A DNA stretch of 64,000 nucleotides from a virus. Below are positions 1 through 64,000 of the stretch, in pieces (position 1 is the first letter of the stretch; each line of letters starts with the position of its first letter). Both the position numbers and the translations under genes were made by a program. A model generated the notes under the pieces. It was given only the letters and a program-made list of their open reading frames with translations. It searched no databases and had not been told where the DNA came from. Location of the stretch: IMG/VR virus record IMGVR_UViG_3300027708_000019; one strand, written 5' to 3'.

Positions 1-992
1 GCTTCGATATCAGATGCTTCTGCTAGAATAATGTTTTTATAATCTTCAGCAGTAACAGCACGATTTTGTGTAACGAAAAATTTTGATGCATTATTTCTTA
101 TCGATTCAATTGTTTCGCGATCGCGACCACCCAATGATTTCTGAGCCAATGTTAATGTAAAATTTGTAACAGTAAATGCCGAAATACCACCAAGCGTAAA
201 TGAAGTAGCGTTATTAGCAATTGTACCATTAGAGATTAGATATGTCATTCTAACAACATTACCATCGACCAATGCTTTACCAATAGCATCATCTCCGAAT
301 ACTAATTGATAGTAACCATCACGTGTTTCTTCTAAGAAATATACTGGATCTGTTCCAGTAACTGTTGTGTAATCTTTATTTCCAGCCAAGTTGAATGTTT
401 GAGTTGTTGCATCTGCTGAACTTGTTTGAACTTCTACCAACAATGTAGAAGTGTCAACATTAGAATTTGGAATTAAGAATTTTGTTTGTCCATTTTGAAC
501 TGTATATCTGTAAGTTAATGGCTTACCTTCAACGATTTCAACATTATTGTATGTAAATGTATTTGCGCTTACTGGAGTTGTTGTTATGTTTGAAAGATTA
601 TAGAAACTATAATCTGTTCCATCAATCGTTGTTGTAAATGTAGTATATCTTGGTAACATCAAAGATTGTGGTGAACCAGTTGTTGTAACTGTAAGATTAA
701 TCTTTGCTCTTGATGAAACAATAGAACGAGGTGTATAACCAAAATGTTTTGCTAATGATACAACTGAAGAACGCTTCGCTGCTGTGTCTAAGAACATTTC
801 ATTGGCAACAAAGTTTGCATAGATTGCGTTATAGTGTGTATTGTATGCCAACAGGTCAAGCAATACAGACATAGCTGAACCTTCAAAATCATAATCGGTA
901 AATTCGTCTTGCGATTTTAGAAATGTTTTTAAATTATCTTTGATGTTATCAAAGTCTAATTCGGTTACTCTTAGATTTGATGAGTTCGCCAT
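1..992 (-). CDS. gp6: Baseplate wedge protein gp6 (N-terminal part, runs off window)
   Basis: Manual translation from ATG at 992: MANSSNLRVTELDFDNIKDNLKTFLKSQDEFTDYDFEGSAMSVLLDLLAYNTHYNA..., the classic gp6 N-terminus; follows gp25. Confidence 0.95.
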   Translation of the reverse strand, partial: MANSSNLRVTELDFDNIKDNLKTFLKSQDEFTDYDFEGSAMSVLLDLLAYNTHYNAIYANFVANEMFLDTAAKRSSVVSLAKHFGYTPRSIVSSRAKINLTVTTTGSPQSLMLPRYTTFTTTIDGTDYSFYNLSNITTTPVSANTFTYNNVEIVEGKPLTYRYTVQNGQTKFLIPNSNVDTSTLLVEVQTSSADATTQTFNLAGNKDYTTVTGTDPVYFLEETRDGYYQLVFGDDAIGKALVDGNVVRMTYLISNGTIANNATSFTLGGISAFTVTNFTLTLAQKSLGGRDRETIESIRNNASKFFVTQNRAVTAEDYKNIILAEASDIE

Positions 993-993
993 G

Positions 994-1395
994 TTATCTT
1001 GTTCTCTCTACTGTTATTGTTAATTCTTCTGTTGTCTGTAGTCCAATAATCTCATAAGTGATAGATATATCACAAGCATTTTGCTCATCCTGCATAAATA
1101 TGTTTACATCAAGAACACGAATTCTTGGTTCAAAATTCTCTAGAGTATCAATAATTCCACGCTTTAATGTATGGACTGTTAATGGGGTTGCTAATTCAAA
1201 TAACAATCCTCTGACTGGTGAACCAATTTCACTGTGAAATGGTCTCTCATAATATTGTGTTAAGATTAAACTCTTTACAGATTGTTTAATTGCTTCTTCG
1301 TTGCGCTTCTTAACAACATCTTTAGTATTTGGATGTGCTGTGAAAAGGAGATCGATATCCTTAAATATTTGAGTTTGTCTTGTTATTGTAACCAT
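994..1395 (-). CDS. gp25: Baseplate wedge subunit gp25
   Basis: FKDIDLLF...AIKQSVKSLILT..YERPFHSEIGS..LLFE...FEPRI motifs. Confidence 0.95.
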   Translation of the reverse strand: MVTITRQTQIFKDIDLLFTAHPNTKDVVKKRNEEAIKQSVKSLILTQYYERPFHSEIGSPVRGLLFELATPLTVHTLKRGIIDTLENFEPRIRVLDVNIFMQDEQNACDISITYEIIGLQTTEELTITVERTR

Positions 1396-1412
1396 ATCTT
1401 TATTTATTCGTT

Positions 1413-1748
1413 TTATCCACCACCAGAACCAGTATCTGGTCTAGAATCTCCACCACCCAAATCGCCTTCTGGAATATCTGGATTGGCAGAAGCCTCAAGT
1501 TGTTGCAAAGCAACTACGACTGCCAGTTCGTTTAAATTCTCAAACAATTCACCAACAGTTGCTGGTCGTATACCAAACAGATTACTAATCTGGGAAACCT
1601 TTGTTCTTGCTAATGTCTCTAAATCTGCAACCTTCGTTAACTCTGAAGGATAATTTTTATAATTTGTGAAGATCCTCGAGTATAAGTCTTGAGTCGAATA
1701 CTTTTGTAAAAATTCAGTTTTTGCTTGGGTTAGCGCAAGAACTGACAT
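1413..1748 (-). CDS. Hypothetical protein in baseplate operon
   Basis: ORF between PAAR and gp25; start moved to MSVLALT just after the PAAR stop. Confidence 0.6.
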   Translation of the reverse strand: MSVLALTQAKTEFLQKYSTQDLYSRIFTNYKNYPSELTKVADLETLARTKVSQISNLFGIRPATVGELFENLNELAVVVALQQLEASANPDIPEGDLGGGDSRPDTGSGGG

Positions 1749-1750
1749 AG

Positions 1751-2059
1751 TTAAGGTCCAACAAAAATGTCTGTATCGTGTGGTTGACTTGTAATAGGAT
1801 CCCCACAACTAGCAAGACATCCATCATATGCTAATGGTATGTGATCTGGTCCAAGAAACACAGATGTACTTCCCTGAACAATTTTTGGTAGAAAATTATG
1901 TGGTGGGGGTCCATGCGCCTGGATAGTTGTACCAACAACACCTGGAACCAGTTTTGCTGGTGTTATTGCAACTCCAAGTTTAATATCGTTTCTTACATTA
2001 CCGCTACCAACATTACTAAGTTGACCGCATGCTATTTGCCCTGTAGGTGGTTGTGCCAT
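1751..2059 (-). CDS. PAAR-like spike tip protein (gp5.4-like)
   Basis: H...H..IVQGSTSVFLG...PLAYDG..ASCGDPI pattern; directly after gp5. Confidence 0.8.
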   Translation of the reverse strand: MAQPPTGQIACGQLSNVGSGNVRNDIKLGVAITPAKLVPGVVGTTIQAHGPPPHNFLPKIVQGSTSVFLGPDHIPLAYDGCLASCGDPITSQPHDTDIFVGP

Positions 2060-2069
2060 AATATATCCT

Positions 2070-4985
2070 TTATGCTAATAGTGTAAATGCACCCTTGGTA
2101 TGGGTATGATGATTGTTCATTGTGAAATTCATATTTCTTTGTGTTCCCATACCATTATATGATACGTGAATCCATACAATATTTGAGTCTTGATATTCTA
2201 AGATTAATTGATCATGCGGAACCTTTGCTGCAATTTCTTGAATCAAGTCATAATGTTTCTTACGATCTCTAGCCGACTTCTTCAGAACAATATCAGCAGC
2301 CATACCTTTTGGATGCTGAGAGGTTGCGCTTTCTGCGCCAACCAATCCCTTCTGACGATATCCTGAAGTAATAGTAATCTCAGATTTCGGAACAATCTTA
2401 ATAATGTTTTCAAGAACATTCTCAGCCAATGCTTTTAAGTTACACACAATCTGTGCTTTAGTCAAACCATCTTGGTCTTGTAACTTATGTGGTGATTTCG
2501 CTGAACAAATGTAACCAGTGCCACCACCAGGAATAAAGTCACCAAGATAGAAGTTTGCTGACAGTTTTGTAGTAACTGGGAACTCAGTCATATTCTTGAA
2601 TCCCTCGCAAGGAACAGCAACACCAGCTGGTGGTGGTTTGCTCGGAGTAGCAGTATCATTTGTAGTTGGTGCTTGATCAGTTGGTGGCATACGACCACTC
2701 TGTCTTTGCTTATCAATATACTTAGAAGGATCACCATCTTCTGGTGCTTCAAACATTTGAGAACCAGAAACATTTCTTGGAGGTAAACTCAAGTGAGCAA
2801 AGTATGGATTAACTGCAGTAATTCTATCGCCAGCATATTCTAAGTCAACTGCATCTTTCTGAGTTGCTGATTCTGCTTCGTTAGGATAGACTACGTTGAA
2901 CGATGGCGAAACACCCACGTTGTTTCCGTTCAAGTAAATCGCACCACCAGAACCAGCATCGATGTTTACGTTATTAGTTCTTGACTTAATGTCGAAACGA
3001 CCAATAGAACGCATCAACATACCTTGCGAAGCAACACCAAAATATTTTGTTTGAATGTTGATATCAGCTGGTGTTCTTAAATTAAAATCATACAGAGAGT
3101 AAAGATTTAAATAACTCTCAGACTTAATGTTTGTTGAGAAACCACTCTTCAGTAACAAGTTAGAAACAGCATCTACGTTGATGTTACCCAATGCTGTAAC
3201 ATATGTGCTAACACCAGAGAACAAATGTGTATCGTTTGTAGTTTTGAGATAAAAACTATCTGCCGTATTGACAGTCATGTTTCCTCTAGTCTTAATGCTT
3301 AGGTTTTCACATTCAATATTAAAATCCTCAGCAATAGACAGATCCATTTTACCAGCAACACGCATATCTACGTTGTTTCTGAAGTACGCTTTAGTATCTC
3401 CAATAATTTCAATGTTGGCTGCGCTTCGAACAAATATGTTTGCTACTCCATCAATCGTAATATCCTGAACACCTTTAACATATAGGTATCCATTTCTATC
3501 AACAATCTGATAATTGTCGCCAACAATTTTATTTACTTGTGTGCCATTAGCATCCCACTCAGTAAACGAACCACTCTTATGATAATGGTGAATACGTTCG
3601 TTTTCTGGAGTGTCATCAAACTCTTGTACATGTCCAGACTCTGATTGGTAAACGTGATTAAATGGATAACTGGCATTGAATGGCGATTCTGGTTGATCCC
3701 ACGTTGCTTGAGTTATTGATACTGGAACTTTGGTTGTTCTTGTTGCGTCTTTTTTACCAACGATAGTGTTATCAATTTGTTCATGTCGAGCAAGACGATT
3801 CGTATCTGGTTCATTTAAAAATTCTTTTAATGGATATTTTTTATTTGGGTCACCAAATCCATAAGAGACACCACTGTTATTTGTGCCATCACTTATAGTT
3901 CCATCTGGTCGTGTTTCACCAAGAGGTACTGTTTGTGCATCAACACCAGCTGGTACGTTCTGTGGTAATGTTTTTGGCTGGTCGCCTTCTATTGAAGAGT
4001 AGCCAGATTTATATAAATCTGTTGTTGTGTTTCCGTAACCATCATCAATATCTTGTCCAGATTTTAATGCTTGTGCTCTGCTGGTTCCATCTGGATGTGA
4101 TGCTTGTAGATAACCAGCAATTTCTTTTTTATCTGATGTACTACTAATAATACCAAGACGAGTAAGTTCAGCATAATTATATGCAGTCCACTCATCCATA
4201 ACCTGTTCTTGAAGATCGGCAGTTGAGAGGAATACGGCAACAGAAGTTGCGCCACCTTTACCAGTCCAAACTGTGTCATCAGCTAATTTAAAGTTAGATG
4301 GTGGTACTGTTTCGCCATTAGCATTTAATACACGTTTAACATAACCAAGTAAGTTCAAAGACTTTGCGTCCATTTGATACTTACCAATTCTGCCTTGTGG
4401 ATTTACTACACCATAATTCTGCTGTCCGACATTACCTGTAATAGTAAAATCTCGTTCGCCTCCAGGTGTTGATGTTGTTTCTAACAAAGCAACATTGTCT
4501 TTGTATTTTCCAACATCTAAATCTGTTAATGGACCAATTGCTTCATCGCGACCAGCAACTGGTTCGGTAGGTTCTGGATCAGTACTTGCTGATCCACCCT
4601 GATTAGTTGGTTGATTGGTTGCGTCTTCAGCACCACCACCATCTGTTTTAATTAAATAATCATCACCATCGTTTACATAATTAGAATCAATACCTTTGTC
4701 TTGAGGAACACCACCAATCGTTCCCATCATAACAGGTTGTTGACACTCTTGATCTCTAAAGAAAATTACAACCCATGTCCCCTCAACTGGTCCAAGTGGT
4801 GTATGACCAATACCATTCATCGCTGCCGATGTAACAGGTTGCATTGGATATGCCCATGGTAATAACTCCATAGGTAATTCGTTTTTGTTTTCGGTGTGTA
4901 AACCAACAACTCGAACTTGACAACGTCCAAGTTGTAATGGGTCTAATCTATTTTCGACAACACCTGTGTAAAACACACCATTCAT
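2070..4985 (-). CDS. gp5: Baseplate hub/central spike gp5 with lysozyme-like and C-terminal peptidase M15 domains
   Basis: OB-fold start GVVENRLDPLQLGRCQVRVVGLH; YPFNHVYQSESGHVQEFDDTP; C-terminal ITSGYR...SQH..GMAAD...WIHVS. Confidence 0.95.
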   Translation of the reverse strand: MNGVFYTGVVENRLDPLQLGRCQVRVVGLHTENKNELPMELLPWAYPMQPVTSAAMNGIGHTPLGPVEGTWVVIFFRDQECQQPVMMGTIGGVPQDKGIDSNYVNDGDDYLIKTDGGGAEDATNQPTNQGGSASTDPEPTEPVAGRDEAIGPLTDLDVGKYKDNVALLETTSTPGGERDFTITGNVGQQNYGVVNPQGRIGKYQMDAKSLNLLGYVKRVLNANGETVPPSNFKLADDTVWTGKGGATSVAVFLSTADLQEQVMDEWTAYNYAELTRLGIISSTSDKKEIAGYLQASHPDGTSRAQALKSGQDIDDGYGNTTTDLYKSGYSSIEGDQPKTLPQNVPAGVDAQTVPLGETRPDGTISDGTNNSGVSYGFGDPNKKYPLKEFLNEPDTNRLARHEQIDNTIVGKKDATRTTKVPVSITQATWDQPESPFNASYPFNHVYQSESGHVQEFDDTPENERIHHYHKSGSFTEWDANGTQVNKIVGDNYQIVDRNGYLYVKGVQDITIDGVANIFVRSAANIEIIGDTKAYFRNNVDMRVAGKMDLSIAEDFNIECENLSIKTRGNMTVNTADSFYLKTTNDTHLFSGVSTYVTALGNINVDAVSNLLLKSGFSTNIKSESYLNLYSLYDFNLRTPADINIQTKYFGVASQGMLMRSIGRFDIKSRTNNVNIDAGSGGAIYLNGNNVGVSPSFNVVYPNEAESATQKDAVDLEYAGDRITAVNPYFAHLSLPPRNVSGSQMFEAPEDGDPSKYIDKQRQSGRMPPTDQAPTTNDTATPSKPPPAGVAVPCEGFKNMTEFPVTTKLSANFYLGDFIPGGGTGYICSAKSPHKLQDQDGLTKAQIVCNLKALAENVLENIIKIVPKSEITITSGYRQKGLVGAESATSQHPKGMAADIVLKKSARDRKKHYDLIQEIAAKVPHDQLILEYQDSNIVWIHVSYNGMGTQRNMNFTMNNHHTHTKGAFTLLA

Positions 4986-6283
4986 TAAGTAGTTCCTTCT
5001 TTAGACAAATCAATGATCAACGAATCTTTGATTAGCGACATATGTATTAAATGCTTTTCTCTATTTAGATTATGACACAGAGCAGCAATTAGGTAACGAC
5101 CTGAGAAAGTTTTATCAATAATATCTTCTTCTTGATCTTTTTGACTTATTGGGGAATTTCTGTAAATGAAAACATCAATTACATCACCAACACATAAGTC
5201 AGATCTACCAGGAACTGTTACTTCCATTGAATATGCATTAACTTCAGCCATCTCCATAATTCCTTTGAGATGCCAGTTCTTCATTTTGTCTGTTTTAAAA
5301 TTAGTATATGTTTCTAATGCTCTTGGTTGAACATCTAAGAATGCTAATGTCTTAGATGGTAAATTACCAGTAGACATTGGATATGGATTTAAGTGATTAT
5401 GTTTCTCAAAATTATCTGCGTAAGAAAGTGTTTGAACATTGTACGTTTTAGTAACAAGTTCATGTGTAATCAATCTAGACTTATACATACCAGATTGAAT
5501 TCTATTCATATAGTCATATGCTGTTCTGATTTCATATTTTGTAATACGCTGTAAATCTGCAGCAGTATTACGAGATGCGCTACCACCATCGCCTGATGGT
5601 TTTCTTGAAGTGTTATCGTAGATATATCTTGCTTTAGAATCTTGTTGTAATAATTTATCAATAGATACAAAATTAAATGCTCTGTTATTTTCAAAGAATA
5701 CAAAATTTGCTGAATCAGTTTCTTTCGAAATAGATCTTTTTGCCAAATAATTTATGTTTGTGAATGGTGTCCAATAGTTTGAAACATATATAATTGTGTT
5801 TGCTGTTTCTTCAATGTTCAAAGGTTTTTCTGTTTGTAAATCTGATCTAAGAAACTTTGGAACAATATCACTAATTGTTCCAGCAAATCCTTTACTAACT
5901 TTTGCATTTAAATCTCTAACAGTTTCAAAAGAAGCAAAATGCAATGTATACTGAACAGCTCTTTCAGCAGTATATGTTCTGTCTGTCATTTTGTAAACAT
6001 AAAATGCTTGTGACCACAAACCATCATCGTCGTTCATTGATGGAGTTTTAAATGTAATCAATAATTTTTCTTCGCCAATCATTGGCATTAAATTTACCAA
6101 ATCTTGAGCATCATTTAATACAATGTTTCCTGAAATTGTAGGGGAATGCATATCTTCGTAAACATTAATGTCAATAACAAAGTTAAATACGTCAAATATA
6201 ATTCCTCTAGCAGATCCAATTTTTGCATCAATTAACTGATAATCACCTGCGAATTTTAAATTCTCTTGGACTTCTATTGTCAC
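4985..6283 (-). CDS. Baseplate hub protein (gp27-like)
   Basis: Position between gp53 and gp5; VTVPGRSDLCVGDVI...FSGRYLIAALCH C-terminus. Confidence 0.75.
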   Translation of the reverse strand: MTIEVQENLKFAGDYQLIDAKIGSARGIIFDVFNFVIDINVYEDMHSPTISGNIVLNDAQDLVNLMPMIGEEKLLITFKTPSMNDDDGLWSQAFYVYKMTDRTYTAERAVQYTLHFASFETVRDLNAKVSKGFAGTISDIVPKFLRSDLQTEKPLNIEETANTIIYVSNYWTPFTNINYLAKRSISKETDSANFVFFENNRAFNFVSIDKLLQQDSKARYIYDNTSRKPSGDGGSASRNTAADLQRITKYEIRTAYDYMNRIQSGMYKSRLITHELVTKTYNVQTLSYADNFEKHNHLNPYPMSTGNLPSKTLAFLDVQPRALETYTNFKTDKMKNWHLKGIMEMAEVNAYSMEVTVPGRSDLCVGDVIDVFIYRNSPISQKDQEEDIIDKTFSGRYLIAALCHNLNREKHLIHMSLIKDSLIIDLSKEGTT

Positions 6284-6798
6284 TTCAGTACCTCTCTGAA
6301 TTGTCTAATAACATCACCAAGAACATTAGGTGGAATAATTTTCATTCTTCGTTTGGCTTCATTTAATTGTAATTCGTAATCATAATTTGTTATTGGTGTT
6401 GCATCAGCTACACCATTTGGATTTACATAATCTGACATTACCCAATAGCCATCAGAAGATTCATAATGGTTGATGTCATATTGAGCATCCCCATATTTGT
6501 CATAGATATACGCTTCAAGATTAATTTGCGTTAATGGAAAATCATCGACGTAACTATACTTCTCGTTAATTAACATCAAGACCCAATGATATTGTGATGT
6601 GCCATAAAACAATTCAGAAATAATTTCTGGTGTTTCACCATCTTTAATGTCATACTCTTCGTAATATACAAGATTCTTCAATAAATCTGCTTTTATTCTT
6701 ACGTTTGTAATAATATCGCTGATGAGATATTTTTTTGAATCTTGTCCAAATTCTGAGAAATCTACAATGGTTGTTGGTATGTATTGAAAATATGCCAT
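6280..6798 (-). CDS. gp53: Baseplate wedge subunit gp53
   Basis: YDIKDGETPEIISELFYG...YHWVLMLIN; NEAKRRMKII. Confidence 0.92.
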   Translation of the reverse strand: MAYFQYIPTTIVDFSEFGQDSKKYLISDIITNVRIKADLLKNLVYYEEYDIKDGETPEIISELFYGTSQYHWVLMLINEKYSYVDDFPLTQINLEAYIYDKYGDAQYDINHYESSDGYWVMSDYVNPNGVADATPITNYDYELQLNEAKRRMKIIPPNVLGDVIRQFREVLK

Positions 6799-6800
6799 GA

Positions 6801-8081
6801 TTAGAACGCTGCCAAGTTAGGATCTTCAAAATTCTGTGATGAGAATTTTGGTTGGCCATCTGGTGACTCGCCAAGGAAACGCTCTTTAGATAATGTTTCT
6901 AGTTCTAGGAATGACATTTGCACATTTATCTGAGCAGGCATACCATCATCGAACGTAGCCATCTGACCATTTGGTGAATAGTTTACTTGTAAATCTGTAA
7001 GAACACAAGTTGAAATTTTATTCAAGTGCGGATGTTCTTTATCACCGAAGTAATAAACAATATCAAACTCAGAAGGGAACAAATACAACATCTTGTTTAC
7101 GTTGTTTTGATATTCTGGATGCATGTAGAATTTAAAAGTATTGATAATACGCTGGATATTTTCAGCTTCTTTTCTAGTTCTTGGAGCAAACTGATAATTG
7201 AATGAGAATCGACGAAATTCCATCGATTTAAATAATTGTTCTTTTCTTGGGTTTGGTGCTGCTTTATATAATGCTGAAAGAGCAGCACGAGCAGGATTCA
7301 TTTCCATACCCTTAACAACAGCACTCTGTAATCCCATACTAGCAGTTCCAGCATTTGGGTTTGTTGCTGCTTCTGCGCCAGCACCAAAAATAGCACCGAG
7401 TTCTTCCTCACCATAAGTCGCACGATAACCAACTGAAACTTCATTCGGAACATGTAAAGCAATAGCAGTTTTCAAACGCTTTGTGCTTTGTGTTGTTTTT
7501 AATCCAGGAAATGCTGTTTCCATCAACAATCCTTGAGCCTCAACAGCACCACCAGTTACAGCAGCACCTTTAACAGCACCAGCAGCAGCGGTTCCTAATG
7601 TTCCCTTAACAAATGATACTACAGATTCTTTTTTAGTTGGAACAGTACCATCAGGTCTTTTTGCGCCAAAATTACCAGCTTCTTTTCCAGCACCATCTGC
7701 CAATCCAACAACAACACCAACAGCTGCACCACCAGTAGCTGATACTGCTGCTGCTTTACCTAGTGATGCTTGTTTACCTTGGACTGTATTTTGATCAGAT
7801 TTATCTACATCACCAACGATTTGTATTTTACCATCAGTAAATACACGTGACTGAGAAGATACGTTGATATAAAACACAACATAGTTTTTGTAGATTTGAT
7901 TAAAGTAACTGTTGCCACTTCCACCTGTTGTGGTGCTGCCTTCTCCACTAAACAAATCTATTGGATACTGTAGATTATCAATAGCGTATTTTTGTCTGTT
8001 AAGAGAAGTTTCTCTTTTAACTTTCTGTGGCGTACTTTGTTTTGCTTTATTAGTATTTGCGCCTTGGGTGTTTGATGCCAT
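6801..8081 (-). CDS. gp48: Baseplate tail tube cap gp48
   Basis: NPRKEQLFKSMEFRRFSFNYQFAPR...CVLTDLQVNYSPNG..F.DGMP..MSFLELE. Confidence 0.9.
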   Translation of the reverse strand: MASNTQGANTNKAKQSTPQKVKRETSLNRQKYAIDNLQYPIDLFSGEGSTTTGGSGNSYFNQIYKNYVVFYINVSSQSRVFTDGKIQIVGDVDKSDQNTVQGKQASLGKAAAVSATGGAAVGVVVGLADGAGKEAGNFGAKRPDGTVPTKKESVVSFVKGTLGTAAAGAVKGAAVTGGAVEAQGLLMETAFPGLKTTQSTKRLKTAIALHVPNEVSVGYRATYGEEELGAIFGAGAEAATNPNAGTASMGLQSAVVKGMEMNPARAALSALYKAAPNPRKEQLFKSMEFRRFSFNYQFAPRTRKEAENIQRIINTFKFYMHPEYQNNVNKMLYLFPSEFDIVYYFGDKEHPHLNKISTCVLTDLQVNYSPNGQMATFDDGMPAQINVQMSFLELETLSKERFLGESPDGQPKFSSQNFEDPNLAAF

Positions 8082-8124
8082 ATCTGTCCTAAATAGAGAA
8101 TGGTTATTTTAGTATTATTTATTC

Positions 8125-8583
8125 ATGTTCTACAAAGGCAAGTTCAAACCAAAAAACCCACAAAAGTATGATGGAGACCCAACCAACATTATCTATCGCA
8201 GTAGTTGGGAACTTCGTTTTATGGTGTGGGCAGACGAAAAACCGAACGTACTAAAATGGCGTTCGGAGGAAACCATCATTCCTTATTTATCCCCAATTGA
8301 TAACAAGTTTCATCGTTATTTTGTAGATTTTCAAATACAGATAAGAAATAAAGATGGGATGTTAAGAACATATCTTATTGAGATTAAACCAGAGGCACAA
8401 ACAAAACCACCTGTGCCACAAAAGAAAGTAACAAAAAAATACCTTGAGGAAGTTATGACTTGGGGTAAGAATGACGCAAAATGGAAGGCAGCTGACAGCT
8501 ACGCTAAAGATCGTGGCTGGCAATTTTTGATTTTAAATGAAAAGCATTTGGGTATAAAGCCCAACTGGTATAGGAATAAATAG
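8125..8583 (+). CDS. gp4: Head completion nuclease gp4
   Basis: YKGKFKPKNPQKY.GDPTNIIYRSSWE...HRYFVDF...EIKP. Confidence 0.95.
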   Translation: MFYKGKFKPKNPQKYDGDPTNIIYRSSWELRFMVWADEKPNVLKWRSEETIIPYLSPIDNKFHRYFVDFQIQIRNKDGMLRTYLIEIKPEAQTKPPVPQKKVTKKYLEEVMTWGKNDAKWKAADSYAKDRGWQFLILNEKHLGIKPNWYRNK

Positions 8584-8588
8584 ATAAT

Positions 8589-9185
8589 ATGGCTAAAGAT
8601 AACAAAATAATTGCTGCTAAATCGCTGGAATCTATCTTTAATGATAGATCGTATGACATTTCAGCTGCTAAAAAATCACAGTCTTGGTTCTCCAATCAAG
8701 TAAGAGGATTGAGTGCAGTAACACCAAACAAACTTCTAAACCAAGCGAACTTTGTAAGCACATTAACTCCTGGTGATATGTATTTGTTTTACTATGATCC
8801 AAAGCATAAAGATACATTACCATACTTTGATAGATTTCCTTTGGTTTTACCATTCCGTAAAGTCAAGGGTGGGTTTTATGGATTAAATTTCCACTATCTT
8901 CCTCCGCTTTTACGTGTTAAACTATTAGATAGACTGCTAATGTTTTCAAACACTAAAGGTATTACAGAAGATACAAGATTAAGATTTAAATATCAGATGC
9001 TCGCAGGCAGTGCCAAGTTTGGTTGGGCACAACCATGCGTTAAGATGTATTTAAATGCACATGTAAGAAGTAGATTTGCTAGAATTGAACCAGAACATTG
9101 GGTAACTGCTATGATGTTACCAGTTGAACGCTTTGCTAAACAAACAAAAGAAACAGTCTGGAGAGAGTCAAGAAAGGCATTCTAA
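8589..9185 (+). CDS. gp2: DNA end protector gp2
   Basis: YDPKHKDTLPYFDRFPLV...GFYGLNFHYLPP. Confidence 0.95.
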   Translation: MAKDNKIIAAKSLESIFNDRSYDISAAKKSQSWFSNQVRGLSAVTPNKLLNQANFVSTLTPGDMYLFYYDPKHKDTLPYFDRFPLVLPFRKVKGGFYGLNFHYLPPLLRVKLLDRLLMFSNTKGITEDTRLRFKYQMLAGSAKFGWAQPCVKMYLNAHVRSRFARIEPEHWVTAMMLPVERFAKQTKETVWRESRKAF

Positions 9186-9189
9186 TTAA

Positions 9190-9855
9190 ATGGCAGAAAT
9201 AAACGAATTTATTGCACTTGTAAAAAATGAAGGATTGGCAAGAACCAATCGCTTTGTGGTTTACATCACACCACCAGCAAGATTGTTGGGGGTAGCAAAC
9301 AATACGAAATTAAGATTTCTTTGTGAATCAGCTTCAATTCCTGGCATGAATTTTTTATCTAATCCAGTAATGACATATGGTGAACAAAGGGAAGTAATTT
9401 ATAATCGTTCTTTTGAACCTGTTAATCTTGAGTTTATGTTAGACCAAGATATGGAAATTAAAAGATTCTTTGATTCTTGGCAAAATTTAATCATTAACCC
9501 AAGAACAAGAATGCTGACATATTATGAAAACTATATTGGAACTGTAGAGATCTATCAATTAGATAATTCTGGAAAAGAATCATCTAGATATATTGTTAGA
9601 TTAAACGAAGCATTTCCAAAATCAGTTGCGCCAATATCATACAGTTATGGTAATAAAGACATAACAAAATTATCTGTTGCCATGGAATACAAGTTCTGGG
9701 TACCATTAACAACAGCAAATAAAGGTGGCACTACTGGACAACTACAAGTTTCTCCGCAACCAAAGTTTGGAAAAATGGGCTTGGATACTGGTGGATTATC
9801 TGGACAAAATAGTTCAGATATACCATCAGGTGGCAATAATGATACTCCTGTATAA
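9190..9855 (+). CDS. gp54: Tail tube initiator gp54 / gp19-like
   Basis: GLARTNRF...CESASIPG...FFDSWQ...EAFPKSV tube-fold motifs. Confidence 0.8.
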   Translation: MAEINEFIALVKNEGLARTNRFVVYITPPARLLGVANNTKLRFLCESASIPGMNFLSNPVMTYGEQREVIYNRSFEPVNLEFMLDQDMEIKRFFDSWQNLIINPRTRMLTYYENYIGTVEIYQLDNSGKESSRYIVRLNEAFPKSVAPISYSYGNKDITKLSVAMEYKFWVPLTTANKGGTTGQLQVSPQPKFGKMGLDTGGLSGQNSSDIPSGGNNDTPV

Positions 9856-9877
9856 AAATAAGAATAAAGGAATCAAA

Positions 9878-10330
9878 ATGGCAGAAGAAATTAAAAAAGA
9901 CGAAGATTGGATGCAGAAAAAATGGAGACCAGCCATGGGCTGGATGTACATGATTATTTGTACACTAGATATGGGTGTGTTTCCAGTAATGTGGAGTTTG
10001 TTACAAGTGTTTACGCATCAAACAATTACACAATGGAACCCACTAACACTACAAGGTGCTGGTTTGTTCCACTTAGCAATGGGTGCTGTTCTTGGTATCG
10101 CAGCTTGGGGTCGTACTCAAGAAAAACTCGGAGGCGCAGCAAACAATACAACTACTACCACACCAACAGCAAGCACCTTCGGCTCAGCTATGCCAGCAAC
10201 ACCTAGCATTTCTGCGCCAGTATCAACACCAAGCGCAAATCCATTTGGGGCAACAGACAATAGTAACCCATTTGGATCAACACCTCCAGCACCACCAGCT
10301 GGGATATCTAAAGGAAAAATAATTGATTGA
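9878..10330 (+). CDS. Holin-like membrane protein (3TM holin type) with low-complexity tail
   Basis: WRPAMGWMY...FHLAMGAVLGIAAWGRTQEK; RBS AAGGA before ATG 9878. Confidence 0.6.
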   Translation: MAEEIKKDEDWMQKKWRPAMGWMYMIICTLDMGVFPVMWSLLQVFTHQTITQWNPLTLQGAGLFHLAMGAVLGIAAWGRTQEKLGGAANNTTTTTPTASTFGSAMPATPSISAPVSTPSANPFGATDNSNPFGSTPPAPPAGISKGKIID

Positions 10331-10745
10331 TAAATCTTTGAGCGAAGTTTTTGACATTGAAGCAGAAACTCCAAAAGGAGTTGTGAAACAACTTGTCATT
10401 AATGATGATGTGGCTAAGACTGATGTTACTAAAGTAGAATCAGATTTCGATGATGCCAGAAAAAACTTACAAATTTTACTTATGCAAGGTGAAGATGCTT
10501 TGATGGGTGCTCTTGAGGTTGCTAAGCAATCTGAGCACCCTCGTGCGTTTGAAGTTGTTGGTAATTTAATTAAACAACTGGCTGATGTAAATCAACAGTT
10601 AATGGATCTACACAAACAAAAGCAACAATTAGAAGGCACAAATGAAAGTGGCTCTAAGAAAAGTGTTACAAATAATAATGCTATATTTGTTGGTAGTACA
10701 ACTGATCTAAACAAAATGATACACAAATTGACTAAAGGAGATTGA
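10323..10745 (+). CDS. gp16: Terminase small subunit gp16-like
   Basis: DFDDARKNL...LEVAKQSEHPRAFEVVGNLIK...NNAIFVGSTTDL. Confidence 0.85.
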   Translation: MIDKSLSEVFDIEAETPKGVVKQLVINDDVAKTDVTKVESDFDDARKNLQILLMQGEDALMGALEVAKQSEHPRAFEVVGNLIKQLADVNQQLMDLHKQKQQLEGTNESGSKKSVTNNNAIFVGSTTDLNKMIHKLTKGD

Positions 10746-10746
10746 A

Positions 10747-11457
10747 ATGAAGTTGCCTGTATATAAACATCCTGTCTATACATTAACTCTACCATCAAAT
10801 GGTAAACAGATTAAGTATAGACCATTTTTAGTAAAGGATGAGAAAAATTTGTTGCTTGCGCAGCAGAGCGAAATTGAACTGAACATGATTGATACATTAA
10901 AGACAGTTGTAACTGACTGTATTTTGGATAAAAATGTTGATGTTGAGTCTATGCCAATTTTTGATTTAGAATATATCTTTACCCAACTACGTGCAAAATC
11001 AGTTGGTGAGATGGTAGAATTATTATTCACATGCAGAAATACTGAATGTGATGAGAAAACAAAAATCTCTTTCAAGATCGATCCAGTTCTTGTTAAAGAA
11101 GAAGGACATACAAACAAAATTGATTTGTTTGATGGTGTTGGTGTTGTAATGAAATATGCCAGCGTAAATTTATTACATGAAATTGCCAAATTAGATTTGA
11201 ACAATCCAGATGAGATTGTCAAATTGATTACTAAAACAATTGATTACATTTATGATTCTGAATCTGTATATCCAGCTAGTGAACAGAAAGAAGAAGATTT
11301 GATTGCATTTGTTGAGGGATTACCAAGATCCCCTACAGAAAAACTTAAGAATTTCTTTCAATCGCCACCAAAACTACAACAGAGAGTTACTTATGATTGC
11401 CCAAAATGCAGCAACCATAACGAATACGATGTAGAAGGTATTGAAAGTTTTTTCTAA
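10747..11457 (+). CDS. gp26: Baseplate hub assembly protein gp26
   Basis: LP...Y.LTLPS.GK.IKYRPFLVKDEK; FDLEYIF.QLRAKSVGE; ends EGIESFF. Confidence 0.92.
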   Translation: MKLPVYKHPVYTLTLPSNGKQIKYRPFLVKDEKNLLLAQQSEIELNMIDTLKTVVTDCILDKNVDVESMPIFDLEYIFTQLRAKSVGEMVELLFTCRNTECDEKTKISFKIDPVLVKEEGHTNKIDLFDGVGVVMKYASVNLLHEIAKLDLNNPDEIVKLITKTIDYIYDSESVYPASEQKEEDLIAFVEGLPRSPTEKLKNFFQSPPKLQQRVTYDCPKCSNHNEYDVEGIESFF

Positions 11458-11642
11458 TTTGTCTTAGCCATGAAAGTTTGGTAAATTATTATCAGATTAA
11501 CTTTGGGTTGTTACAGCACCATAAGTATTCGCTTGAAGATTTAGAAAACATGATGCCGTTTGAGCGAGAGATCTACGTTACTATGTTAATAAATTACCTA
11601 GAACAAGAAAAAGAACGAATCAAGGAAAGACTTAAAAGATGA
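11445..11642 (+). CDS. gp51: gp51 baseplate hub assembly catalyst (no upstream ATG; probably reached by -1 frameshift from gp26)
   Basis: Manual translation ...SHESLVNYYQINFGLLQHHKYSLEDLENMMPFEREIYVTMLINYLEQEKER; TGA overlaps next ATG. Confidence 0.85.
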   Translation, partial: KFFLICLSHESLVNYYQINFGLLQHHKYSLEDLENMMPFEREIYVTMLINYLEQEKERIKERLKR

Positions 11643-13501
11643 GACTAGTCTTAGATAGAATAGAAGATCAGCAGTCAGGAAGCACCAAACTAAAACAGTT
11701 TGCAGGTGACTTAGCAGACACACTCAAATCTACGTACGAAAAGAAAATACGTCCAGGTGCAATGGGTGGGATTCCTGGCGCAGGTAAGTTTAGTTCTTCA
11801 TTTCTAGGATCTCTTGGATTTACTGGTCTTGCTGAATCAGTAAAAGAAAATGCTGAAGCAAAAGAAGCCAAACGACAAGAAAAAGAAAAGTTCGTTGGCG
11901 ATTTCCAGCAATATTCTGATGCTGGTAAAACACTATCATCAAATACAGCAAGAGATGTAGCTGAATCTTTATATGATGAAATTGAAGCAAAGACAAAAGA
12001 ATTAAAGAAACTTCAAGAAGAAGCTGATAAACAAAAGAAAGCTGGATATGGAGTAGATCCAGAAAATGCAAAGAAACAAGAAGAACTACTCAAAGCAATT
12101 CAAGCAATCGATCCAAGAAATAAAGGTAAGGGAGCAAGTGACAAAGATATTCAAGCTGTTGATGCTGATAATAAAAAAATAGAAGATGGAAAGAAACAAG
12201 AAGAAATAATAAAGGCACTTGACCCAAACAAAAATCAAGGATCAAGCGACAAGAACATTCAAGCAGTTCAAGCTGATGAAGCGAAGATAGAAACTGCTGA
12301 GAAACAAAAAGAAACATTTGAAGTTAATAAAAAAGAGCAAGAAGATTTAACTGCTCTCTACACCATTACCGATGACCACTTCAAGAAACAGGATAAGTGG
12401 AATGAAGATTCCATGAAACTTCTTGAAACTATTGCTGCCAATGGAACAGGTGGCGGTGGTGGTGGAGGTGGCTTACTATCATCAGCAGCTGAGATGGCTG
12501 GTGATTTAATGGGCAATGGTAAGGGTAAAGGTGGTGGTAAATTAGGTAAGTTGGGTAAGGTAGGTAAATTCCTTACTGGAAATGCTGGTAAAATTGCTGG
12601 TGTTGGTGCTGGTTTATTATCTGTTGGTACTGCTGCTTACGAAGGATATAATGAATATAATCAAGCTGACGAACAAGTTAAGTCAGGTGAAATTACCAAA
12701 GAGCAAGGGCAAGAAAAAAAAGGTGAAGCAGTTGGTGGCGCAGTAGGTGGTGCTGCTGGTGGATGGGCAGGTGCTTCAACAGGCGCATCAGCAGGTGCTG
12801 CGATTGGAACACTGCTGTTTCCTGGAGTTGGTACTGTTATTGGTGGTGCTCTTGGTGCTGCAGCAGGTGGTGCTCTTGGATATTGGGGTGGTAAAAAAGT
12901 AGGACAAACAGTAGGTGGCGGTGCAGTAAAAGGTTATCAAGCACTTGGTGGTAATGATCCAAATTCTGGTGCAATGGAAAATGTTGATGCGATGGGCAAC
13001 CCAACTGGTATGTCTAGTGATAGTTCTCCACCATCCAACGCAGATCCTAAGAAAGATAAACTAGCAAGAGATTGGGCTTGGTCAATTATGACTGAGCAAG
13101 CAGGAGATAAAAAACCTGACGCATCTATCAAAGCACAAGTTGATACTATCATGAAAACTGATACTCAACTACAAACACAAGCAAAAGCATATCTCGAAAA
13201 TAAAAAAGCTGGTGCTAAGAAAGTTGACAAATCGCAACAAATATCCAAAGTTGAAGCACAACCAGAAAGAGTTTCACCAGATACAGGTAATGCTCTTGCT
13301 CAAAGAACTAACGAAGTTGAAGATGCTAGATCTGCTGCTCAGAACAATTCAAATATAGTAAATGCACCACAATCTAGTGTAACAAATATTACGAATAATA
13401 ATGGTGGTGGAAAAGAATCATCTAAGCCATCTGCAAGAAATGATGAAACCACTTACCAAAGATACCTAGATAGAAGATATTATCCAATGCGCGATTTTTA
13501 A
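11639..13501 (+). CDS. Tail length tape measure / gp29-like protein
   Basis: Follows gp26/51; helical K/E-rich region plus glycine-zipper segment. Confidence 0.7.
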   Translation: MRLVLDRIEDQQSGSTKLKQFAGDLADTLKSTYEKKIRPGAMGGIPGAGKFSSSFLGSLGFTGLAESVKENAEAKEAKRQEKEKFVGDFQQYSDAGKTLSSNTARDVAESLYDEIEAKTKELKKLQEEADKQKKAGYGVDPENAKKQEELLKAIQAIDPRNKGKGASDKDIQAVDADNKKIEDGKKQEEIIKALDPNKNQGSSDKNIQAVQADEAKIETAEKQKETFEVNKKEQEDLTALYTITDDHFKKQDKWNEDSMKLLETIAANGTGGGGGGGGLLSSAAEMAGDLMGNGKGKGGGKLGKLGKVGKFLTGNAGKIAGVGAGLLSVGTAAYEGYNEYNQADEQVKSGEITKEQGQEKKGEAVGGAVGGAAGGWAGASTGASAGAAIGTLLFPGVGTVIGGALGAAAGGALGYWGGKKVGQTVGGGAVKGYQALGGNDPNSGAMENVDAMGNPTGMSSDSSPPSNADPKKDKLARDWAWSIMTEQAGDKKPDASIKAQVDTIMKTDTQLQTQAKAYLENKKAGAKKVDKSQQISKVEAQPERVSPDTGNALAQRTNEVEDARSAAQNNSNIVNAPQSSVTNITNNNGGGKESSKPSARNDETTYQRYLDRRYYPMRDF

Positions 13502-13510
13502 GGAAAAATT

Positions 13511-14107
13511 ATGTTAGCTGAAATGTATTATGAACCAGACTTCTTGTCAAATGAAGAATGCCTTTATTTGATTCAACACTATAAAGAAAATGAAGATAAG
13601 TCAAAACGTGGAGCATGTGGATATCCCCCACACAGAAGAATCAATTTCTTAAAACGAATATCAAATGTATTGACAGTTGATAAAGAAGATCCAAAAATAA
13701 AAGAGATTAATGATAAAGTCTTCGATAAAATCAAACAAGTAAACGAAGATGTGTTCTTCTTTGATATTGATTATGATTACTCATCCAAACTAGATTACCC
13801 TACCATTGTGCATTATGATGGAAATGAGAAGGCATTTTGGTCAAAACAAGCGCATGTGAACTGGATTTCTAACAATATGCAGCAAAAACTCTTTGTTTCT
13901 GTTACTCTTTCTGCGCAAGAGGAATATGAGGGTGGCGATGTTATTTACTACTTTGGTAAACATCAAGATCGCCCAACACCAAAAGAACATCGTCAGCGTG
14001 GTCTACTTACAATTTTCCCATCGTTCCGAGCAACGCAAACTATGCCTGTACTCTCAGGTGTCAAATATACCTACGACTTCAGATTCGAAGGTCCATGTTG
14101 GAAATAA
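13511..14107 (+). CDS. 2OG-Fe(II) oxygenase-fold protein, degenerate active site
   Basis: FLSNEEC...EYEGGD...GLLTIFPSF...PVLSGVKY; HxD and distal His not conserved. Confidence 0.65.
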   Translation: MLAEMYYEPDFLSNEECLYLIQHYKENEDKSKRGACGYPPHRRINFLKRISNVLTVDKEDPKIKEINDKVFDKIKQVNEDVFFFDIDYDYSSKLDYPTIVHYDGNEKAFWSKQAHVNWISNNMQQKLFVSVTLSAQEEYEGGDVIYYFGKHQDRPTPKEHRQRGLLTIFPSFRATQTMPVLSGVKYTYDFRFEGPCWK

Positions 14108-14128
14108 AAAAAGGGAGCCGAAGCTCCC
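14106..14128 (-). terminator. Intrinsic terminator of gp32 with CUUCGG loop
   Basis: Minus strand GGGAGC-TTCG-GCTCCC-TTTTTTT between convergent genes. Confidence 0.9.
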
Positions 14129-14151
14129 CCAAAATTGCTCAGAGTATTTAA

Positions 14152-15066
14152 TTACTCGTTAGCAAGTTTCTGAAAATAAGATAAGTCATCTTCATCATCA
14201 GCAGTTGTAGCAGCAACACGTGGTTGTGGTGCTGGCTTGCTAACACGCTCAGGTGCAGCTGCAGCAGGACGATCTTCTTCTTCAGCCATTTGGGCAGCAG
14301 AACGAGAAGGAGCAGATTCACCGCTCAATACCATCTCCAGTTTTTTCTTCAATTCGTCATAAGACTTGAAGTTCTTACGATCTGTGAATTCAGATAACTT
14401 GTATTGCTTAGAAACAATAGCAAGTTTCTCTTCATCAGTTGGAGCAATTTCAGTTTGCTCATTGAATTGAGATTGGTCGTAGTTAGAATAACCATCAACC
14501 TTGCGCATACGTAGTTTAAAGTCTGCGCCTTCCCACAAATCAAACACGAGAACTGGCTTCTCATCTTCAAACGTAGGGTTGGCTTTGTCCATAATCTTAT
14601 CAAAGATTTTCTTACCAAACTTAAACAACTTAACAGTGCCATTGTTCTCTGGTTTAGCAGGATCGTTGATGATATAGACGTTAGCAATGTAAGATAACTT
14701 ACGTTTTTGCTTGCGAGCAATTTCTTTATTGGCTTCAGAGCCAGAATTCCACAAACGTGAATTCAACTCACCAACAGGATCGTTCTCACCGAGAGTCGTT
14801 AGACTGTTCTCGATGTACCATTTACCAGTTGGACCTTGGAAACTGTGATTGAACACACGTGCCCATGGGAACTCGTCGCCTTCTACTCGTGGGAGAAAAC
14901 GAATCGTTGCGGTAGCATTTCCTGCTTTGTCTGGAGTAAGTTTCCAGAAACGATCGTCTTCATAAGATTTGCCACCACCTTCAGATGGTTTGGCAATTTT
15001 GTCGAACTCTCCAAGGATCTTAGAAAAATCTTGGTTGCGTGACTTGCGTAATGTTTGAATATCCAT
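14152..15066 (-). CDS. gp32: Single-stranded DNA-binding protein gp32
   Basis: DDRFWK...IRFLP...HSFQGPTGKWYIENSLTTLG; acidic tail DDLSYFQKLA. Confidence 0.98.
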   Translation of the reverse strand: MDIQTLRKSRNQDFSKILGEFDKIAKPSEGGGKSYEDDRFWKLTPDKAGNATATIRFLPRVEGDEFPWARVFNHSFQGPTGKWYIENSLTTLGENDPVGELNSRLWNSGSEANKEIARKQKRKLSYIANVYIINDPAKPENNGTVKLFKFGKKIFDKIMDKANPTFEDEKPVLVFDLWEGADFKLRMRKVDGYSNYDQSQFNEQTEIAPTDEEKLAIVSKQYKLSEFTDRKNFKSYDELKKKLEMVLSGESAPSRSAAQMAEEEDRPAAAAPERVSKPAPQPRVAATTADDEDDLSYFQKLANE

Positions 15067-15141
15067 TTGTATTTCCTTTGTCGTATAAAAGTGTATTTAA
15101 ATTGTCGTATTTCACATTAGTCATGATATACAACTATTTAG

Positions 15142-15972
15142 TCATAGTATATCTGAAACTTCAGTTTCTGTCAAGTTTTTTTCTCCAATTTCTTCTTCCT
15201 TCGGCTTGGCTTGCCAGAATGGAATTTGAATAATTGGAGCATCAAGGTATCCGCTCAGTACATATTGCGTATCCTCAATTTTGTCATCCTCAAAATAAAT
15301 TTGATGGAAGTATAGTGGGTCATAAATTACCACACTATTGTATTCGAATTTCTCGTAGGCATATGGTTTCCAATTTTCATTGCCTTCGAAGTTTGTCCAT
15401 TTAACTTTTTCTGGATTCTCTTGTTGTTTATATACAGGAAAAATTGTATTAAACAATTCTTCATCACAACCTTTGATCTCATCATTGTATCTTGCGTAAA
15501 TATGCTCTGGGTCAATGACAGCTTGGAAAAACCCCATCCCCATTTTAGCATCCTTAGACAAACACAATTGTGTTGCTAATGGATATGGTGAGAACCTTGG
15601 CATATTGTTATTGTTGGTAGCAACCATATCAGTATGATAGATTCCAGAGGTATAATACCATGAAGACATCTTAGATTCAAATGAAGTAAATTCTTTAAAC
15701 AACTGAGCATATAACTTTGTCAGTGTTGGAATTTCCAGTGAACTAATCAACTGTCGATATCCAGGTGTGTTAATTTCAACATCACCACCATAGGCATTAT
15801 GTTTCTGCATAATCTCAACAAACGCATCTGGATCTTGTAAAACATTTTTAATCACATAATACTGCAAGCCAGTGTTTTTATCGGAAACAGTTTCTACTTC
15901 CAATTTCTTACTCACAGCAATTGATTCGAAATGTTTACTTCTGTCTATCAGATTGAATTTGTTCAAACTCAT
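15142..15972 (-). CDS. Hypothetical protein, oxygenase/cupin-like fold
   Basis: VIKNVLQDPD...PGYR...YNSVVIYDPLYFH pattern. Confidence 0.45.
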   Translation of the reverse strand: MSLNKFNLIDRSKHFESIAVSKKLEVETVSDKNTGLQYYVIKNVLQDPDAFVEIMQKHNAYGGDVEINTPGYRQLISSLEIPTLTKLYAQLFKEFTSFESKMSSWYYTSGIYHTDMVATNNNNMPRFSPYPLATQLCLSKDAKMGMGFFQAVIDPEHIYARYNDEIKGCDEELFNTIFPVYKQQENPEKVKWTNFEGNENWKPYAYEKFEYNSVVIYDPLYFHQIYFEDDKIEDTQYVLSGYLDAPIIQIPFWQAKPKEEEIGEKNLTETEVSDIL

Positions 15973-16123
15973 GTTCTTCCTCTTCTTCATAATCTTCCTC
16001 GTCTTCAAAGAAGACTGTATTTTGGTTTTTAGTATACTTCTTTTCTAGAATACTATTTAGACGCTTTTTAGCACCACGTCCATATTCGTCAAATGACTTT
16101 TCTTTCCTGTATGTATGACCCAT
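15935..16123 (-). CDS. Small hypothetical protein (basic N-terminus, acidic C-terminus)
   Basis: MGHTYRKEK... starts right after the gp59 stop. Confidence 0.6.
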   Translation of the reverse strand: MGHTYRKEKSFDEYGRGAKKRLNSILEKKYTKNQNTVFFEDEEDYEEEEEHEFEQIQSDRQK

Positions 16124-16124
16124 T

Positions 16125-16742
16125 TTAGAACTCTTGAATAAACTCCAAATAAATTGGTTTGACCTTTGCCTCATCAAATTTCACAAATGGTTTGGTTTTG
16201 ATGATGCGACGAATATCATCCGAGAATAGATTACCGATGGATGTTTTCCAAGTATCTAAGAACGGATGAAACTTATCCAACATCACAATTGTCTCAAGTG
16301 TTATATGGTTGCCCAGAAACATTTGAAATAAATGTGGTATGGTTGGAAACTTTGATTGAATGTCAGGTAGAAACTTAATCTCGTTTGTCTCATAATGCAA
16401 ACGAATCTTACTCAAGTCATTTTTAAAGATTTGAGTAATTGATTCTTTTCTACGATTCCACTCTTTTAAATTCTGGTCAGATTCAGAGGTGCCATAAATG
16501 ATATCAGTATTGCCCCATGCTCCATAAGCAAAGTTGGCAATTAGATATTGTGCCATCTCAGATTTTTTATCGAATTTATCCGCAAACTTTTCATATAGTG
16601 ATGATTGGTTTCGTTCGTCAAACTTTTTGTACGAAACACGAACATGATCTCGGCTGTCTGTGATATCATACTTATCAGTCATAAAGTGTAATTTCACAGC
16701 AAGATACATTCTATAAGCATTAATTGCTTTGTTACTGGACAT
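16125..16742 (-). CDS. gp59: Helicase loader gp59
   Basis: AYRMYLAVKLHF..DKYD; I.LET.V.LD; gp33-59-32 synteny. Confidence 0.9.
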   Translation of the reverse strand: MSSNKAINAYRMYLAVKLHFMTDKYDITDSRDHVRVSYKKFDERNQSSLYEKFADKFDKKSEMAQYLIANFAYGAWGNTDIIYGTSESDQNLKEWNRRKESITQIFKNDLSKIRLHYETNEIKFLPDIQSKFPTIPHLFQMFLGNHITLETIVMLDKFHPFLDTWKTSIGNLFSDDIRRIIKTKPFVKFDEAKVKPIYLEFIQEF

Positions 16743-16956
16743 CGATGTCGAGAGTGGCTGGCTTTGGGAAATAGTTGAGTTCTGTAGCATTAACTTTAAT
16801 TTTATCTTTAAGTGATTTGTTTATCAGCTTCTTAATATCTTCTGGTTCAATAAAATTTTCTTTACAATATTCTAATACAGCATCCATGTGCGAGATGCGT
16901 CTATCCTTGACTATCTGTTCAATGTAGAGAGAAAATTCTTTTGGACTATTAAACAT
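16732..16956 (-). CDS. gp33: Late transcription coactivator gp33
   Basis: FSLYIEQIV...MDAVLEYCKENFIEPE...INKSLKDKI...LNYFP. Confidence 0.93.
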   Translation of the reverse strand: MFNSPKEFSLYIEQIVKDRRISHMDAVLEYCKENFIEPEDIKKLINKSLKDKIKVNATELNYFPKPATLDIDVQ

Positions 16957-17224
16957 TCTTGTTAAGATAATATCTTGATTGTGCAACACATCGTTCAATA
17001 TCATTGTATTCCTTTAACATAATTTTATATTGCTTCCAAGAAGCACTGTCAAACTGGTCAGATTGATTCATTTCTTCTTCAAACTCATCAAGGAACAATG
17101 AGAATTGTTTATCGAGTTTCATTTTTTCTAGAACAAATGTTTGATGTACATCATCGATATTGACATTTGTGTCAGCCATATACATATATCTGTTAATGGC
17201 ATCCTTGGCTTCAATTACATTCAT
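16949..17224 (-). CDS. Hypothetical protein
   Basis: ORF packed in operon. Confidence 0.7.
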   Translation of the reverse strand: MNVIEAKDAINRYMYMADTNVNIDDVHQTFVLEKMKLDKQFSLFLDEFEEEMNQSDQFDSASWKQYKIMLKEYNDIERCVAQSRYYLNKNV

Positions 17225-17379
17225 GCTACATCTTTTCCGTTGAGATGTTCTTTTAAAAACTTCACAACTTGACTATATCTAGTAAAAACAAAAGTTTGGT
17301 CTATCAATTCGTCTTCAATGTCTTTGTTAATACTCACCACAAATCCATTGTCAACTTTTTTAATGTTAATTTCTAACAT
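17221..17379 (-). CDS. Small hypothetical protein (52 aa)
   Basis: MLEINIKKVDNGFVV...; GGAGG RBS; ATGA overlap with next gene; not in ORF track. Confidence 0.75.
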   Translation of the reverse strand: MLEINIKKVDNGFVVSINKDIEDELIDQTFVFTRYSQVVKFLKEHLNGKDVA

Positions 17380-17413
17380 ATACTTCCTCCATAATTATCA
17401 ACACGGTATTATT

Positions 17414-17442
17414 ATTATACTATAAATCGGTATTATTGTCAA
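17414..17442 (-). promoter_or_regulatory. Sigma70-type early promoter
   Basis: TTGACA-17-TATAAT. Confidence 0.85.
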
Positions 17443-18502
17443 GCATTAGATCGTCTTCTGTGATATTTAATATCGAATCAAATACAGATTCTAATGTTTG
17501 CTCACGATCGCCACTGTTACTGTGCCATACTGTCATTGTCTGCGATGATTCGAAATGCTCTTTCATTTCAGAGTAATCGATATATACTGTTTTATCTTGT
17601 TTAAATTTCGGTTTCTGTAAATAGAATTCGGAAACCATTGCGAAAGATGTATCTTGATCATTCAAAATATCTTTTGATTTATCAAACATTGGGATCAATT
17701 CTGGCCAATGATTTTTTAAGAACAGTGGCTTTAAACAGTATTCGAATATTTTATTGTATTCATCGACTGGTATTAAATTTGGTGTGTAGATTAACTCTTG
17801 CGAATTGACAAACGACAACAGTTCTTTACTCATAATAAATGAAGCAATCAACTCTGGTGTGTATAAGAAGAAATTTGAAATAGCATTTTCTTCTCTGTCA
17901 ATGAAGTATTGTTGAATTGGCGATGATGGTATTTTCCAAGAGCATTCGCTATATGTAGTACCATCTATTCCGATTGGATATCTGTTTAATTCCATGAGTT
18001 TTCCAGATACAAAAAACCCACCATGTTCAAGTCTTACTTGTTCTTGAACCCATAGATTCATCAGTTCTTGCGAAGTAACAAAACTGTATTGTTTGATTAT
18101 TGGTGCGCAAAATTCTTTAAAGAAAGTTGGCATATGAATTTTAAACAACAAGTATCTGAGTTTAAATTTCTCACAAAATTTCTTTGCTTGTTGAACATCA
18201 TCTACGTTAAGATTGTTTCCCATTGATGGAATACAAATAGTAAAATCTAATTGCGCTTCCAACATTGAGAAACAAATCACTTGCGTATCGAGACTACTGT
18301 CCCACATAACATAAAGACGTCTTTGAGTTTGCTGAGAAATAGTGTCAGCTGCAATAATACACTCTTCACGGAATGAAGAATACTCACGTTTACATGCACC
18401 GATACCAACTCGCAAGGTTTGGGATTCTTGTGATTGATTATTAAACCACTTATTGTGATCCCATCCCCAACGAAAATGATTATTCAGTGTATACTGAAAC
18501 AT
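17420..18502 (-). CDS. Adenine nucleotide alpha-hydrolase-like protein with degenerate PP-loop
   Basis: SFREEC..AA..I...LYVMWDSSLDTQ at the position of SGGxDS. Confidence 0.45.
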   Translation of the reverse strand: MFQYTLNNHFRWGWDHNKWFNNQSQESQTLRVGIGACKREYSSFREECIIAADTISQQTQRRLYVMWDSSLDTQVICFSMLEAQLDFTICIPSMGNNLNVDDVQQAKKFCEKFKLRYLLFKIHMPTFFKEFCAPIIKQYSFVTSQELMNLWVQEQVRLEHGGFFVSGKLMELNRYPIGIDGTTYSECSWKIPSSPIQQYFIDREENAISNFFLYTPELIASFIMSKELLSFVNSQELIYTPNLIPVDEYNKIFEYCLKPLFLKNHWPELIPMFDKSKDILNDQDTSFAMVSEFYLQKPKFKQDKTVYIDYSEMKEHFESSQTMTVWHSNSGDREQTLESVFDSILNITEDDLMLDNNTDL

Positions 18503-18984
18503 TATGCAGCCCTTGCGTAATCCATAACAAACTTCATTCTATCTGCAGCATATGAAGCAGCAAATGCTTTTGGTTTAACCAGAGGAACAACATTACACAT
18601 TCCCTTGATGTAACCAATCGCTTCATTGATAACGCAACTTGATCCATGCATTTCATTTGGATTAATATCTAAATGAACTTCAATATCATTTGGGATTGCT
18701 TGAGCAAGTTGTAAATAGAGATCGGCAACTTTATATACTTCGTTCATCAAACGCATACGAGGTTTGTCTTGCTTTTGATCAAAGTCTTGTTCTTTTTGAA
18801 TAGCACCAAAGATTTTACATCCATTGTTACCATTGATGTGAACAACAACAGCGAGAATATAATCAGCCATCCAGCCTTTATCAACTCGGTATCTTTCAGA
18901 GTCACAACCAATATACACTTTGGTATCTGGTCCACAGTTTTCAATAAACTCTCTCACTTCGTTGATATCAATTTCTCTTTTCAT
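18502..18984 (-). CDS. RNase H-like YkuK family protein
   Basis: VYIGCDS...RLMNEV...EVHLDINP...KPKAFAASYAAD. Confidence 0.85.
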   Translation of the reverse strand: MKREIDINEVREFIENCGPDTKVYIGCDSERYRVDKGWMADYILAVVVHINGNNGCKIFGAIQKEQDFDQKQDKPRMRLMNEVYKVADLYLQLAQAIPNDIEVHLDINPNEMHGSSCVINEAIGYIKGMCNVVPLVKPKAFAASYAADRMKFVMDYARAA

Positions 18985-18998
18985 TACTTTCTCCTAAC

Positions 18999-19083
18999 TG
19001 GTGCGAGTAGCCAGAATCGAACTGGCACGACCGAAGTCGAGAGATTTTAAGTCTCTTGTGTCTACCTATTTCACCATACTCGC
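18999..19083 (-). tRNA. tRNA-Leu(TAA)
   Basis: Cloverleaf, long variable arm, CCA. Confidence 0.95.
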
Positions 19084-19090
19084 ATTTACC

Positions 19091-19168
19091 TGGAGCACAG
19101 AGTGAGATTCGAACTCACGACTTTACGGATTTGCAATCCGTTGCATTTGACCTCTCTGCCATCTGTGC
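19091..19168 (-). tRNA. tRNA-Cys(GCA)
   Basis: Cloverleaf, loop TTGCAAA, U73-CCA. Confidence 0.95.
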
Positions 19169-19169
19169 A

Positions 19170-19703
19170 CTAATATGCCCACGCTACATACGTATACCTT
19201 ATACCCTTTGTTACTTCTGTTACACTATGTGGGTAGATAAAGGTTGATGGAAACATAATTATGTCTCCCTGCTTCATCTCTATTACTTCTTTGTTCAATA
19301 AAAATTGTCCACCATCATAGTTATCATTTAGTGCTCCCAAAAATGTTAGCACTGGAATACCATCTGTTTTATTTCTGCGTATCAGATCAAAATGTTCTGA
19401 CATCACAGTTCCAGTTTTATACTTGTTCAATCTTATATTGCTATGATTGCTTACAAGGTTTGTTAATTTTAACTCATCGTAGTATTTTTGTAAAGCAATT
19501 TGTAGATATGGTTTTAGAATATCCAAGTTTTTATTGTAAAGAACATCCAACTCTTTAGTGTGTTGTGGTTTCTTTTCATCAGCAACATTGTTATACCAGT
19601 TATGCGTTTTCCATTCTTCATCAGTATCGTACTGTTGAATTACAGTTTCACATATATCTTTGGGCACAACATTAAAAACTCTTACAAAATGTTTTACGTC
19701 CAT
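19170..19703 (-). CDS. 2OG-Fe(II) oxygenase (prolyl-hydroxylase-like)
   Basis: HFD...GG.F...FPSTFIYPHSVTEVTKGIRY intact triad. Confidence 0.9.
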   Translation of the reverse strand: MDVKHFVRVFNVVPKDICETVIQQYDTDEEWKTHNWYNNVADEKKPQHTKELDVLYNKNLDILKPYLQIALQKYYDELKLTNLVSNHSNIRLNKYKTGTVMSEHFDLIRRNKTDGIPVLTFLGALNDNYDGGQFLLNKEVIEMKQGDIIMFPSTFIYPHSVTEVTKGIRYTYVAWAY

Positions 19704-19712
19704 ACGTTTCCT

Positions 19713-19789
19713 TGGTGGGCTGAGTGGGATTCTAACCCACGATCAATCGATTATGAGTCGACTGCTTTAGGACTCTAAGCTACCAGCCC
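19713..19789 (-). tRNA. tRNA-Ile2(CAT), lysidine type (probable)
   Basis: GGGCTGG acceptor, loop CTCATAA, CCA; separate Met and fMet tRNAs are also present. Confidence 0.8.
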
Positions 19790-20023
19790 AAATTTTTTAC
19801 GAATAGCAGCTGGTGCCTGCGTTCCCATAATCCTGTCTACCTCAACACCATCTTTCATCAAGACCAATGTTGGTACACTACGAACTTTAAATTGATTTGC
19901 CATATCTGAATTCTCATCAATATCAACTTCTTCAACCTCAACTCCGAGTGGATCTTTCTCTAACATTTTAGATAAAGACTTACATGGTTGACACCAACTA
20001 GCACTAAACTTAATTACTTTCAT
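19775..20023 (-). CDS. trx: Thioredoxin
   Basis: MKVIKFSASWCQPC...VRSVPT; AGGAG RBS; stop lies inside tRNA-Ile2. Confidence 0.92.
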   Translation of the reverse strand: MKVIKFSASWCQPCKSLSKMLEKDPLGVEVEEVDIDENSDMANQFKVRSVPTLVLMKDGVEVDRIMGTQAPAAIRKKFGLVA

Positions 20024-20040
20024 GTTTTCTCCTGTTAAAT

Positions 20041-20115
20041 TGGCCTCGCCAGCAGGAATCGAACCCACATTATAGGTGTAGAAGACCCATGTATTATCCG
20101 TTATACGATGGCGAG
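20041..20115 (-). tRNA. tRNA-Arg(TCT)
   Basis: Loop CTTCTAC, TTCGATT T-loop, CCA. Confidence 0.88.
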
Positions 20116-20122
20116 AAAAAAT

Positions 20123-20212
20123 TGGCGGTGAGTCAGGGAGTCGAACCCTGTCAGCTACTTTCATAACTGTACGGATTAGCAATCCGCTGCATTACCATCC
20201 TGCCCACTCACC
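20123..20212 (-). tRNA. tRNA-Ser(GCT)
   Basis: Long variable arm, G73-CCA. Confidence 0.95.
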
Positions 20213-20348
20213 TTGTTACTTTACGTAGCAACTTATACCAGTAATATTTAAACCCTCTCCAAGTTGGGAGAAAATTCATGTCCCAGAAAAACCCAACTTC
20301 TTTGGGCACATTTCCGTACGCTTTTTGTAATGTTTCGTCTGACTTCAT
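20208..20348 (-). CDS. Small hypothetical protein (46 aa)
   Basis: MKSDETLQKAYGNVPKEVGFFWDMNFLPTWRGFKYYWYKLLRKVTR; ATGA-coupled to upstream gene. Confidence 0.6.
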   Translation of the reverse strand: MKSDETLQKAYGNVPKEVGFFWDMNFLPTWRGFKYYWYKLLRKVTR

Positions 20349-20932
20349 GTTGGTCCATTCCCATTTTTAAATCCAATCGTTCCACCTTCTTCTTTGATTC
20401 TGTCAATGACTTCTTCAAAAAGAATAGGACGAAAGTCAGTTTGTTCTACGCAAACGCAATGGTAACGTGTGTCAACAATGTCAGTAATTTTGCCACCAAA
20501 TCCAGGTAACATAACTCTATTGCTATGAGTATGTCCATGAATGTTGACACCAAACCTACCAAGACTTTCAGGATGAAGCGGAATATGTGAAAGAATCATT
20601 CCATTCATCACATGATATGCACGCAGTTCACGAAAGTGTTGACGATATTCTTCATCTCTAAAGATATCATGGTTACCACGAATCAGAACCTTATCGCCAT
20701 TCAGTCTACGCATGATTCCCAGTGCTTTCCTGTTAATCACTACGTCACCAAGATGATAAACTTTGTCTGTTGGTTTGACAGTTTCGTTCCATGCTTTTAC
20801 CATGGCTTCATCCATTTCCTCAGGATTATCCCAAGGACGAAGTTTTGTAACACCATCATTGCGAGTAAACTTACAAACACCCATGTGTCCGAAGTGAGTA
20901 TCGCTGACTAAAAATACGCTTGGCATAATCAC
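20345..20932 (-). CDS. Calcineurin-like metallophosphoesterase
   Basis: SDTHFGH, HLGD, GNHD, HGHTH motifs. Confidence 0.92.
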   Translation of the reverse strand: MIMPSVFLVSDTHFGHMGVCKFTRNDGVTKLRPWDNPEEMDEAMVKAWNETVKPTDKVYHLGDVVINRKALGIMRRLNGDKVLIRGNHDIFRDEEYRQHFRELRAYHVMNGMILSHIPLHPESLGRFGVNIHGHTHSNRVMLPGFGGKITDIVDTRYHCVCVEQTDFRPILFEEVIDRIKEEGGTIGFKNGNGPT

Positions 20933-21357
20933 TCCTCCTTGTAAGTTAGTCCAAGAACCTGCATCAATTTTTTCTTCACACGAAGATTTGGTTGACGATA
21001 ATTATCAGTTGGTGTAAATCCCATCATGGTCGCAACTTCAACAACTGCCCCACTGCGACAAATACCAGCAAAACAATGAACGACTACATTCATACGCTGA
21101 TCAAGTGCGCGATTCAACAGAGCAATAATATTTTCTGCTTGCTCATCCTGAAATTTACACTCATCAGGAAAATCATCCTCATCCTCAGCATCAAGAAATT
21201 CAAATTCATGAACCTCTTTGAAGTTGTGTTTGGGGTTTGGCTTCCAACCAGCAGGATCGGTAATGCTAATAAGCATAGCATTCGGTCCAGCATCGTAGTG
21301 AAATCCAGTGTTTACATCAGAAGCTGCTACGTTTTCGATAAATCTAATTGTTTCCAT
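20929..21357 (-). CDS. Protein-tyrosine/dual-specificity phosphatase-like
   Basis: HCFAGICRS (CX5R). Confidence 0.88.
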   Translation of the reverse strand: METIRFIENVAASDVNTGFHYDAGPNAMLISITDPAGWKPNPKHNFKEVHEFEFLDAEDEDDFPDECKFQDEQAENIIALLNRALDQRMNVVVHCFAGICRSGAVVEVATMMGFTPTDNYRQPNLRVKKKLMQVLGLTYKEE

Positions 21358-21363
21358 ACCTAT

Positions 21364-21392
21364 ATTATACCTGATTATTGCTTAAAAGTCAA
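21364..21392 (-). promoter_or_regulatory. Sigma70-type promoter, leaderless
   Basis: TTGACT-17-TATAAT, ATG 6 nt downstream. Confidence 0.85.
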
Positions 21393-21412
21393 TACCCCTG
21401 GAAACTCTTATC

Positions 21413-21488
21413 TGGAGCGGGAGACGAGACTCGAACTCGCGACATCTTGCTTGGCAAGCAAGTGCTCTACCAACTGAGCTACTCCCGC
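21413..21488 (-). tRNA. tRNA-Gly(GCC)
   Basis: Canonical cloverleaf, CCA. Confidence 0.97.
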
Positions 21489-21491
21489 ATT

Positions 21492-21567
21492 TGGCACCCC
21501 CTGATGGACTCGAACCACCGCATGTCGGAATCAAAATCCGATGCCTTACCAACTTGGCGAAGAGGGT
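21492..21567 (-). tRNA. tRNA-Gln(TTG)
   Basis: Cloverleaf, CCA. Confidence 0.95.
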
Positions 21568-21575
21568 ATAATAAA

Positions 21576-21651
21576 TTTGTGGCAGGTGAGGTATCTAGTC
21601 ATTGTCTAGACAACGACTTGCCCATTCTCCTTTTACTTTCCTTACCACAAA
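21576..21651 (-). ncRNA. Unknown structured ncRNA between tRNA-Trp and tRNA-Gln
   Basis: Closing stem TTTGTGGT/GCCACAAA plus inner hairpin AGTCGTTGT-CTAG-ACAATGACT. Confidence 0.55.
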
Positions 21652-21653
21652 AC

Positions 21654-21727
21654 TGGCATCCCGATAGGGACTCGAACCCCAACCAACAGTTTTGGAGACT
21701 GCTATGCTGCCATTACACCATCGAGAT
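21654..21727 (-). tRNA. tRNA-Trp(CCA)
   Basis: Loop CTCCAAA, CCA. Confidence 0.95.
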
Positions 21728-21731
21728 ATTT

Positions 21732-21998
21732 TTACTTTTCTATAACAGCGACAACATGTTCTTCAGTAAGAATAACACGTTGAGCACCTTCAAGAACAAC
21801 AATCTGTGACTTGCCCCAATCAATGAGAACAACATCACCAACATTAACAAGTGTTACTTCTGGACCAACAGCCAACACAGTCGCAGTTTTAGATTCGCGA
21901 GTTGAGTCAGCACCTTCAAGGATAATTCCTGATGCAGTTTTTGTTTCTGCTTTATTCTCTGCAACAAGAACACGTTTTCCTAATGGTTTTGCAATCAT
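21732..21998 (-). CDS. groES: GroES-like co-chaperonin
   Basis: KPLGKRVLV...KTASGIIL...VLAVGP.V..V.VGD.V. Confidence 0.9.
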   Translation of the reverse strand: MIAKPLGKRVLVAENKAETKTASGIILEGADSTRESKTATVLAVGPEVTLVNVGDVVLIDWGKSQIVVLEGAQRVILTEEHVVAVIEK

Positions 21999-22070
21999 AA
22001 TAATCCTCTGTTATTTTAAATTAGTGACATACTACTTATCCTTTTATACTCCGTATGTCAGGGAGAGGTT

Positions 22071-22159
22071 TGGCGGAAGAACTGAGATTCGAACTCAGGG
22101 ACCTTGTTACAGTCGGCAGTTTTCAAGACTGCTGGTTTAAACCACTCACCCACTCTTCC
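22071..22159 (-). tRNA. tRNA-Ser(TGA)
   Basis: Long variable arm, CCA. Confidence 0.95.
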
Positions 22160-22167
22160 TTAAACTT

Positions 22168-22242
22168 TGGCACCCAATGAGAGAATCAAACTCCCAACCC
22201 AGCGTTCGTAGCACTGTGTGATATTCATTTCACCAATCGGGT
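22168..22242 (-). tRNA. tRNA-Arg(ACG)
   Basis: Loop CTACGAA, CCA; atypical T-loop TTTGATT. Confidence 0.85.
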
Positions 22243-22244
22243 AT

Positions 22245-22319
22245 TGGTACCTCGTGACAGATTCGAACTGCCGACCTTCTCCGTGTAAAAGAGACACTCT
22301 ACCACTGAGTTAACGAGGC
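22245..22319 (-). tRNA. tRNA-Val(TAC)
   Basis: Cloverleaf, CCA. Confidence 0.95.
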
Positions 22320-22320
22320 A

Positions 22321-22596
22321 TTATTCTTCAATGAGCATTAAGATTTCTTTCTCAGAAACCATAACTCTTTTCTTTCCTTCTACATCAATCTCGTGTGCTT
22401 TATGCCAATTCACAATACACACATCACCTATTTTTACAGTCTTAGTATCTGGACCAATGCCAAGTACAGTACAGTGCCAAGTGTTTCCACCAACACCATT
22501 TTCTTGACCAAGATCTAACTCAATACCACTTGCTGTTTTTGTATCTTTCTTGTTCTTAGCAAGATAGACCATATCTTTAATTGGTTTAATTTCCAT
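22321..22596 (-). CDS. Second GroES-like co-chaperonin
   Basis: IKPIKDMV...KTASGI...VLGIGPD...VKIGD...VSEKEIL. Confidence 0.85.
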   Translation of the reverse strand: MEIKPIKDMVYLAKNKKDTKTASGIELDLGQENGVGGNTWHCTVLGIGPDTKTVKIGDVCIVNWHKAHEIDVEGKKRVMVSEKEILMLIEE

Positions 22597-22598
22597 AA

Positions 22599-23300
22599 TT
22601 ATCCTTTAATATAACCTGCTTTAATGTGTTCTTCAAGTGTAAGATATCCGTATTCTTCTGGCTTTGGATAAACATACTGATCATAATGGTCAGAGTTTGT
22701 TCTTCCAACTGGCATACAGTTTGCTCCAATAATCATTCTATATGTGCTTGGCGATGGTAGAGCTACATGATTTGCCCAAGACGGAAATATAATTGCCGTT
22801 CCTGGAACAAATGGAATCTGTTCTTGAATCGAGAAAAACTTTCTCGCACCTTTTTTAATTCTAGGCACAATCTGAAACAGATTAGCATTATGATTCTTAA
22901 AAGCAGTACCATTCGCATTACCATCTATATCAAACAAATACAAAACACCTGCTAGAAAGGTATTGGCATGAACATGTTCATGGTGATTGCCACCTTGCTT
23001 ATGTCTGGTTGCCCACATTGATGTAATACCAATATCTTTTTCATAACCACATTTATCCATCACATCCTCAAAACATGATGTAAAAAATTCTGTAACTTCA
23101 GACAGTTGAGGATGTAATGTTTTATCATTTAAATTACCATCAGTAATTTGTAAACCATTACGTTCTCTTTCAACAAAAAAGTTTTTGTCTTGAGCCAAGT
23201 ACGTTGTCAATTCCTTTTGTTTCTTCTGAAAATCAGGAAACTGATAACGCCAAACTGGTGTCGGAAAGAAATCGTGACGATCTAAAAAATTATTGTTCAT
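22599..23300 (-). CDS. Putative 2OG-Fe(II) oxygenase (HxH type)
   Basis: FPTPVW...SMWA...HHEHVHANTFLAGVLY...IFPSWANH...R. Confidence 0.85.
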   Translation of the reverse strand: MNNNFLDRHDFFPTPVWRYQFPDFQKKQKELTTYLAQDKNFFVERERNGLQITDGNLNDKTLHPQLSEVTEFFTSCFEDVMDKCGYEKDIGITSMWATRHKQGGNHHEHVHANTFLAGVLYLFDIDGNANGTAFKNHNANLFQIVPRIKKGARKFFSIQEQIPFVPGTAIIFPSWANHVALPSPSTYRMIIGANCMPVGRTNSDHYDQYVYPKPEEYGYLTLEEHIKAGYIKG

Positions 23301-23526
23301 CTACTTTCTTACCCCAATCAGACACATTCCAAGCACGTTCATGGAAGAAGTACATAATGCTATTTACGACAAGCGCAAAACTAACAACACCAAGTCCTAC
23401 CATCCAGCTACCACTTGCTAACCAACCACCAATAAAATTGGTAATCGTCACAAGGATACGCCATGTAATAACTTTAGCAAGAGATCGTGGAATACGTTCT
23501 TGAAATTTCGTTTTAAAATTAAACAT
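23290..23526 (-). CDS. DUF2061-like small membrane protein
   Basis: RSLAKVITWRI...YFFHERAW. Confidence 0.85.
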   Translation of the reverse strand: MFNFKTKFQERIPRSLAKVITWRILVTITNFIGGWLASGSWMVGLGVVSFALVVNSIMYFFHERAWNVSDWGKKVDEQ

Positions 23527-23543
23527 AATAATTCTCCAAAATG

Positions 23544-23572
23544 AAAAAAGAGCTGGGGTTTATTCCAACTCT
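23544..23572 (-). terminator. Intrinsic terminator after dctP-like gene
   Basis: GAGTTGG-loop-CCAGCTC-TTTTTT. Confidence 0.7.
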
Positions 23573-23575
23573 TTT

Positions 23576-23604
23576 ATTATACTTTACTTTTGATTATTTG
23601 TAAA
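23576..23604 (-). promoter_or_regulatory. Sigma70-type promoter
   Basis: TTTACA-17-TATAAT. Confidence 0.7.
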
Positions 23605-23610
23605 GTTTTT

Positions 23611-24555
23611 TTATGCTTCCTGTATTCGTTGGACTAATCCAGGACTAAAGTATGTAGAGAATCGAGTATATACTTTGGATGTTAATTCTTTAAATTTCGA
23701 TTTCTCTGTTTCATTCATTCTTACTACTTCAACATTATTATCTGCGCATTGTTGTAAGATGTTTGGTATATCTGCTACCGAAGTTTGTCTTTCTTGTCTA
23801 GCAGCATTAAATGCAGCTGTTGACATAATTTCTTGAGTAGCTTCATCAAACTGACTGAAGAATTGTTTATTGACAATAATTGATGTCAAAAACAAACTAT
23901 GTTCAGTGTCATTAACAACTTCGAATGTTTTATGCTGCTCTAGTGGGAACACACGAACGTATGTTGATTCACCAGCTTCAATAAGACCTTGCTCAACAGC
24001 AGAATGCATTTCTTCTAAAGAGATACGATCTTTTGGCACAGCACCAAGCATTTTAAATGTCTCAACAGCAACTGGGCTGCGAGCCACACGAACTTTTTTA
24101 CCACGCCAAGAATCAACTGTATCAGCACGGAAATTAGCAGGAACAATTCTGAACCCACCTGAATATGTAAAACTCATTGCCTTCGTGTTGGAATTTTTCT
24201 CCACACTTGAAAGCAACTCTGCACCGATTTCGCCTTCTAATACACGATCAGCATGATCATGATCTTTGAATAAGAAAGGTAAATCTAATGCATGTAAATC
24301 TTTGTTGTAGTCAGCCAACCATGTTGTGTAGATATGGCTCATTTCAATTTCGCCAGAATCAATCAACCCCATTAAGTCGTCTTTCATAATGTGTTTGCCA
24401 TCATTGTATTTTTCTGAATAATCAGACAATGATAGAACTTCGCACTGGAAATTACCACCAGTCTTTTCATTTACTTCGGCTACAAATGCCTCAGCTACTT
24501 TTACAAAGTAGTCAATTGGTTCATGGGCAATCACCCAACGAATTGGTTTTGTCAT
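23611..24555 (-). CDS. TRAP transporter solute-binding protein (DctP-like), no signal peptide
   Basis: LDLPFLFKDHDHADRVLEGEIG...GFR...GKKVRV...MLGAVP. Confidence 0.88.
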   Translation of the reverse strand: MTKPIRWVIAHEPIDYFVKVAEAFVAEVNEKTGGNFQCEVLSLSDYSEKYNDGKHIMKDDLMGLIDSGEIEMSHIYTTWLADYNKDLHALDLPFLFKDHDHADRVLEGEIGAELLSSVEKNSNTKAMSFTYSGGFRIVPANFRADTVDSWRGKKVRVARSPVAVETFKMLGAVPKDRISLEEMHSAVEQGLIEAGESTYVRVFPLEQHKTFEVVNDTEHSLFLTSIIVNKQFFSQFDEATQEIMSTAAFNAARQERQTSVADIPNILQQCADNNVEVVRMNETEKSKFKELTSKVYTRFSTYFSPGLVQRIQEA

Positions 24556-24588
24556 TTTATCTCCTGATATAAGGTACTATTACAACCT

Positions 24589-24596
24589 TATTTATA
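24589..24596 (-). promoter_or_regulatory. T4-type late promoter
   Basis: TATAAATA upstream of dctP-like gene. Confidence 0.7.
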
Positions 24597-24599
24597 TGA

Positions 24600-25862
24600 C
24601 TAATTTGGCCAATCTATATCATAACGCTGTAAATGGTATTTAAAATATCGTCTTACAGATAGGTTTTTTCTGTTCAAGATTTGGTAGTTGGAATCAAGTC
24701 CAAGTAAATGACGTCCTCTAACATCTTTTCGAACTTCCCTTGGTTTGCGTTTTGAGTTCAAATTTCCCAAAGATTCCAGCTTGGTTTTGAAATGGAAGTA
24801 CCAGTCGTTCTTGTCTAGATCGTAGATATATTGTCGCTGAGCATATTTGTATGTTGCAAGAGTACTACCAATTTTCTGACCATTGTTATTGTTAGCCATA
24901 CTCCATTGTTGATATTCGCCACCATTATACCAGTTTTCCATTGAGTCAATACATTCGCGAATCGGTATGGTATAATTAAAGTAGATCGCACCACGAACTG
25001 AACAATTTAAATACTTGACATTAAAAATTAACCACCAAAAGAAATCGTGTAAACTATGAATAGGAACAGATCCAGTATTGGCATTATGAACATACTTATG
25101 GTACAACAGCCTACCAAACTCACGACCCTCTGGTGTATTGTTATATGATAGATGTTTGATAATTAAATCTTTATACAAACTATAATGAGCATCAGCAGAA
25201 GATATCTTATTTTTGATTGACAATAAGTTTTGTCTTACCTCAGGACTTAAATCCTGAATGTAGTAATCGTAGTTGTGGTATAATTGTAAACCAATTGATG
25301 TACCAAAAATACAATCACCTTCGTCTGCAGTAATTGGTCTATAACCATCACGAATTAAATCATCATAGAAACATGTATATGAATCAATTACTTTTAATTT
25401 ATTGTGTATAAATTTTTCCCAGAATACTGGATTTTCAGCAATACTATGTATGCTGGCGCAGACAACAACTGATTTTAATTCTTCTTCATTTAAGTTTTTA
25501 ATCAACGAAGCAAGAACCAGTGTACTATCCATACCACCAGAATACATCACAACAAGTTTCTCACCATTATGAATTCTTTGACGCATTTGAAGCGCACGTT
25601 CATCAGTAACTTGTTCATACGATTTTGAGAAGTTTGGATCATATGGTGGCATTTCAAATCCAGGAATCAAAGGTTGTTTCCATGGCAACGACCACTCGCC
25701 ATTGCGTGTGACAAATCTATTTTGCGTTAGACGTTTTGCAATATCAATGTAGAACTTTCCACCTGCGCCACATTCTTCTCTGGTCTCTGCCCAGAAACCT
25801 TGTTGTGGGGTTTGGTCTAGTCGAATGTTATAAAAATAAATTGGGTCGTCTAATGCTATCAT
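24600..25862 (-). CDS. AsnB-synthetase-like PP-loop enzyme, copy 1
   Basis: VMYSGGMDST, ADEGDCIFG, DFFWW. Confidence 0.75.
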   Translation of the reverse strand: MIALDDPIYFYNIRLDQTPQQGFWAETREECGAGGKFYIDIAKRLTQNRFVTRNGEWSLPWKQPLIPGFEMPPYDPNFSKSYEQVTDERALQMRQRIHNGEKLVVMYSGGMDSTLVLASLIKNLNEEELKSVVVCASIHSIAENPVFWEKFIHNKLKVIDSYTCFYDDLIRDGYRPITADEGDCIFGTSIGLQLYHNYDYYIQDLSPEVRQNLLSIKNKISSADAHYSLYKDLIIKHLSYNNTPEGREFGRLLYHKYVHNANTGSVPIHSLHDFFWWLIFNVKYLNCSVRGAIYFNYTIPIRECIDSMENWYNGGEYQQWSMANNNNGQKIGSTLATYKYAQRQYIYDLDKNDWYFHFKTKLESLGNLNSKRKPREVRKDVRGRHLLGLDSNYQILNRKNLSVRRYFKYHLQRYDIDWPN

Positions 25863-26575
25863 AAAATTTTCAGATTTGGAACTTCATCAAGGAATTTATA
25901 ATACTCATTGGCAAGAGTAACAACTTTGTTGTAGTCTTTCTCCCAAACACCTTTGATATTATCACGTGCTTCTTCAACACTGTTTGACATATAAAGTTGT
26001 TTCTTTACTTCTTTAATTACACCATCTTCAAATTTGGTTGCGTCTCTATATAATGTTACACCATTCAACCAGTCATTTGGTAAATATTGTTCAGCAAAAG
26101 TTTTGTTATCAACATAATTGACAATCGTATTAGATAAACTCAAAGCATATACACATCTATTAACATACTCAGCGTATTCTTTCAGCTGAATTAACTTATC
26201 GTATCTACTACCTGTGTCAAATTCTTTTGGTAATCCAACTTCAACAAGTTGTGTTGCGTCGTTTAACACTTTTACTGTAGGAATTTGACTGGTAATTAAA
26301 TCAGCAGCAGCACCACGTTTCTCTGCTGTCTTATTGAACACCATGTAATTTAAACAGTTATCATTGGTCATACCACTAGTAATTTTGGGCAGAACATAAA
26401 CTGTGGTCGCGATCTTTGAAGACAAAAGTTGAGCGGTCTGCAGTGTAATCCAGTAATCATAATCATCAAGCATAAGCCAACGATCAAAAATCTGACAGTA
26501 GATACCATTCGTTCTTCTATTTCCTTCCTCGTCGTAGTACATGTTATCTACGATTTTAATAGTGTTACGTTGCAT
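25859..26575 (-). CDS. Hypothetical partner of PP-loop enzyme, copy 1
   Basis: ATGA-coupled upstream gene. Confidence 0.7.
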   Translation of the reverse strand: MQRNTIKIVDNMYYDEEGNRRTNGIYCQIFDRWLMLDDYDYWITLQTAQLLSSKIATTVYVLPKITSGMTNDNCLNYMVFNKTAEKRGAAADLITSQIPTVKVLNDATQLVEVGLPKEFDTGSRYDKLIQLKEYAEYVNRCVYALSLSNTIVNYVDNKTFAEQYLPNDWLNGVTLYRDATKFEDGVIKEVKKQLYMSNSVEEARDNIKGVWEKDYNKVVTLANEYYKFLDEVPNLKIL

Positions 26576-26588
26576 AATTTATCCTTAA

Positions 26589-26662
26589 TGGTGGAGGATG
26601 AGAGAATCGAACTCTCAATAATGACTTGCAAAGCCATGGTTATCCCATTTAACTAATCCCCC
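26589..26662 (-). tRNA. tRNA-Ala(TGC)
   Basis: G3:U70, CCA. Confidence 0.95.
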
Positions 26663-26665
26663 AAT

Positions 26666-26743
26666 TGGTCTCAGTAGAAGGATTCGAACCTTCGACCCCC
26701 TGCTCCCAAAGCAGGTGCGCTAACCAGACTGCGCTACACTGAG
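26666..26743 (-). tRNA. tRNA-Pro(TGG)
   Basis: Cloverleaf, CCA. Confidence 0.96.
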
Positions 26744-26750
26744 TTAATTT

Positions 26751-26825
26751 TGGTGGTGATGGTTGGATTCGAGCCAACGACCCCCTGCGTATGAAGCAGA
26801 TGCACTACCACTGTGCTACATCACC
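26751..26825 (-). tRNA. tRNA-Met(CAT), elongator (probable)
   Basis: Paired 1:72, loop TTCATAC, CCA. Confidence 0.85.
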
Positions 26826-26832
26826 GAAATTC

Positions 26833-26915
26833 TGGTGCCCCAAGAGAGACTCGAACTCTCACGCTTGCGCACTGGCTTCTAAGACCAGCGTGTCTACCAA
26901 TTCCACCATCGGGGC
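26833..26915 (-). tRNA. tRNA-Leu(TAG)
   Basis: Long variable arm, CCA. Confidence 0.95.
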
Positions 26916-26934
26916 ATACTTCTACTTCAATAAA

Positions 26935-27008
26935 TGGTGCCCCCACACAGAATCGAACTGCGGATTGATGCTTACAAGGCAACTGTTATACCATTTAACT
27001 ATGAGGGC
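26935..27008 (-). tRNA. tRNA-Thr(TGT)
   Basis: Loop CTTGTAA, CCA. Confidence 0.92.
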
Positions 27009-27014
27009 AATAAC

Positions 27015-27089
27015 TGGCTCCAGTGGCTGGGATCGAACCAACGACCAATTGATTAACAGTCAACTGCACTACCGCTGTGCTACACTGGA
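27015..27089 (-). tRNA. tRNA-Asn(GTT)
   Basis: Cloverleaf, G73-CCA. Confidence 0.96.
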
Positions 27090-27097
27090 ATAATGAA

Positions 27098-27313
27098 TTT
27101 GTAAGTTGTGCCACCATCGTTATTGGCACCATTCACCTGTTTATACAAGGGCGACCAGGACTCGGTACGTCACTTGGGATTCATCCAGTTGATACGCCAC
27201 CTGTATACCTCCACCGTAAACGGCGATAAGTCGGAATCGAACCGCAACCTTTTACTAACTTGGTCCTTCGAAGAAACTTCATTAGCATGACTTCACTTGC
27301 TGACACTTACAAA
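27098..27313 (-). ncRNA. Unknown ~215-nt structured ncRNA
   Basis: 9-bp closing stem TTTGTAAGT/ACTTACAAA fills the tRNA spacer; internal T-loop motif CGGTTCGATTCCG; GC-rich relative to genome. Confidence 0.65.
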
Positions 27314-27316
27314 ACT

Positions 27317-27393
27317 TGGTAGCGGAGGTTGGATTCGAACCAACGATTCTTGGCTTATGAGACCAAGCGGATAGACCACTTCCATACACCGCA
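27317..27393 (-). tRNA. tRNA-fMet(CAT)-like initiator
   Basis: 1:72 mismatch (U:U), TGCGG acceptor, loop CTCATAA, CCA. Confidence 0.8.
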
Positions 27394-27435
27394 ACAATTA
27401 TATTATGTATATATCTGTTACATACATAAAACAAC

Positions 27436-27511
27436 TGGTGGGACTGCTGGGACTCGAACCCAGAATTGGCAGATTAAAAGTCTGCTGTGATAACCATTTC
27501 ACTACAATCCC
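27436..27511 (-). tRNA. tRNA-Lys(TTT)
   Basis: Cloverleaf, CCA. Confidence 0.96.
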
Positions 27512-27543
27512 ATTCGCTTTCGAACTTTCGTCTTTCGTTTCAT
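27502..27543 (-). CDS. Putative 13-aa Lys/Arg-rich mini-ORF ending inside tRNA-Lys
   Basis: TAAGGAGAAAGTA-ATG, MKRKTKVRKRMGL*. Confidence 0.45.
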   Translation of the reverse strand: MKRKTKVRKRMGL

Positions 27544-27563
27544 TACTTTCTCCTTAAAAAAAT

Positions 27564-27638
27564 TGGTACCCAAGGGTGGGAACGATCCACCGACCCTCGC
27601 CTTATCAAGACGATGCTCTACCACTGAGCTACTTGGGC
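27564..27638 (-). tRNA. tRNA-Ile(GAT)
   Basis: Loop TTGATAA, CCA; T-loop ATCGTTC. Confidence 0.92.
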
Positions 27639-27646
27639 ATTATTAT

Positions 27647-27722
27647 TGGTGCTGCCTAGTAGAATCGAACTACTTTCAATGGTTCTTCAAACCACCGCTA
27701 TGACCACATCAGCTAAAGCAGC
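27647..27722 (-). tRNA. tRNA-Phe(GAA)
   Basis: Loop TTGAAGA, CCA. Confidence 0.92.
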
Positions 27723-27724
27723 AT

Positions 27725-27799
27725 TGGGGTGTCGTATGAGAATTGAACTCATGATGACGGAATCACAATCCGTAGTTTTACCACTAAACTAACAACACC
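27725..27799 (-). tRNA. tRNA-His(GTG)
   Basis: G-1:C73, CCA. Confidence 0.95.
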
Positions 27800-27805
27800 A
27801 TAAGA

Positions 27806-27880
27806 TGGCGGTCTCAAGGGGTAACGATCCCCTTCTTCGACAGTGACAGTGTCGTGTGCGTCCATGAACACTTTGAGACC
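27806..27880 (-). tRNA. tRNA-Asp(GTC)
   Basis: Loop CTGTCAC, G73-CCA; T-loop ATCGTTA. Confidence 0.9.
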
Positions 27881-27883
27881 TGA

Positions 27884-28008
27884 ATAAGTTGGCATTACGA
27901 AGTTTAGCCGTGCATCTTTCGTGCGCACCGAATAGACTGACTGACGTCAGCCCCAAATAACACGCTAGACCCTTTGTCTAGATTGACAGCAACGATAGTT
28001 GCTGTTTA
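27884..28008 (-). ncRNA. Multi-hairpin spacer RNA (unknown)
   Basis: Hairpins ACAGCAAC/GTTGCTGT, CTAGAC/GTCTAG, GGCTGACGTCAGTC, GTGC..GAAA..GCAC. Confidence 0.4.
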
Positions 28009-28093
28009 TGGTGGATGCGGTTGGAGTCGAACCAACAGTGCCAGAGGCGGGAGATTTACAGTCTCCTGGGGTTACCAGTTTTCCTACACATCC
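28009..28093 (-). tRNA. tRNA-Tyr(GTA)
   Basis: Long variable arm, CCA. Confidence 0.95.
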
Positions 28094-28094
28094 A

Positions 28095-28212
28095 TTAGTA
28101 GAATTCTCTGCACTATTTGCCTACGTTCAACAGCTTTACTCGAGTTTACTGTTTATTGCGTAAGTTACATAACGAATGATCAATCCTCTGTGCTTACAGA
28201 GAATTCTACTAA
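28095..28212 (-). ncRNA. Unknown ~118-nt structured ncRNA
   Basis: Perfect 16-bp closing stem TTAGTAGAATTCTCTG/CAGAGAATTCTACTAA exactly filling the Gly-Tyr spacer. Confidence 0.65.
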
Positions 28213-28286
28213 TGGAGCGGAATATCAGAATCGAACTGATGACCGAAGATTGGAAATCTGCTGTTTTACCATTAAACTAATCCCGC
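28213..28286 (-). tRNA. tRNA-Gly(TCC)
   Basis: Loop TTTCCAA, U73-CCA. Confidence 0.92.
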
Positions 28287-28328
28287 AACTATATGGCAAC
28301 CTGAGTGTCTCACGACAAGTCTGCTACC

Positions 28329-28562
28329 ATAGTAAAATACATGAGGATGATCAGCAACAACCATCACCCGATGGCTAACCACGTATTCGTCATACGATTG
28401 GTTGCTTCTCACATTACGTTCCAACTTTCTCCAGCGTGACCACCGTATCCACCTTTCGGCTTCGTTTCCATCTTTCGTGTAATCTAGCGAGAGCCAATCC
28501 GTCGATTGGTTATCCTCTCCTAGATCACCTACTGGTTTTGGTAACCCAATGCATTTTACTAT
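28329..28562 (-). ncRNA. Unknown ~235-nt structured ncRNA
   Basis: Closing stem ATAGTAAAATGCAT/ATGTATTTTACTAT; inner helices CCAATC/GATTGG, ATCTAG/CTAGAT, CGTAT/ATACG, CCATC/GATGG, GAAA loops. Confidence 0.65.
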
Positions 28563-28637
28563 GGTACTCGATGGGGGAATCGAACCCCTCCTTCCTGCCG
28601 TGAAAGAGCAGTGTCCTAACCGATAGACGAATCGAGC
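28562..28637 (-). tRNA. tRNA-Glu(TTC)
   Basis: Loop CTTTCAC, CCA. Confidence 0.95.
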
Positions 28638-28651
28638 ACATGGTGAACAAA

Positions 28652-28683
28652 TTTTTAAAGAACAGTTGGCTGGGCTTTGCCCA
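28652..28683 (-). promoter_or_regulatory. rrn-like boxB hairpin + boxA antitermination signal
   Basis: TGGGC-AAA-GCCCA then TGTTCTTTAAAAA (cf. boxA TGCTCTTTAACA) just before the first tRNA. Confidence 0.65.
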
Positions 28684-28750
28684 TTTAATGTTTCCTGCTC
28701 AGCGTTTTGCTTTTCAGCGTGCTTCGCGTTTTGAAACAACCTCAGAAACA

Positions 28751-28779
28751 ATTATATCTCATTTCTGTTTATTTGTCAA
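28751..28779 (-). promoter_or_regulatory. Sigma70-type promoter of tRNA array (downstream promoter)
   Basis: TTGACA-17-TATAAT. Confidence 0.88.
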
Positions 28780-28800
28780 GCACTATTTCTAGTAGCCTAC

Positions 28801-28837
28801 AAAACAAAAAACCCCAAGGACTTTCATCTCTTGGGGT
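28801..28837 (-). terminator. Intrinsic terminator / attenuator
   Basis: ACCCCAAG-AGAT-GAAA-GTC-CTTGGGGT-TTTTTGTTTT. Confidence 0.88.
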
Positions 28838-28860
28838 ACTTTGGTTTGGAAACTTTTCGT

Positions 28861-28980
28861 TTACCTTACCGTACCCCCACGAATCTCTGGATTGTTATAG
28901 CCAAATGCTGATGTGCGTGTATCTCCAGCCCATGACTTCATGGTCTTATGACTTTGGAGATGTAAACACATTTGTAACAT
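28861..28980 (-). CDS. Putative attenuator leader peptide containing all 20 amino acids (39 aa)
   Basis: MLQMCLHLQSHKTMKSWAGDTRTSAFGYNNPEIRGGTVR*; AAGGA upstream; 3' end GGGGTAC complementary to the terminator 5' arm. Confidence 0.65.
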   Translation of the reverse strand: MLQMCLHLQSHKTMKSWAGDTRTSAFGYNNPEIRGGTVR

Positions 28981-29016
28981 TTGAAATTAAAATCCTTTTC
29001 ATTCATCGAGGTATCA

Positions 29017-29045
29017 ATTATACCTCTTTTATTTATATAAGTCAA
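29017..29045 (-). promoter_or_regulatory. Nested sigma70 and T4-late promoter driving the leader
   Basis: TTGACT-17-TATAAT with TATAAATA (29030-29037) inside the spacer. Confidence 0.85.
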
Positions 29046-29332
29046 GCACTATTTTCAGTTGTTTCGGAAAATATTTTTGACCATGTTTGAAGTTTATTCA
29101 ACTTCTCATTCTTCGCAGTCATAACAGCAGCTTCGCTAACGATACCGCTGTCAATCAGCAAGTCAATCATACACATTAAATCACCAACTTCTTCTTCAAG
29201 ATGTTGTCGATTGCTCAATCCTTTGAAGAAATCGTCAGCACCAAACCGAAACACTTTACTAATCGCCTGAGTTACCTCGGCACATTCTTCCTGCGTAATC
29301 AGCAGGATTTCTTTTTGTACTTCATTCATCAC
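29042..29332 (-). CDS. MazG-like nucleotide pyrophosphohydrolase
   Basis: EECAEV...LEEEVGDL. Confidence 0.8.
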   Translation of the reverse strand: MMNEVQKEILLITQEECAEVTQAISKVFRFGADDFFKGLSNRQHLEEEVGDLMCMIDLLIDSGIVSEAAVMTAKNEKLNKLQTWSKIFSETTENSA

Positions 29333-29463
29333 TTCAATTCCTTTTCCTCAATATACCATTCTTGCAAATCGTAGTATTTCGCAGCTTTTTCTGCTTCTTC
29401 TCTACTACGATATACTGCTAGGTTATCGCCTTCGTCAATCAGAATGTAAACATATGTCTTCAT
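29329..29463 (-). CDS. Small hypothetical protein (44 aa)
   Basis: MKTYVYILIDEGDNLAVYRSREEAEK...; GGAG RBS. Confidence 0.65.
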   Translation of the reverse strand: MKTYVYILIDEGDNLAVYRSREEAEKAAKYYDLQEWYIEEKELK

Positions 29464-29494
29464 ACGCTTAACTCCCCAATCTTTTTCTGATTCA

Positions 29495-29752
29495 TTATGC
29501 GTACTCATAAAATTTAACAGTCGGATCCAACTTCTGAAGTTGTTGGGCTACAGTTGTCAACTCGCGATACTTCGCTTGAACCACACTGCGTGGCAACTCA
29601 CCATCACAAGTCAAATTCTCAGGACTCAAGTCAGCATGAATTTTATCTGCCAAACTTTGACGATCGGCATGACTATCGAGACTGTATTGTTTACCTTTGA
29701 AAATCGAATTCCACTGGTTTGTCTTGGCAACATAAGCATTTAACTGTTTCAT
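29495..29752 (-). CDS. Hypothetical early protein
   Basis: DLSPENLTCDGEL motif; AAGGA RBS; downstream of promoter. Confidence 0.75.
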   Translation of the reverse strand: MKQLNAYVAKTNQWNSIFKGKQYSLDSHADRQSLADKIHADLSPENLTCDGELPRSVVQAKYRELTTVAQQLQKLDPTVKFYEYA

Positions 29753-29782
29753 TTCAAGTTCCTTTTTGATCATCATAAGATA

Positions 29783-29811
29783 ATTATACGTCTAAACCGA
29801 ATTTATGTCAA
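29783..29811 (-). promoter_or_regulatory. Sigma70-type promoter
   Basis: TTGACA-17-TATAAT. Confidence 0.88.
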
Positions 29812-29922
29812 GCACTTTCTTTAATAACCTTACAGTCTGTAGGGGTATCTGTAAGTCCTTGAAAGTAAACGATTTGTTTTAGGACTGTAACTCTTAGGTC
29901 TAACTAGAAACCCAACACCGCT

Positions 29923-29951
29923 ATTATACACCGACTGTTAATTAATGTCAA
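29923..29951 (-). promoter_or_regulatory. Sigma70-type promoter (tandem, upstream of non-coding segment)
   Basis: TTGACA-17-TATAAT. Confidence 0.85.
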
Positions 29952-30013
29952 ATGCTTTTCCGAACCCCCCAAAGGGATAAATATAATTCGAATCCCATAA
30001 AAACAATAAAAAA

Positions 30014-30796
30014 ATGGATCCCTTAACACTCTTTGCGCTTGCGAATGGGGCAGTCTCGGCTGTCAAGGCAGGATGTAAACTATACAAAGACATAAAGGGT
30101 GCTGCTGGTGAAGTCAAAGATGTTCTAAAAGATTTAGATAACCAGTTCAATAAACTTCATCCACCAGAAAAACCTGCTACTGTTGCACAGAAAAATGCTT
30201 ATATACAGGAAAAGAATCGTGTAATCGAGTTAAACAAAAAAGCCAATGCTAATGATCACACTGGTGTGTATACTGAGATCGGCGAACATCTAGGTACATA
30301 CTACGATAACTATTACAAATGTATTGCTATTTTTGATGAAGAAGAAAAGAAGAGTAAGAATGAAATTTATACAGGCGACGCCAGTTTAGGTAAACGTGCT
30401 TTACAACGTGTCTTGATGCGCAAACAATTAGAACAGATGGGCACTGAATTGCGTGAGATTATGGTATATCAAAGCCCACCTGAACTTGGTGCACTTTATA
30501 CTGAAGTTGAAGAGATGATGGGAGTTATGGGCAAACAGCAGAAGAGTCTTATCATCCAACAAATGAAGAGGCATGCAATTGAAGAAAAGCGCAGAGCTGC
30601 AAGAAGAAGACAACTTAATGAGCAATGTTTATGGGGAATTGGTGTTATGGTTTGTATTTTCTTTTTTTTCTTTATAATGATGTTAGTAGCAAAATCTCGC
30701 CAAGAAATGTATCCACAATATGGTAATGAGTTATTCCCAAAGACAGAGGAACAACGAAGAAGAGAAGCATTGCCACAGGTATATGTAGGCAGATAA
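30014..30796 (+). CDS. Hypothetical coiled-coil membrane protein
   Basis: Long ORF, C-terminal TM segment. Confidence 0.75.
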   Translation: MDPLTLFALANGAVSAVKAGCKLYKDIKGAAGEVKDVLKDLDNQFNKLHPPEKPATVAQKNAYIQEKNRVIELNKKANANDHTGVYTEIGEHLGTYYDNYYKCIAIFDEEEKKSKNEIYTGDASLGKRALQRVLMRKQLEQMGTELREIMVYQSPPELGALYTEVEEMMGVMGKQQKSLIIQQMKRHAIEEKRRAARRRQLNEQCLWGIGVMVCIFFFFFIMMLVAKSRQEMYPQYGNELFPKTEEQRRREALPQVYVGR

Positions 30797-30846
30797 CTAA
30801 ATAAAAGAGCGGTAAGTCTAATAATAAAAATAAAAGGAAGACTAAA

Positions 30847-31191
30847 ATGGCAGAAGAAAACAAACAGAACGACAAAGGTGCATTCATCGAGAAGTTGCTA
30901 TTTGCACTATTACCATTACTAATCGGTTCTACTGGTTATCTGATTAGTGCATTGGGTTCATTACAACATGATGTAACGATTTTAAATCAGAAAGTAAGTT
31001 TGGTTGTTACCACAGATAACAAACAAGCATCTAACACTGGTGCTGAATTGGCTCGTGAGAAACTACGTCAAGATCTTGAAAAAGAAATCCAAAAGAATCG
31101 TGATAGTATCATGGAGAATAGAACTCACATTGCTATCATTGAAGATAGACAAGGAATCAAAAATAAGATTGGTCCAGTAAAATCTGATTAA
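30847..31191 (+). CDS. Hypothetical membrane-anchored coiled-coil protein
   Basis: N-terminal TM; RBS. Confidence 0.75.
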   Translation: MAEENKQNDKGAFIEKLLFALLPLLIGSTGYLISALGSLQHDVTILNQKVSLVVTTDNKQASNTGAELAREKLRQDLEKEIQKNRDSIMENRTHIAIIEDRQGIKNKIGPVKSD

Positions 31192-31201
31192 GGAAATTAA
31201 A

Positions 31202-31726
31202 ATGGCAGAAGTAAAACAATTATCACGCAGCGAACGTGAAGCATTAATTAAAGACAAGGCTGGTTGGGTAATTGTTGTATTTGCAGCATTACTTGCGATT
31301 AATACATATATGGCTGGTGGTAACAGTAGTAAAGTATTAAACAACACAATTGATGCAAATAATACTTGGGCATTTTATCAAGCAAAATCAATCAAGCAGA
31401 CTCTCGCAGAAATGAGATTAGAAGATGCTAAGGATCCTAAGAAAATTAGAGAGTTAGCAGCTAAGATTGAACGCTACGAATCTGATCCAAAAACTGGAGA
31501 AGGTAAAAAAGAATTGATGGCAAAAGCACGCCACCTCGAAGATGAGAGAGCAGTTGCTAAGTCACGTTCACCATGGTATACATACGCAGGAAGTTTGTTT
31601 CAAATTGCGATTGTATTACTAACAGCATCTATTCTTTCAGTCAAGAATAGTTTGTTTAATGCAAGTGTAGGAGTAGGCATAATTGCAGCGATATTGATGT
31701 CGCAAGCATTGTGGTTATGGATTTAA
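31202..31726 (+). CDS. DUF4337-like membrane protein
   Basis: WAFYQAKSIKQ...LFQIAIVL..ASIL. Confidence 0.7.
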   Translation: MAEVKQLSRSEREALIKDKAGWVIVVFAALLAINTYMAGGNSSKVLNNTIDANNTWAFYQAKSIKQTLAEMRLEDAKDPKKIRELAAKIERYESDPKTGEGKKELMAKARHLEDERAVAKSRSPWYTYAGSLFQIAIVLLTASILSVKNSLFNASVGVGIIAAILMSQALWLWI

Positions 31727-31744
31727 TTTTTTAAAAGGAATGAT

Positions 31745-32602
31745 ATGGATATCGAAATGAAAATCAGAAACGCGAAATATATTTGTTTGTTTATGTTAGC
31801 AGTAATAGTTGGTAGTTATGCTTTCCACGCAATGGCTTGGACTCAGCGTCAACCATTACCAGTAGCAGAATGTAAAGTACATGCACCTTACGGTTTCCCA
31901 CAAACAGGTGGTGCTACTCCAATTTGTCGTCAAGCATATTTGGTTGGTTATGATGCTGTTGCAAAATTACCAAAATTTGTAACATATGAGTTGGCTCCAA
32001 AAAATGCACTTGGTTGCGTTGCTCGTACTAATGCTTTTGCTGCTGACCAATCTGTTCAAGGTGGTGCAGTTCCAGGTGATTATGTTGCTACAAATTATGA
32101 CAAAGGACATATGGCTCCAGATGGAGATTTGTCTTGGGATCCGCAAGTAGAGTATGAATCTTTTTTGATGACCAATATGTCACCCCAAGCTGGCTCTTTG
32201 AATCGTGGCATATGGAAACTGTTAGAGACCTCTGTAAGAGGATGGTCCGTTCAAAGAAACCAATCGTATACGATTTATGTTGGAGGCATCTATGGTGCGA
32301 CTGACAGAAAAATTGGTAATGGTGTTATCGTTCCTCATGGGTTTTATAAAATTGTAATTAACAATCAAACCAATGAAGTTGCTGGTTGGTCATTCCCTCA
32401 TGTACCACCATACCCAAATTTGGGTAACGACTTACGTCCTTTCCGCAAACCAATCGCTGATATTCAGAAAGAAGCTGGTGTTAAATACGCATTCCCAGCT
32501 GGCGCAATCGAACTTGCTCCAGGAAAAGAATGGCCAGTTGATTTTGGTGCACTAACAAAAGCAAAACGTGCTAAGTGTGGTGCAGGAGCAAACGATGACT
32601 AA
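31745..32602 (+). CDS. Exported DNA/RNA non-specific endonuclease
   Basis: Signal peptide; YDKGHMAP...FLMTNMSPQ...LNRGIW. Confidence 0.93.
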   Translation: MDIEMKIRNAKYICLFMLAVIVGSYAFHAMAWTQRQPLPVAECKVHAPYGFPQTGGATPICRQAYLVGYDAVAKLPKFVTYELAPKNALGCVARTNAFAADQSVQGGAVPGDYVATNYDKGHMAPDGDLSWDPQVEYESFLMTNMSPQAGSLNRGIWKLLETSVRGWSVQRNQSYTIYVGGIYGATDRKIGNGVIVPHGFYKIVINNQTNEVAGWSFPHVPPYPNLGNDLRPFRKPIADIQKEAGVKYAFPAGAIELAPGKEWPVDFGALTKAKRAKCGAGANDD

Positions 32603-32945
32603 AATTATCACAGCTTTAGTTGTACTTCAGATTGCTGCTTGTTCAGTAATCTTACCAATACCACATGATCCAGTTATGTTTGGATATTTGGTTGATACAA
32701 AAATTGCTGTAGATAGATTAAGTTGTGATGAGAAAACATGGGCATGGGAAACTGCCCAATCTCAAATCGAGAGATTAAAAGTTTATTCAACTCTAAGGCA
32801 TGACCCACAAGCAGAAGCAGCAGTAAAACTTGAAAATGCTATTAAGAAAGCAAAAGATTCAAATAATAAAACATTCTGCGAATCAATTCTTAAACTTAAT
32901 AAAACACGTATCGACGTAATTGTTGATGCATGGAAGGGAAGATAA
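32595..32945 (+). CDS. Putative lipoprotein
   Basis: MTKIITALVVLQIAAC lipobox. Confidence 0.7.
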   Translation: MTKIITALVVLQIAACSVILPIPHDPVMFGYLVDTKIAVDRLSCDEKTWAWETAQSQIERLKVYSTLRHDPQAEAAVKLENAIKKAKDSNNKTFCESILKLNKTRIDVIVDAWKGR

Positions 32946-32946
32946 A

Positions 32947-33180
32947 ATGTTAGAGCAATTAAGAGAAACAGCTGGACTTGGTGGTCCAGCTGCAGGATTA
33001 GCAAATGAGTTATTGGTTCTTCAAGATCAATTTACTTCTGGTCAACTTACTAGAGAAGAGTTTGAATTTTTGGTTTCAGAAATTGCAAATATTCGTGCTC
33101 AGCAAGAGTTAGCATCTGATGAAATGGCTTGTCGTTTCATTATAGAATCAGCAAAGAATATACTGTCGATGGTAGCGTAG
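32947..33180 (+). CDS. Hypothetical protein
   Basis: ORF in operon. Confidence 0.7.
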   Translation: MLEQLRETAGLGGPAAGLANELLVLQDQFTSGQLTREEFEFLVSEIANIRAQQELASDEMACRFIIESAKNILSMVA

Positions 33181-33181
33181 A

Positions 33182-33937
33182 ATGAAAAAATATCGCTCAA
33201 TTTTTATTAGCGATGTTCATTTAGGTACTCGTGATTGTCAAGCTGACAAACTGAATAATTTTTTAAAGCACAACTCCTGCGATACTTTATATCTCGTAGG
33301 AGATATTATTGATGCTTGGAAAATACAACAAAATAAATGGCGATGGAAACAATCACACTCGAACGTCGTACGTAGAATTCTTGGTCACGCCAAACGTGGA
33401 ACAAGAGTAGTTTATGTAGCAGGTAATCATGATGAATTCCTAAGACCTATGATTCCGTATGGTTTCAGCTTCGGTCTAATTGAAATAAAAAATCAAACAG
33501 AACATATTGGTGCGGATGGTAAGCACTATCTAATCACACATGGAGATTTGTTTGATGGTATCACAAGACTTGCTCCATGGCTTGCATTTCTTGGTGATAA
33601 ATTATATGACTTGGTTCTTGATTGGAATTCAAGTTTTAATTGGATTCGTCACAAATTTGGATTTGGGTATTGGTCACTATCAAAATACTTGAAACATAAA
33701 GTTAAGAAGGCATCTGATTTTATGTTTCAATTTGAACGTAATCTAGCAGGTTATTGTAAGAAACGTGGCTTCGATGGTGTGATTTGCGGACATATTCACC
33801 ACGCTGAAATAAAAGAGATAGATGGTGTTATATACATGAATGACGGAGATTGGGTTGAGTCATGTACTGCTCTGGTTGAGCATTATGATGGCAAGTGGGA
33901 AATAATTACATGGACTAAGGAGAATGACAATCCATGA
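33182..33937 (+). CDS. LpxH/PlcP-family metallophosphoesterase (PlcP-like phospholipase C)
   Basis: YRSIFISDVHLG, LVGDIID.W, GNHDEFLR, HGDLFD, CGHIH, N.GDWVESCTALVE. Confidence 0.85.
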   Translation: MKKYRSIFISDVHLGTRDCQADKLNNFLKHNSCDTLYLVGDIIDAWKIQQNKWRWKQSHSNVVRRILGHAKRGTRVVYVAGNHDEFLRPMIPYGFSFGLIEIKNQTEHIGADGKHYLITHGDLFDGITRLAPWLAFLGDKLYDLVLDWNSSFNWIRHKFGFGYWSLSKYLKHKVKKASDFMFQFERNLAGYCKKRGFDGVICGHIHHAEIKEIDGVIYMNDGDWVESCTALVEHYDGKWEIITWTKENDNP

Positions 33938-34674
33938 TAGAAGATAAAGTAACAATTGTAGTTCCTTGTAAAAATGAAGAGAACTACATTCCTCATCTAT
34001 TGTTGCACTTGCGCCAGCAAGAAGGTATTGGTAATACAAGAATCATTATCGCAGACTGTTCTACAGATAATACACGAGAAGTCATTCAAGTTATGAGAGG
34101 TAACTTGAATGTGGAAATTATTGATGGTGGTCCAGTTTCTATTGCTAAAAACAATGGAGCAAAGTTAGCTACTACTCCATATGTTTTATTCATTGATGCA
34201 GATGTGCGATTCTTCAGTGATACAGTTATCCGTGATACTGTAGAAGAATTAGAAAAAAGAAATTTGGATCTTATTGGTTTGCGTATTAAATGCTATGATA
34301 AAGATAAAAGAACGCAGATTGGATTTATGCTGTTCAACGCAATCAATATTGTTATGAGTAAGAAAGTGCCATTCGCTGTAGGTGCATATGCTCTTACACG
34401 AAAAGATAAATTTTACGAGTATGGTGGTTTCGCTGAAAAGTATGGAACGAGCGAAGACTTTTTCTTGTCTAAGCAGTACGATCCTAAAAAATTCAAATTA
34501 GTAAAGCACTACTTCGGACAAGACAGTCGAAGATTCAAGCGAATGGGTTACACTGGTATGGCAATGTATCTTGTCAAGAATTTCTTAAATCGAAATAATG
34601 AAAGATACTGGAATAACTTAGATTATTCTAAGTACTGGGATACTACCAAGACCCATCGTCAATCACAACACTAA
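33934..34674 (+). CDS. Glycosyltransferase family 2
   Basis: IVVPCKNEE, D..STDNT, FIDAD, ED motif. Confidence 0.92.
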   Translation: MIEDKVTIVVPCKNEENYIPHLLLHLRQQEGIGNTRIIIADCSTDNTREVIQVMRGNLNVEIIDGGPVSIAKNNGAKLATTPYVLFIDADVRFFSDTVIRDTVEELEKRNLDLIGLRIKCYDKDKRTQIGFMLFNAINIVMSKKVPFAVGAYALTRKDKFYEYGGFAEKYGTSEDFFLSKQYDPKKFKLVKHYFGQDSRRFKRMGYTGMAMYLVKNFLNRNNERYWNNLDYSKYWDTTKTHRQSQH

Positions 34675-34825
34675 TCCCAACAAACAATAGTGTCAATTTA
34701 CAGAACCATGATTTTGGTCCCATAATTTCATCACGACCACTTGCCCACCCCAATCTCCAGTGGAAGGGGTTAACTACTATCGTGATGAAAACACCTGAAT
34801 ATTGAATCCATTTTGCTATTTTCAT
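34643..34825 (-). CDS. Small hypothetical protein
   Basis: Coupled to clpP stop. Confidence 0.6.
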   Translation of the reverse strand: MKIAKWIQYSGVFITIVVNPFHWRLGWASGRDEIMGPKSWFCKLTLLFVGISVVIDDGSW

Positions 34826-35385
34826 TAATATAAATCCTTAACTTGATCACAAATCCCCAGTTTTAGTGCTTCTTTTGCACTCAACCAAACATCCTGAGGT
34901 GGGAGAAGTTTCTCACGGATAGATGGCTCATCTAGACCTGTGCACTTTTTATAATGTAACATAAGTCGTTTGGTTGTTAAATCATATTCTTTTACCGTAG
35001 CAATAAGTTCATGTTCTTTTCCGAACGAACCCCAACTATATTGATGCGATAGAATTGATGTATTTGGTGTAAGCAGACGATGTCCTTTCTCACCAGCAAT
35101 AAACATCAATAATCCAGCAGATGCAATTTGTCCAAGCCCAATAGTTCGGATTGGCGTAGCACTGCCTTTCATACAATCAATGACTGCGAAGGCAGCATTA
35201 AGATCGCCACCTGGAGAACAAATTACAAGATTAAGTAAATCGTATTGTTCTTCGCCCATGTTACAAGCAAAAATCCACTCAACAATCTGCCTACATGAAG
35301 TCATAGTAACTTCGTCCATAAATAGCAGAAAATTTTGTTTCGGGGCATTACCTGCATTCAAATTGATATTAAGTTTTTCTGTCAT
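34825..35385 (-). CDS. clpP: ClpP-like protease subunit
   Basis: ICSPGGD, GQIASAG (Ser), SHQ (His), D.WLSAKEALKLGICD. Confidence 0.9.
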   Translation of the reverse strand: MTEKLNINLNAGNAPKQNFLLFMDEVTMTSCRQIVEWIFACNMGEEQYDLLNLVICSPGGDLNAAFAVIDCMKGSATPIRTIGLGQIASAGLLMFIAGEKGHRLLTPNTSILSHQYSWGSFGKEHELIATVKEYDLTTKRLMLHYKKCTGLDEPSIREKLLPPQDVWLSAKEALKLGICDQVKDLY

Positions 35386-35923
35386 TTATTGTAATCACTT
35401 TCGGGTCAGTATAAAAAATATGTCTTCCAATTTTGGTAGTTTTTTGTAACTTTGACCATCCTGGAGAGACATAGTCGGCATGATAATATATAGCACCCTT
35501 TGTTACATCATCAATAACTTGATAGTTGAAGTAAACATAAAGTGCCACTTGTCTTACATCATTATATAATTCTTTCTGTGTTGCTGATACAGCTTTCTTA
35601 CCTTCACAAAACCAAGTGAATTGGCACGTTGATTTTACTTTTTGTTTAACAACTCCGCAGACGCTGTCTTCAAACACGTTTGATTTGACACGATTTAATG
35701 TAACCAAACCTACTGCAATTTTGCCAGTCTCTGGTTCATAACCTGCTTCGTAAAATATATTATCTGTTAAACAGTCAATTTCCTTCTTCTCTTTTGCATT
35801 TAGATGTGTATATGGAACATCTACAATCTTTGTTCCTGCTTTTGAATTTTGCGTTGCGGTAAACAACAGTGCAACAAATAATATAATTGTTATTAAAATT
35901 GAAATTAGATATTTCAAAATCAT
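35369..35923 (-). CDS. SleB-like cell wall hydrolase (Hydrolase_2)
   Basis: CLTDNIFYEAGYEP..G.IAV..VTLNRV...CQFTW...IGRHIFY. Confidence 0.92.
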   Translation of the reverse strand: MILKYLISILITIILFVALLFTATQNSKAGTKIVDVPYTHLNAKEKKEIDCLTDNIFYEAGYEPETGKIAVGLVTLNRVKSNVFEDSVCGVVKQKVKSTCQFTWFCEGKKAVSATQKELYNDVRQVALYVYFNYQVIDDVTKGAIYYHADYVSPGWSKLQKTTKIGRHIFYTDPKVITINDRKT

Positions 35924-35976
35924 CTCCTTAATTAGTTAAAGAGTAAGGGTGATGAAACCCCTACTCCAATCCCATA

Positions 35977-36261
35977 TCAGGTGGACTTCTTGATAGTAGT
36001 CTTTTCTTGTGTAGTTTGTGGGGATACGTTAGAAACAAAACCATTCAGCGTTTGTGCTTTGCTGATGATATCATTTTCTGATGGGAAGGCAGGGAATCCT
36101 GGATGATCAGGAATCGTGCCACCATTTAGTTTAGCAGATTCGACTTTCGTTTGCCAGTCGTTGCTAATTTGTTCACGTTTGCCGTAGTACTCATCGCTGA
36201 GCATATCTTTGGCCATTTTTAAAAGTTCGAGACGAATCTCAAAAGGTGTCATATTTGACAT
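35977..36261 (-). CDS. Conserved T4-like hypothetical protein
   Basis: PFEIRLELLKMAKDML...II.KA..LN.FVS; AAGGAG RBS. Confidence 0.75.
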   Translation of the reverse strand: MSNMTPFEIRLELLKMAKDMLSDEYYGKREQISNDWQTKVESAKLNGGTIPDHPGFPAFPSENDIISKAQTLNGFVSNVSPQTTQEKTTIKKST

Positions 36262-36338
36262 AGTTTTCTCCTTGTGTTGTGTGTAAAAAAATCAAATTGT
36301 GTGTTCATGATATAGACTATTATTTAGTCAAATGTGAT

Positions 36339-36368
36339 ACTGGGAAGACGAATCTTCCCAGTTTTTTT
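36339..36368. terminator. Strong hairpin after porin gene
   Basis: ACTGGGAAGA-CGAA-TCTTCCCAGT; T-run on the + side. Confidence 0.6.
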
Positions 36369-36373
36369 ACGAA

Positions 36374-36940
36374 TTAAAACGATCTAGTATAAGATACGTA
36401 TGTTCGATTAAAAGCATTATCACCATTTACATCATCATAGCCAAGAGAGATACTGTCTTTCTTGGTAATAGCATAACCCAATGAGTAACGAATTGAGTTT
36501 GTTGTATCTGATTTATCAGAAGCAAATGCTGTACGGAAACGATAACCAAGTTTAGCAGTCAAACCTTCAACTGGAGTTTTAACAATAACTCCTGGCTCTA
36601 CTGAGTAGTAAGCGAAATTCTTACCACCAGTAATACGCTCACCAACAGCACCACGTGCGTAACCAGTAATAAAGTTATCACCGATCAATCCCATTTTGCC
36701 TGTAACACCAGCTTCATAACGTGAGGAAACTGTATTTGCAGAATCAGTAGCTGTGTTTAGAATGCTAACATCACCATCGATTTGTTTTGTTAGAGATGTT
36801 TTAACATCTAACTTGTACACATCACTCATGGCTTTACTAGAATCTGCTTCTTGACGTCCATAAGTTACTGTTGCTGAAGTGTCGGCGAATGCCATTGAAG
36901 ATGCAGCGAGCAATGCTGCTGCGATTAGTTTTAATTTCAT
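36374..36940 (-). CDS. Outer-membrane beta-barrel protein (porin-like)
   Basis: Sec signal (AFA), amphipathic strands, C-terminal YTRSF. Confidence 0.8.
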   Translation of the reverse strand: MKLKLIAAALLAASSMAFADTSATVTYGRQEADSSKAMSDVYKLDVKTSLTKQIDGDVSILNTATDSANTVSSRYEAGVTGKMGLIGDNFITGYARGAVGERITGGKNFAYYSVEPGVIVKTPVEGLTAKLGYRFRTAFASDKSDTTNSIRYSLGYAITKKDSISLGYDDVNGDNAFNRTYVSYTRSF

Positions 36941-36964
36941 GTAATATCCTTTAAAAATTCAAAA

Positions 36965-37272
36965 AACAAAATGGCAGGTTCTTCTGTTACGAGGTGAACC
37001 TGCCGAAACCCTAAGCAGTGTTTAGGCTGCTAATGCGTAGACAGAGTCGTTTGCATTTACTTTTTTTATGCGATTTACAGTCGTCATCTACTGTGTTGCC
37101 GTCTCTACTATCTCACCCTGTCGAAACCTAGTCACCCCCATCAAAAGCACTTCTCGTTTTACATTCCCCTGAATACATCATTTCTGGTTCAGCTAATACG
37201 CAAATGCTTTTGGTGGAGGTGGGGAGAATCGAACTCCCGTCCAGAATGCCTTCGCTTTGAAGGGATTACAAC
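36965..37272 (-). ncRNA. ssrA: Circularly permuted (two-piece) tmRNA, tag ANDSVYALAA
   Basis: 3' acceptor half GACGGGAGTTCGATTCTCCCCACCTCCACCA (CCA at 37211) precedes a spacer and the 5' half GGGGGTGACTAGGTTTCGAC (37139); tag ORF 37054-37022. Confidence 0.93.
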
Positions 37273-37274
37273 AA

Positions 37275-37406
37275 TTACTTAACTGCTTGAGTGTGCTTGT
37301 GTTTCAAAGACTTCTTAAGCAGTTTCATCCAAAACTTCTTAACCTTGTCTGCTTTATGCTCGACTTCGGCTTTGTTTAGTTTTAAAATTAGTGCCTTAAC
37401 TTTCAT
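37275..37406 (-). CDS. Small basic hypothetical protein (43 aa)
   Basis: MKVKALILKLNKAEVEHKADKVKKFWMKLLKKSLKHK...; ATGA-coupled. Confidence 0.6.
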   Translation of the reverse strand: MKVKALILKLNKAEVEHKADKVKKFWMKLLKKSLKHKHTQAVK

Positions 37407-37744
37407 TGATTCGGTACCAATACTTGTCTGTAGCAATTACAGTATGCGTCAAGGATATTTTCATAATGATAGCCATACGGCATTGCTGGTTGTTGATAGA
37501 TTACCTGTGGTGGCATTTGTTGAACCACAACAGGTGGTTGTTGAACCACAACAGGTGGTTGTTGAACCACAACAGGTGGATAATAATATGGCTGAGGACG
37601 ATGCAACTCATAACCAATAATACCACCAATAATAGCTGGACCAACCCAACCAACATGACCACCACCATACCCACGTCCTCCATGGGCGAATGCTTGACCA
37701 CTGATGCTTAATGCAGCAATAAGAACCAAAACGAACTTTTTCAT
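37403..37744 (-). CDS. Exported Pro/Val/Gln-rich protein
   Basis: Signal peptide AFA-HGG; PPVVVQQ x3. Confidence 0.8.
   Translation of the reverse strand: MKKFVLVLIAALSISGQAFAHGGRGYGGGHVGWVGPAIIGGIIGYELHRPQPYYYPPVVVQQPPVVVQQPPVVVQQMPPQVIYQQPAMPYGYHYENILDAYCNCYRQVLVPNQ
37517..37579. repeat. 21-bp tandem repeat x3
   Basis: ttgttgaaccacaacaggtgg x3. Confidence 0.9.
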
Positions 37745-37770
37745 TTTACTCTCCTAGTTTCCATAATATA

Positions 37771-37799
37771 ATTATACCTGAAAACGGAATTAATGTCAA
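37771..37799 (-). promoter_or_regulatory. Sigma70-type promoter
   Basis: TTGACA-17-TATAAT. Confidence 0.88.
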
Positions 37800-37806
37800 G
37801 CACTAT

Positions 37807-38364
37807 TTATAACGTGGAACCACCTACAGGACGATTGCAAGCGCACAATTCGCCAGTCTGCAAGGCATCCAGAATTCGAAGAGTCTCATCTGGGCTTCTG
37901 CCTACATCTGTGTTGTTTATCGTCATGTGTTGAATTACATTTGCTGGGTCAATAATATATGTAGCTCTGAATGCACAACCTGTCAAATCGTTGAATGCAC
38001 CAAGTTGGTTAATTAACCCATCTGTCCATTCATTGTTCTCATTTCTAAACATGTTTCTTACTGTGTCTGCAAACATCCAACTCTTTAGATTTGTCAAAGT
38101 CATGTCCGCATTTTTCCAAGCAATTTTACAGTATTCATTATCTGTACTACCGATAAGTAATTCTGCATCACGTTTTGCGAATTCGTCATGTAGATTATCG
38201 TATCCAACAATTTCTGTTGGGCAAACAAATGTAAAATCTTTTGGATAATAAACAACGACTTTCCATTTTCCTGGAAAAGATTGTTCATTAATCTGTTCAA
38301 ATGTGTTGTCTGGTTTAACACCAACTAACACAAATGGATCTAATTGTTGTCCTAGCATTTTCAT
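37807..38364 (-). CDS. ahpC: Peroxiredoxin (AhpC)
   Basis: YPKDFTFVCPTE...GRS.DETLR.LDALQTGELC. Confidence 0.95.
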   Translation of the reverse strand: MKMLGQQLDPFVLVGVKPDNTFEQINEQSFPGKWKVVVYYPKDFTFVCPTEIVGYDNLHDEFAKRDAELLIGSTDNEYCKIAWKNADMTLTNLKSWMFADTVRNMFRNENNEWTDGLINQLGAFNDLTGCAFRATYIIDPANVIQHMTINNTDVGRSPDETLRILDALQTGELCACNRPVGGSTL

Positions 38365-39011
38365 ATTTTGTAAGTCTCCTTATATGTCTTTCTCAATTCA
38401 ATAAATTTTCCAATCCACTCATCACGCTTTTCATGGAACACTAATGTTTGTTGTCCATCGACAGCCATAATAATAATTAGATTGGGAACTGAAACACCAG
38501 TTCGTTCTTCAAATGCAACAGCATACGCTGAGCATTGCATAAAATACCCATGAATATCGTCACGAGATTTCATTCTTGCTGAAGTCTTAAAGTCAATTAC
38601 TGCTTTCTTACCATTGTATTCTGCAATACAATCTACCGTTCCAGCCACTTCTAAGTGGTCAGAATATAGTGGCGACTCCAGCGCACATACGTTGTTTATT
38701 TTTTTGAGTTCTGGTAATATCTCAACCCAAGTTTCGTAGTCAACGAGATTTGGTTCAACATGTTCATTATTGAGATATGTTTCGCAGAGGGAATGAACTC
38801 TGGTTCCACGCTTTGCTGCTTTGGTGCTGATTCGATTGGCTTCTTCGTTTCCGACTCTGTTTCGCCATGCGATGATTGCTTCTTTGCCAAGCAATCCTGT
38901 AACTGTGGTGACGGAAGGATAGCGTTTACCCGACGGAGTTTCATATAGTCTTCCGTCGGGAGTATCGATGCGTGGTAGTTTGTGTAAATCATAATGTAAA
39001 TGAGTAATCAT
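38361..39011 (-). CDS. PD-(D/E)XK exonuclease
   Basis: YPSVTT...RGTRVH...AGTVDC...IDFKTS...Q..AY. Confidence 0.9.
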   Translation of the reverse strand: MITHLHYDLHKLPRIDTPDGRLYETPSGKRYPSVTTVTGLLGKEAIIAWRNRVGNEEANRISTKAAKRGTRVHSLCETYLNNEHVEPNLVDYETWVEILPELKKINNVCALESPLYSDHLEVAGTVDCIAEYNGKKAVIDFKTSARMKSRDDIHGYFMQCSAYAVAFEERTGVSVPNLIIIMAVDGQQTLVFHEKRDEWIGKFIELRKTYKETYKI

Positions 39012-39012
39012 A

Positions 39013-39636
39013 TTAGTCCATAGTTTGAATTGCAGCCTTACATGCGTGGAAATGATTAATGCGATCTGCTAATCCAATTTCACCACCATTGATTTTATGT
39101 GTCAATGTTTTCATGTCCTCTTGGTCAGCCCAAGTATTTAAATTATTTTTCCACCAGAACCATGCAGCTGACATAGCAGCACCTTCATATGTTTCTAGAT
39201 ACTCAACAGCTTCGTCAATAGTTAGACCAAGATCTGCTGCAAATGATTCATAGTTATTTTTACCAGTCAATTGAATTAATCCACGACCACGGTATTTGAA
39301 ACCATCACCAGATTCTTCATCGCCATTACCCATGCGATTAGCATAGACACGATTTGCGATTGCTTCTGGATTGCGTTCGTATGGTTGAGCAGCTTCTAGT
39401 GTTGGGAAATACTTATGGAAAGTACCAACCAAACCTTGTGCGCCATAATTCAAATTTTCTTTAACAGCATTGAAACCACCTGACTCATGACCAACTTGTG
39501 CTAAGAAACAAGCAAGTCTTGATGTTCCAGTAATGTCATATGTTGTGCAAGCAGTAGTTAAACCCTCAACGAAACCTTGTAGTTTCTCTGGCTTTGTTTG
39601 TGGTGCGATCGTTTGTAATAGTTGTAAGGTGATCAT
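39013..39636 (-). CDS. GH19 endolysin
   Basis: FLAQVGHESGGF..ENLNY...YRGRGLIQLTGK.NY...INGG. Confidence 0.95.
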   Translation of the reverse strand: MITLQLLQTIAPQTKPEKLQGFVEGLTTACTTYDITGTSRLACFLAQVGHESGGFNAVKENLNYGAQGLVGTFHKYFPTLEAAQPYERNPEAIANRVYANRMGNGDEESGDGFKYRGRGLIQLTGKNNYESFAADLGLTIDEAVEYLETYEGAAMSAAWFWWKNNLNTWADQEDMKTLTHKINGGEIGLADRINHFHACKAAIQTMD

Positions 39637-40400
39637 CTCTTATCCTCGTAATCTTCGTATTTTAATTTAGCCAAGATATAATCTTTGACTAGCGATGAGC
39701 GAACAATGTCATCTACGGTAAATTCAATTCTAGTAAATGCTTTCATGTGTTGGGCAATATCAAAGAATTTTAAAATACCACTAACATCGGTCTTACGTTT
39801 ATTTAGGTCGGTCTGACGATAGTCGCCACACCAAATAATTTTAGACATATGTCCAACACGTGTCATAACAGTATCAATCTCATCATAATTTAAATTCTGC
39901 ATTTCATCAACGATAATGATAGCGTTGTCGAAAGACATACCACGAATAAATGAAGTAGAAATAAATTGAATATAACCTTGCTCTTCCAATCTATCCCATG
40001 CATCCTTACGATCAAATAACTGATGGCAAATCTGACGATAGGGTTGTTCGTAGATTTCCATTTTCTCACCAACATCTCCTGGTAGATGTCCCATTTCTCG
40101 AGACTGTACCGCAGAGCGAACAACAATAATTTTATTGAATGGGTTACTTTTATCTAACACTTCTTCGATTGCTTTGTATAAAGCAATAAAAGTTTTTCCT
40201 GTTCCTGCTACACCATGTAATGCTATAAAATAATCACCTTGTTTATATGCGTCGAAGAATCCTTTTTGATTTGATGTTAATGGCTGAAAAGTTTTTAAAT
40301 TATCTAATCTCAGCTTTAACTGATTACTCGCTACTGGTTTGGTTTCACGTTCTTCATAATGTATGTCTACTATTTTCTTAGCTGCAGAAGTGCGTGCCAT
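39633..40400 (-). CDS. phoH: PhoH-like ATPase
   Basis: GVAGTGKT, GHLPG, FIRG.SFD, DEMQN, GD..Q.D. Confidence 0.96.
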   Translation of the reverse strand: MARTSAAKKIVDIHYEERETKPVASNQLKLRLDNLKTFQPLTSNQKGFFDAYKQGDYFIALHGVAGTGKTFIALYKAIEEVLDKSNPFNKIIVVRSAVQSREMGHLPGDVGEKMEIYEQPYRQICHQLFDRKDAWDRLEEQGYIQFISTSFIRGMSFDNAIIIVDEMQNLNYDEIDTVMTRVGHMSKIIWCGDYRQTDLNKRKTDVSGILKFFDIAQHMKAFTRIEFTVDDIVRSSLVKDYILAKLKYEDYEDKR

Positions 40401-40419
40401 TCGTATTTCCCTATTTTTG

Positions 40420-40647
40420 TTAACGAATATTGTCCTTTAAAGTGCTTCCTGGCATACTGCCATGAATTTTTTGAAGGACATCTCTAAACCCTCCAGGAAG
40501 TTTTGGTGTATCGCGAACTAATGCTGGCGCACCAATAACTGATTCCATGTGTGGGTTTTCTTTTAGAAATTCTTCTCGCTGAGACCAACTCATAAACTTC
40601 TCAGTGATCTCTTCGGTTTCTTTATTTTTAAAGACGTATGTAGGCAT
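40420..40647 (-). CDS. Small conserved phage protein (FmdB-like N-terminus)
   Basis: MPTYVFKNKET.E..E...GFRDVL..I. Confidence 0.7.
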   Translation of the reverse strand: MPTYVFKNKETEEITEKFMSWSQREEFLKENPHMESVIGAPALVRDTPKLPGGFRDVLQKIHGSMPGSTLKDNIR

Positions 40648-40651
40648 ATTT

Positions 40652-41335
40652 TTATTTAGTCAGGTAAGTGCGATTTAGCATAGTATGATTGTGGTCAGTT
40701 GGACCCCAATCGCCATCTGGGTGATAAGCCAAAACAACCATCTCTTGTCCAGTTGTGACAAATCTATGTTTCTCTTGTTGTTCTATACAGAAAATAGCAC
40801 CAGTTTCTAATTGAATACTTGTTTCTGTGATGTCACCATCATCATTTTTCCAAGGATTGATTGTAGCATAACCAGTTCCTCTCACAACTATACCAAATCT
40901 GATACTTGGGTGTGTATGATAAGACTGCTCAGTACCTTTCGGAAAATGTAACATATTCAATGATGGATCACCAAGTCTTGATGGATAGATTAGCAATGAA
41001 TCTGAACATCCATCAATGTATGATAGACGACCACGTTCTTCTAGTGGACCACCAATTATATTTTGCCCACGATATCCGATGCGTGTAAACACAGCAACCT
41101 TACCTACGTAAAATAGTTTTTCATGATCATGTGACCAGTAACAGAAATAATCTCCCTGCGTAGCAACTTTACCATTTGGGAAATTAACATCGCCTTCGAT
41201 CACATAACCATAGATTGTTGAATACTCTTTTGTATAAAAATATCCTTGGTCACCAATTTCATTAATGTCAAAAAGATTCGCAATAGATGGATACATAGTA
41301 TCAGATCTATCGATATATGTTTGTCCAGTAATCAT
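40652..41335 (-). CDS. Cupin-domain protein
   Basis: YIDGCSDSLL...QSYHTHPSIRFG.V..G.G...EKHRF. Confidence 0.75.
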   Translation of the reverse strand: MITGQTYIDRSDTMYPSIANLFDINEIGDQGYFYTKEYSTIYGYVIEGDVNFPNGKVATQGDYFCYWSHDHEKLFYVGKVAVFTRIGYRGQNIIGGPLEERGRLSYIDGCSDSLLIYPSRLGDPSLNMLHFPKGTEQSYHTHPSIRFGIVVRGTGYATINPWKNDDGDITETSIQLETGAIFCIEQQEKHRFVTTGQEMVVLAYHPDGDWGPTDHNHTMLNRTYLTK

Positions 41336-42453
41336 ATAAAAGAGTTATCCTTAATCAAAAATAGTTGTGGGTCCAGTTTGTCATGATAATTGTAGTTTTC
41401 ATCAATCGCAAACTTCATTGGTTTGGCATAACAGATACTGTTGAGATTATTACTGTCTACCTTATTTGTTATATAGTCGTTATCGTATAAATCCAAAATA
41501 TATTCTTTGGCTTGTGGCTTTCCTTCAAGTTTATTGTGATTGTTCATTGCCCATAATTGAAACACATCACTAGTAAAGAAGCCAATATAATTTTGTTCTG
41601 GAAATAATGTATCAGTATGTTCAGCAAAAGCAAGTAATCTTGTATAGGTTTTATCCCAACGCAAACACATATATAACCACCAGAAAAAATCTCTAAGATT
41701 TGTCAACTCAACAGGAGATTTAGCAGCAACCTGTTTCATGTAACCAATTAGTTTCTCTGTTTCTTCCTGTTCTCTAAACATATAATCGTCTTTTGTGTTT
41801 AGAAGAATCATTAAGTTATCATCTGTTACTGGCATTACCAAATCTCTCTCATCATACTGAGCAAGTTTTGTTGACCCAAAAATCTCATCGCCACCATGAC
41901 CAAATACGCATACATAATCTTCGCGACCAAGATAGTGTGAAAACAGAATCGATGGTAGTGACAAAAATTTACCAAGTATATTATCTTGATAAAACTTCTC
42001 TTGTAATGCAGTTTCTGATGTAGCGATGTAGATATCTCTACGTTGCGATATTGTTGTGTTCTTAATAAAGGCAGTTACCATTGCGGTACTGTCAATACCA
42101 CCACCATAAAACAGAATCAATTTTTGATTTGGCTTTAAATTTGATAGAATTAGTATTGCTCTGGCATCACAACATTCTTCAAATGTGTAAGAAACTTTAG
42201 TGTATTCAGGAAGTGGAGAAATTGATGTTGTGTTGAATGGTGTTATCAAAGTATTTGTTCTGTCATGAACAGCACCATTGCCACCAAAGTAGTAAGAAAA
42301 TTTATAGAAGTTTTCCATTCCTGGAAAATTTGGGAACATAGATTCACTGAAGAATTTATGTTTTGTTATGTGGCGATTGATACCATAGTTATAGTAACGT
42401 GTGTCATAGAAAACTTCAGCAGTGTTCAAAAAGATCAGTTTAGAAGTTTGCAT
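41332..42453 (-). CDS. AsnB-synthetase-like PP-loop enzyme, copy 2
   Basis: LFYGGGIDST, GHGGDEIFG, DFFWW. Confidence 0.75.
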   Translation of the reverse strand: MQTSKLIFLNTAEVFYDTRYYNYGINRHITKHKFFSESMFPNFPGMENFYKFSYYFGGNGAVHDRTNTLITPFNTTSISPLPEYTKVSYTFEECCDARAILILSNLKPNQKLILFYGGGIDSTAMVTAFIKNTTISQRRDIYIATSETALQEKFYQDNILGKFLSLPSILFSHYLGREDYVCVFGHGGDEIFGSTKLAQYDERDLVMPVTDDNLMILLNTKDDYMFREQEETEKLIGYMKQVAAKSPVELTNLRDFFWWLYMCLRWDKTYTRLLAFAEHTDTLFPEQNYIGFFTSDVFQLWAMNNHNKLEGKPQAKEYILDLYDNDYITNKVDSNNLNSICYAKPMKFAIDENYNYHDKLDPQLFLIKDNSFI

Positions 42454-42976
42454 AAAGGTAAGACTCTTTTATCAGTTTATTATATGTGTCGTTTACTTCA
42501 ATCAAAGAAGCGCACTCTTTAATTTGTTTTGTAAATCTGTATTTGAATCTTTCGATTTCTTCTTTTCTACTGTTAGTAAAAGAATTAGATTTCCAGTTCC
42601 CATTCTCTGCACCAATTTGATCAAATTCAGCATCAGTCATTTTATATAACATATCAAGGCAAGCTGCTTTCTCGCTGAGGATTACCAGTCTATACATCTC
42701 TTGATTGTTTCTGACATTTCTTCTTGTGATTACACCTGTGTTTAATTTAAACACAAAACCATGAGGTAGGTTTGGATTGCAATCTAATGGGAGTTTGTGA
42801 TTCGTGTTGATATTTGTCCACAATTTTGTATTGTGATCCATCATATTGGTAACAGTCTCTAAATGGTTTGAAAGGCAGATAAATCTGCCAGTATTTGCTT
42901 CAAGTACAGCGTGTATTTTAGAAGACTTGTTAATTATATTTGGAATTAAATTATAATTTTCTAGTTCATACTTCAT
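42440..42976 (-). CDS. Hypothetical partner of PP-loop enzyme, copy 2
   Basis: Overlapping upstream gene; start moved to MKYELEN. Confidence 0.65.
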   Translation of the reverse strand: MKYELENYNLIPNIINKSSKIHAVLEANTGRFICLSNHLETVTNMMDHNTKLWTNINTNHKLPLDCNPNLPHGFVFKLNTGVITRRNVRNNQEMYRLVILSEKAACLDMLYKMTDAEFDQIGAENGNWKSNSFTNSRKEEIERFKYRFTKQIKECASLIEVNDTYNKLIKESYLYANF

Positions 42977-43508
42977 TAGCAATCCAAGATGGTTGTTCAC
43001 GATTTTTCCAAGAGAACATTCTTTGTTTGTCCCCAAGGTAGTAATTCATATAAGATTTTATTGAATTACCAGCTACTTTGTATTTATCTGGCATCGCAGG
43101 AGTTGGTTCAGTAAACTCGCCTTTTGGAATTTTATAAGGAACACGACGAAGTGGAATTATCAATTTCTCACATGCGTGTACCTTGTTATATCGATAAGTG
43201 TATTCATCCATCAATTCACGCCACATCACATAGAGCCAATCATAATTTTTATCAGATTTCCTTACCCAAATAGCGGAAGGGTGATTGATATGGGTAGCAC
43301 TATACAAAATGCCATCACGATTGTCAGAAAGTTCATATCGTGTCTGTTTTCTTCCAGATTTAGATAGACCAACAATTTGTATACCATCAAGAACACGATG
43401 AGCAGTAGAAAGAAGTTGTGCATATTCTAGAATCATCTTTACGCAGTGTTTATCGACATGCATTTCTGCACAGGTTTGGGGATCATTATCAAGATAAAAA
43501 ATATTCAT
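42966..43508 (-). CDS. Pyrimidine-dimer DNA glycosylase-like protein (DenV-like)
   Basis: MNIFYLD..P..CA..H.DKH.VKMILE.AQLLSTAH...HINHPS. Confidence 0.75.
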   Translation of the reverse strand: MNIFYLDNDPQTCAEMHVDKHCVKMILEYAQLLSTAHRVLDGIQIVGLSKSGRKQTRYELSDNRDGILYSATHINHPSAIWVRKSDKNYDWLYVMWRELMDEYTYRYNKVHACEKLIIPLRRVPYKIPKGEFTEPTPAMPDKYKVAGNSIKSYMNYYLGDKQRMFSWKNREQPSWIANEV

Positions 43509-44014
43509 TTCTTTATAATTTCTTCAAGAGCAGTTAATTGTAAAATGAGATTATCCAAACGCATCAGAGTTGTGTCAATATGTTTATCATTATGAAGAAT
43601 ACCATGACCACCTTCTTTATCAAATGGTGTAATGCAACCAATTGAGTCATCAATTAGAATTGAAGTTGATGTTGCGTATTCTGCTTTTTCCTCTTTGCTT
43701 CGAACGAAATTTGCTTTATATGGAATGTTATGTTTTTTCAACCAAACAAGTTTTTGACGCTTGGCTTCAACACCTTGAGAAATATCATGCGTTCCCATTG
43801 AAGTTAAAATCTCAACGCGAATTTTACCTGTTAGAGATGCGACATGCCTTAGCAATCTATTTGCGTTTGGCATAGGATCTAACTTCTCAAAGATCTGATG
43901 TTCCATAACTGAAGAACGAAACTTCTTTCGATCTTCTTTATGTGGGTCGTACTGCTTATACTCTTTGTCAAAGTCAGCAAGTACACCATCCATATCCAAA
44001 TATAACGTAATCAT
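43505..44014 (-). CDS. HAD 5'(3')-deoxyribonucleotidase-like
   Basis: LYLDMDGVLADF...ILIDD. Confidence 0.88.
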   Translation of the reverse strand: MITLYLDMDGVLADFDKEYKQYDPHKEDRKKFRSSVMEHQIFEKLDPMPNANRLLRHVASLTGKIRVEILTSMGTHDISQGVEAKRQKLVWLKKHNIPYKANFVRSKEEKAEYATSTSILIDDSIGCITPFDKEGGHGILHNDKHIDTTLMRLDNLILQLTALEEIIKK

Positions 44015-44391
44015 TTTTTTACAAATTTTCCAAAATCGGGTGGTTTCCAACCCTCTGGTTTTAAAATCTTACCATCTTCACGACGGATAACTTTGCCTGT
44101 TAACTTGTCAATTTTTGCGAGATTACTCCAAGCACCTTCATCCCATGCTCTTTCACAATCCCAACCACGTGCTTTCATATATCCAACAATTACCCATATC
44201 ATATCAAAGCAAGCATCAAGCTGTTCAGCATCATCACTTGCTGCTTCTGCTTCCCAAAACTCATCTTGTTCTTCTTTGATGAGTTTTAAATACAGATGCG
44301 CAAGATCAGAAACCTTGTCGTCTGGTGTACTTGGGTATTGTTGCCCACAAGCATGTAGGAAAACTGATACATCAGTAAATACTTTACTCAT
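44011..44391 (-). CDS. All-alpha NTP pyrophosphohydrolase (MazG/PRA-PH-like)
   Basis: LIKEE..E...LDA..D...SN.AK...REDGKILKP. Confidence 0.85.
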   Translation of the reverse strand: MSKVFTDVSVFLHACGQQYPSTPDDKVSDLAHLYLKLIKEEQDEFWEAEAASDDAEQLDACFDMIWVIVGYMKARGWDCERAWDEGAWSNLAKIDKLTGKVIRREDGKILKPEGWKPPDFGKFVKK

Positions 44392-44827
44392 GATTAGTAC
44401 TAATTGTTGGATTTAAACCAAGACCACAACCAGATGGTTCCCAGCAAACATTCTGCCCCATCTGTTCACGTGACATACCACACTTAGAACATTTCTCACC
44501 ACCATAGTTGGCAAATGGCCACATGTTATTGATTGGTTTGTTACGATCAGTTTCGTAATAATATTCAGAATGCCCATCGCCCTCTGTTTCTAAATCATAA
44601 TCAGAAAGAAAATCTTCACCAGCAGGTGTTAGACTAACAAAATCTTGTGACTCATCAACAAGCATGTAGCGTTCATTGATATCAAAAATAAAACCACATC
44701 CACGAAGGAAATCGTTGAAATGGTCAGCGATTTTATCATGCGTAATTTCGGTAAAAGTATGACGGACTTCTTGAATGTTTCCATCTTCATCTTCATACTC
44801 ACGAATAAAAATATAACGATCTGTCAT
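44384..44827 (-). CDS. Hypothetical protein
   Basis: ORF in operon. Confidence 0.7.
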   Translation of the reverse strand: MTDRYIFIREYEDEDGNIQEVRHTFTEITHDKIADHFNDFLRGCGFIFDINERYMLVDESQDFVSLTPAGEDFLSDYDLETEGDGHSEYYYETDRNKPINNMWPFANYGGEKCSKCGMSREQMGQNVCWEPSGCGLGLNPTISTNHE

Positions 44828-45015
44828 TTAATGTTCCTTTTTCTACATTCTTCCATAACTTTGACTGGCACATCAGGATGCCAACCACCCATTAACATTC
44901 TACAATCATAGGTAACTTGATCAACGACCTTACCTGAAAAATACAAAGCAGCGATTAATGCAGCTGTTGGTACAACCATAATCAATATGCCCAATACTTT
45001 ATGATTAAATATCAC
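44824..45015 (-). CDS. Small membrane protein
   Basis: Probable GTG start; TM segment; YDC...HPD.P..V.EECR. Confidence 0.6.
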   Translation of the reverse strand: MIFNHKVLGILIMVVPTAALIAALYFSGKVVDQVTYDCRMLMGGWHPDVPVKVMEECRKRNIK

Positions 45016-45313
45016 GTGTCTCGCCTTCTTTTGTAAAGAAAACTTCCATCTTCTTCTCATCGCCCCAACTCTTACAATAATCATTGTCGATATCACAAAG
45101 AGCCAACGCTTCCGCTTCAGTAACAATTCGATGACTCATGATAGTTTCACCAACATGTTTCTGTGAGAATTCTTTTGCTGTTTCACAAGTAACATCATCA
45201 AGCGCATATTCAGGATTAGAAGCAGGTGCCTCAACCATATATCTCTCACGAAACATAGAAACTGTTTCAACCATTACCCAAACTTTATCACCAGTATTTG
45301 CTTTAGTCGCCAT
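45005..45313 (-). CDS. Hypothetical protein
   Basis: AAGGAG RBS before MATKAN. Confidence 0.7.
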   Translation of the reverse strand: MATKANTGDKVWVMVETVSMFRERYMVEAPASNPEYALDDVTCETAKEFSQKHVGETIMSHRIVTEAEALALCDIDNDYCKSWGDEKKMEVFFTKEGETRDI

Positions 45314-45842
45314 CTTTATTTCTCCTTGCTTGTACTTCTGCTTCATGTGTATCACACAAAGTGCGAATCCACCCACCACTACGTCTCTCACCAATTGAAC
45401 CACACTCTTCGCATGTAAGACCACTCATAGATTCAGCCAACGAAACTGCACCATTGACGTATTCATCGCCACCACTATAATAAAAACGTAGTGTTCCAAA
45501 CTTTTCTTTTATTTGGTCGATAGTAACCTGAGGAATCTCTGGTGGAATAATAACACCATTCTTCATAGTCTCTTCGGCTTGTTCAATTTCATAATCAGAT
45601 GGCTCACGAGCACCACCAGAATAAAATTTCAACAGCGCATCATAACCTTGTTCACGTGCATTGAATTTCTCAACATCACGCTGACGATTTTTGTTTTTCC
45701 AATCAATATGACTTTGGATGTTCTGACAAAGTGTATTCAAAATATTGAACCAACCAGCACCGCATGCGATACCACCATATTTCCCAACAAACATTTTAGG
45801 AAATACAGCTGGAAAATAATCTTGCATTTCTTCGCTAGTCAT
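45303..45842 (-). CDS. Conserved phage hypothetical protein (C-terminal Zn finger)
   Basis: CG.GW...QIKEKFGTLRFY...CEECG...W..TLC..H. Confidence 0.75.
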   Translation of the reverse strand: MTSEEMQDYFPAVFPKMFVGKYGGIACGAGWFNILNTLCQNIQSHIDWKNKNRQRDVEKFNAREQGYDALLKFYSGGAREPSDYEIEQAEETMKNGVIIPPEIPQVTIDQIKEKFGTLRFYYSGGDEYVNGAVSLAESMSGLTCEECGSIGERRSGGWIRTLCDTHEAEVQARRNKDGD

Positions 45843-46052
45843 TTAGTTCACCACTTTTTCAGTCCACTCAATCGCCATCATCTTTGACAAGAATTCATCG
45901 AACTCTTCTTTAGAAGCATGCTCTTTAAACTCTTGACCCATAATACCAAGGAAAACACCAAATACTTGCATTGGGTTTTTGTTTTCTTTATAAACCAGTT
46001 CATCGTAGAAAGAACGAATCCTTGGGTACAACTCTTCAAAATTATCTTCCAT
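45843..46052 (-). CDS. Hypothetical protein
   Basis: GGAG RBS before MEDNFEE. Confidence 0.65.
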   Translation of the reverse strand: MEDNFEELYPRIRSFYDELVYKENKNPMQVFGVFLGIMGQEFKEHASKEEFDEFLSKMMAIEWTEKVVN

Positions 46053-46053
46053 T

Positions 46054-46485
46054 TTATCTCCAAGTTCTATGTGCTTCAGCAACGTGTTCATTACCATCAT
46101 ATTCTTCAATCACATAATCAACATCATCTGGAATTTCTACAACTGCCAATTCAGCGTGTTGACCCCATGCTTTATGTCCCAGTTCTTCAACTGATTGAAC
46201 CAAAGCTGGATCATGTCGTTCGATCTCTCGTTCATAAACAGTTTGTTCAGAACGCAACTTATTGTAAGCCTGACGATCTTCCATAGACATAGAGTAGAAT
46301 GCATCACCTTCTTTATCTTCAACACGATCTTCTGGCTTAACTAGCCAGTAAGTCCAAAACTTCCAGCTACCAATACCCGTGTCTTGTTCTGGATACACAG
46401 TGATACCTTTGATCTCAAAGTATCGCATAACTGCCTCATGGCTCAAACCAAAACCACCGAAACAACGATTGATTACTACTTTCAT
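46054..46485 (-). CDS. Conserved phage hypothetical protein
   Basis: KVVINRCFGGFGLS...R.DP.LV..VEELG...IEEYDG.E.V.E.H. Confidence 0.8.
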   Translation of the reverse strand: MKVVINRCFGGFGLSHEAVMRYFEIKGITVYPEQDTGIGSWKFWTYWLVKPEDRVEDKEGDAFYSMSMEDRQAYNKLRSEQTVYEREIERHDPALVQSVEELGHKAWGQHAELAVVEIPDDVDYVIEEYDGNEHVAEAHRTWR

Positions 46486-46691
46486 ATATTTTCCTCATCA
46501 ATACCAAGGGACTTACCAATTACTTTTGCTTTTATCATATCTGGGATAGAATGATATGGTGGTTCCAAAATGAATGGACAACAATCAACACCCCAAGAAT
46601 AATTTTTAAAAAAATTTCTTACAACATCAATATCCTTCTTTGAATCTTTATCAAAGAATCGTTTAGGTTTTACAATCTTTTCAAGAATCAT
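46482..46691 (-). CDS. Hypothetical protein (leaderless)
   Basis: ATG 6 nt after the -10 box. Confidence 0.7.
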   Translation of the reverse strand: MILEKIVKPKRFFDKDSKKDIDVVRNFFKNYSWGVDCCPFILEPPYHSIPDMIKAKVIGKSLGIDEENI

Positions 46692-46697
46692 AGTATA

Positions 46698-46726
46698 ATT
46701 ATACCCTTTTTTTTATTATTAGTCAA
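46698..46726 (-). promoter_or_regulatory. Sigma70-type promoter
   Basis: TTGACT-17-TATAAT. Confidence 0.85.
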
Positions 46727-47162
46727 GCACTTTCATTACTTCTATGTTACATTTTTTAAGAAATTCTATTCCCAATTCATCGCGATACGAATTTCGATAA
46801 TACACATTTCGAATTCCTGCTCCGTAAATTAGTTTAGAACAATGAATGCATGGAGCATGAGTACAAAACATAGTAGAGTTAACACCAGCTTCACCATCTC
46901 GGGCAAGTTTACTGATCGCATTTGCTTCCGCATGAATTACCTCTTCTTTCGTCTTACTAATGACGCCACTATCTTCGTTAGTTTCGACCAAATCAATGTA
47001 CTCACATTCGTTGTCCCAACCTGCTGGTGTGCCGTTGTAGCCAATCGATATGACACGATTGTCTTTGACCACGATTGCTCCGACTTTAAGTCGCTTGGCG
47101 TAGCTGAGTTTGGCGAACCTCTCAGCCATGTCCAAATACGCATCAATCCACTTTTTCTGCAC
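46719..47162 (-). CDS. cd: dCMP deaminase
   Basis: GYNG...HAEANA...PCIHC. Confidence 0.95.
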   Translation of the reverse strand: MQKKWIDAYLDMAERFAKLSYAKRLKVGAIVVKDNRVISIGYNGTPAGWDNECEYIDLVETNEDSGVISKTKEEVIHAEANAISKLARDGEAGVNSTMFCTHAPCIHCSKLIYGAGIRNVYYRNSYRDELGIEFLKKCNIEVMKVLD

Positions 47163-47640
47163 TCTTCGCTACCTTTTTCGTTGTCGCTTTTTTTGCTGGT
47201 TCTGCTACCACCACACCTTCTGGCAAAACATCAGGGAAGTTTGCCTTAACAAATTCTGCTGTAATTTTTGGGTAAAGACTATCGATAACTTGATCTTTAA
47301 CTGCGATTAGAATTTTCGCTTCTGATGGATGAATCGATTCAAGCAGTTGAACAAATAGTTGCTCGCGACGAAGACGTTTCTTAACATCACTAAACTTAGT
47401 GAAAATGTAGAAACGACGTGCTTCATTCATCAGATGAACAGGTACCATACCCAATGGTTGTGCGGATGGTTTAAATGGTGGCGCACCCTCTGGTAAATCG
47501 AAATGATACTCAACATCAAATGCACATTTCAATATAGTTTTAAAAGGAAAATTGTCTTTGTAATCAACAGCTTTTTTTGGATCCTTGTTAATTGCCTCAA
47601 AAATTTCTGGCAAGTAAGTTGGTTTGATATTTGTGCTCAT
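47143..47640 (-). CDS. Conserved T4-like hypothetical protein
   Basis: LPEG.PP...RREQLFVQLLE.IHP.EA. Confidence 0.8.
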   Translation of the reverse strand: MSTNIKPTYLPEIFEAINKDPKKAVDYKDNFPFKTILKCAFDVEYHFDLPEGAPPFKPSAQPLGMVPVHLMNEARRFYIFTKFSDVKKRLRREQLFVQLLESIHPSEAKILIAVKDQVIDSLYPKITAEFVKANFPDVLPEGVVVAEPAKKATTKKVAKSAEKVD

Positions 47641-48533
47641 TAGAACTCCTCAATTTCTTCTAGTAGTAAACGGCAACGATGGTCCATAAGATATTTCATG
47701 GCTGTCATTTTGTCACCCTTTGGTGGATTATTTAGATAACATCCAATAATTGCATTTTGGATATTCTCTGGGATAAAATTAAAATCAACAAGCGTAGCAT
47801 TGCGATGCCAGTTACGACGCTCTTCATCATTTTTACAAGCATTGAATCCATTCTCAATAAACTCTTGAAGACGTTTTGCGCTCACAGGTTTTTGTCGTTC
47901 GCCTGTCATAAACACATCATCTTTACTGAGAATATTTGGAATACCATCATCACCTGCCTTAACAATGTGAGTAATAGTCTTTTCATGTAATTCTTTGTGT
48001 GTAGCTTTAATAAACTTTTTAGTATTCGGCGACCACTGTGTCACATTATCATATTTCTGAAGTTGTATAAAGTCATGGTCAGATGAAAGAATTAGCATCT
48101 TCTGTGGTTCAGTAACCAAACCTTCTTCAACAAGTTGGTTTTCTTGAGACCATTTACATAATACTGCAACAATATCATCTGCTTCTGCTTCATCAATATG
48201 CATAACACGATATGGGAAATACTCAGCAACATCCTGACGCATTGCATTCAATGTATCAAAGATAAGTGTCCAAGGTAAATCGCTTTTGTCACGTGCTTTC
48301 TTTCTACCAGCTTTATAATACTGGAAGAAATCTCTGCGCCAGTACTTACGTCCGTCACAACAAAGAACAATCTCACCATATTCTTTACCGTATTTCTTTT
48401 TAAAAGATTTGATTGAAGACAGTGTTACGTGTCGAATCAAATTGATAACCTTGTCCTGATCTCCACTCTTCAAGTCTTGTTGAAAAGTTAAAATAGAAGC
48501 AAGGGCAACTTGCGAGTAGTCAATTAAAATCAT
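47640..48533 (-). CDS. rnh: RNase H / 5'-3' exonuclease (T4 rnh)
   Basis: ILID..Q...YWRR..F..YK..R...EADD...SSD.DF.QL...DGIPN. Confidence 0.95.
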   Translation of the reverse strand: MILIDYSQVALASILTFQQDLKSGDQDKVINLIRHVTLSSIKSFKKKYGKEYGEIVLCCDGRKYWRRDFFQYYKAGRKKARDKSDLPWTLIFDTLNAMRQDVAEYFPYRVMHIDEAEADDIVAVLCKWSQENQLVEEGLVTEPQKMLILSSDHDFIQLQKYDNVTQWSPNTKKFIKATHKELHEKTITHIVKAGDDGIPNILSKDDVFMTGERQKPVSAKRLQEFIENGFNACKNDEERRNWHRNATLVDFNFIPENIQNAIIGCYLNNPPKGDKMTAMKYLMDHRCRLLLEEIEEF

Positions 48534-48534
48534 A

Positions 48535-49638
48535 TCAATATACTTTCACGAGGATACATTCCTCATTAATTCTGCCATTCGGAGATGCTTCAGTTCCTTT
48601 GATTAGTTTATACGCAGCATTCATAGGACGCTTCGACATCGTCATCATAGGTTTCAACTGTTCCGCAGGTTTGCGTAGGGTTTTAGAACCAGATGTTTTC
48701 GTATCATAATTTAGAATAGACGTACCTTTGACAGTCAACATTCCACCTTCGATCGCACGATATACTTGGAGTTTACGATACTTCGTATTATATACCCAAA
48801 GTTCATTAGAACCAACGATAGTCGGTGCGGAGATGGATTTGATTCCAAGTTCAGTATCTTCTTTCTTAAATTTCAAATTCTTGACAATCTCACCAGCAGG
48901 TTTTGCTTTACGAGCACGTGGTTTACGAACAGCAACTTTCTTGGCTTGTTCACAGTTACCGATGATCGTTTCAATCAAACTGATAAATCGCTTCAACTGT
49001 GGCTTGGTAAAGTTTGAGTAACCTTCAACAAGTTGCTCATCATTACCTTCAAGCACTTCTTGTAGTTCAGCCAGCAATGGACGATAGAAATCCGCAAGCA
49101 GTTTAGCAACTGGTGTTGAGATACCATTCATAGAAATCTTAAAGTTGGCAGGACAACCAGACATAACGAATTCGTCAATCTGACCATCAATCTCGCCACC
49201 GATCTCTCGGCTCTTCTCTATGATACGATCCTGAATAGAAACAACAACAGCTGTCTTTGCTTGAACAACTTGTTTTACTGGTAGGGGTTTTTGTAGAATT
49301 TCTTGAACACGTGTAGTGATGTATTCTTCTTCTTTCTGCGATAGAAAAGAACCACGTGACTTCATGCGAAGTAGAACACCAAGAGAATGAAATTCCCAAT
49401 CTGATATTTCTTCGAAATGATCAACGATAGCAGTCTCTTTCAATTTCTTGAAGTAAGAGATTGCCCATGCTTTACGTTGTTTGCTGTCTGCTTCGTTAGC
49501 ATACCAGTTCAACGATTTACTAAGTTGAACCGAATATGCTTCGGAAGTTTCTGCACTGATAATTGGCTCATCGGTTTTGCCACTGGCACGATTGATGAGT
49601 TGTTGACGTTTGGTAGCTTGCGCTTCATTCATAGACAT
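48535..49638 (-). CDS. Conserved phage hypothetical protein
   Basis: LNWY...LWVYNTK.RKL...KTLRKP...NGRINE; strong RBS and promoter. Confidence 0.8.
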   Translation of the reverse strand: MSMNEAQATKRQQLINRASGKTDEPIISAETSEAYSVQLSKSLNWYANEADSKQRKAWAISYFKKLKETAIVDHFEEISDWEFHSLGVLLRMKSRGSFLSQKEEEYITTRVQEILQKPLPVKQVVQAKTAVVVSIQDRIIEKSREIGGEIDGQIDEFVMSGCPANFKISMNGISTPVAKLLADFYRPLLAELQEVLEGNDEQLVEGYSNFTKPQLKRFISLIETIIGNCEQAKKVAVRKPRARKAKPAGEIVKNLKFKKEDTELGIKSISAPTIVGSNELWVYNTKYRKLQVYRAIEGGMLTVKGTSILNYDTKTSGSKTLRKPAEQLKPMMTMSKRPMNAAYKLIKGTEASPNGRINEECILVKVY

Positions 49639-49660
49639 ATTTGTCTCCTTTCAAGTATAT

Positions 49661-49689
49661 ATTATACCTGAAAATTGATTATTTGTCAA
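49661..49689 (-). promoter_or_regulatory. Sigma70-type promoter
   Basis: TTGACA-17-TATAAT. Confidence 0.88.
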
Positions 49690-49692
49690 GCA

Positions 49693-49884
49693 TTATTTTG
49701 AAGAAAAAGACAACCCTTTACCACCGACTACAGCACCCAAAATCAAGGCAGCACACCAAGTATCGAACGAAATTGGGATCGCCAGAACTGGGAACAGGGC
49801 ATTGAGAGACCAGATCGTTGCGATTGGTCCAAGGATAATAACAGCGAGTGCGAACAGTAGAATCAAGACGAGTTTCATTTTCAT
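49693..49884 (-). CDS. Small membrane protein
   Basis: Two hydrophobic segments. Confidence 0.7.
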   Translation of the reverse strand: MKMKLVLILLFALAVIILGPIATIWSLNALFPVLAIPISFDTWCAALILGAVVGGKGLSFSSK

Positions 49885-49885
49885 T

Positions 49886-50119
49886 TTATTTACCTTTGAT
49901 AATTGCCAATTTTTCACATGTAGAACGTGACTTGTCATTGTTTGATGTAATCTGTGTTGCACATGCTGCTGCCACTGGATCAATACCACGCTCAATTGCT
50001 TTTGTTACAATCTCTTTTGTATTGTTACTATCAATCACATTGTAGTATGTCATACAACCAGAAACTGTAATAATCACAGCACTAATCGCTGTTATAAAAA
50101 TGCTTTCAAATTCAGACAT
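49886..50119 (-). CDS. Small membrane-anchored protein
   Basis: AAGGAG RBS before MSEFESIF; AI..GIDP....CA. Confidence 0.7.
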   Translation of the reverse strand: MSEFESIFITAISAVIITVSGCMTYYNVIDSNNTKEIVTKAIERGIDPVAAACATQITSNNDKSRSTCEKLAIIKGK

Positions 50120-50573
50120 TTTTTTCTCCTTCAATTTTTTTGGCTTCTTCGACCAGCGTAACGCTGAGAGAATCTGCGTCAATAATGTTGTCATCATCTC
50201 CAAAAACAACTGGCTCAGGTGTTGGAGGATACTCAGAATCTTCTGACAATGAACATTCAAATTCTTTAATAGAATCGAATCGGAAAGAACGCCAATCTTG
50301 TTTGTCCAAATCAAATACAGATATCGTCGCATCTGACGTACCTTTACCAGTACCTTTAGGATGTTTCTCTTGTGGGATATGTTCTTCATCTAGAGTGCAC
50401 CTCATTACCCTTTCTTCGCCATTAATTTTAAAAAATGTAACCTGTACTTCAGCTATATGAAGCAAACCTTTGAACCATTTTTTAAAGTTCGGATGATTCA
50501 ATTCTTCCTTTGCTCTTTGCATTTCTTCTTTAGACAATACTTCTGTCGCTTGTACATCAATAATTTCACTCAT
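50112..50573 (-). CDS. WYL/SH3-like domain protein
   Basis: VTF.K..GE.R.M.CTL...VFDLDKQDWRSFRFD. Confidence 0.75.
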   Translation of the reverse strand: MSEIIDVQATEVLSKEEMQRAKEELNHPNFKKWFKGLLHIAEVQVTFFKINGEERVMRCTLDEEHIPQEKHPKGTGKGTSDATISVFDLDKQDWRSFRFDSIKEFECSLSEDSEYPPTPEPVVFGDDDNIIDADSLSVTLVEEAKKIEGEKNV

Positions 50574-50901
50574 TAACTTTCTCCTTAAATAATAATTCGG
50601 AACCTTCTGCTACTAGTGCTTTCTTACCAGGAAATCTTTTACTGAAGATAGAATTTATCTCAATTAAATCTTTGCCTTGACAAACAAATTCACTTGTGTG
50701 TTTGTCATACAAAAAGAACATTTCATTCTGTTTCTCTACAGTAACAACCATAATATGTTCTTTATAGAGTCTCTGCGCTTCAGCAAGGGACTCAGCAATT
50801 TCTTCACGTATTAGTTTCCTTGCCTGATGTTTTGCGTATAAATGAATAAACCAAAAAACATTAGCAATCAAAAATAATAGAGTGAGAATTGTTTCCATCA
50901 A
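50566..50901 (-). CDS. Hypothetical membrane-anchored protein
   Basis: N-terminal TM. Confidence 0.7.
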   Translation of the reverse strand: MMETILTLLFLIANVFWFIHLYAKHQARKLIREEIAESLAEAQRLYKEHIMVVTVEKQNEMFFLYDKHTSEFVCQGKDLIEINSIFSKRFPGKKALVAEGSELLFKEKVNE

Positions 50902-51566
50902 AACAGATCTCCTGTTGTGTCCTCTTCTTCATCAGGATAGTGTTTAACTTCCCATTTGAGAACTGCTAAATCTTGTTGCACCTCAGTGTCAATCCAACCT
51001 TCATTTCCACTGCAGTACCAATCAAGATAATCACCAGTACACAGAATATCAGCAACAAGACCGCCAGTTGATCTCCAGCTGTAGCTGATTACTTGACCAT
51101 CTTTGTGTAGTTGATTGTTGCACAATGTAGAATAGAAACGCTTGCAATAATCTTTGCTAGTGCGCATCTTAAGTTTGATTGTTGTGCTATCTTGAATATC
51201 TCTAAACAAATTGATACGATTGTTATCTACATGGTCAGTGTCATCCTCAACAAAAGATTGTTGTTTTTCTTTCGCCTCAGCCATTTCTTGATAGAATTTT
51301 TCCATCCACTTTTCGCGATTACGAATTCCCAACTTAGATTTGATGACATCAAAGAAACTTAGAAATTGTTCAAACTGCTCTTCTTCAAAAAACATTTCAG
51401 TTTTATTGAATTTCAGTTTACCTTCTTTGTCATGGCTTCCCAAAATAACATGTGTCAAACCATGACCAATCTCAAATACATTTACGTAAGTGATTGTATC
51501 GCCATGATCGATTTCAAGGTGTTCGTGTAGGGTGTTATCAAGTTCAGATTGGAATTGATTTAGCAC
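50898..51566 (-). CDS. Hypothetical protein
   Basis: Y..LCNN...SWRS.GGLVAD...GDYLDWYCSG. Confidence 0.7.
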   Translation of the reverse strand: MLNQFQSELDNTLHEHLEIDHGDTITYVNVFEIGHGLTHVILGSHDKEGKLKFNKTEMFFEEEQFEQFLSFFDVIKSKLGIRNREKWMEKFYQEMAEAKEKQQSFVEDDTDHVDNNRINLFRDIQDSTTIKLKMRTSKDYCKRFYSTLCNNQLHKDGQVISYSWRSTGGLVADILCTGDYLDWYCSGNEGWIDTEVQQDLAVLKWEVKHYPDEEEDTTGDLF

Positions 51567-51702
51567 GATGTTTCTCCTTACGTTTATATTGCTTCTTACT
51601 TAACTCAACTCTTTGACGATATTTTGATGTGCGCAGATCTTTAGCAATCCAATTTCTTGGCTTACTTGACTGTATAACCAGCGTGCATTCCATACCCATC
51701 AT
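51544..51702 (-). CDS. ArfA-like small basic protein (alternative ribosome rescue factor-like)
   Basis: Manual translation ...KPRNWIAKDLRTSKYRQRVELSKKQYKRKEKHRAKSIPI*; fills the gap between two genes. Confidence 0.6.
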   Translation of the reverse strand: MMGMECTLVIQSSKPRNWIAKDLRTSKYRQRVELSKKQYKRKEKHRAKSIPI

Positions 51703-51847
51703 CGTGTCCCTTTGCGTAATGAACAGAAGTCAGTGCTCTTAGAAACTCTGACAACTCCTTATATTTTACCTCGCCCAAGGTATTTTCGTCAAGTCCTAAA
51801 ATCGAAACTATTTTAGAACAAGCATGATCAACCTCATGCGGATACAT
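51662..51847 (-). CDS. Hypothetical protein
   Basis: MYPHEVD... in operon. Confidence 0.6.
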   Translation of the reverse strand: MYPHEVDHACSKIVSILGLDENTLGEVKYKELSEFLRALTSVHYAKGHDDGYGMHAGYTVK

Positions 51848-52058
51848 CTTCTTTTTCTCTCTTGAATGATTGACGCTTTGCTGCTTCTTCAGACAGCTGA
51901 GCACTAATCATCGCACGTTTAAATGCAGATCTATCTTCTTCAGATTTAAACTTACCCAAAGCAAGATATCGTTTTGTTTGTTTATGCATTTTAAAATTCT
52001 TATCTGGCTTCAATTCGAAGGGGATATAAACTTCATGTGTTTTTTGTTTCTTTGCCAT
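51834..52058 (-). CDS. Small basic hypothetical protein
   Basis: AAGGA RBS. Confidence 0.7.
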   Translation of the reverse strand: MAKKQKTHEVYIPFELKPDKNFKMHKQTKRYLALGKFKSEEDRSAFKRAMISAQLSEEAAKRQSFKREKEDVSA

Positions 52059-52066
52059 AATTTTCC

Positions 52067-52354
52067 TTATGTTAACATTCTAATTAAACCTACCATATCA
52101 ATTGTTGTTAGCAAGAGATAGTTAGCCAGCATCCCAAAAGATTTCCTAGTATAAGCGCACCAAGCATAGATTGCACAACCAGTAATCCAGACAGGATAAA
52201 GAGCAAGTAATGGAGGATTCGGTACTGTGATCGCCATTGTAAGAGAGCAAAAAATGCTGATAGCCCAAGCAAGCAACTCGAGAACGAAACGAAAACGATT
52301 TGAAGTCCAGTCATCTTTAATCCATCCCCATGTATTTAATAGTATATCATTCAT
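52067..52354 (-). CDS. Small membrane protein
   Basis: Three hydrophobic segments. Confidence 0.75.
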   Translation of the reverse strand: MNDILLNTWGWIKDDWTSNRFRFVLELLAWAISIFCSLTMAITVPNPPLLALYPVWITGCAIYAWCAYTRKSFGMLANYLLLTTIDMVGLIRMLT

Positions 52355-52682
52355 ATTTCATTTCTAGCCAGTTAGTTTTTTCTGGTAGAACCTCCATTAT
52401 AATTTGTTTGTCTTGCATTCTTTTGATAAAATCTTCAAGAATACCTTTACCGTACATATTTGTACCATAAACATCTTTATGACATTCGTAGACAGAACCA
52501 GACCAACCCTCAAAAGAATATACGTTTCCCTCAAGAGTAACATTGGTAATTCCGCTATTCATTTTCCATGAATCAGCACCAGCCCATCCACCAAACCAAC
52601 AAGCGAAAACTTTATGGATTGGTGGTGAGTTTGGTGCAGTAATTTTAACAACTACCCATCTATCTGGTCTGTATTCGCTCAT
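52347..52682 (-). CDS. Conserved phage hypothetical protein
   Basis: PDRWVVVKI...W.GG....DSW..NSGI...G.SGS.Y.C. Confidence 0.75.
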   Translation of the reverse strand: MSEYRPDRWVVVKITAPNSPPIHKVFACWFGGWAGADSWKMNSGITNVTLEGNVYSFEGWSGSVYECHKDVYGTNMYGKGILEDFIKRMQDKQIIMEVLPEKTNWLEMKYE

Positions 52683-53551
52683 ACTTCTACCACCTTCAAT
52701 TTAAAATTATCAGCAATTTCTTCGTAACCATGATAACCACGTGGATTACAAACAACACGTGTCTCACCAATCATATAATCAAACAACTCATGCGTATGCC
52801 CATGAGTCCACAATTTAATCTGTGGGCGATCAAGAATAAACTCACTCAAGTCGCTATGATATCCACCATTCATTTCTCTATCATCTTTATACTTAGGATG
52901 ACAACTAGCATGCGATGGAGTGTGGTGACCAACAACAACAAACTTCTTATCATGTTTCTCAGCGACAACTGTTTTGATAAACTCAAGCATTTCCTTGTGA
53001 TCATCAACAGCATCTTGTGGACTAAACTTAGCAACACGTGTTCTGAATGTTGGTTTATCTGGATTATCAGGATCGTCAAAGGTTTTGTATGTTACTTCAC
53101 GATTACTATTATCAACACAGCGGAAGTCGTTCATCATACGTGTAATCATATGAAGAGTCAACGGATCCTCTTTATTCATATCAGTCCATAATGTTCCACC
53201 AATAAATGTTATATCATCAACAATATATGTTTCTTTATCTAAGATGTGTAGATTAGTAAGATACTCAAGTCGTTTCTTAACATCAGAGATTGTGTATTTA
53301 AAGTCGCCATGATAATGCTCATGATTGCCAACAATATAAATTACATGCGGAAATCGAGCAGAGCATTCTTGAAAGAATGTGTGATACCTTGAAGACTTAC
53401 CGAAGTCAACAATCCCATATGAATCATGATCCATCAAATCACGAATAACACAGATATCACCAGATAAAATTAACACATCAATATCGCCTGGATTTTCCAG
53501 CGATAGTTTTGAAAACTCTAAGTGAAGATCTGAGCAAATTGCTATTTTCAT
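52679..53551 (-). CDS. Metallophosphoesterase
   Basis: SDLHLE, GD, GNHE, HH.P, HGHTH, NPRGY. Confidence 0.92.
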   Translation of the reverse strand: MKIAICSDLHLEFSKLSLENPGDIDVLILSGDICVIRDLMDHDSYGIVDFGKSSRYHTFFQECSARFPHVIYIVGNHEHYHGDFKYTISDVKKRLEYLTNLHILDKETYIVDDITFIGGTLWTDMNKEDPLTLHMITRMMNDFRCVDNSNREVTYKTFDDPDNPDKPTFRTRVAKFSPQDAVDDHKEMLEFIKTVVAEKHDKKFVVVGHHTPSHASCHPKYKDDREMNGGYHSDLSEFILDRPQIKLWTHGHTHELFDYMIGETRVVCNPRGYHGYEEIADNFKLKVVEV

Positions 53552-53553
53552 AT

Positions 53554-53895
53554 CTAACCCCTTCGCATTCTTGCGATTTCCTTTGCTTCATCATCACTAA
53601 AGATGGGTACAGCATTTGATTTATGTAACGTACCGATACCAATCATTTTGGTACCAGTATAAACTTTTCCTGTTATTGGCTTAGTTGCAGTGCCAAGACC
53701 GCTGTTGAGACTAGGATAGTGCTTAGTGTGTCTCCGTAATACATCAGATTTTGGTGGACTGTAAACTTCAAATCGATCAGTTTTCTTTTCATCTTTAACA
53801 TCATATTTCCTTTTCAGTTTTTCCCATGACTCTGCTGCCAGCATCGCTTGACGCTTGTGCTCGGCAGATTTGTATTTAACCTTTTGTTTACGCAT
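53554..53895 (-). CDS. Conserved basic phage protein (leaderless)
   Basis: YTG...GIGTLHKSNAVPIF...A.MRR. Confidence 0.75.
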   Translation of the reverse strand: MRKQKVKYKSAEHKRQAMLAAESWEKLKRKYDVKDEKKTDRFEVYSPPKSDVLRRHTKHYPSLNSGLGTATKPITGKVYTGTKMIGIGTLHKSNAVPIFSDDEAKEIARMRRG

Positions 53896-53900
53896 AAGTA

Positions 53901-53929
53901 ATTATACCTCAGATAAGATTAAAAGTCAA
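53901..53929 (-). promoter_or_regulatory. Sigma70-type promoter
   Basis: TTGACT-17-TATAAT. Confidence 0.85.
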
Positions 53930-53935
53930 GCATTT

Positions 53936-54076
53936 TTACAGAAAATTATCGCCGTAAACTTCTTTTAAAGCAGTCTGAAGTTTTAACGCAGAAAGACAGA
54001 TTTCAAAAGTCTCTCCTTCTACGGAAAGGTCTCCTAATTTTTCTAAAAATTCGGCTAATTCAGAATCCGTAAACAT
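53936..54076 (-). CDS. Small hypothetical protein
   Basis: AGGAG RBS before MFTDSEL. Confidence 0.65.
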   Translation of the reverse strand: MFTDSELAEFLEKLGDLSVEGETFEICLSALKLQTALKEVYGDNFL

Positions 54077-54098
54077 AAGTTCTCCTGTTGAAAACTTT

Positions 54099-54127
54099 AT
54101 TATACTCCGAATTCGTTTAAATGTCAA
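54099..54127 (-). promoter_or_regulatory. Sigma70-type promoter
   Basis: TTGACA-17-TATAAT. Confidence 0.88.
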
Positions 54128-54139
54128 TACCCCAAAATG

Positions 54140-54167
54140 AAAAACCCTACCAGTGGTAGGGTCTTTT
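54140..54167 (-). terminator. Intrinsic terminator (possibly bidirectional)
   Basis: ACCCTACC-ACT-GGTAGGGT-TTTT. Confidence 0.75.
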
Positions 54168-54183
54168 GGAGCCAAGGCAGTGC

Positions 54184-55509
54184 TTATCTAAATTCGGTTC
54201 TCGAATCAGGCATTACAACATTCGTTGGTTTTGGTGCTTCCGAATTTATATGGACATGGGAATCTTCTTTCTTCTCATCAAAAGGATCTTTTGGGTTGAA
54301 GTCAGAATTTAATTGTTCTGGGTCAAGTTGAAAAGTTGTTTCTGGTTCTTCGTTAACATACAACATTGGTTCATTTGTGTTATCTGTTTTTGAAAAATAT
54401 TCTTTGACAACTTTCTTAAATTCCTCAGGCACTTCTTTCGGTGGCTCAGGAATTAACCATGTGTCTTTTGCTGGTTCTTCAACTGCAACTGTTTCAACTT
54501 TTTGTTCAGTTTGTAGTTGGTTAAGAGAATCAACAATTTGACTCCAGTATTTATTTTGATCGTCCTCAGTTTCCTCATCACTTTGTTCTTCATCCGTCTC
54601 ATCTTGTTCCTTTAATTCAGTTGTTGTTTCATAATACCATGAAGGACTTACAGATTCTTCAGGACGTACCATCGGAAATGGGAAAGTAGGTAAATGCGAA
54701 TCTTCCTCTTCCTCATCAGCTTCCGCTGGTTCATCAACTACTTTAATTTGTTCATCTTCAGGTTTTCTGTTTAGCATTTCTCTATTTGCTGCAATCAACA
54801 TCAACACAGCCATAGGATCAAAAACAAAAACAATCAGAAGAATAACGATACGAACTGATTTCTCTAGAATAGTATCGTCAAGAACATCTCCGTAGATTAA
54901 CGCTGCGATGTATTTGATCGGACCGACTTCGGCTTCGACTTTGCGGAGTTCGCTCGCGACTGGGGCACGCTCTTCGTTGTACTTGGCGATTTTGGCTTGC
55001 GAGGTTTGGATTTCGTTGAGGAGACTGTTTCTTTCTTTGGCTTGACTTCTACGGATGGCGACGGAGCGATCGGCTCCACGATCATCTGTGGTTCTTGCGA
55101 GGGTTTGGTCAACTTGTGAATCCAGTTGAGAAATTGCTTTACGAGCTGCATCGACATTATCCTTTTCTGTTTTAATTTTCTCGTTGAGAATTGCTATCTT
55201 AGATGCCACATCTCCAGTTGGAACTGCTTGGTCTAAGTGCGCTTTACTTAGGTATCCGAAAATACCCATGCTTGTTAGTAGCATTAGGATGACAAGTGCC
55301 GATGTGAAGTAAGTCTTCAATAACATCGGTGCTGTCTTCCAATTTCTATATAGCCATGATGCAGAAACCAATTTACTTGCTTCTAAAATTGATCCCATCA
55401 CAGCGATAGGAATAACTGCTGTTGAGAAAATAGCAATCAATCCCATCACAGAATAATACGCTGCTACTGCGGACAATGCAAAACCGCATGTAAATAGTAG
55501 GTATATCAT
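54184..55509 (-). CDS. Multi-pass membrane protein with coiled coil and acidic tail
   Basis: 3 N-terminal TMs, TSMGIFGYLSKAH, EAEVGPIKYIA, FVFDP.AV. Confidence 0.8.
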   Translation of the reverse strand: MIYLLFTCGFALSAVAAYYSVMGLIAIFSTAVIPIAVMGSILEASKLVSASWLYRNWKTAPMLLKTYFTSALVILMLLTSMGIFGYLSKAHLDQAVPTGDVASKIAILNEKIKTEKDNVDAARKAISQLDSQVDQTLARTTDDRGADRSVAIRRSQAKERNSLLNEIQTSQAKIAKYNEERAPVASELRKVEAEVGPIKYIAALIYGDVLDDTILEKSVRIVILLIVFVFDPMAVLMLIAANREMLNRKPEDEQIKVVDEPAEADEEEEDSHLPTFPFPMVRPEESVSPSWYYETTTELKEQDETDEEQSDEETEDDQNKYWSQIVDSLNQLQTEQKVETVAVEEPAKDTWLIPEPPKEVPEEFKKVVKEYFSKTDNTNEPMLYVNEEPETTFQLDPEQLNSDFNPKDPFDEKKEDSHVHINSEAPKPTNVVMPDSRTEFR

Positions 55510-55895
55510 TTTTTTATATGCTTCCTGTGTGTTTTAATCATAATCCATTCATTATAATAATTATCGTCTAAAAGTACATTTAAGTCAAATTGGAATTTTG
55601 CTTCCCAATAATTTGTATTACCTCTAGTTGGACACAACATCAATATTTTGCGAGAAAAGTTCTCGACACCATATTTATTGATATCTTCAATTAGGACTTT
55701 GTTCGAACCCCAGTAATCACGCCAATTACTCTCTACCCTTGTTCTTTTCTTTTTACCTTTTACTTGTCGTGTTTTTGCTTCGGTAAAATACTTCCGACCG
55801 ATATATTTCTTACCAGTCAGATTATTTGTAATCTCGTAGATGAAACCATACCAATCACCAGCATCTACGAATGGTTCGTTATTGTGGTGCCACAT
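55506..55895 (-). CDS. GIY-YIG nuclease-like protein
   Basis: YGFIYEITN...KKYIGRK...W..YWGS. Confidence 0.85.
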   Translation of the reverse strand: MWHHNNEPFVDAGDWYGFIYEITNNLTGKKYIGRKYFTEAKTRQVKGKKKRTRVESNWRDYWGSNKVLIEDINKYGVENFSRKILMLCPTRGNTNYWEAKFQFDLNVLLDDNYYNEWIMIKTHRKHIKK

Positions 55896-56025
55896 CGGTG
55901 GGTGGCGCAGGTGGAGGTGTTGGTTGAGCACCTTCTGCTTGTGCGGTGTCCATTGAGGAACCCTGTGGGTTTTTTAATTTGCTAAACCAATCATTACCTT
56001 GTAGTTCGCTTGGGTTTTCTGCCAT
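55879..56025 (-). CDS. Small Pro-rich peptide (48 aa)
   Basis: GAGG RBS; MAENPSELQGNDWFSKLKNPQGSSMDTAQAEGAQPTPPPAPPTDVAPQ*. Confidence 0.6.
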   Translation of the reverse strand: MAENPSELQGNDWFSKLKNPQGSSMDTAQAEGAQPTPPPAPPTDVAPQ

Positions 56026-56027
56026 CT

Positions 56028-57131
56028 TTACCTCATAAAACTGTTATTGGGAACATAGAATTCATTTGGATCTAAATCATAAATGTATTCATATTCACTA
56101 CTTAGTGCTACTGGTGTATCACGTTGTAGAAACAGTTTGTATAGGCTACCAGCTTTCATTTTAAAATCTCTATACTCTTGGTCTTTAGTATAGTCATAGA
56201 TAACTTCTTTGGCATGGAATTTATAAGATTCCCAGTTATGTTTAATCTTCAACTGTTTGTTTGACATACTCCAAATCTGAAAGTAATCTTCAGTAAAAAA
56301 ATGATGGAAATATGTGTTAACAAAATCTTTATCAATGTTCTTACGAATTGTTTTATCAACACGCAATATCATTCTGAAGAAAACAGATTGCCACTTAAAG
56401 TTGAAGTTGTACCACCAGAAAAAATCAAATACAGTTTTGATTTCACAAGGTGCTTGTTTTCCATGCTCGTGTAATATTTCATACCAAACATTTGCGAATG
56501 GTTCTGTTAAACCACGCTGCATAAAATAATCAACTACAATTTCTCTAGTATATGGCGAATGAATGATCTCAAAACTAAATCGATTCTTGAAGTCTCCGAT
56601 AACATCAGTACCAAACAATTGATCGTTGTGTTCACCACCAATAATCAAATACTTCTTATCAAAGTAAAGTGTCATTCTGTCACTTGGCTTGACTGTTAAT
56701 TTTCCACGAATGTGATTTTGATAGAAGTTTGGATTCTCACGAATGCTATCCATACTCATGACAACAACAAGTCTATCGCGATCTGACTCAGGGATTACTT
56801 TTAAAAATGATACTAGAACAAGAGTTGAATCAATACCACCAGAGTAAAACACATAAAGTGGTAAGTCCATTTGTTTTGACTTCTCATATAATTCAGTTGC
56901 TCTTTTCTCGCAACATTGTTCATATGTTAAATCATATTTACTTAAATCTGTTGGCATAACATTTGGTTCATACAGTTTAAATCTGTATGGCATAATAACA
57001 CGCTCTGAACGATCAACTAGACTTACGTTCAAGTTGATCATTTCATAAATGCTACCCCACTCAGGACATCCAGCAGCAGGATGTTCTCTAAGAATATCGC
57101 AGTTGGCAAGATATAATTCTTTCATCAGCAA
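56028..57131 (-). CDS. AsnB-synthetase-like PP-loop enzyme, copy 3
   Basis: VFYSGGIDST, GGEHNDQLFG, DFFWW. Confidence 0.75.
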   Translation of the reverse strand: MLMKELYLANCDILREHPAAGCPEWGSIYEMINLNVSLVDRSERVIMPYRFKLYEPNVMPTDLSKYDLTYEQCCEKRATELYEKSKQMDLPLYVFYSGGIDSTLVLVSFLKVIPESDRDRLVVVMSMDSIRENPNFYQNHIRGKLTVKPSDRMTLYFDKKYLIIGGEHNDQLFGTDVIGDFKNRFSFEIIHSPYTREIVVDYFMQRGLTEPFANVWYEILHEHGKQAPCEIKTVFDFFWWYNFNFKWQSVFFRMILRVDKTIRKNIDKDFVNTYFHHFFTEDYFQIWSMSNKQLKIKHNWESYKFHAKEVIYDYTKDQEYRDFKMKAGSLYKLFLQRDTPVALSSEYEYIYDLDPNEFYVPNNSFMR

Positions 57132-57757
57132 TGCGCATTTCTAACCAAAGCATGACAGGCATCTTTAAATCCTTGTCTTAATTCATCTCTGGTTGATAGT
57201 TTATTAAATTTGTCAACATAAACACCAAACCATGCGAAATTTCTCATCTTGATCAACCCACTGGTTTCAAGCATGAGTGTAAGTTCTTCATATGCTGTTT
57301 TGTTGGAAATATTGTGAGCAGATGCATATTCAACTATACCATTAGCATATGTATCTGTCTTTGGATCACTGGCTTCCATATCTTTAATCAGGAATGCCAT
57401 AATAGATTCGTCAAAATATAAGACGGATCTTTCATTTTGTCTACGGAATTGTTCTTCTAAAGCATGAATGTAATGGGCACGAACAGAAGCAATTTTCTTG
57501 CGATCCATATACTCTTTGGTTATCAACAACTCTGGCATATAACCAATCCAAGTATCTTGTTTTGGTGTGAGTCTCAGCTTGTCTTTTTCAAAGTCAAACT
57601 GTTTAAGTTCTTGAGCAACCGAATCGATCTCTATTGGTATAACAACAACATCAGTGTTAATCATTCCTTTAGAAACTGCGATAGCAGTAGTAAATGATTT
57701 TGGTAATGCTAAGATCGCTTTAGTTGATACATCAATTACGGTATATAAAGCACTCAT
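57125..57757 (-). CDS. Hypothetical partner of PP-loop enzyme, copy 3
   Basis: Overlapping upstream gene. Confidence 0.7.
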   Translation of the reverse strand: MSALYTVIDVSTKAILALPKSFTTAIAVSKGMINTDVVVIPIEIDSVAQELKQFDFEKDKLRLTPKQDTWIGYMPELLITKEYMDRKKIASVRAHYIHALEEQFRRQNERSVLYFDESIMAFLIKDMEASDPKTDTYANGIVEYASAHNISNKTAYEELTLMLETSGLIKMRNFAWFGVYVDKFNKLSTRDELRQGFKDACHALVRNAHC

Positions 57758-57906
57758 TCTTCATCATCAATTAGTTCTTCTTCCTCATATATATCGCTGC
57801 CACAAAATGGACAATATACGATATCGTTTTTGGTATAGTCGCCTTCTTTAAATTTTATGCTGCCATGCGCTCCGCAGCTTTCGCAATCAAAATGTTTAAG
57901 TGCCAT
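57754..57906 (-). CDS. Small Zn-ribbon protein (50 aa)
   Basis: MALKHFDCESCGA...YCPFCGSDIYEEEE; coupled to nrdB stop. Confidence 0.75.
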   Translation of the reverse strand: MALKHFDCESCGAHGSIKFKEGDYTKNDIVYCPFCGSDIYEEEELIDDEE

Positions 57907-58889
57907 TATGCCCACACCTCTCCCCACTGACCAGATAACGCACCTTTAGCGTAGTCAGTAGCACGATTTTCAAAAAAGTTTGTATGAGTCGGTGCATTAA
58001 TCATTTCTTCTACCCATGGTAGTGGGTTTTTCTTAACTTTGAATATTCCTTTTAAGCCAAGAGAAATTAAGCGACGATCTGCGATGTAACGAATATACTG
58101 TTTAACATCTTCTGGTGTTAACTCTTCCATAGCACCCATAGAGAATGCCAAGTCAATAAATTTTTCTTCAAGAGAAACCATTTTCTCAGCGATAGTATAT
58201 ATCTGAGATTTCAAATCATCATTCCAGATTTCTTTGTTTTCTTCAATGTATGTTCTAAACAATTTAATCATTGATTCAGCATGCATTGTTTCATCAACAA
58301 TAGACCATGTGATGATTTGTCCCATACCTTTCATTTTGCCATGTCGTGGAAAATTCAACAACATAATGAATGATGAGAACAACTGCATACCTTCAGTAAA
58401 AGCAGAGAACGCAGCAATATTTGTTGCTACTGATTCCATTGTACCATTCTTATTTGAAAGATCAACAAAGTAATCGTGTTTGTCTTTCATTTCAGCATAT
58501 TCCAAAAACTCATTATATGTTGTTTCTGGCATACCAAGTGTTTCAATTAGGTGTGAGTAACCTGCAACGTGTAATGCTTCTCTTGCTGCGAATCCCATCA
58601 ACATCATTCTTATTTCTGGTTGTGGGAAGTATGGTAGGTAATTCTTCACGTATCCTCCCGCCACATCCACATCCCCTTGGACAAAGAATCGCAGAATGTT
58701 TGTAAGGAAGTGTTTTTCTTCTTGTGTTAATTTCTTTTTCCAATCTTTGACATCCTCCATCATTGGTACTTCTGTGTGTAACCAGTGGGCTTGTTCATGT
58801 TTTAACCAAGCATTATATGCCCACGGATAATGGAATGGTTTAAAGGAACTACGCTCATCTGTTAATTTTAATTTTGTTTTTTTAATCAT
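57906..58889 (-). CDS. nrdB: Ribonucleotide reductase class Ia beta subunit
   Basis: REALH..YS, EG..LFSSF, DETMH, NFFE.RATDY. Confidence 0.97.
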   Translation of the reverse strand: MIKKTKLKLTDERSSFKPFHYPWAYNAWLKHEQAHWLHTEVPMMEDVKDWKKKLTQEEKHFLTNILRFFVQGDVDVAGGYVKNYLPYFPQPEIRMMLMGFAAREALHVAGYSHLIETLGMPETTYNEFLEYAEMKDKHDYFVDLSNKNGTMESVATNIAAFSAFTEGMQLFSSFIMLLNFPRHGKMKGMGQIITWSIVDETMHAESMIKLFRTYIEENKEIWNDDLKSQIYTIAEKMVSLEEKFIDLAFSMGAMEELTPEDVKQYIRYIADRRLISLGLKGIFKVKKNPLPWVEEMINAPTHTNFFENRATDYAKGALSGQWGEVWA

Positions 58890-59124
58890 CTTTTTTTCTA
58901 ATCCTAATTCCTACATATGTTCCGAAAAATGCACCAAGACATGCTGGTATCAACAGCCAATGGTCAACTGTATAGTTTATTACTGCTACACTTGCAACTA
59001 AAAATACAATTACACCCCATACACTGGATACCAATGCTTTATCTTCGTTTACTGCTTTTAAATAGTATGTATAAAATACATCAGTGAAAAACAGAGCAAA
59101 GAAAACAACAATCCATTCTGTCAT
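58882..59124 (-). CDS. Small membrane protein
   Basis: Three hydrophobic segments. Confidence 0.7.
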   Translation of the reverse strand: MTEWIVVFFALFFTDVFYTYYLKAVNEDKALVSSVWGVIVFLVASVAVINYTVDHWLLIPACLGAFFGTYVGIRIRKKDD

Positions 59125-59252
59125 TTTTCTTCAACCTGTTTTTCTATTTTCTTAATTGGTTCAGGAAAGTATGGCTCAATCACATAATGATTAGCACTCC
59201 ACCATCCGATTGCAGAAAAGAATCCAACAACCACCCAACTAGCAACTAGCAT
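59121..59252 (-). CDS. Small membrane peptide (43 aa)
   Basis: MLVASWVVVGFFSAIGWWSANHYVIEPYFP...; GGAG RBS. Confidence 0.6.
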   Translation of the reverse strand: MLVASWVVVGFFSAIGWWSANHYVIEPYFPEPIKKIEKQVEEK

Positions 59253-59253
59253 A

Positions 59254-59904
59254 TTATTTCTCCGTAAGTTCATTAACAAAATTCAACAATAGATCATGGT
59301 GTTTTCCACCATTCCAGTATTTGTTTATATACTGCCATGGTTTCTCATACCAATATAAAGGTGCTTCTGGATGACAACCAATTATTCCAACTCTTCCTTT
59401 GATGATCGCCATCGGATCACCATTAGCATATCTAGCGATTGTTTTGAATTTGGTTTCATCACCAATCAAAGCACAACCATCATAGAAATACATTTTCTCT
59501 TCTTGTCCATTCCAAGTAACAGAAGCTACTGTACCAAAACTTCGTTTGACTCCAGCATTTGGTCTTTTGATATATTGAACAGCACGAACATCTTCAATTA
59601 TGTCAAGATACCATTGGTCAGCCCAATAAGCACCCATACATATACCAAGATAATACCCACCATCTTCAATAAACTTGGCTATTCTATTTCCAGTTCTCCT
59701 AGTAAAAAACTTATAAAAAGAATCAGAATCCCCAAGCCCACCAGGAAAAGCAACAATATCAACACCATTAAAAAAATTAACATCTTCTATATCCTTCTCA
59801 TTAAATGTTTTTACATTATAATTTGAAGAAAGAGATTTCGTCATTGCTTCTACACAATCTTCAGAACACTCTGGATCATGTAAAAAAAGTGCGATGGTTT
59901 TCAT
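59254..59904 (-). CDS. Class I glutamine amidotransferase-like (BPL_N-type) protein
   Basis: FPGG.G, GG.YLGICMGAY, HPE. Confidence 0.8.
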   Translation of the reverse strand: MKTIALFLHDPECSEDCVEAMTKSLSSNYNVKTFNEKDIEDVNFFNGVDIVAFPGGLGDSDSFYKFFTRRTGNRIAKFIEDGGYYLGICMGAYWADQWYLDIIEDVRAVQYIKRPNAGVKRSFGTVASVTWNGQEEKMYFYDGCALIGDETKFKTIARYANGDPMAIIKGRVGIIGCHPEAPLYWYEKPWQYINKYWNGGKHHDLLLNFVNELTEK

Positions 59905-61689
59905 TTACCCCTCACATGCTAAACAATCGTTTCCTTCTGCTAAGGCACGTAAGTCAATTTCTTGTATGACTTCGCGTTCAATTTTTTTGGCTACTTTATC
60001 AGCCTTACCAATTTTCTCACTACGACAATAATATAAAGTCTTTAAACCTGATTTCCATGCTTGAAAGTGTACGGCATGGAGGTATTTAACATTCGCATCA
60101 GGTCTGAAGAATAAGTTGAGAGATTGGGCTTGGTCAATATACTCTTGTCGATCAGCTGCGTGTTGGACAAGCCAGCGTTGGTCAATCTCCATACTTGTTT
60201 TGAATACATCTTTTGTCCAGTCATCCAGTATGTCCAGATGTTGGACGGAACCATCATTTGCGATGATACTTGACCAGATTTCGTTATAATCCATTTTGCT
60301 GTCTGCATCACATTTCTCCTTAATAATTTTATCGAGCCATTTATTTTTGTTTAACGAAGAACCCGATAGAGTGTCTTGACGATAAGCATTGGCACGCAAA
60401 GGTTCAATAGAAGGAGAAGTATTGCCCATGATAATGGAAGAAGAAGCATTGGGAGCAATAGCCATAAGATGACTAAAGCGATTCCCAGTACCCACTGCAT
60501 CAAGTGCTTCACCTCTATCCAATCCCAGTTCTTTATTAGCACGATCTAAACCTTCTCTGATATGTTTGAATATTTGTTTATTTTTTCCTACAGCCTGTGC
60601 TGATTCCCATGGTATGTTATTTTTTTGCAGATAGGCGTGCCATCCAAGAGCACCCACACCGATGCTTCTTTCACGCATGGCTGAGAATTTTGCACGCTCA
60701 ATGGAGGAAGGCGCATTAAGAATAAAATACTGAAGAACATTATCAAGCATTTCTGCAGTATCACGAAGGAATAGAGGATCGTTTTTCCACTCATCATAGT
60801 ACTCCAAGTTTAGTGAAGACAAGCAACAAACAGCAGTACGTTGCTCATTGGTTGGTAAAATAATTTCTGAACAAAGATTTGATTGATGTACTTTAAGACC
60901 TTTATCCTTCAACCATTGCGGTAATGCATTGTTACTTGTTGTAATGAAATGTAGATATGGTTCACCAGTCATCATGCGTAGTTCTAAAATCTGTTGCCAC
61001 AACGCACGAGCAGAAACAACTTCACGAATGACACCACTATGTGGATCTTTTAGTTCCCATGAGTCATCTGCTTCTGGATCAAGCATACAGTTTTCAATAA
61101 TCTGCATAAATTCATCAGGAATATTAACAGCATGATGTAAATTTAAACAGCGTAAATTTTGATCGCCTGTCGGCTTACGCATTTCTAAGAAAGGGATAAT
61201 GTCTGGATGATCAATAGACAAGTAAGCAGCATAACTGCCCCTGCGAGTACGACCCTGACGATATGCCAAAGAACTGGCATCATAGATTTTGAGGTGAGGC
61301 ATAACTCCAGTACTTTTATCGTCAGCCGAACGAATACCAAAGCCAATCCCAACACCACCGCCCAACATACTAAGCCAATTTGTCTCAGATAGATTATCAA
61401 CTAGACCCTCCGCTGTATCTTCAATATAATTAAGGAAACATGATATAGGCATACCACGCTTACTTCTTCCGAAACTGAGAATAGGTGTCGAATAGCTGAG
61501 CCAATGTTTGCTTGAGTATTCATACAGTCGTTGTGCATGTTCTGGATTACTACCAAATTTTGTGCTAACGAATGCAAATCTTTCTTGTGGCGACTTCTCT
61601 TCATCTTTCATGTAACTTTCTTGTAATCTTTTGATTCCTAGTGAATCGAAAAGTGCATCTCTCTCGTAGTTCAGTACGATCTCTGACAT
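59905..61689 (-). CDS. nrdA: Ribonucleotide reductase class Ia alpha subunit
   Basis: PISCFL, SNLCSEI, IAPNASSS, LKTLYYCRS, CLACEG; start at MSEIVL. Confidence 0.97.
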   Translation of the reverse strand: MSEIVLNYERDALFDSLGIKRLQESYMKDEEKSPQERFAFVSTKFGSNPEHAQRLYEYSSKHWLSYSTPILSFGRSKRGMPISCFLNYIEDTAEGLVDNLSETNWLSMLGGGVGIGFGIRSADDKSTGVMPHLKIYDASSLAYRQGRTRRGSYAAYLSIDHPDIIPFLEMRKPTGDQNLRCLNLHHAVNIPDEFMQIIENCMLDPEADDSWELKDPHSGVIREVVSARALWQQILELRMMTGEPYLHFITTSNNALPQWLKDKGLKVHQSNLCSEIILPTNEQRTAVCCLSSLNLEYYDEWKNDPLFLRDTAEMLDNVLQYFILNAPSSIERAKFSAMRERSIGVGALGWHAYLQKNNIPWESAQAVGKNKQIFKHIREGLDRANKELGLDRGEALDAVGTGNRFSHLMAIAPNASSSIIMGNTSPSIEPLRANAYRQDTLSGSSLNKNKWLDKIIKEKCDADSKMDYNEIWSSIIANDGSVQHLDILDDWTKDVFKTSMEIDQRWLVQHAADRQEYIDQAQSLNLFFRPDANVKYLHAVHFQAWKSGLKTLYYCRSEKIGKADKVAKKIEREVIQEIDLRALAEGNDCLACEG

Positions 61690-61702
61690 AGTTAATTTCC
61701 TG

Positions 61703-62362
61703 TTATTCTTGTTGTATAAATTCTGACGATAATGGAAATACTTCAGCAATTACTTTTGCGCATGCTTTAGCAATTTCCATATGTTCTTTTTGTGTGCCAT
61801 TGCCAGATCGTAATTGTATATAGTGAATCCAACTTCTGACAGTTCCATTCATGTAAAGTCTTGATACTGTCAATCCTTCTGGCAACACTGCTCTTGCTTG
61901 TTCTTTGGCAATGCCATTTGCAATAGCCCACTTATACACATTTTTACAAATAGAAAGCACCCGATCCTGCTGTTCTTCCCACCTTTTTTGTAAATACTCA
62001 TCATCTGTCTCAACGCTATTTTGACGATTCTTAGTATCTTGAAGACGTGCTTCTCTAATCTCAAAATCTAAATCCTGAGTCGGATCTGCATAACGCTGTG
62101 AAAATTCTTGAAACGAGAATGAACGATGGCGTAGCATTTGTCTTGCGATGTCACGTGTTGTTGTGATTTCAAGACAAATATTTACCATCTCTAATGGCGA
62201 CCAATGCTGATTCTTAATCAGATATCTGATCAACTTCTCACTTGTTTCTTTGTTGTTTTGGTTGCTAGGATTACTAACACGAGCACAGAACGCAACTAAT
62301 TCTGTCATGTTTTCAGCAAAATATTCTGCTGGTTGCGAAAATGATATGAGTTCAATCTTCAT
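61703..62362 (-). CDS. thyX: Flavin-dependent thymidylate synthase
   Basis: RHRSFSFQEFSQRY motif. Confidence 0.97.
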   Translation of the reverse strand: MKIELISFSQPAEYFAENMTELVAFCARVSNPSNQNNKETSEKLIRYLIKNQHWSPLEMVNICLEITTTRDIARQMLRHRSFSFQEFSQRYADPTQDLDFEIREARLQDTKNRQNSVETDDEYLQKRWEEQQDRVLSICKNVYKWAIANGIAKEQARAVLPEGLTVSRLYMNGTVRSWIHYIQLRSGNGTQKEHMEIAKACAKVIAEVFPLSSEFIQQE

Positions 62363-62486
62363 GTAATTCTTTATCCTTTAATTCTTCCGAAGGTTTTGGT
62401 TTCTTTCCGAAAATGCGTTCATAGCCATCGTCCCATTTCTCTTGATCTTCTGGTCGACGCTTATCGCCTTTACCACCATCGCTCAT
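62352..62486 (-). CDS. Small hypothetical protein (44 aa)
   Basis: MSDGGKGDKRRPEDQEKWDDGYERIFGKK...; AAGGAG RBS. Confidence 0.7.
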   Translation of the reverse strand: MSDGGKGDKRRPEDQEKWDDGYERIFGKKPKPSEELKDKELHED

Positions 62487-62496
62487 TCTACTCTCC

Positions 62497-63513
62497 TTAA
62501 CATTTTTTCCACTGATTAAATTTAACTGTTGCCTCTAAACCAGAAACAGTGTTTTCATCAATTAGATTGACGATTTTATCCTGCGACCATCCTGCTTTAA
62601 ACAAGTCATTAATATCTTTATAACCTGTTTCTGGCATCAATGACACAGTATATCCTTTATCTATACACTTTGCAATTTGCTTACATAAATCTTTGTTTCT
62701 TGGTTCGTTATCAAATACGACTACAAGTTTAGAAACAAGACCACGCATATAATTTGAATCAAAAGAGGAGCCAGCAACTGCAATAGAATTGGGTAAGAAG
62801 AGACTATCAATTGGTCCCTCAACTGCATAAACTTTTTTACCAAAGTCAACTCTCTCAAGTCCATAAATTCTCTCCATATTATCATCAAGTTTAACTGTCA
62901 TATATCTTGGTTCTTCGTTACCGAATGCCCGACCTTGGAATGCATAAACTTTACCATGATCGTTGAAGAAAGGAATTACCAATCTTGGGTGTTCATTTTC
63001 TTCTTCAGAAGTGTATGTATATTTAACGCTGTTTACATACTTCTTCCACTTCGGACAATAATAAAGTAGATCAAAATATTCGTTTGGGATTAAACGAGAT
63101 TCTACATATACTCTGGCTGGATGTTCAGGGGGTAAGGTATCAATTCTACGCAACCCTTCTAAAATCTTATCTTTTAACTCAGTAAACACTGGTTTTGTGT
63201 CTGGATATGCTATATTTTTATGAGAATTGTGCTTATTTGCACCAGACTGATAACGCTCTACTACATATTGTTCATAGAGATATGAGTCAACATGCTTGAT
63301 CAAATTACCGACGTTCGTGCTTACACCACAATTATGACATTTGTAGAATAAATCGGTTTTCTTTTGGAATATGTAGCCACGTGCCTTCAGCTTGTTTTTC
63401 TTCGAATCCCCACAGAATGGGCAAGAAAAATTGAAGGTGTAGTCACTCTGCTGTTTGAAATTACGCAGCCGTGTACTTAACTGGGAGATGTATTTGTGAT
63501 CAATATGTAACAT
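62497..63513 (-). CDS. gp61: DNA primase gp61
   Basis: CPFCGDS...CHNCG, EGPIDS, DNEPRN, KDIND. Confidence 0.97.
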   Translation of the reverse strand: MLHIDHKYISQLSTRLRNFKQQSDYTFNFSCPFCGDSKKNKLKARGYIFQKKTDLFYKCHNCGVSTNVGNLIKHVDSYLYEQYVVERYQSGANKHNSHKNIAYPDTKPVFTELKDKILEGLRRIDTLPPEHPARVYVESRLIPNEYFDLLYYCPKWKKYVNSVKYTYTSEEENEHPRLVIPFFNDHGKVYAFQGRAFGNEEPRYMTVKLDDNMERIYGLERVDFGKKVYAVEGPIDSLFLPNSIAVAGSSFDSNYMRGLVSKLVVVFDNEPRNKDLCKQIAKCIDKGYTVSLMPETGYKDINDLFKAGWSQDKIVNLIDENTVSGLEATVKFNQWKKC

Positions 63514-63519
63514 AACATA

Positions 63520-63548
63520 ATTATACTCCGAATCATATAAAAAAGCAA
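63520..63548 (-). promoter_or_regulatory. Sigma70-type promoter, leaderless primase mRNA
   Basis: TTGCTT-17-TATAAT, ATG 6 nt downstream; -35 lies in an inverted repeat AAAGCAAGTTA/TAACTTGCTTT. Confidence 0.7.
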
Positions 63549-63572
63549 GTTATTTTTAACTTGCTTTCGGAA

Positions 63573-63893
63573 TTACTTTAGAAACTTCGAGAAGAAGTCC
63601 AGATGCCCCATGAGATATCCACAAACAATTGCACCACCAACAATCATAAATCTCCACTTTTCTAAAATCTCAACACGACTTTTAATATCACCAAGTGTTT
63701 TTGTCATAACATTATGTTGTTCAGAATCTGCTTTGGCAAGATCGTCGATTTTCTTGTCAATGTGATCCGTAATCTCACGAGTAGTGGTCGTGATTCGAGA
63801 ATGCAGTTCTTTGATGTCTTGTTTCACATCTGCAACGTCCTCTTTTATGCCTTCTACTTGTGCTTCCAATTTGGCTATTCTTTCTGCATCCAT
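63573..63893 (-). CDS. Coiled-coil protein with C-terminal TM
   Basis: Heptad pattern then hydrophobic segment. Confidence 0.75.
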   Translation of the reverse strand: MDAERIAKLEAQVEGIKEDVADVKQDIKELHSRITTTTREITDHIDKKIDDLAKADSEQHNVMTKTLGDIKSRVEILEKWRFMIVGGAIVCGYLMGHLDFFSKFLK

Positions 63894-64000
63894 GGCTTTA
63901 CTTTACGCTTTCGAAAATTTCTTTTTGTGTCTTATACCATTCATTCCAAGTATCATTTTTATTTTGGCATTCATGGTACTGCGAATAATTCTCTGAAACA

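Follow-up and report, generated by a model that had tools for sequence, protein, structure and literature searches.

The window, by which we mean the whole stretch of DNA analysed here, comprises 64,000 nucleotides of a 105.9-kb phage contig in IMG/VR (record IMGVR_UViG_3300027708_000019) that is about 65% complete according to CheckV. PHROG matches to a gp5-like baseplate hub with lysozyme, a baseplate tail-tube cap, NrdA and DNA primase identify the virus as a T4-like myovirus, and the public sequencing runs in which the stretch is present are freshwater and lake metagenomes. The region of interest extends on the minus strand from a MazG-like gene into a large array of tRNA genes. Its features, in minus-strand order, are as follows:

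29332-29042, minus strand: MazG-like gene, the first of the region, before P1
29045-29017, minus strand: P1, a sigma70-type promoter (TTGACT-17-TATAAT, 11 of 12 consensus positions) for the leader transcript
29037-29030, minus strand: TATAAATA, a putative T4 late-promoter motif inside the P1 spacer, read from the sequence
29026-29008, minus strand: inverted repeat GAGGTAT-AATTG-ATACCTC around the -10 box of P1, from sequence and folding
28997-28993, minus strand: Shine-Dalgarno-like AAGGA, 12 nt before the leader ATG, from sequence
28980-28861, minus strand: leader ORF with ATG start, 39 codons plus stop, MLQMCLHLQSHKTMKSWAGDTRTSAFGYNNPEIRGGTVR
28877-28833, minus strand: antiterminator hairpin of about 16 bp (-18.4 kcal/mol), which contains the stop codon of the leader
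28842-28801, minus strand: intrinsic terminator with A-tract, CCCCAAG...CUUGGGG stem and U6GU4 (-16.4 kcal/mol)
28779-28751, minus strand: P2, a promoter downstream of the terminator (12 of 12 consensus positions)
28683-28671, minus strand: boxB-like hairpin just before the first tRNA gene, from sequence
28663-28651, minus strand: boxA-like TGTTCTTTAAAAA, with a putative role suggested by rrn operons
28637-28562, minus strand: tRNA-Glu gene, which heads the run of 26 tRNAs
28637-18999, minus strand: array of 26 tRNA genes for all 20 amino acids (tRNA calls), the proposed regulated target

The original prediction had described a sigma70 promoter with a nested late motif, a 39-codon ORF and a strong intrinsic terminator before the tRNA array, and all three are present at the coordinates given; the 26 tRNAs counted also bear out its claim that the array supplies tRNAs for all 20 amino acids. 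Within the terminator, the CCCCAAG...CTTGGGG stem (28836-28812) encloses an 11-nt loop and is followed by T6GT4 at 28811-28801. P1 is kept in L003, L012, L002, L095 and L109. The 3' half of the inverted repeat around its -10 box (ACCTCG...) forms the 5' end of the sigma70 transcript, and in the MFE fold this segment (ACCUCG... in the RNA) pairs with the G-run at the 3' end of the ORF. On this folding model it is a candidate anti-antiterminator, and most relatives are without it.

Reading of the leader ORF confirmed that its 39 codons encode all 20 amino acids and fall into 31 different types, among them all four for Gly and three each for Thr and Arg; for Ile, two of the three types occur and ATA is absent. 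Together these codons engage 23 of the 24 anticodon species that the phage encodes, while background windows engaged 15.9 on average and none of 50,000 reached 23. Given the composition of this phage's proteome, the probability that a peptide of 39 aa contains all 20 amino acids is 0.0035, and among the 147 ATG ORFs of 35-45 aa that the 106-kb genome contains, the window leader alone has the full set. Such a composition in one genome alone is not decisive and could be due to chance; it is the relatives that make the case.

The window transcript folds into a long hairpin (z = -4.5), and both the leader AUG and the Shine-Dalgarno-like site are base-paired in the MFE fold. The distance of 12 nt between AAGGA and the ATG had been noted as a caveat and was found as stated. 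The overlapping 22-codon ORF from ATG 29006, raised as another caveat, exists, yet it is not conserved and was rejected as an alternative leader: L003 and L012 no longer have its ATG, and in L002 it meets an immediate stop. A 6S-RNA-like reading of the long hairpin was also set aside, as it has no Rfam support and the leaderless clades described below are without the 5' half. Contigs of 151 nt from RNA libraries match the window exactly at 28819-28969 (ORF) and 28676-28826 (T-tract); they carry no information on strand or transcript ends and may reflect DNA carry-over, so that they do not count as proof of expression.

DNA patterns built from the window ORF matched only five close IMG/VR relatives and the metagenome contig L109, all other hits being chance matches inside unrelated genes, which were discarded. 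In these five IMG/VR contigs and one metagenome contig the P1-ORF-terminator-P2 unit is clearly homologous. The close-clade peptides measure 37-40 aa, and none of them lacks any of the 20 amino acids. Their indels either preserve the frame or are compensated, the variable columns are distributed as 14/16/14 over the three codon positions, and the dN/dS ratio is about 1. When substitutions in the numbers observed were simulated at random sites, the ORF remained open with a probability of 0.30-0.45 and all 20 amino acids were kept with a probability of 0.01-0.06 per relative, and when they were placed at the observed sites, the respective values were 0.65-0.96 and 0.21-0.80. On these values, the close clade alone cannot separate coding selection from constraint at the RNA level. 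The conservation could be partly RNA-structural, considering the z = -4.5 fold and the compensatory pairs found within the ORF, e.g., CCATG/CATGG vs CCATC/GATGG. Within this clade AAUCCAGAGAU is invariant and mostly unpaired, and AAGGA is conserved at a spacing of 11-13 nt in a 5' UTR of 30-38 nt.

More distant loci, reached through the MazG-like neighbour, carry a homologous ORF of 32-42 codons that is flanked by a promoter and a conserved terminator, immediately ahead of tRNA arrays. The pattern used in the broad search of IMG/VR consisted of the terminator only and was therefore blind to the ORF. Among the matches listed were 80 loci, and in 77 of these an ATG ORF of 28-45 codons ends 21-32 nt upstream of the terminator. 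The leader unit, approximately 200 nt long, occurs in more than 100 related contigs, with the ORF kept and its sequence poorly conserved. At three further loci (L006, L009 and L010) the tRNAs directly follow the MazG-like gene, with no leader unit.

Pooled with the loci found before, the matches listed yielded 73 unique peptides, two of which are probable non-members; 42 contain all 20 amino acids, 26 contain 19 and 3 contain 18. The chance expectation for all 20 is about 0.2-0.4%, and background 39-codon windows from this phage's genes have a mean of 15.7 amino acids, with a probability of 0.002 for the complete set. Very divergent members of 34-38 aa still have all 20. Codon usage is similarly broad: leaders use on average 31.3 distinct codons in 39.3 codons, compared to 24.4 in the background. 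Thus, the short ORF of poorly conserved sequence and excess amino-acid and codon diversity, which had been predicted for the regions upstream of tRNA arrays in related phages, was indeed found there. The excess extends to codon boxes. Both Ser boxes are used in 92% of leaders (background 40%), both Arg boxes in 88% (24%), both Leu boxes in 95% (57%) and both Gly boxes, GGR and GGY, in 85% (38%); Ile ATA and ATY are used together in 81% (26%). Taken together, the Ser, Arg, Leu and Gly box pairs are complete in 68% of leaders, compared to 2% of the background.

The rarer amino acids occur about once per leader. Over 71 peptides, the mean number of copies is 0.97 for C, 0.99 for W, 1.03 for H, 1.04 for Y and 1.06 for D, each being present in 67-71 of the 71; V is present in 52, at about one copy, and missing from 19. 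For C, H, Y and D, the single copy is spread over 7-9 alignment columns, and for V over 14; W is the exception, being fixed in one column. Turnover of this kind can be seen directly in pairs such as MQKH vs MHKQ or FGY...END vs DVF...IEY. Since the presence of C, H, Y and D is kept while their column moves, inheritance alone is not a sufficient explanation. Judged from the aligned peptides, this shows that selection apparently acts on peptide composition, and not on sequence or position. Leaders without V that precede complete arrays (L131, L135, L121 and L156) still have tRNA-Val, and in this tiny sample no correlation between leader and array was observed.

Downstream of the ORF, the original prediction had proposed two mutually exclusive hairpins on the basis of GGGGTAC (28877-28871) and GTACCCC (28839-28833). 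These are exact complements and the exclusive pairing stands; what had to be revised is its extent, as the antiterminator is not the 7 bp alone but a composite of about 16 bp that includes the stop codon. Its 5' arm consists of the last five codons and the stop (GGGGUAC-GGU-GG-AAAC), and its 3' arm ends in GUACCCC and includes the CCCC of the terminator. Folding of both states, which had been suggested as a check, gave the energies listed above (-18.4 kcal/mol for the antiterminator and -16.4 kcal/mol for the terminator), and in the window the antiterminator is the MFE structure of the nascent RNA before the 3' arm of the terminator is made.

We aligned the switch region, from the 3' end of the ORF through the U-tract, in 71 sequences, 62 of them distinct. 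Over the 62 distinct relatives, pairing in the terminator reaches 96.8%, and six pairs covary. For the antiterminator, family-wide pairing is 85%, compared to 40-59% in controls with slid partners; double changes occur at nine of its pairs, and none of 500 shuffles reached the observed covariation score. Both helices thus covary, in agreement with the conservation that had been predicted for relatives. The third base of the stop codon takes part in this: it forms A-U in 35 sequences and G-C in 16, TAA occurring with T and TAG with C in the partner position. Whole arms are also exchanged between clades, GGGGGTAC:GTACCCC in one vs GGGGGTTTTGG:CCAAAACCC in the other.

In equilibrium folding, the terminator had a probability of 0.94-1.0 in all 71 units when a ribosome was masked at the stop codon; without a ribosome there, this probability averaged about 0.6, with a range from 0 to 1. 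This approach is informative for the stop-codon position only, since positions in the middle of the ORF give scattered values. In several units the antiterminator is the MFE structure of the complete segment. In the window's clade, equilibrium strongly favours the terminator, with a probability of about 1.0 in most modelled states, and the case for a switch there therefore rests on co-transcriptional kinetics. It had also been proposed that a stall on any codon gives read-through. All 20 amino acids are indeed present, but for only 16-18 of them in the window would a stall be expected to keep the antiterminator uncovered, the number varying with the ribosome footprint that is assumed (17-20 in the family). 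With a ribosome edge at +12 nt, the number for the window is 16, and E, I, P and V fall into the shadow; family-wide, it is usually Asp and Glu that fall within this shadow zone, too near to the antiterminator.

The linkage of the unit to tRNA genes is invariable. A tRNA gene on the same strand begins 13-509 nt after the T-tract, usually 55-59 nt, in all 69 units with enough downstream sequence among the matches listed. A promoter-like site between the terminator and the first tRNA was detected in 21 of these 69 listed units and none in the other 48, in which the leader's promoter is the only one detected upstream of the array. In the window, P2 lies between the terminator and the tRNAs, so that the array does not need read-through. 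The caveat of the original prediction on this second promoter was thus justified: in the window's clade P2 bypasses the terminator, and the attenuator can only add to expression or time it. By a strict pattern, a boxA-like motif was found in 28 of the 69 units among the matches listed; the consensus is about TGCTCTTTAACAA, and L003 and L012 carry TGTTCTTTAACAA.

Signals at the start of the leader differ between clades. In at least 30 of the 73 units among the matches listed, exactly 6-7 nt separate the end of the -10 box from the ATG, so that the mRNA is predicted to be leaderless and to begin with the AUG itself. Most clades outside that of the window are predicted to be leaderless in this manner, and the window's clade has AAGGA instead. 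In 24 of the 73 related units among the matches listed, the late-promoter motif TATAAATA precedes the leader ORF by at most 130 nt.

The ORF and its composition, the two competing and covarying helices and the constant position before tRNA genes are established at the sequence level. We consider it probable that together they constitute a ribosome-mediated transcription attenuator at the head of a phage tRNA array, an element which most likely ties tRNA transcription to the speed at which ribosomes decode. Translation of the ORF, regulation of the termination and the direction of the response are what we infer here. P1 would start a short transcript, whose 39-codon ORF would be translated as RNA polymerase moves on. 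The antiterminator (28877-28833), being transcribed first, would form by default. A lead ribosome that keeps pace and stands at the last codons or at the stop would melt the 5' arm of the antiterminator, which would allow the terminator (28842-28801) to form and end transcription. Conversely, if the ribosome lagged anywhere within the first 30 codons or so, the antiterminator would persist and the polymerase would pass the boxA-like site into the tRNA genes. Since the leader contains every amino acid, usually once, and in the family as a rule also uses the two boxes of each of Ser, Arg, Leu and Gly, the transit time would reflect almost the entire tRNA pool. In that case the element would be a sensor of decoding capacity, with negative feedback on the array's own products.

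A stronger version of this attenuator model, which we put forward tentatively and hold with somewhat less than even confidence, would make the leader an AND-gate for the entire decoding pool: the ribosome would arrive at the stop, and the array be shut off, only when almost all tRNA species are at hand. A shortage of any kind would switch the full tRNA set on and the new tRNAs would switch it off again, giving a homeostatic, inducible supply and counter-defence circuit that would be widespread in freshwater T4-like phages. Possible causes of such a shortage are host tRNA decay, amino-acid starvation and cleavage by host anticodon nucleases; the link to these nucleases and to counter-defence is purely conjectural.

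Other explanations have to be weighed against the attenuator model. The structural evidence would equally fit a translation-coupled attenuator that reports something more general, such as ribosome availability, transcription-translation coupling or the stage of infection, or one that serves mainly to produce the short terminated transcript or to set the timing between the sigma70 and late promoters. With each amino acid present once, the transit time would be insensitive to any single tRNA, and the use of rare amino acids once agrees with this, as classical leaders amplify sensitivity with runs. The position of Asp and Glu, usually too near to the antiterminator to be sensed, the coexistence of tRNA-Val genes with V-less leaders and the placement of TATAAATA next to the sigma70 promoter (24 of the 73 units among the matches listed) also speak for such a general gauge. 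However, insensitivity requires no rare residues, yet Cys, Trp and His are kept in 94-100% of leaders, and the enrichment of both codon boxes and of ATA points to the sampling of tRNA species. We regard a general gauge of this kind as unlikely.

The two remaining readings dispense with attenuation. The unit might be a stand-alone gene for a small protein, i.e., a monocistronic 39-aa peptide encoded beside a tRNA array that is expressed from P2. It has its own promoter and terminator, with P2 following in the window, and the ORF is widely conserved with recurring motifs such as GW, xRx and GGFGK. On the other hand, the codons of GGFGK and GGTVR are the antiterminator arm and change together with the flank of the terminator. 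The roaming of the sole C, H, Y, D and V copies over 7-14 columns, with presence kept, is unlike a folded or binding peptide, and the window's clade has a dN/dS of about 1 and no third-position bias. Moreover, in the 48 of 69 units among the matches listed that have no promoter-like site before the tRNA, the one tRNA transcription unit that can be detected has the terminator within it. A peptide with no Pfam match and one called homologue among 5.8 billion proteins is also hard to reconcile with such a gene, which we find decidedly improbable. Even less credible, in our view, is a structured non-coding small RNA, similar to the small stable RNAs of the T4 tRNA region, in which the open frame is incidental. 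The long-hairpin fold (z = -4.5), the compensatory pairs inside the ORF, the close-clade substitutions without third-position bias and the invariant, mostly unpaired AAUCCAGAGAU of the window's clade would all be expected of such an RNA. This long 5' hairpin, however, belongs to the window's clade, and the leaderless clades are without that 5' region; no Rfam family matches. The frame is open in 77 of the 80 terminator-anchored loci among the matches listed, across deep divergence and many length changes, at least 30 of 73 units have their ATG precisely where transcription is predicted to begin, and a non-coding RNA would have no reason to encode all 20 amino acids or to use both codon boxes.

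Phage tRNA arrays have been discussed as supplements for decaying host tRNA and as a counter to tRNA-cleaving defences. Searches of 50,697 phage records for cultured relatives, by blastn with the unit and tblastn with a family peptide, gave only tRNA-Glu matches and noise. Rfam gave no match on 28790-29045 at E-values up to 1, and Pfam had nothing for the window peptide or for that of L042; the latter peptide (40 aa) matched one 64-aa hypothetical protein among the 5.8 billion proteins. A full-text literature search returned no description of such a leader before tRNA genes, and the control of tRNA genes by an all-amino-acid leader thus appears to be undescribed in the literature searched.

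Several known systems share parts of the unit. Species 1 and 2 of the phage T4 tRNA region (rnaC/rnaD) are non-coding and processed from a tRNA precursor. Like the phage unit, they are short non-tRNA transcripts at a T4-type tRNA cluster, but the unit described here combines a conserved ORF with a promoter of its own and a terminator switch, and its comparison with the phage collection showed no sequence similarity. Stable-RNA operons are controlled at initiation (ppGpp, iNTP) and by Nus-factor antitermination. Operons of the rrn type resemble the phage unit in the boxA-like TGTTCTTTAA(A/C)AA before the first tRNA and in their strong consensus promoters, whereas their control involves no translated leader with a terminator switch. 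Short upstream ORFs that report stalling are found in the E. coli toiL-topAI system (PMC12121999), whose leader answers antibiotics and arrest contexts and acts through Rho, and among the macrolide-type leaders msrD (PMC10314930) and mef/mel (PMC4335068), which respond to antibiotics and specific arrest contexts. According to the accessible parts of these reports, toiL, msrD and mef/mel are like the phage unit in this respect, some of them working via an intrinsic terminator, and none is described there with a complete amino-acid set or with control of tRNA genes, unlike the phage leader.

The closest parallel is offered by classical attenuators, i.e., trpL, hisL, leuL and pheL of E. coli and Salmonella and the multivalent thrL and ilvL. 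The original prediction had recognised a trp/his-type geometry, and the leader ORF, the terminator and the exclusive antiterminator were all found; runs of regulatory codons are absent, in line with the contrast it drew to leaders enriched for one amino acid. Both kinds of unit have a short leader ORF and an intrinsic terminator before the regulated genes, and an antiterminator which shares the 5' arm of the terminator and whose own 5' arm is occluded by a ribosome at the end of the ORF. In both, the speed of the ribosome, as it depends on charged tRNA, would be sensed, with feedback by the product of the operon. In place of runs, however, the phage leader has each amino acid about once in about 31 different codons, and its targets are tRNAs and not biosynthetic enzymes. 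Furthermore, most phage members are predicted to be leaderless and have no obvious 1:2 pause or anti-antiterminator hairpin, unlike the classical attenuators. If the attenuator model is true, classical attenuation would be extended from one amino acid to the whole decoding pool (20 amino acids, about 25 codon classes), and tRNA genes would gain a feedback loop through their own products. Such a compact element with clear parts (start codon, stop position and two competing helices) could serve as a portable reporter of translation capacity.

The leader unit, a proposed attenuator preceding the tRNA array, is not universal within the group, since in three related phage loci (L006, L009 and L010, at about 3010, 672 and 3294, respectively) the MazG-like gene is followed about 15 nt on by tRNA-Cys and the unit is absent. 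The features of the window that accompany the leader and the array, together with one counterpart in the related locus L003, are as follows.

29030-29037, minus strand: T4 late-promoter motif TATAAATA
29008-29026, minus strand: inverted repeat GAGGTAT-AATTG-ATACCTC around the -10 hexamer of P1, the leader promoter
about 28742-28766, minus strand: inverted repeat CAGAAA...TTTCTG around the -10 hexamer of P2, the promoter between terminator and array
L003 3560-3590: counterpart inverted repeat
28664-28740, minus strand: insertion of ~75 nt relative to L003 and L012, between P2 and the boxA-like site
28651-28683, minus strand: boxB-like hairpin (GGGCAAAGCCC) and boxA-like TGTTCTTTAAAAA, directly upstream of the first tRNA
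28291-28566 and 27098-27313, minus strand: long non-tRNA spacers within the array
36931-37321, minus strand: permuted tmRNA with tag ANDSVYALAA (ARAGORN call)

In 24 of the 73 related units the leader's sigma70 promoter contains or adjoins the late-promoter motif, and the leader may therefore be transcribed at both early and late stages. Around the -10 hexamers, the sequence of the repeat arms varies between relatives while their complementarity is kept; the repeats bracketing the P1 and P2 hexamers may serve as an operator or represent a promoter feature of the hairpin type.

Within the array, high-depth contigs from RNA libraries match window 28410-28488, with mismatches, and possibly originate from other organisms. 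The tmRNA was also recovered with Rfam (beta_tmRNA, 151.9 bits; tmRNA_permuted, 147.9 bits), and its presence in combination with the full tRNA set suggests that the phage itself brings much translation support. The tmRNA further hints at a betaproteobacterial host.

The ~75-nt insertion has a similar stretch in another relative, L017. The boxA-like motif, whose counterpart in relatives is TGTTCTTTAACAA, was found under a strict pattern in 28 of the 69 related units with enough downstream sequence. By analogy, the boxB/boxA-like stretch may provide rrn-style antitermination serving the untranslated tRNA array.
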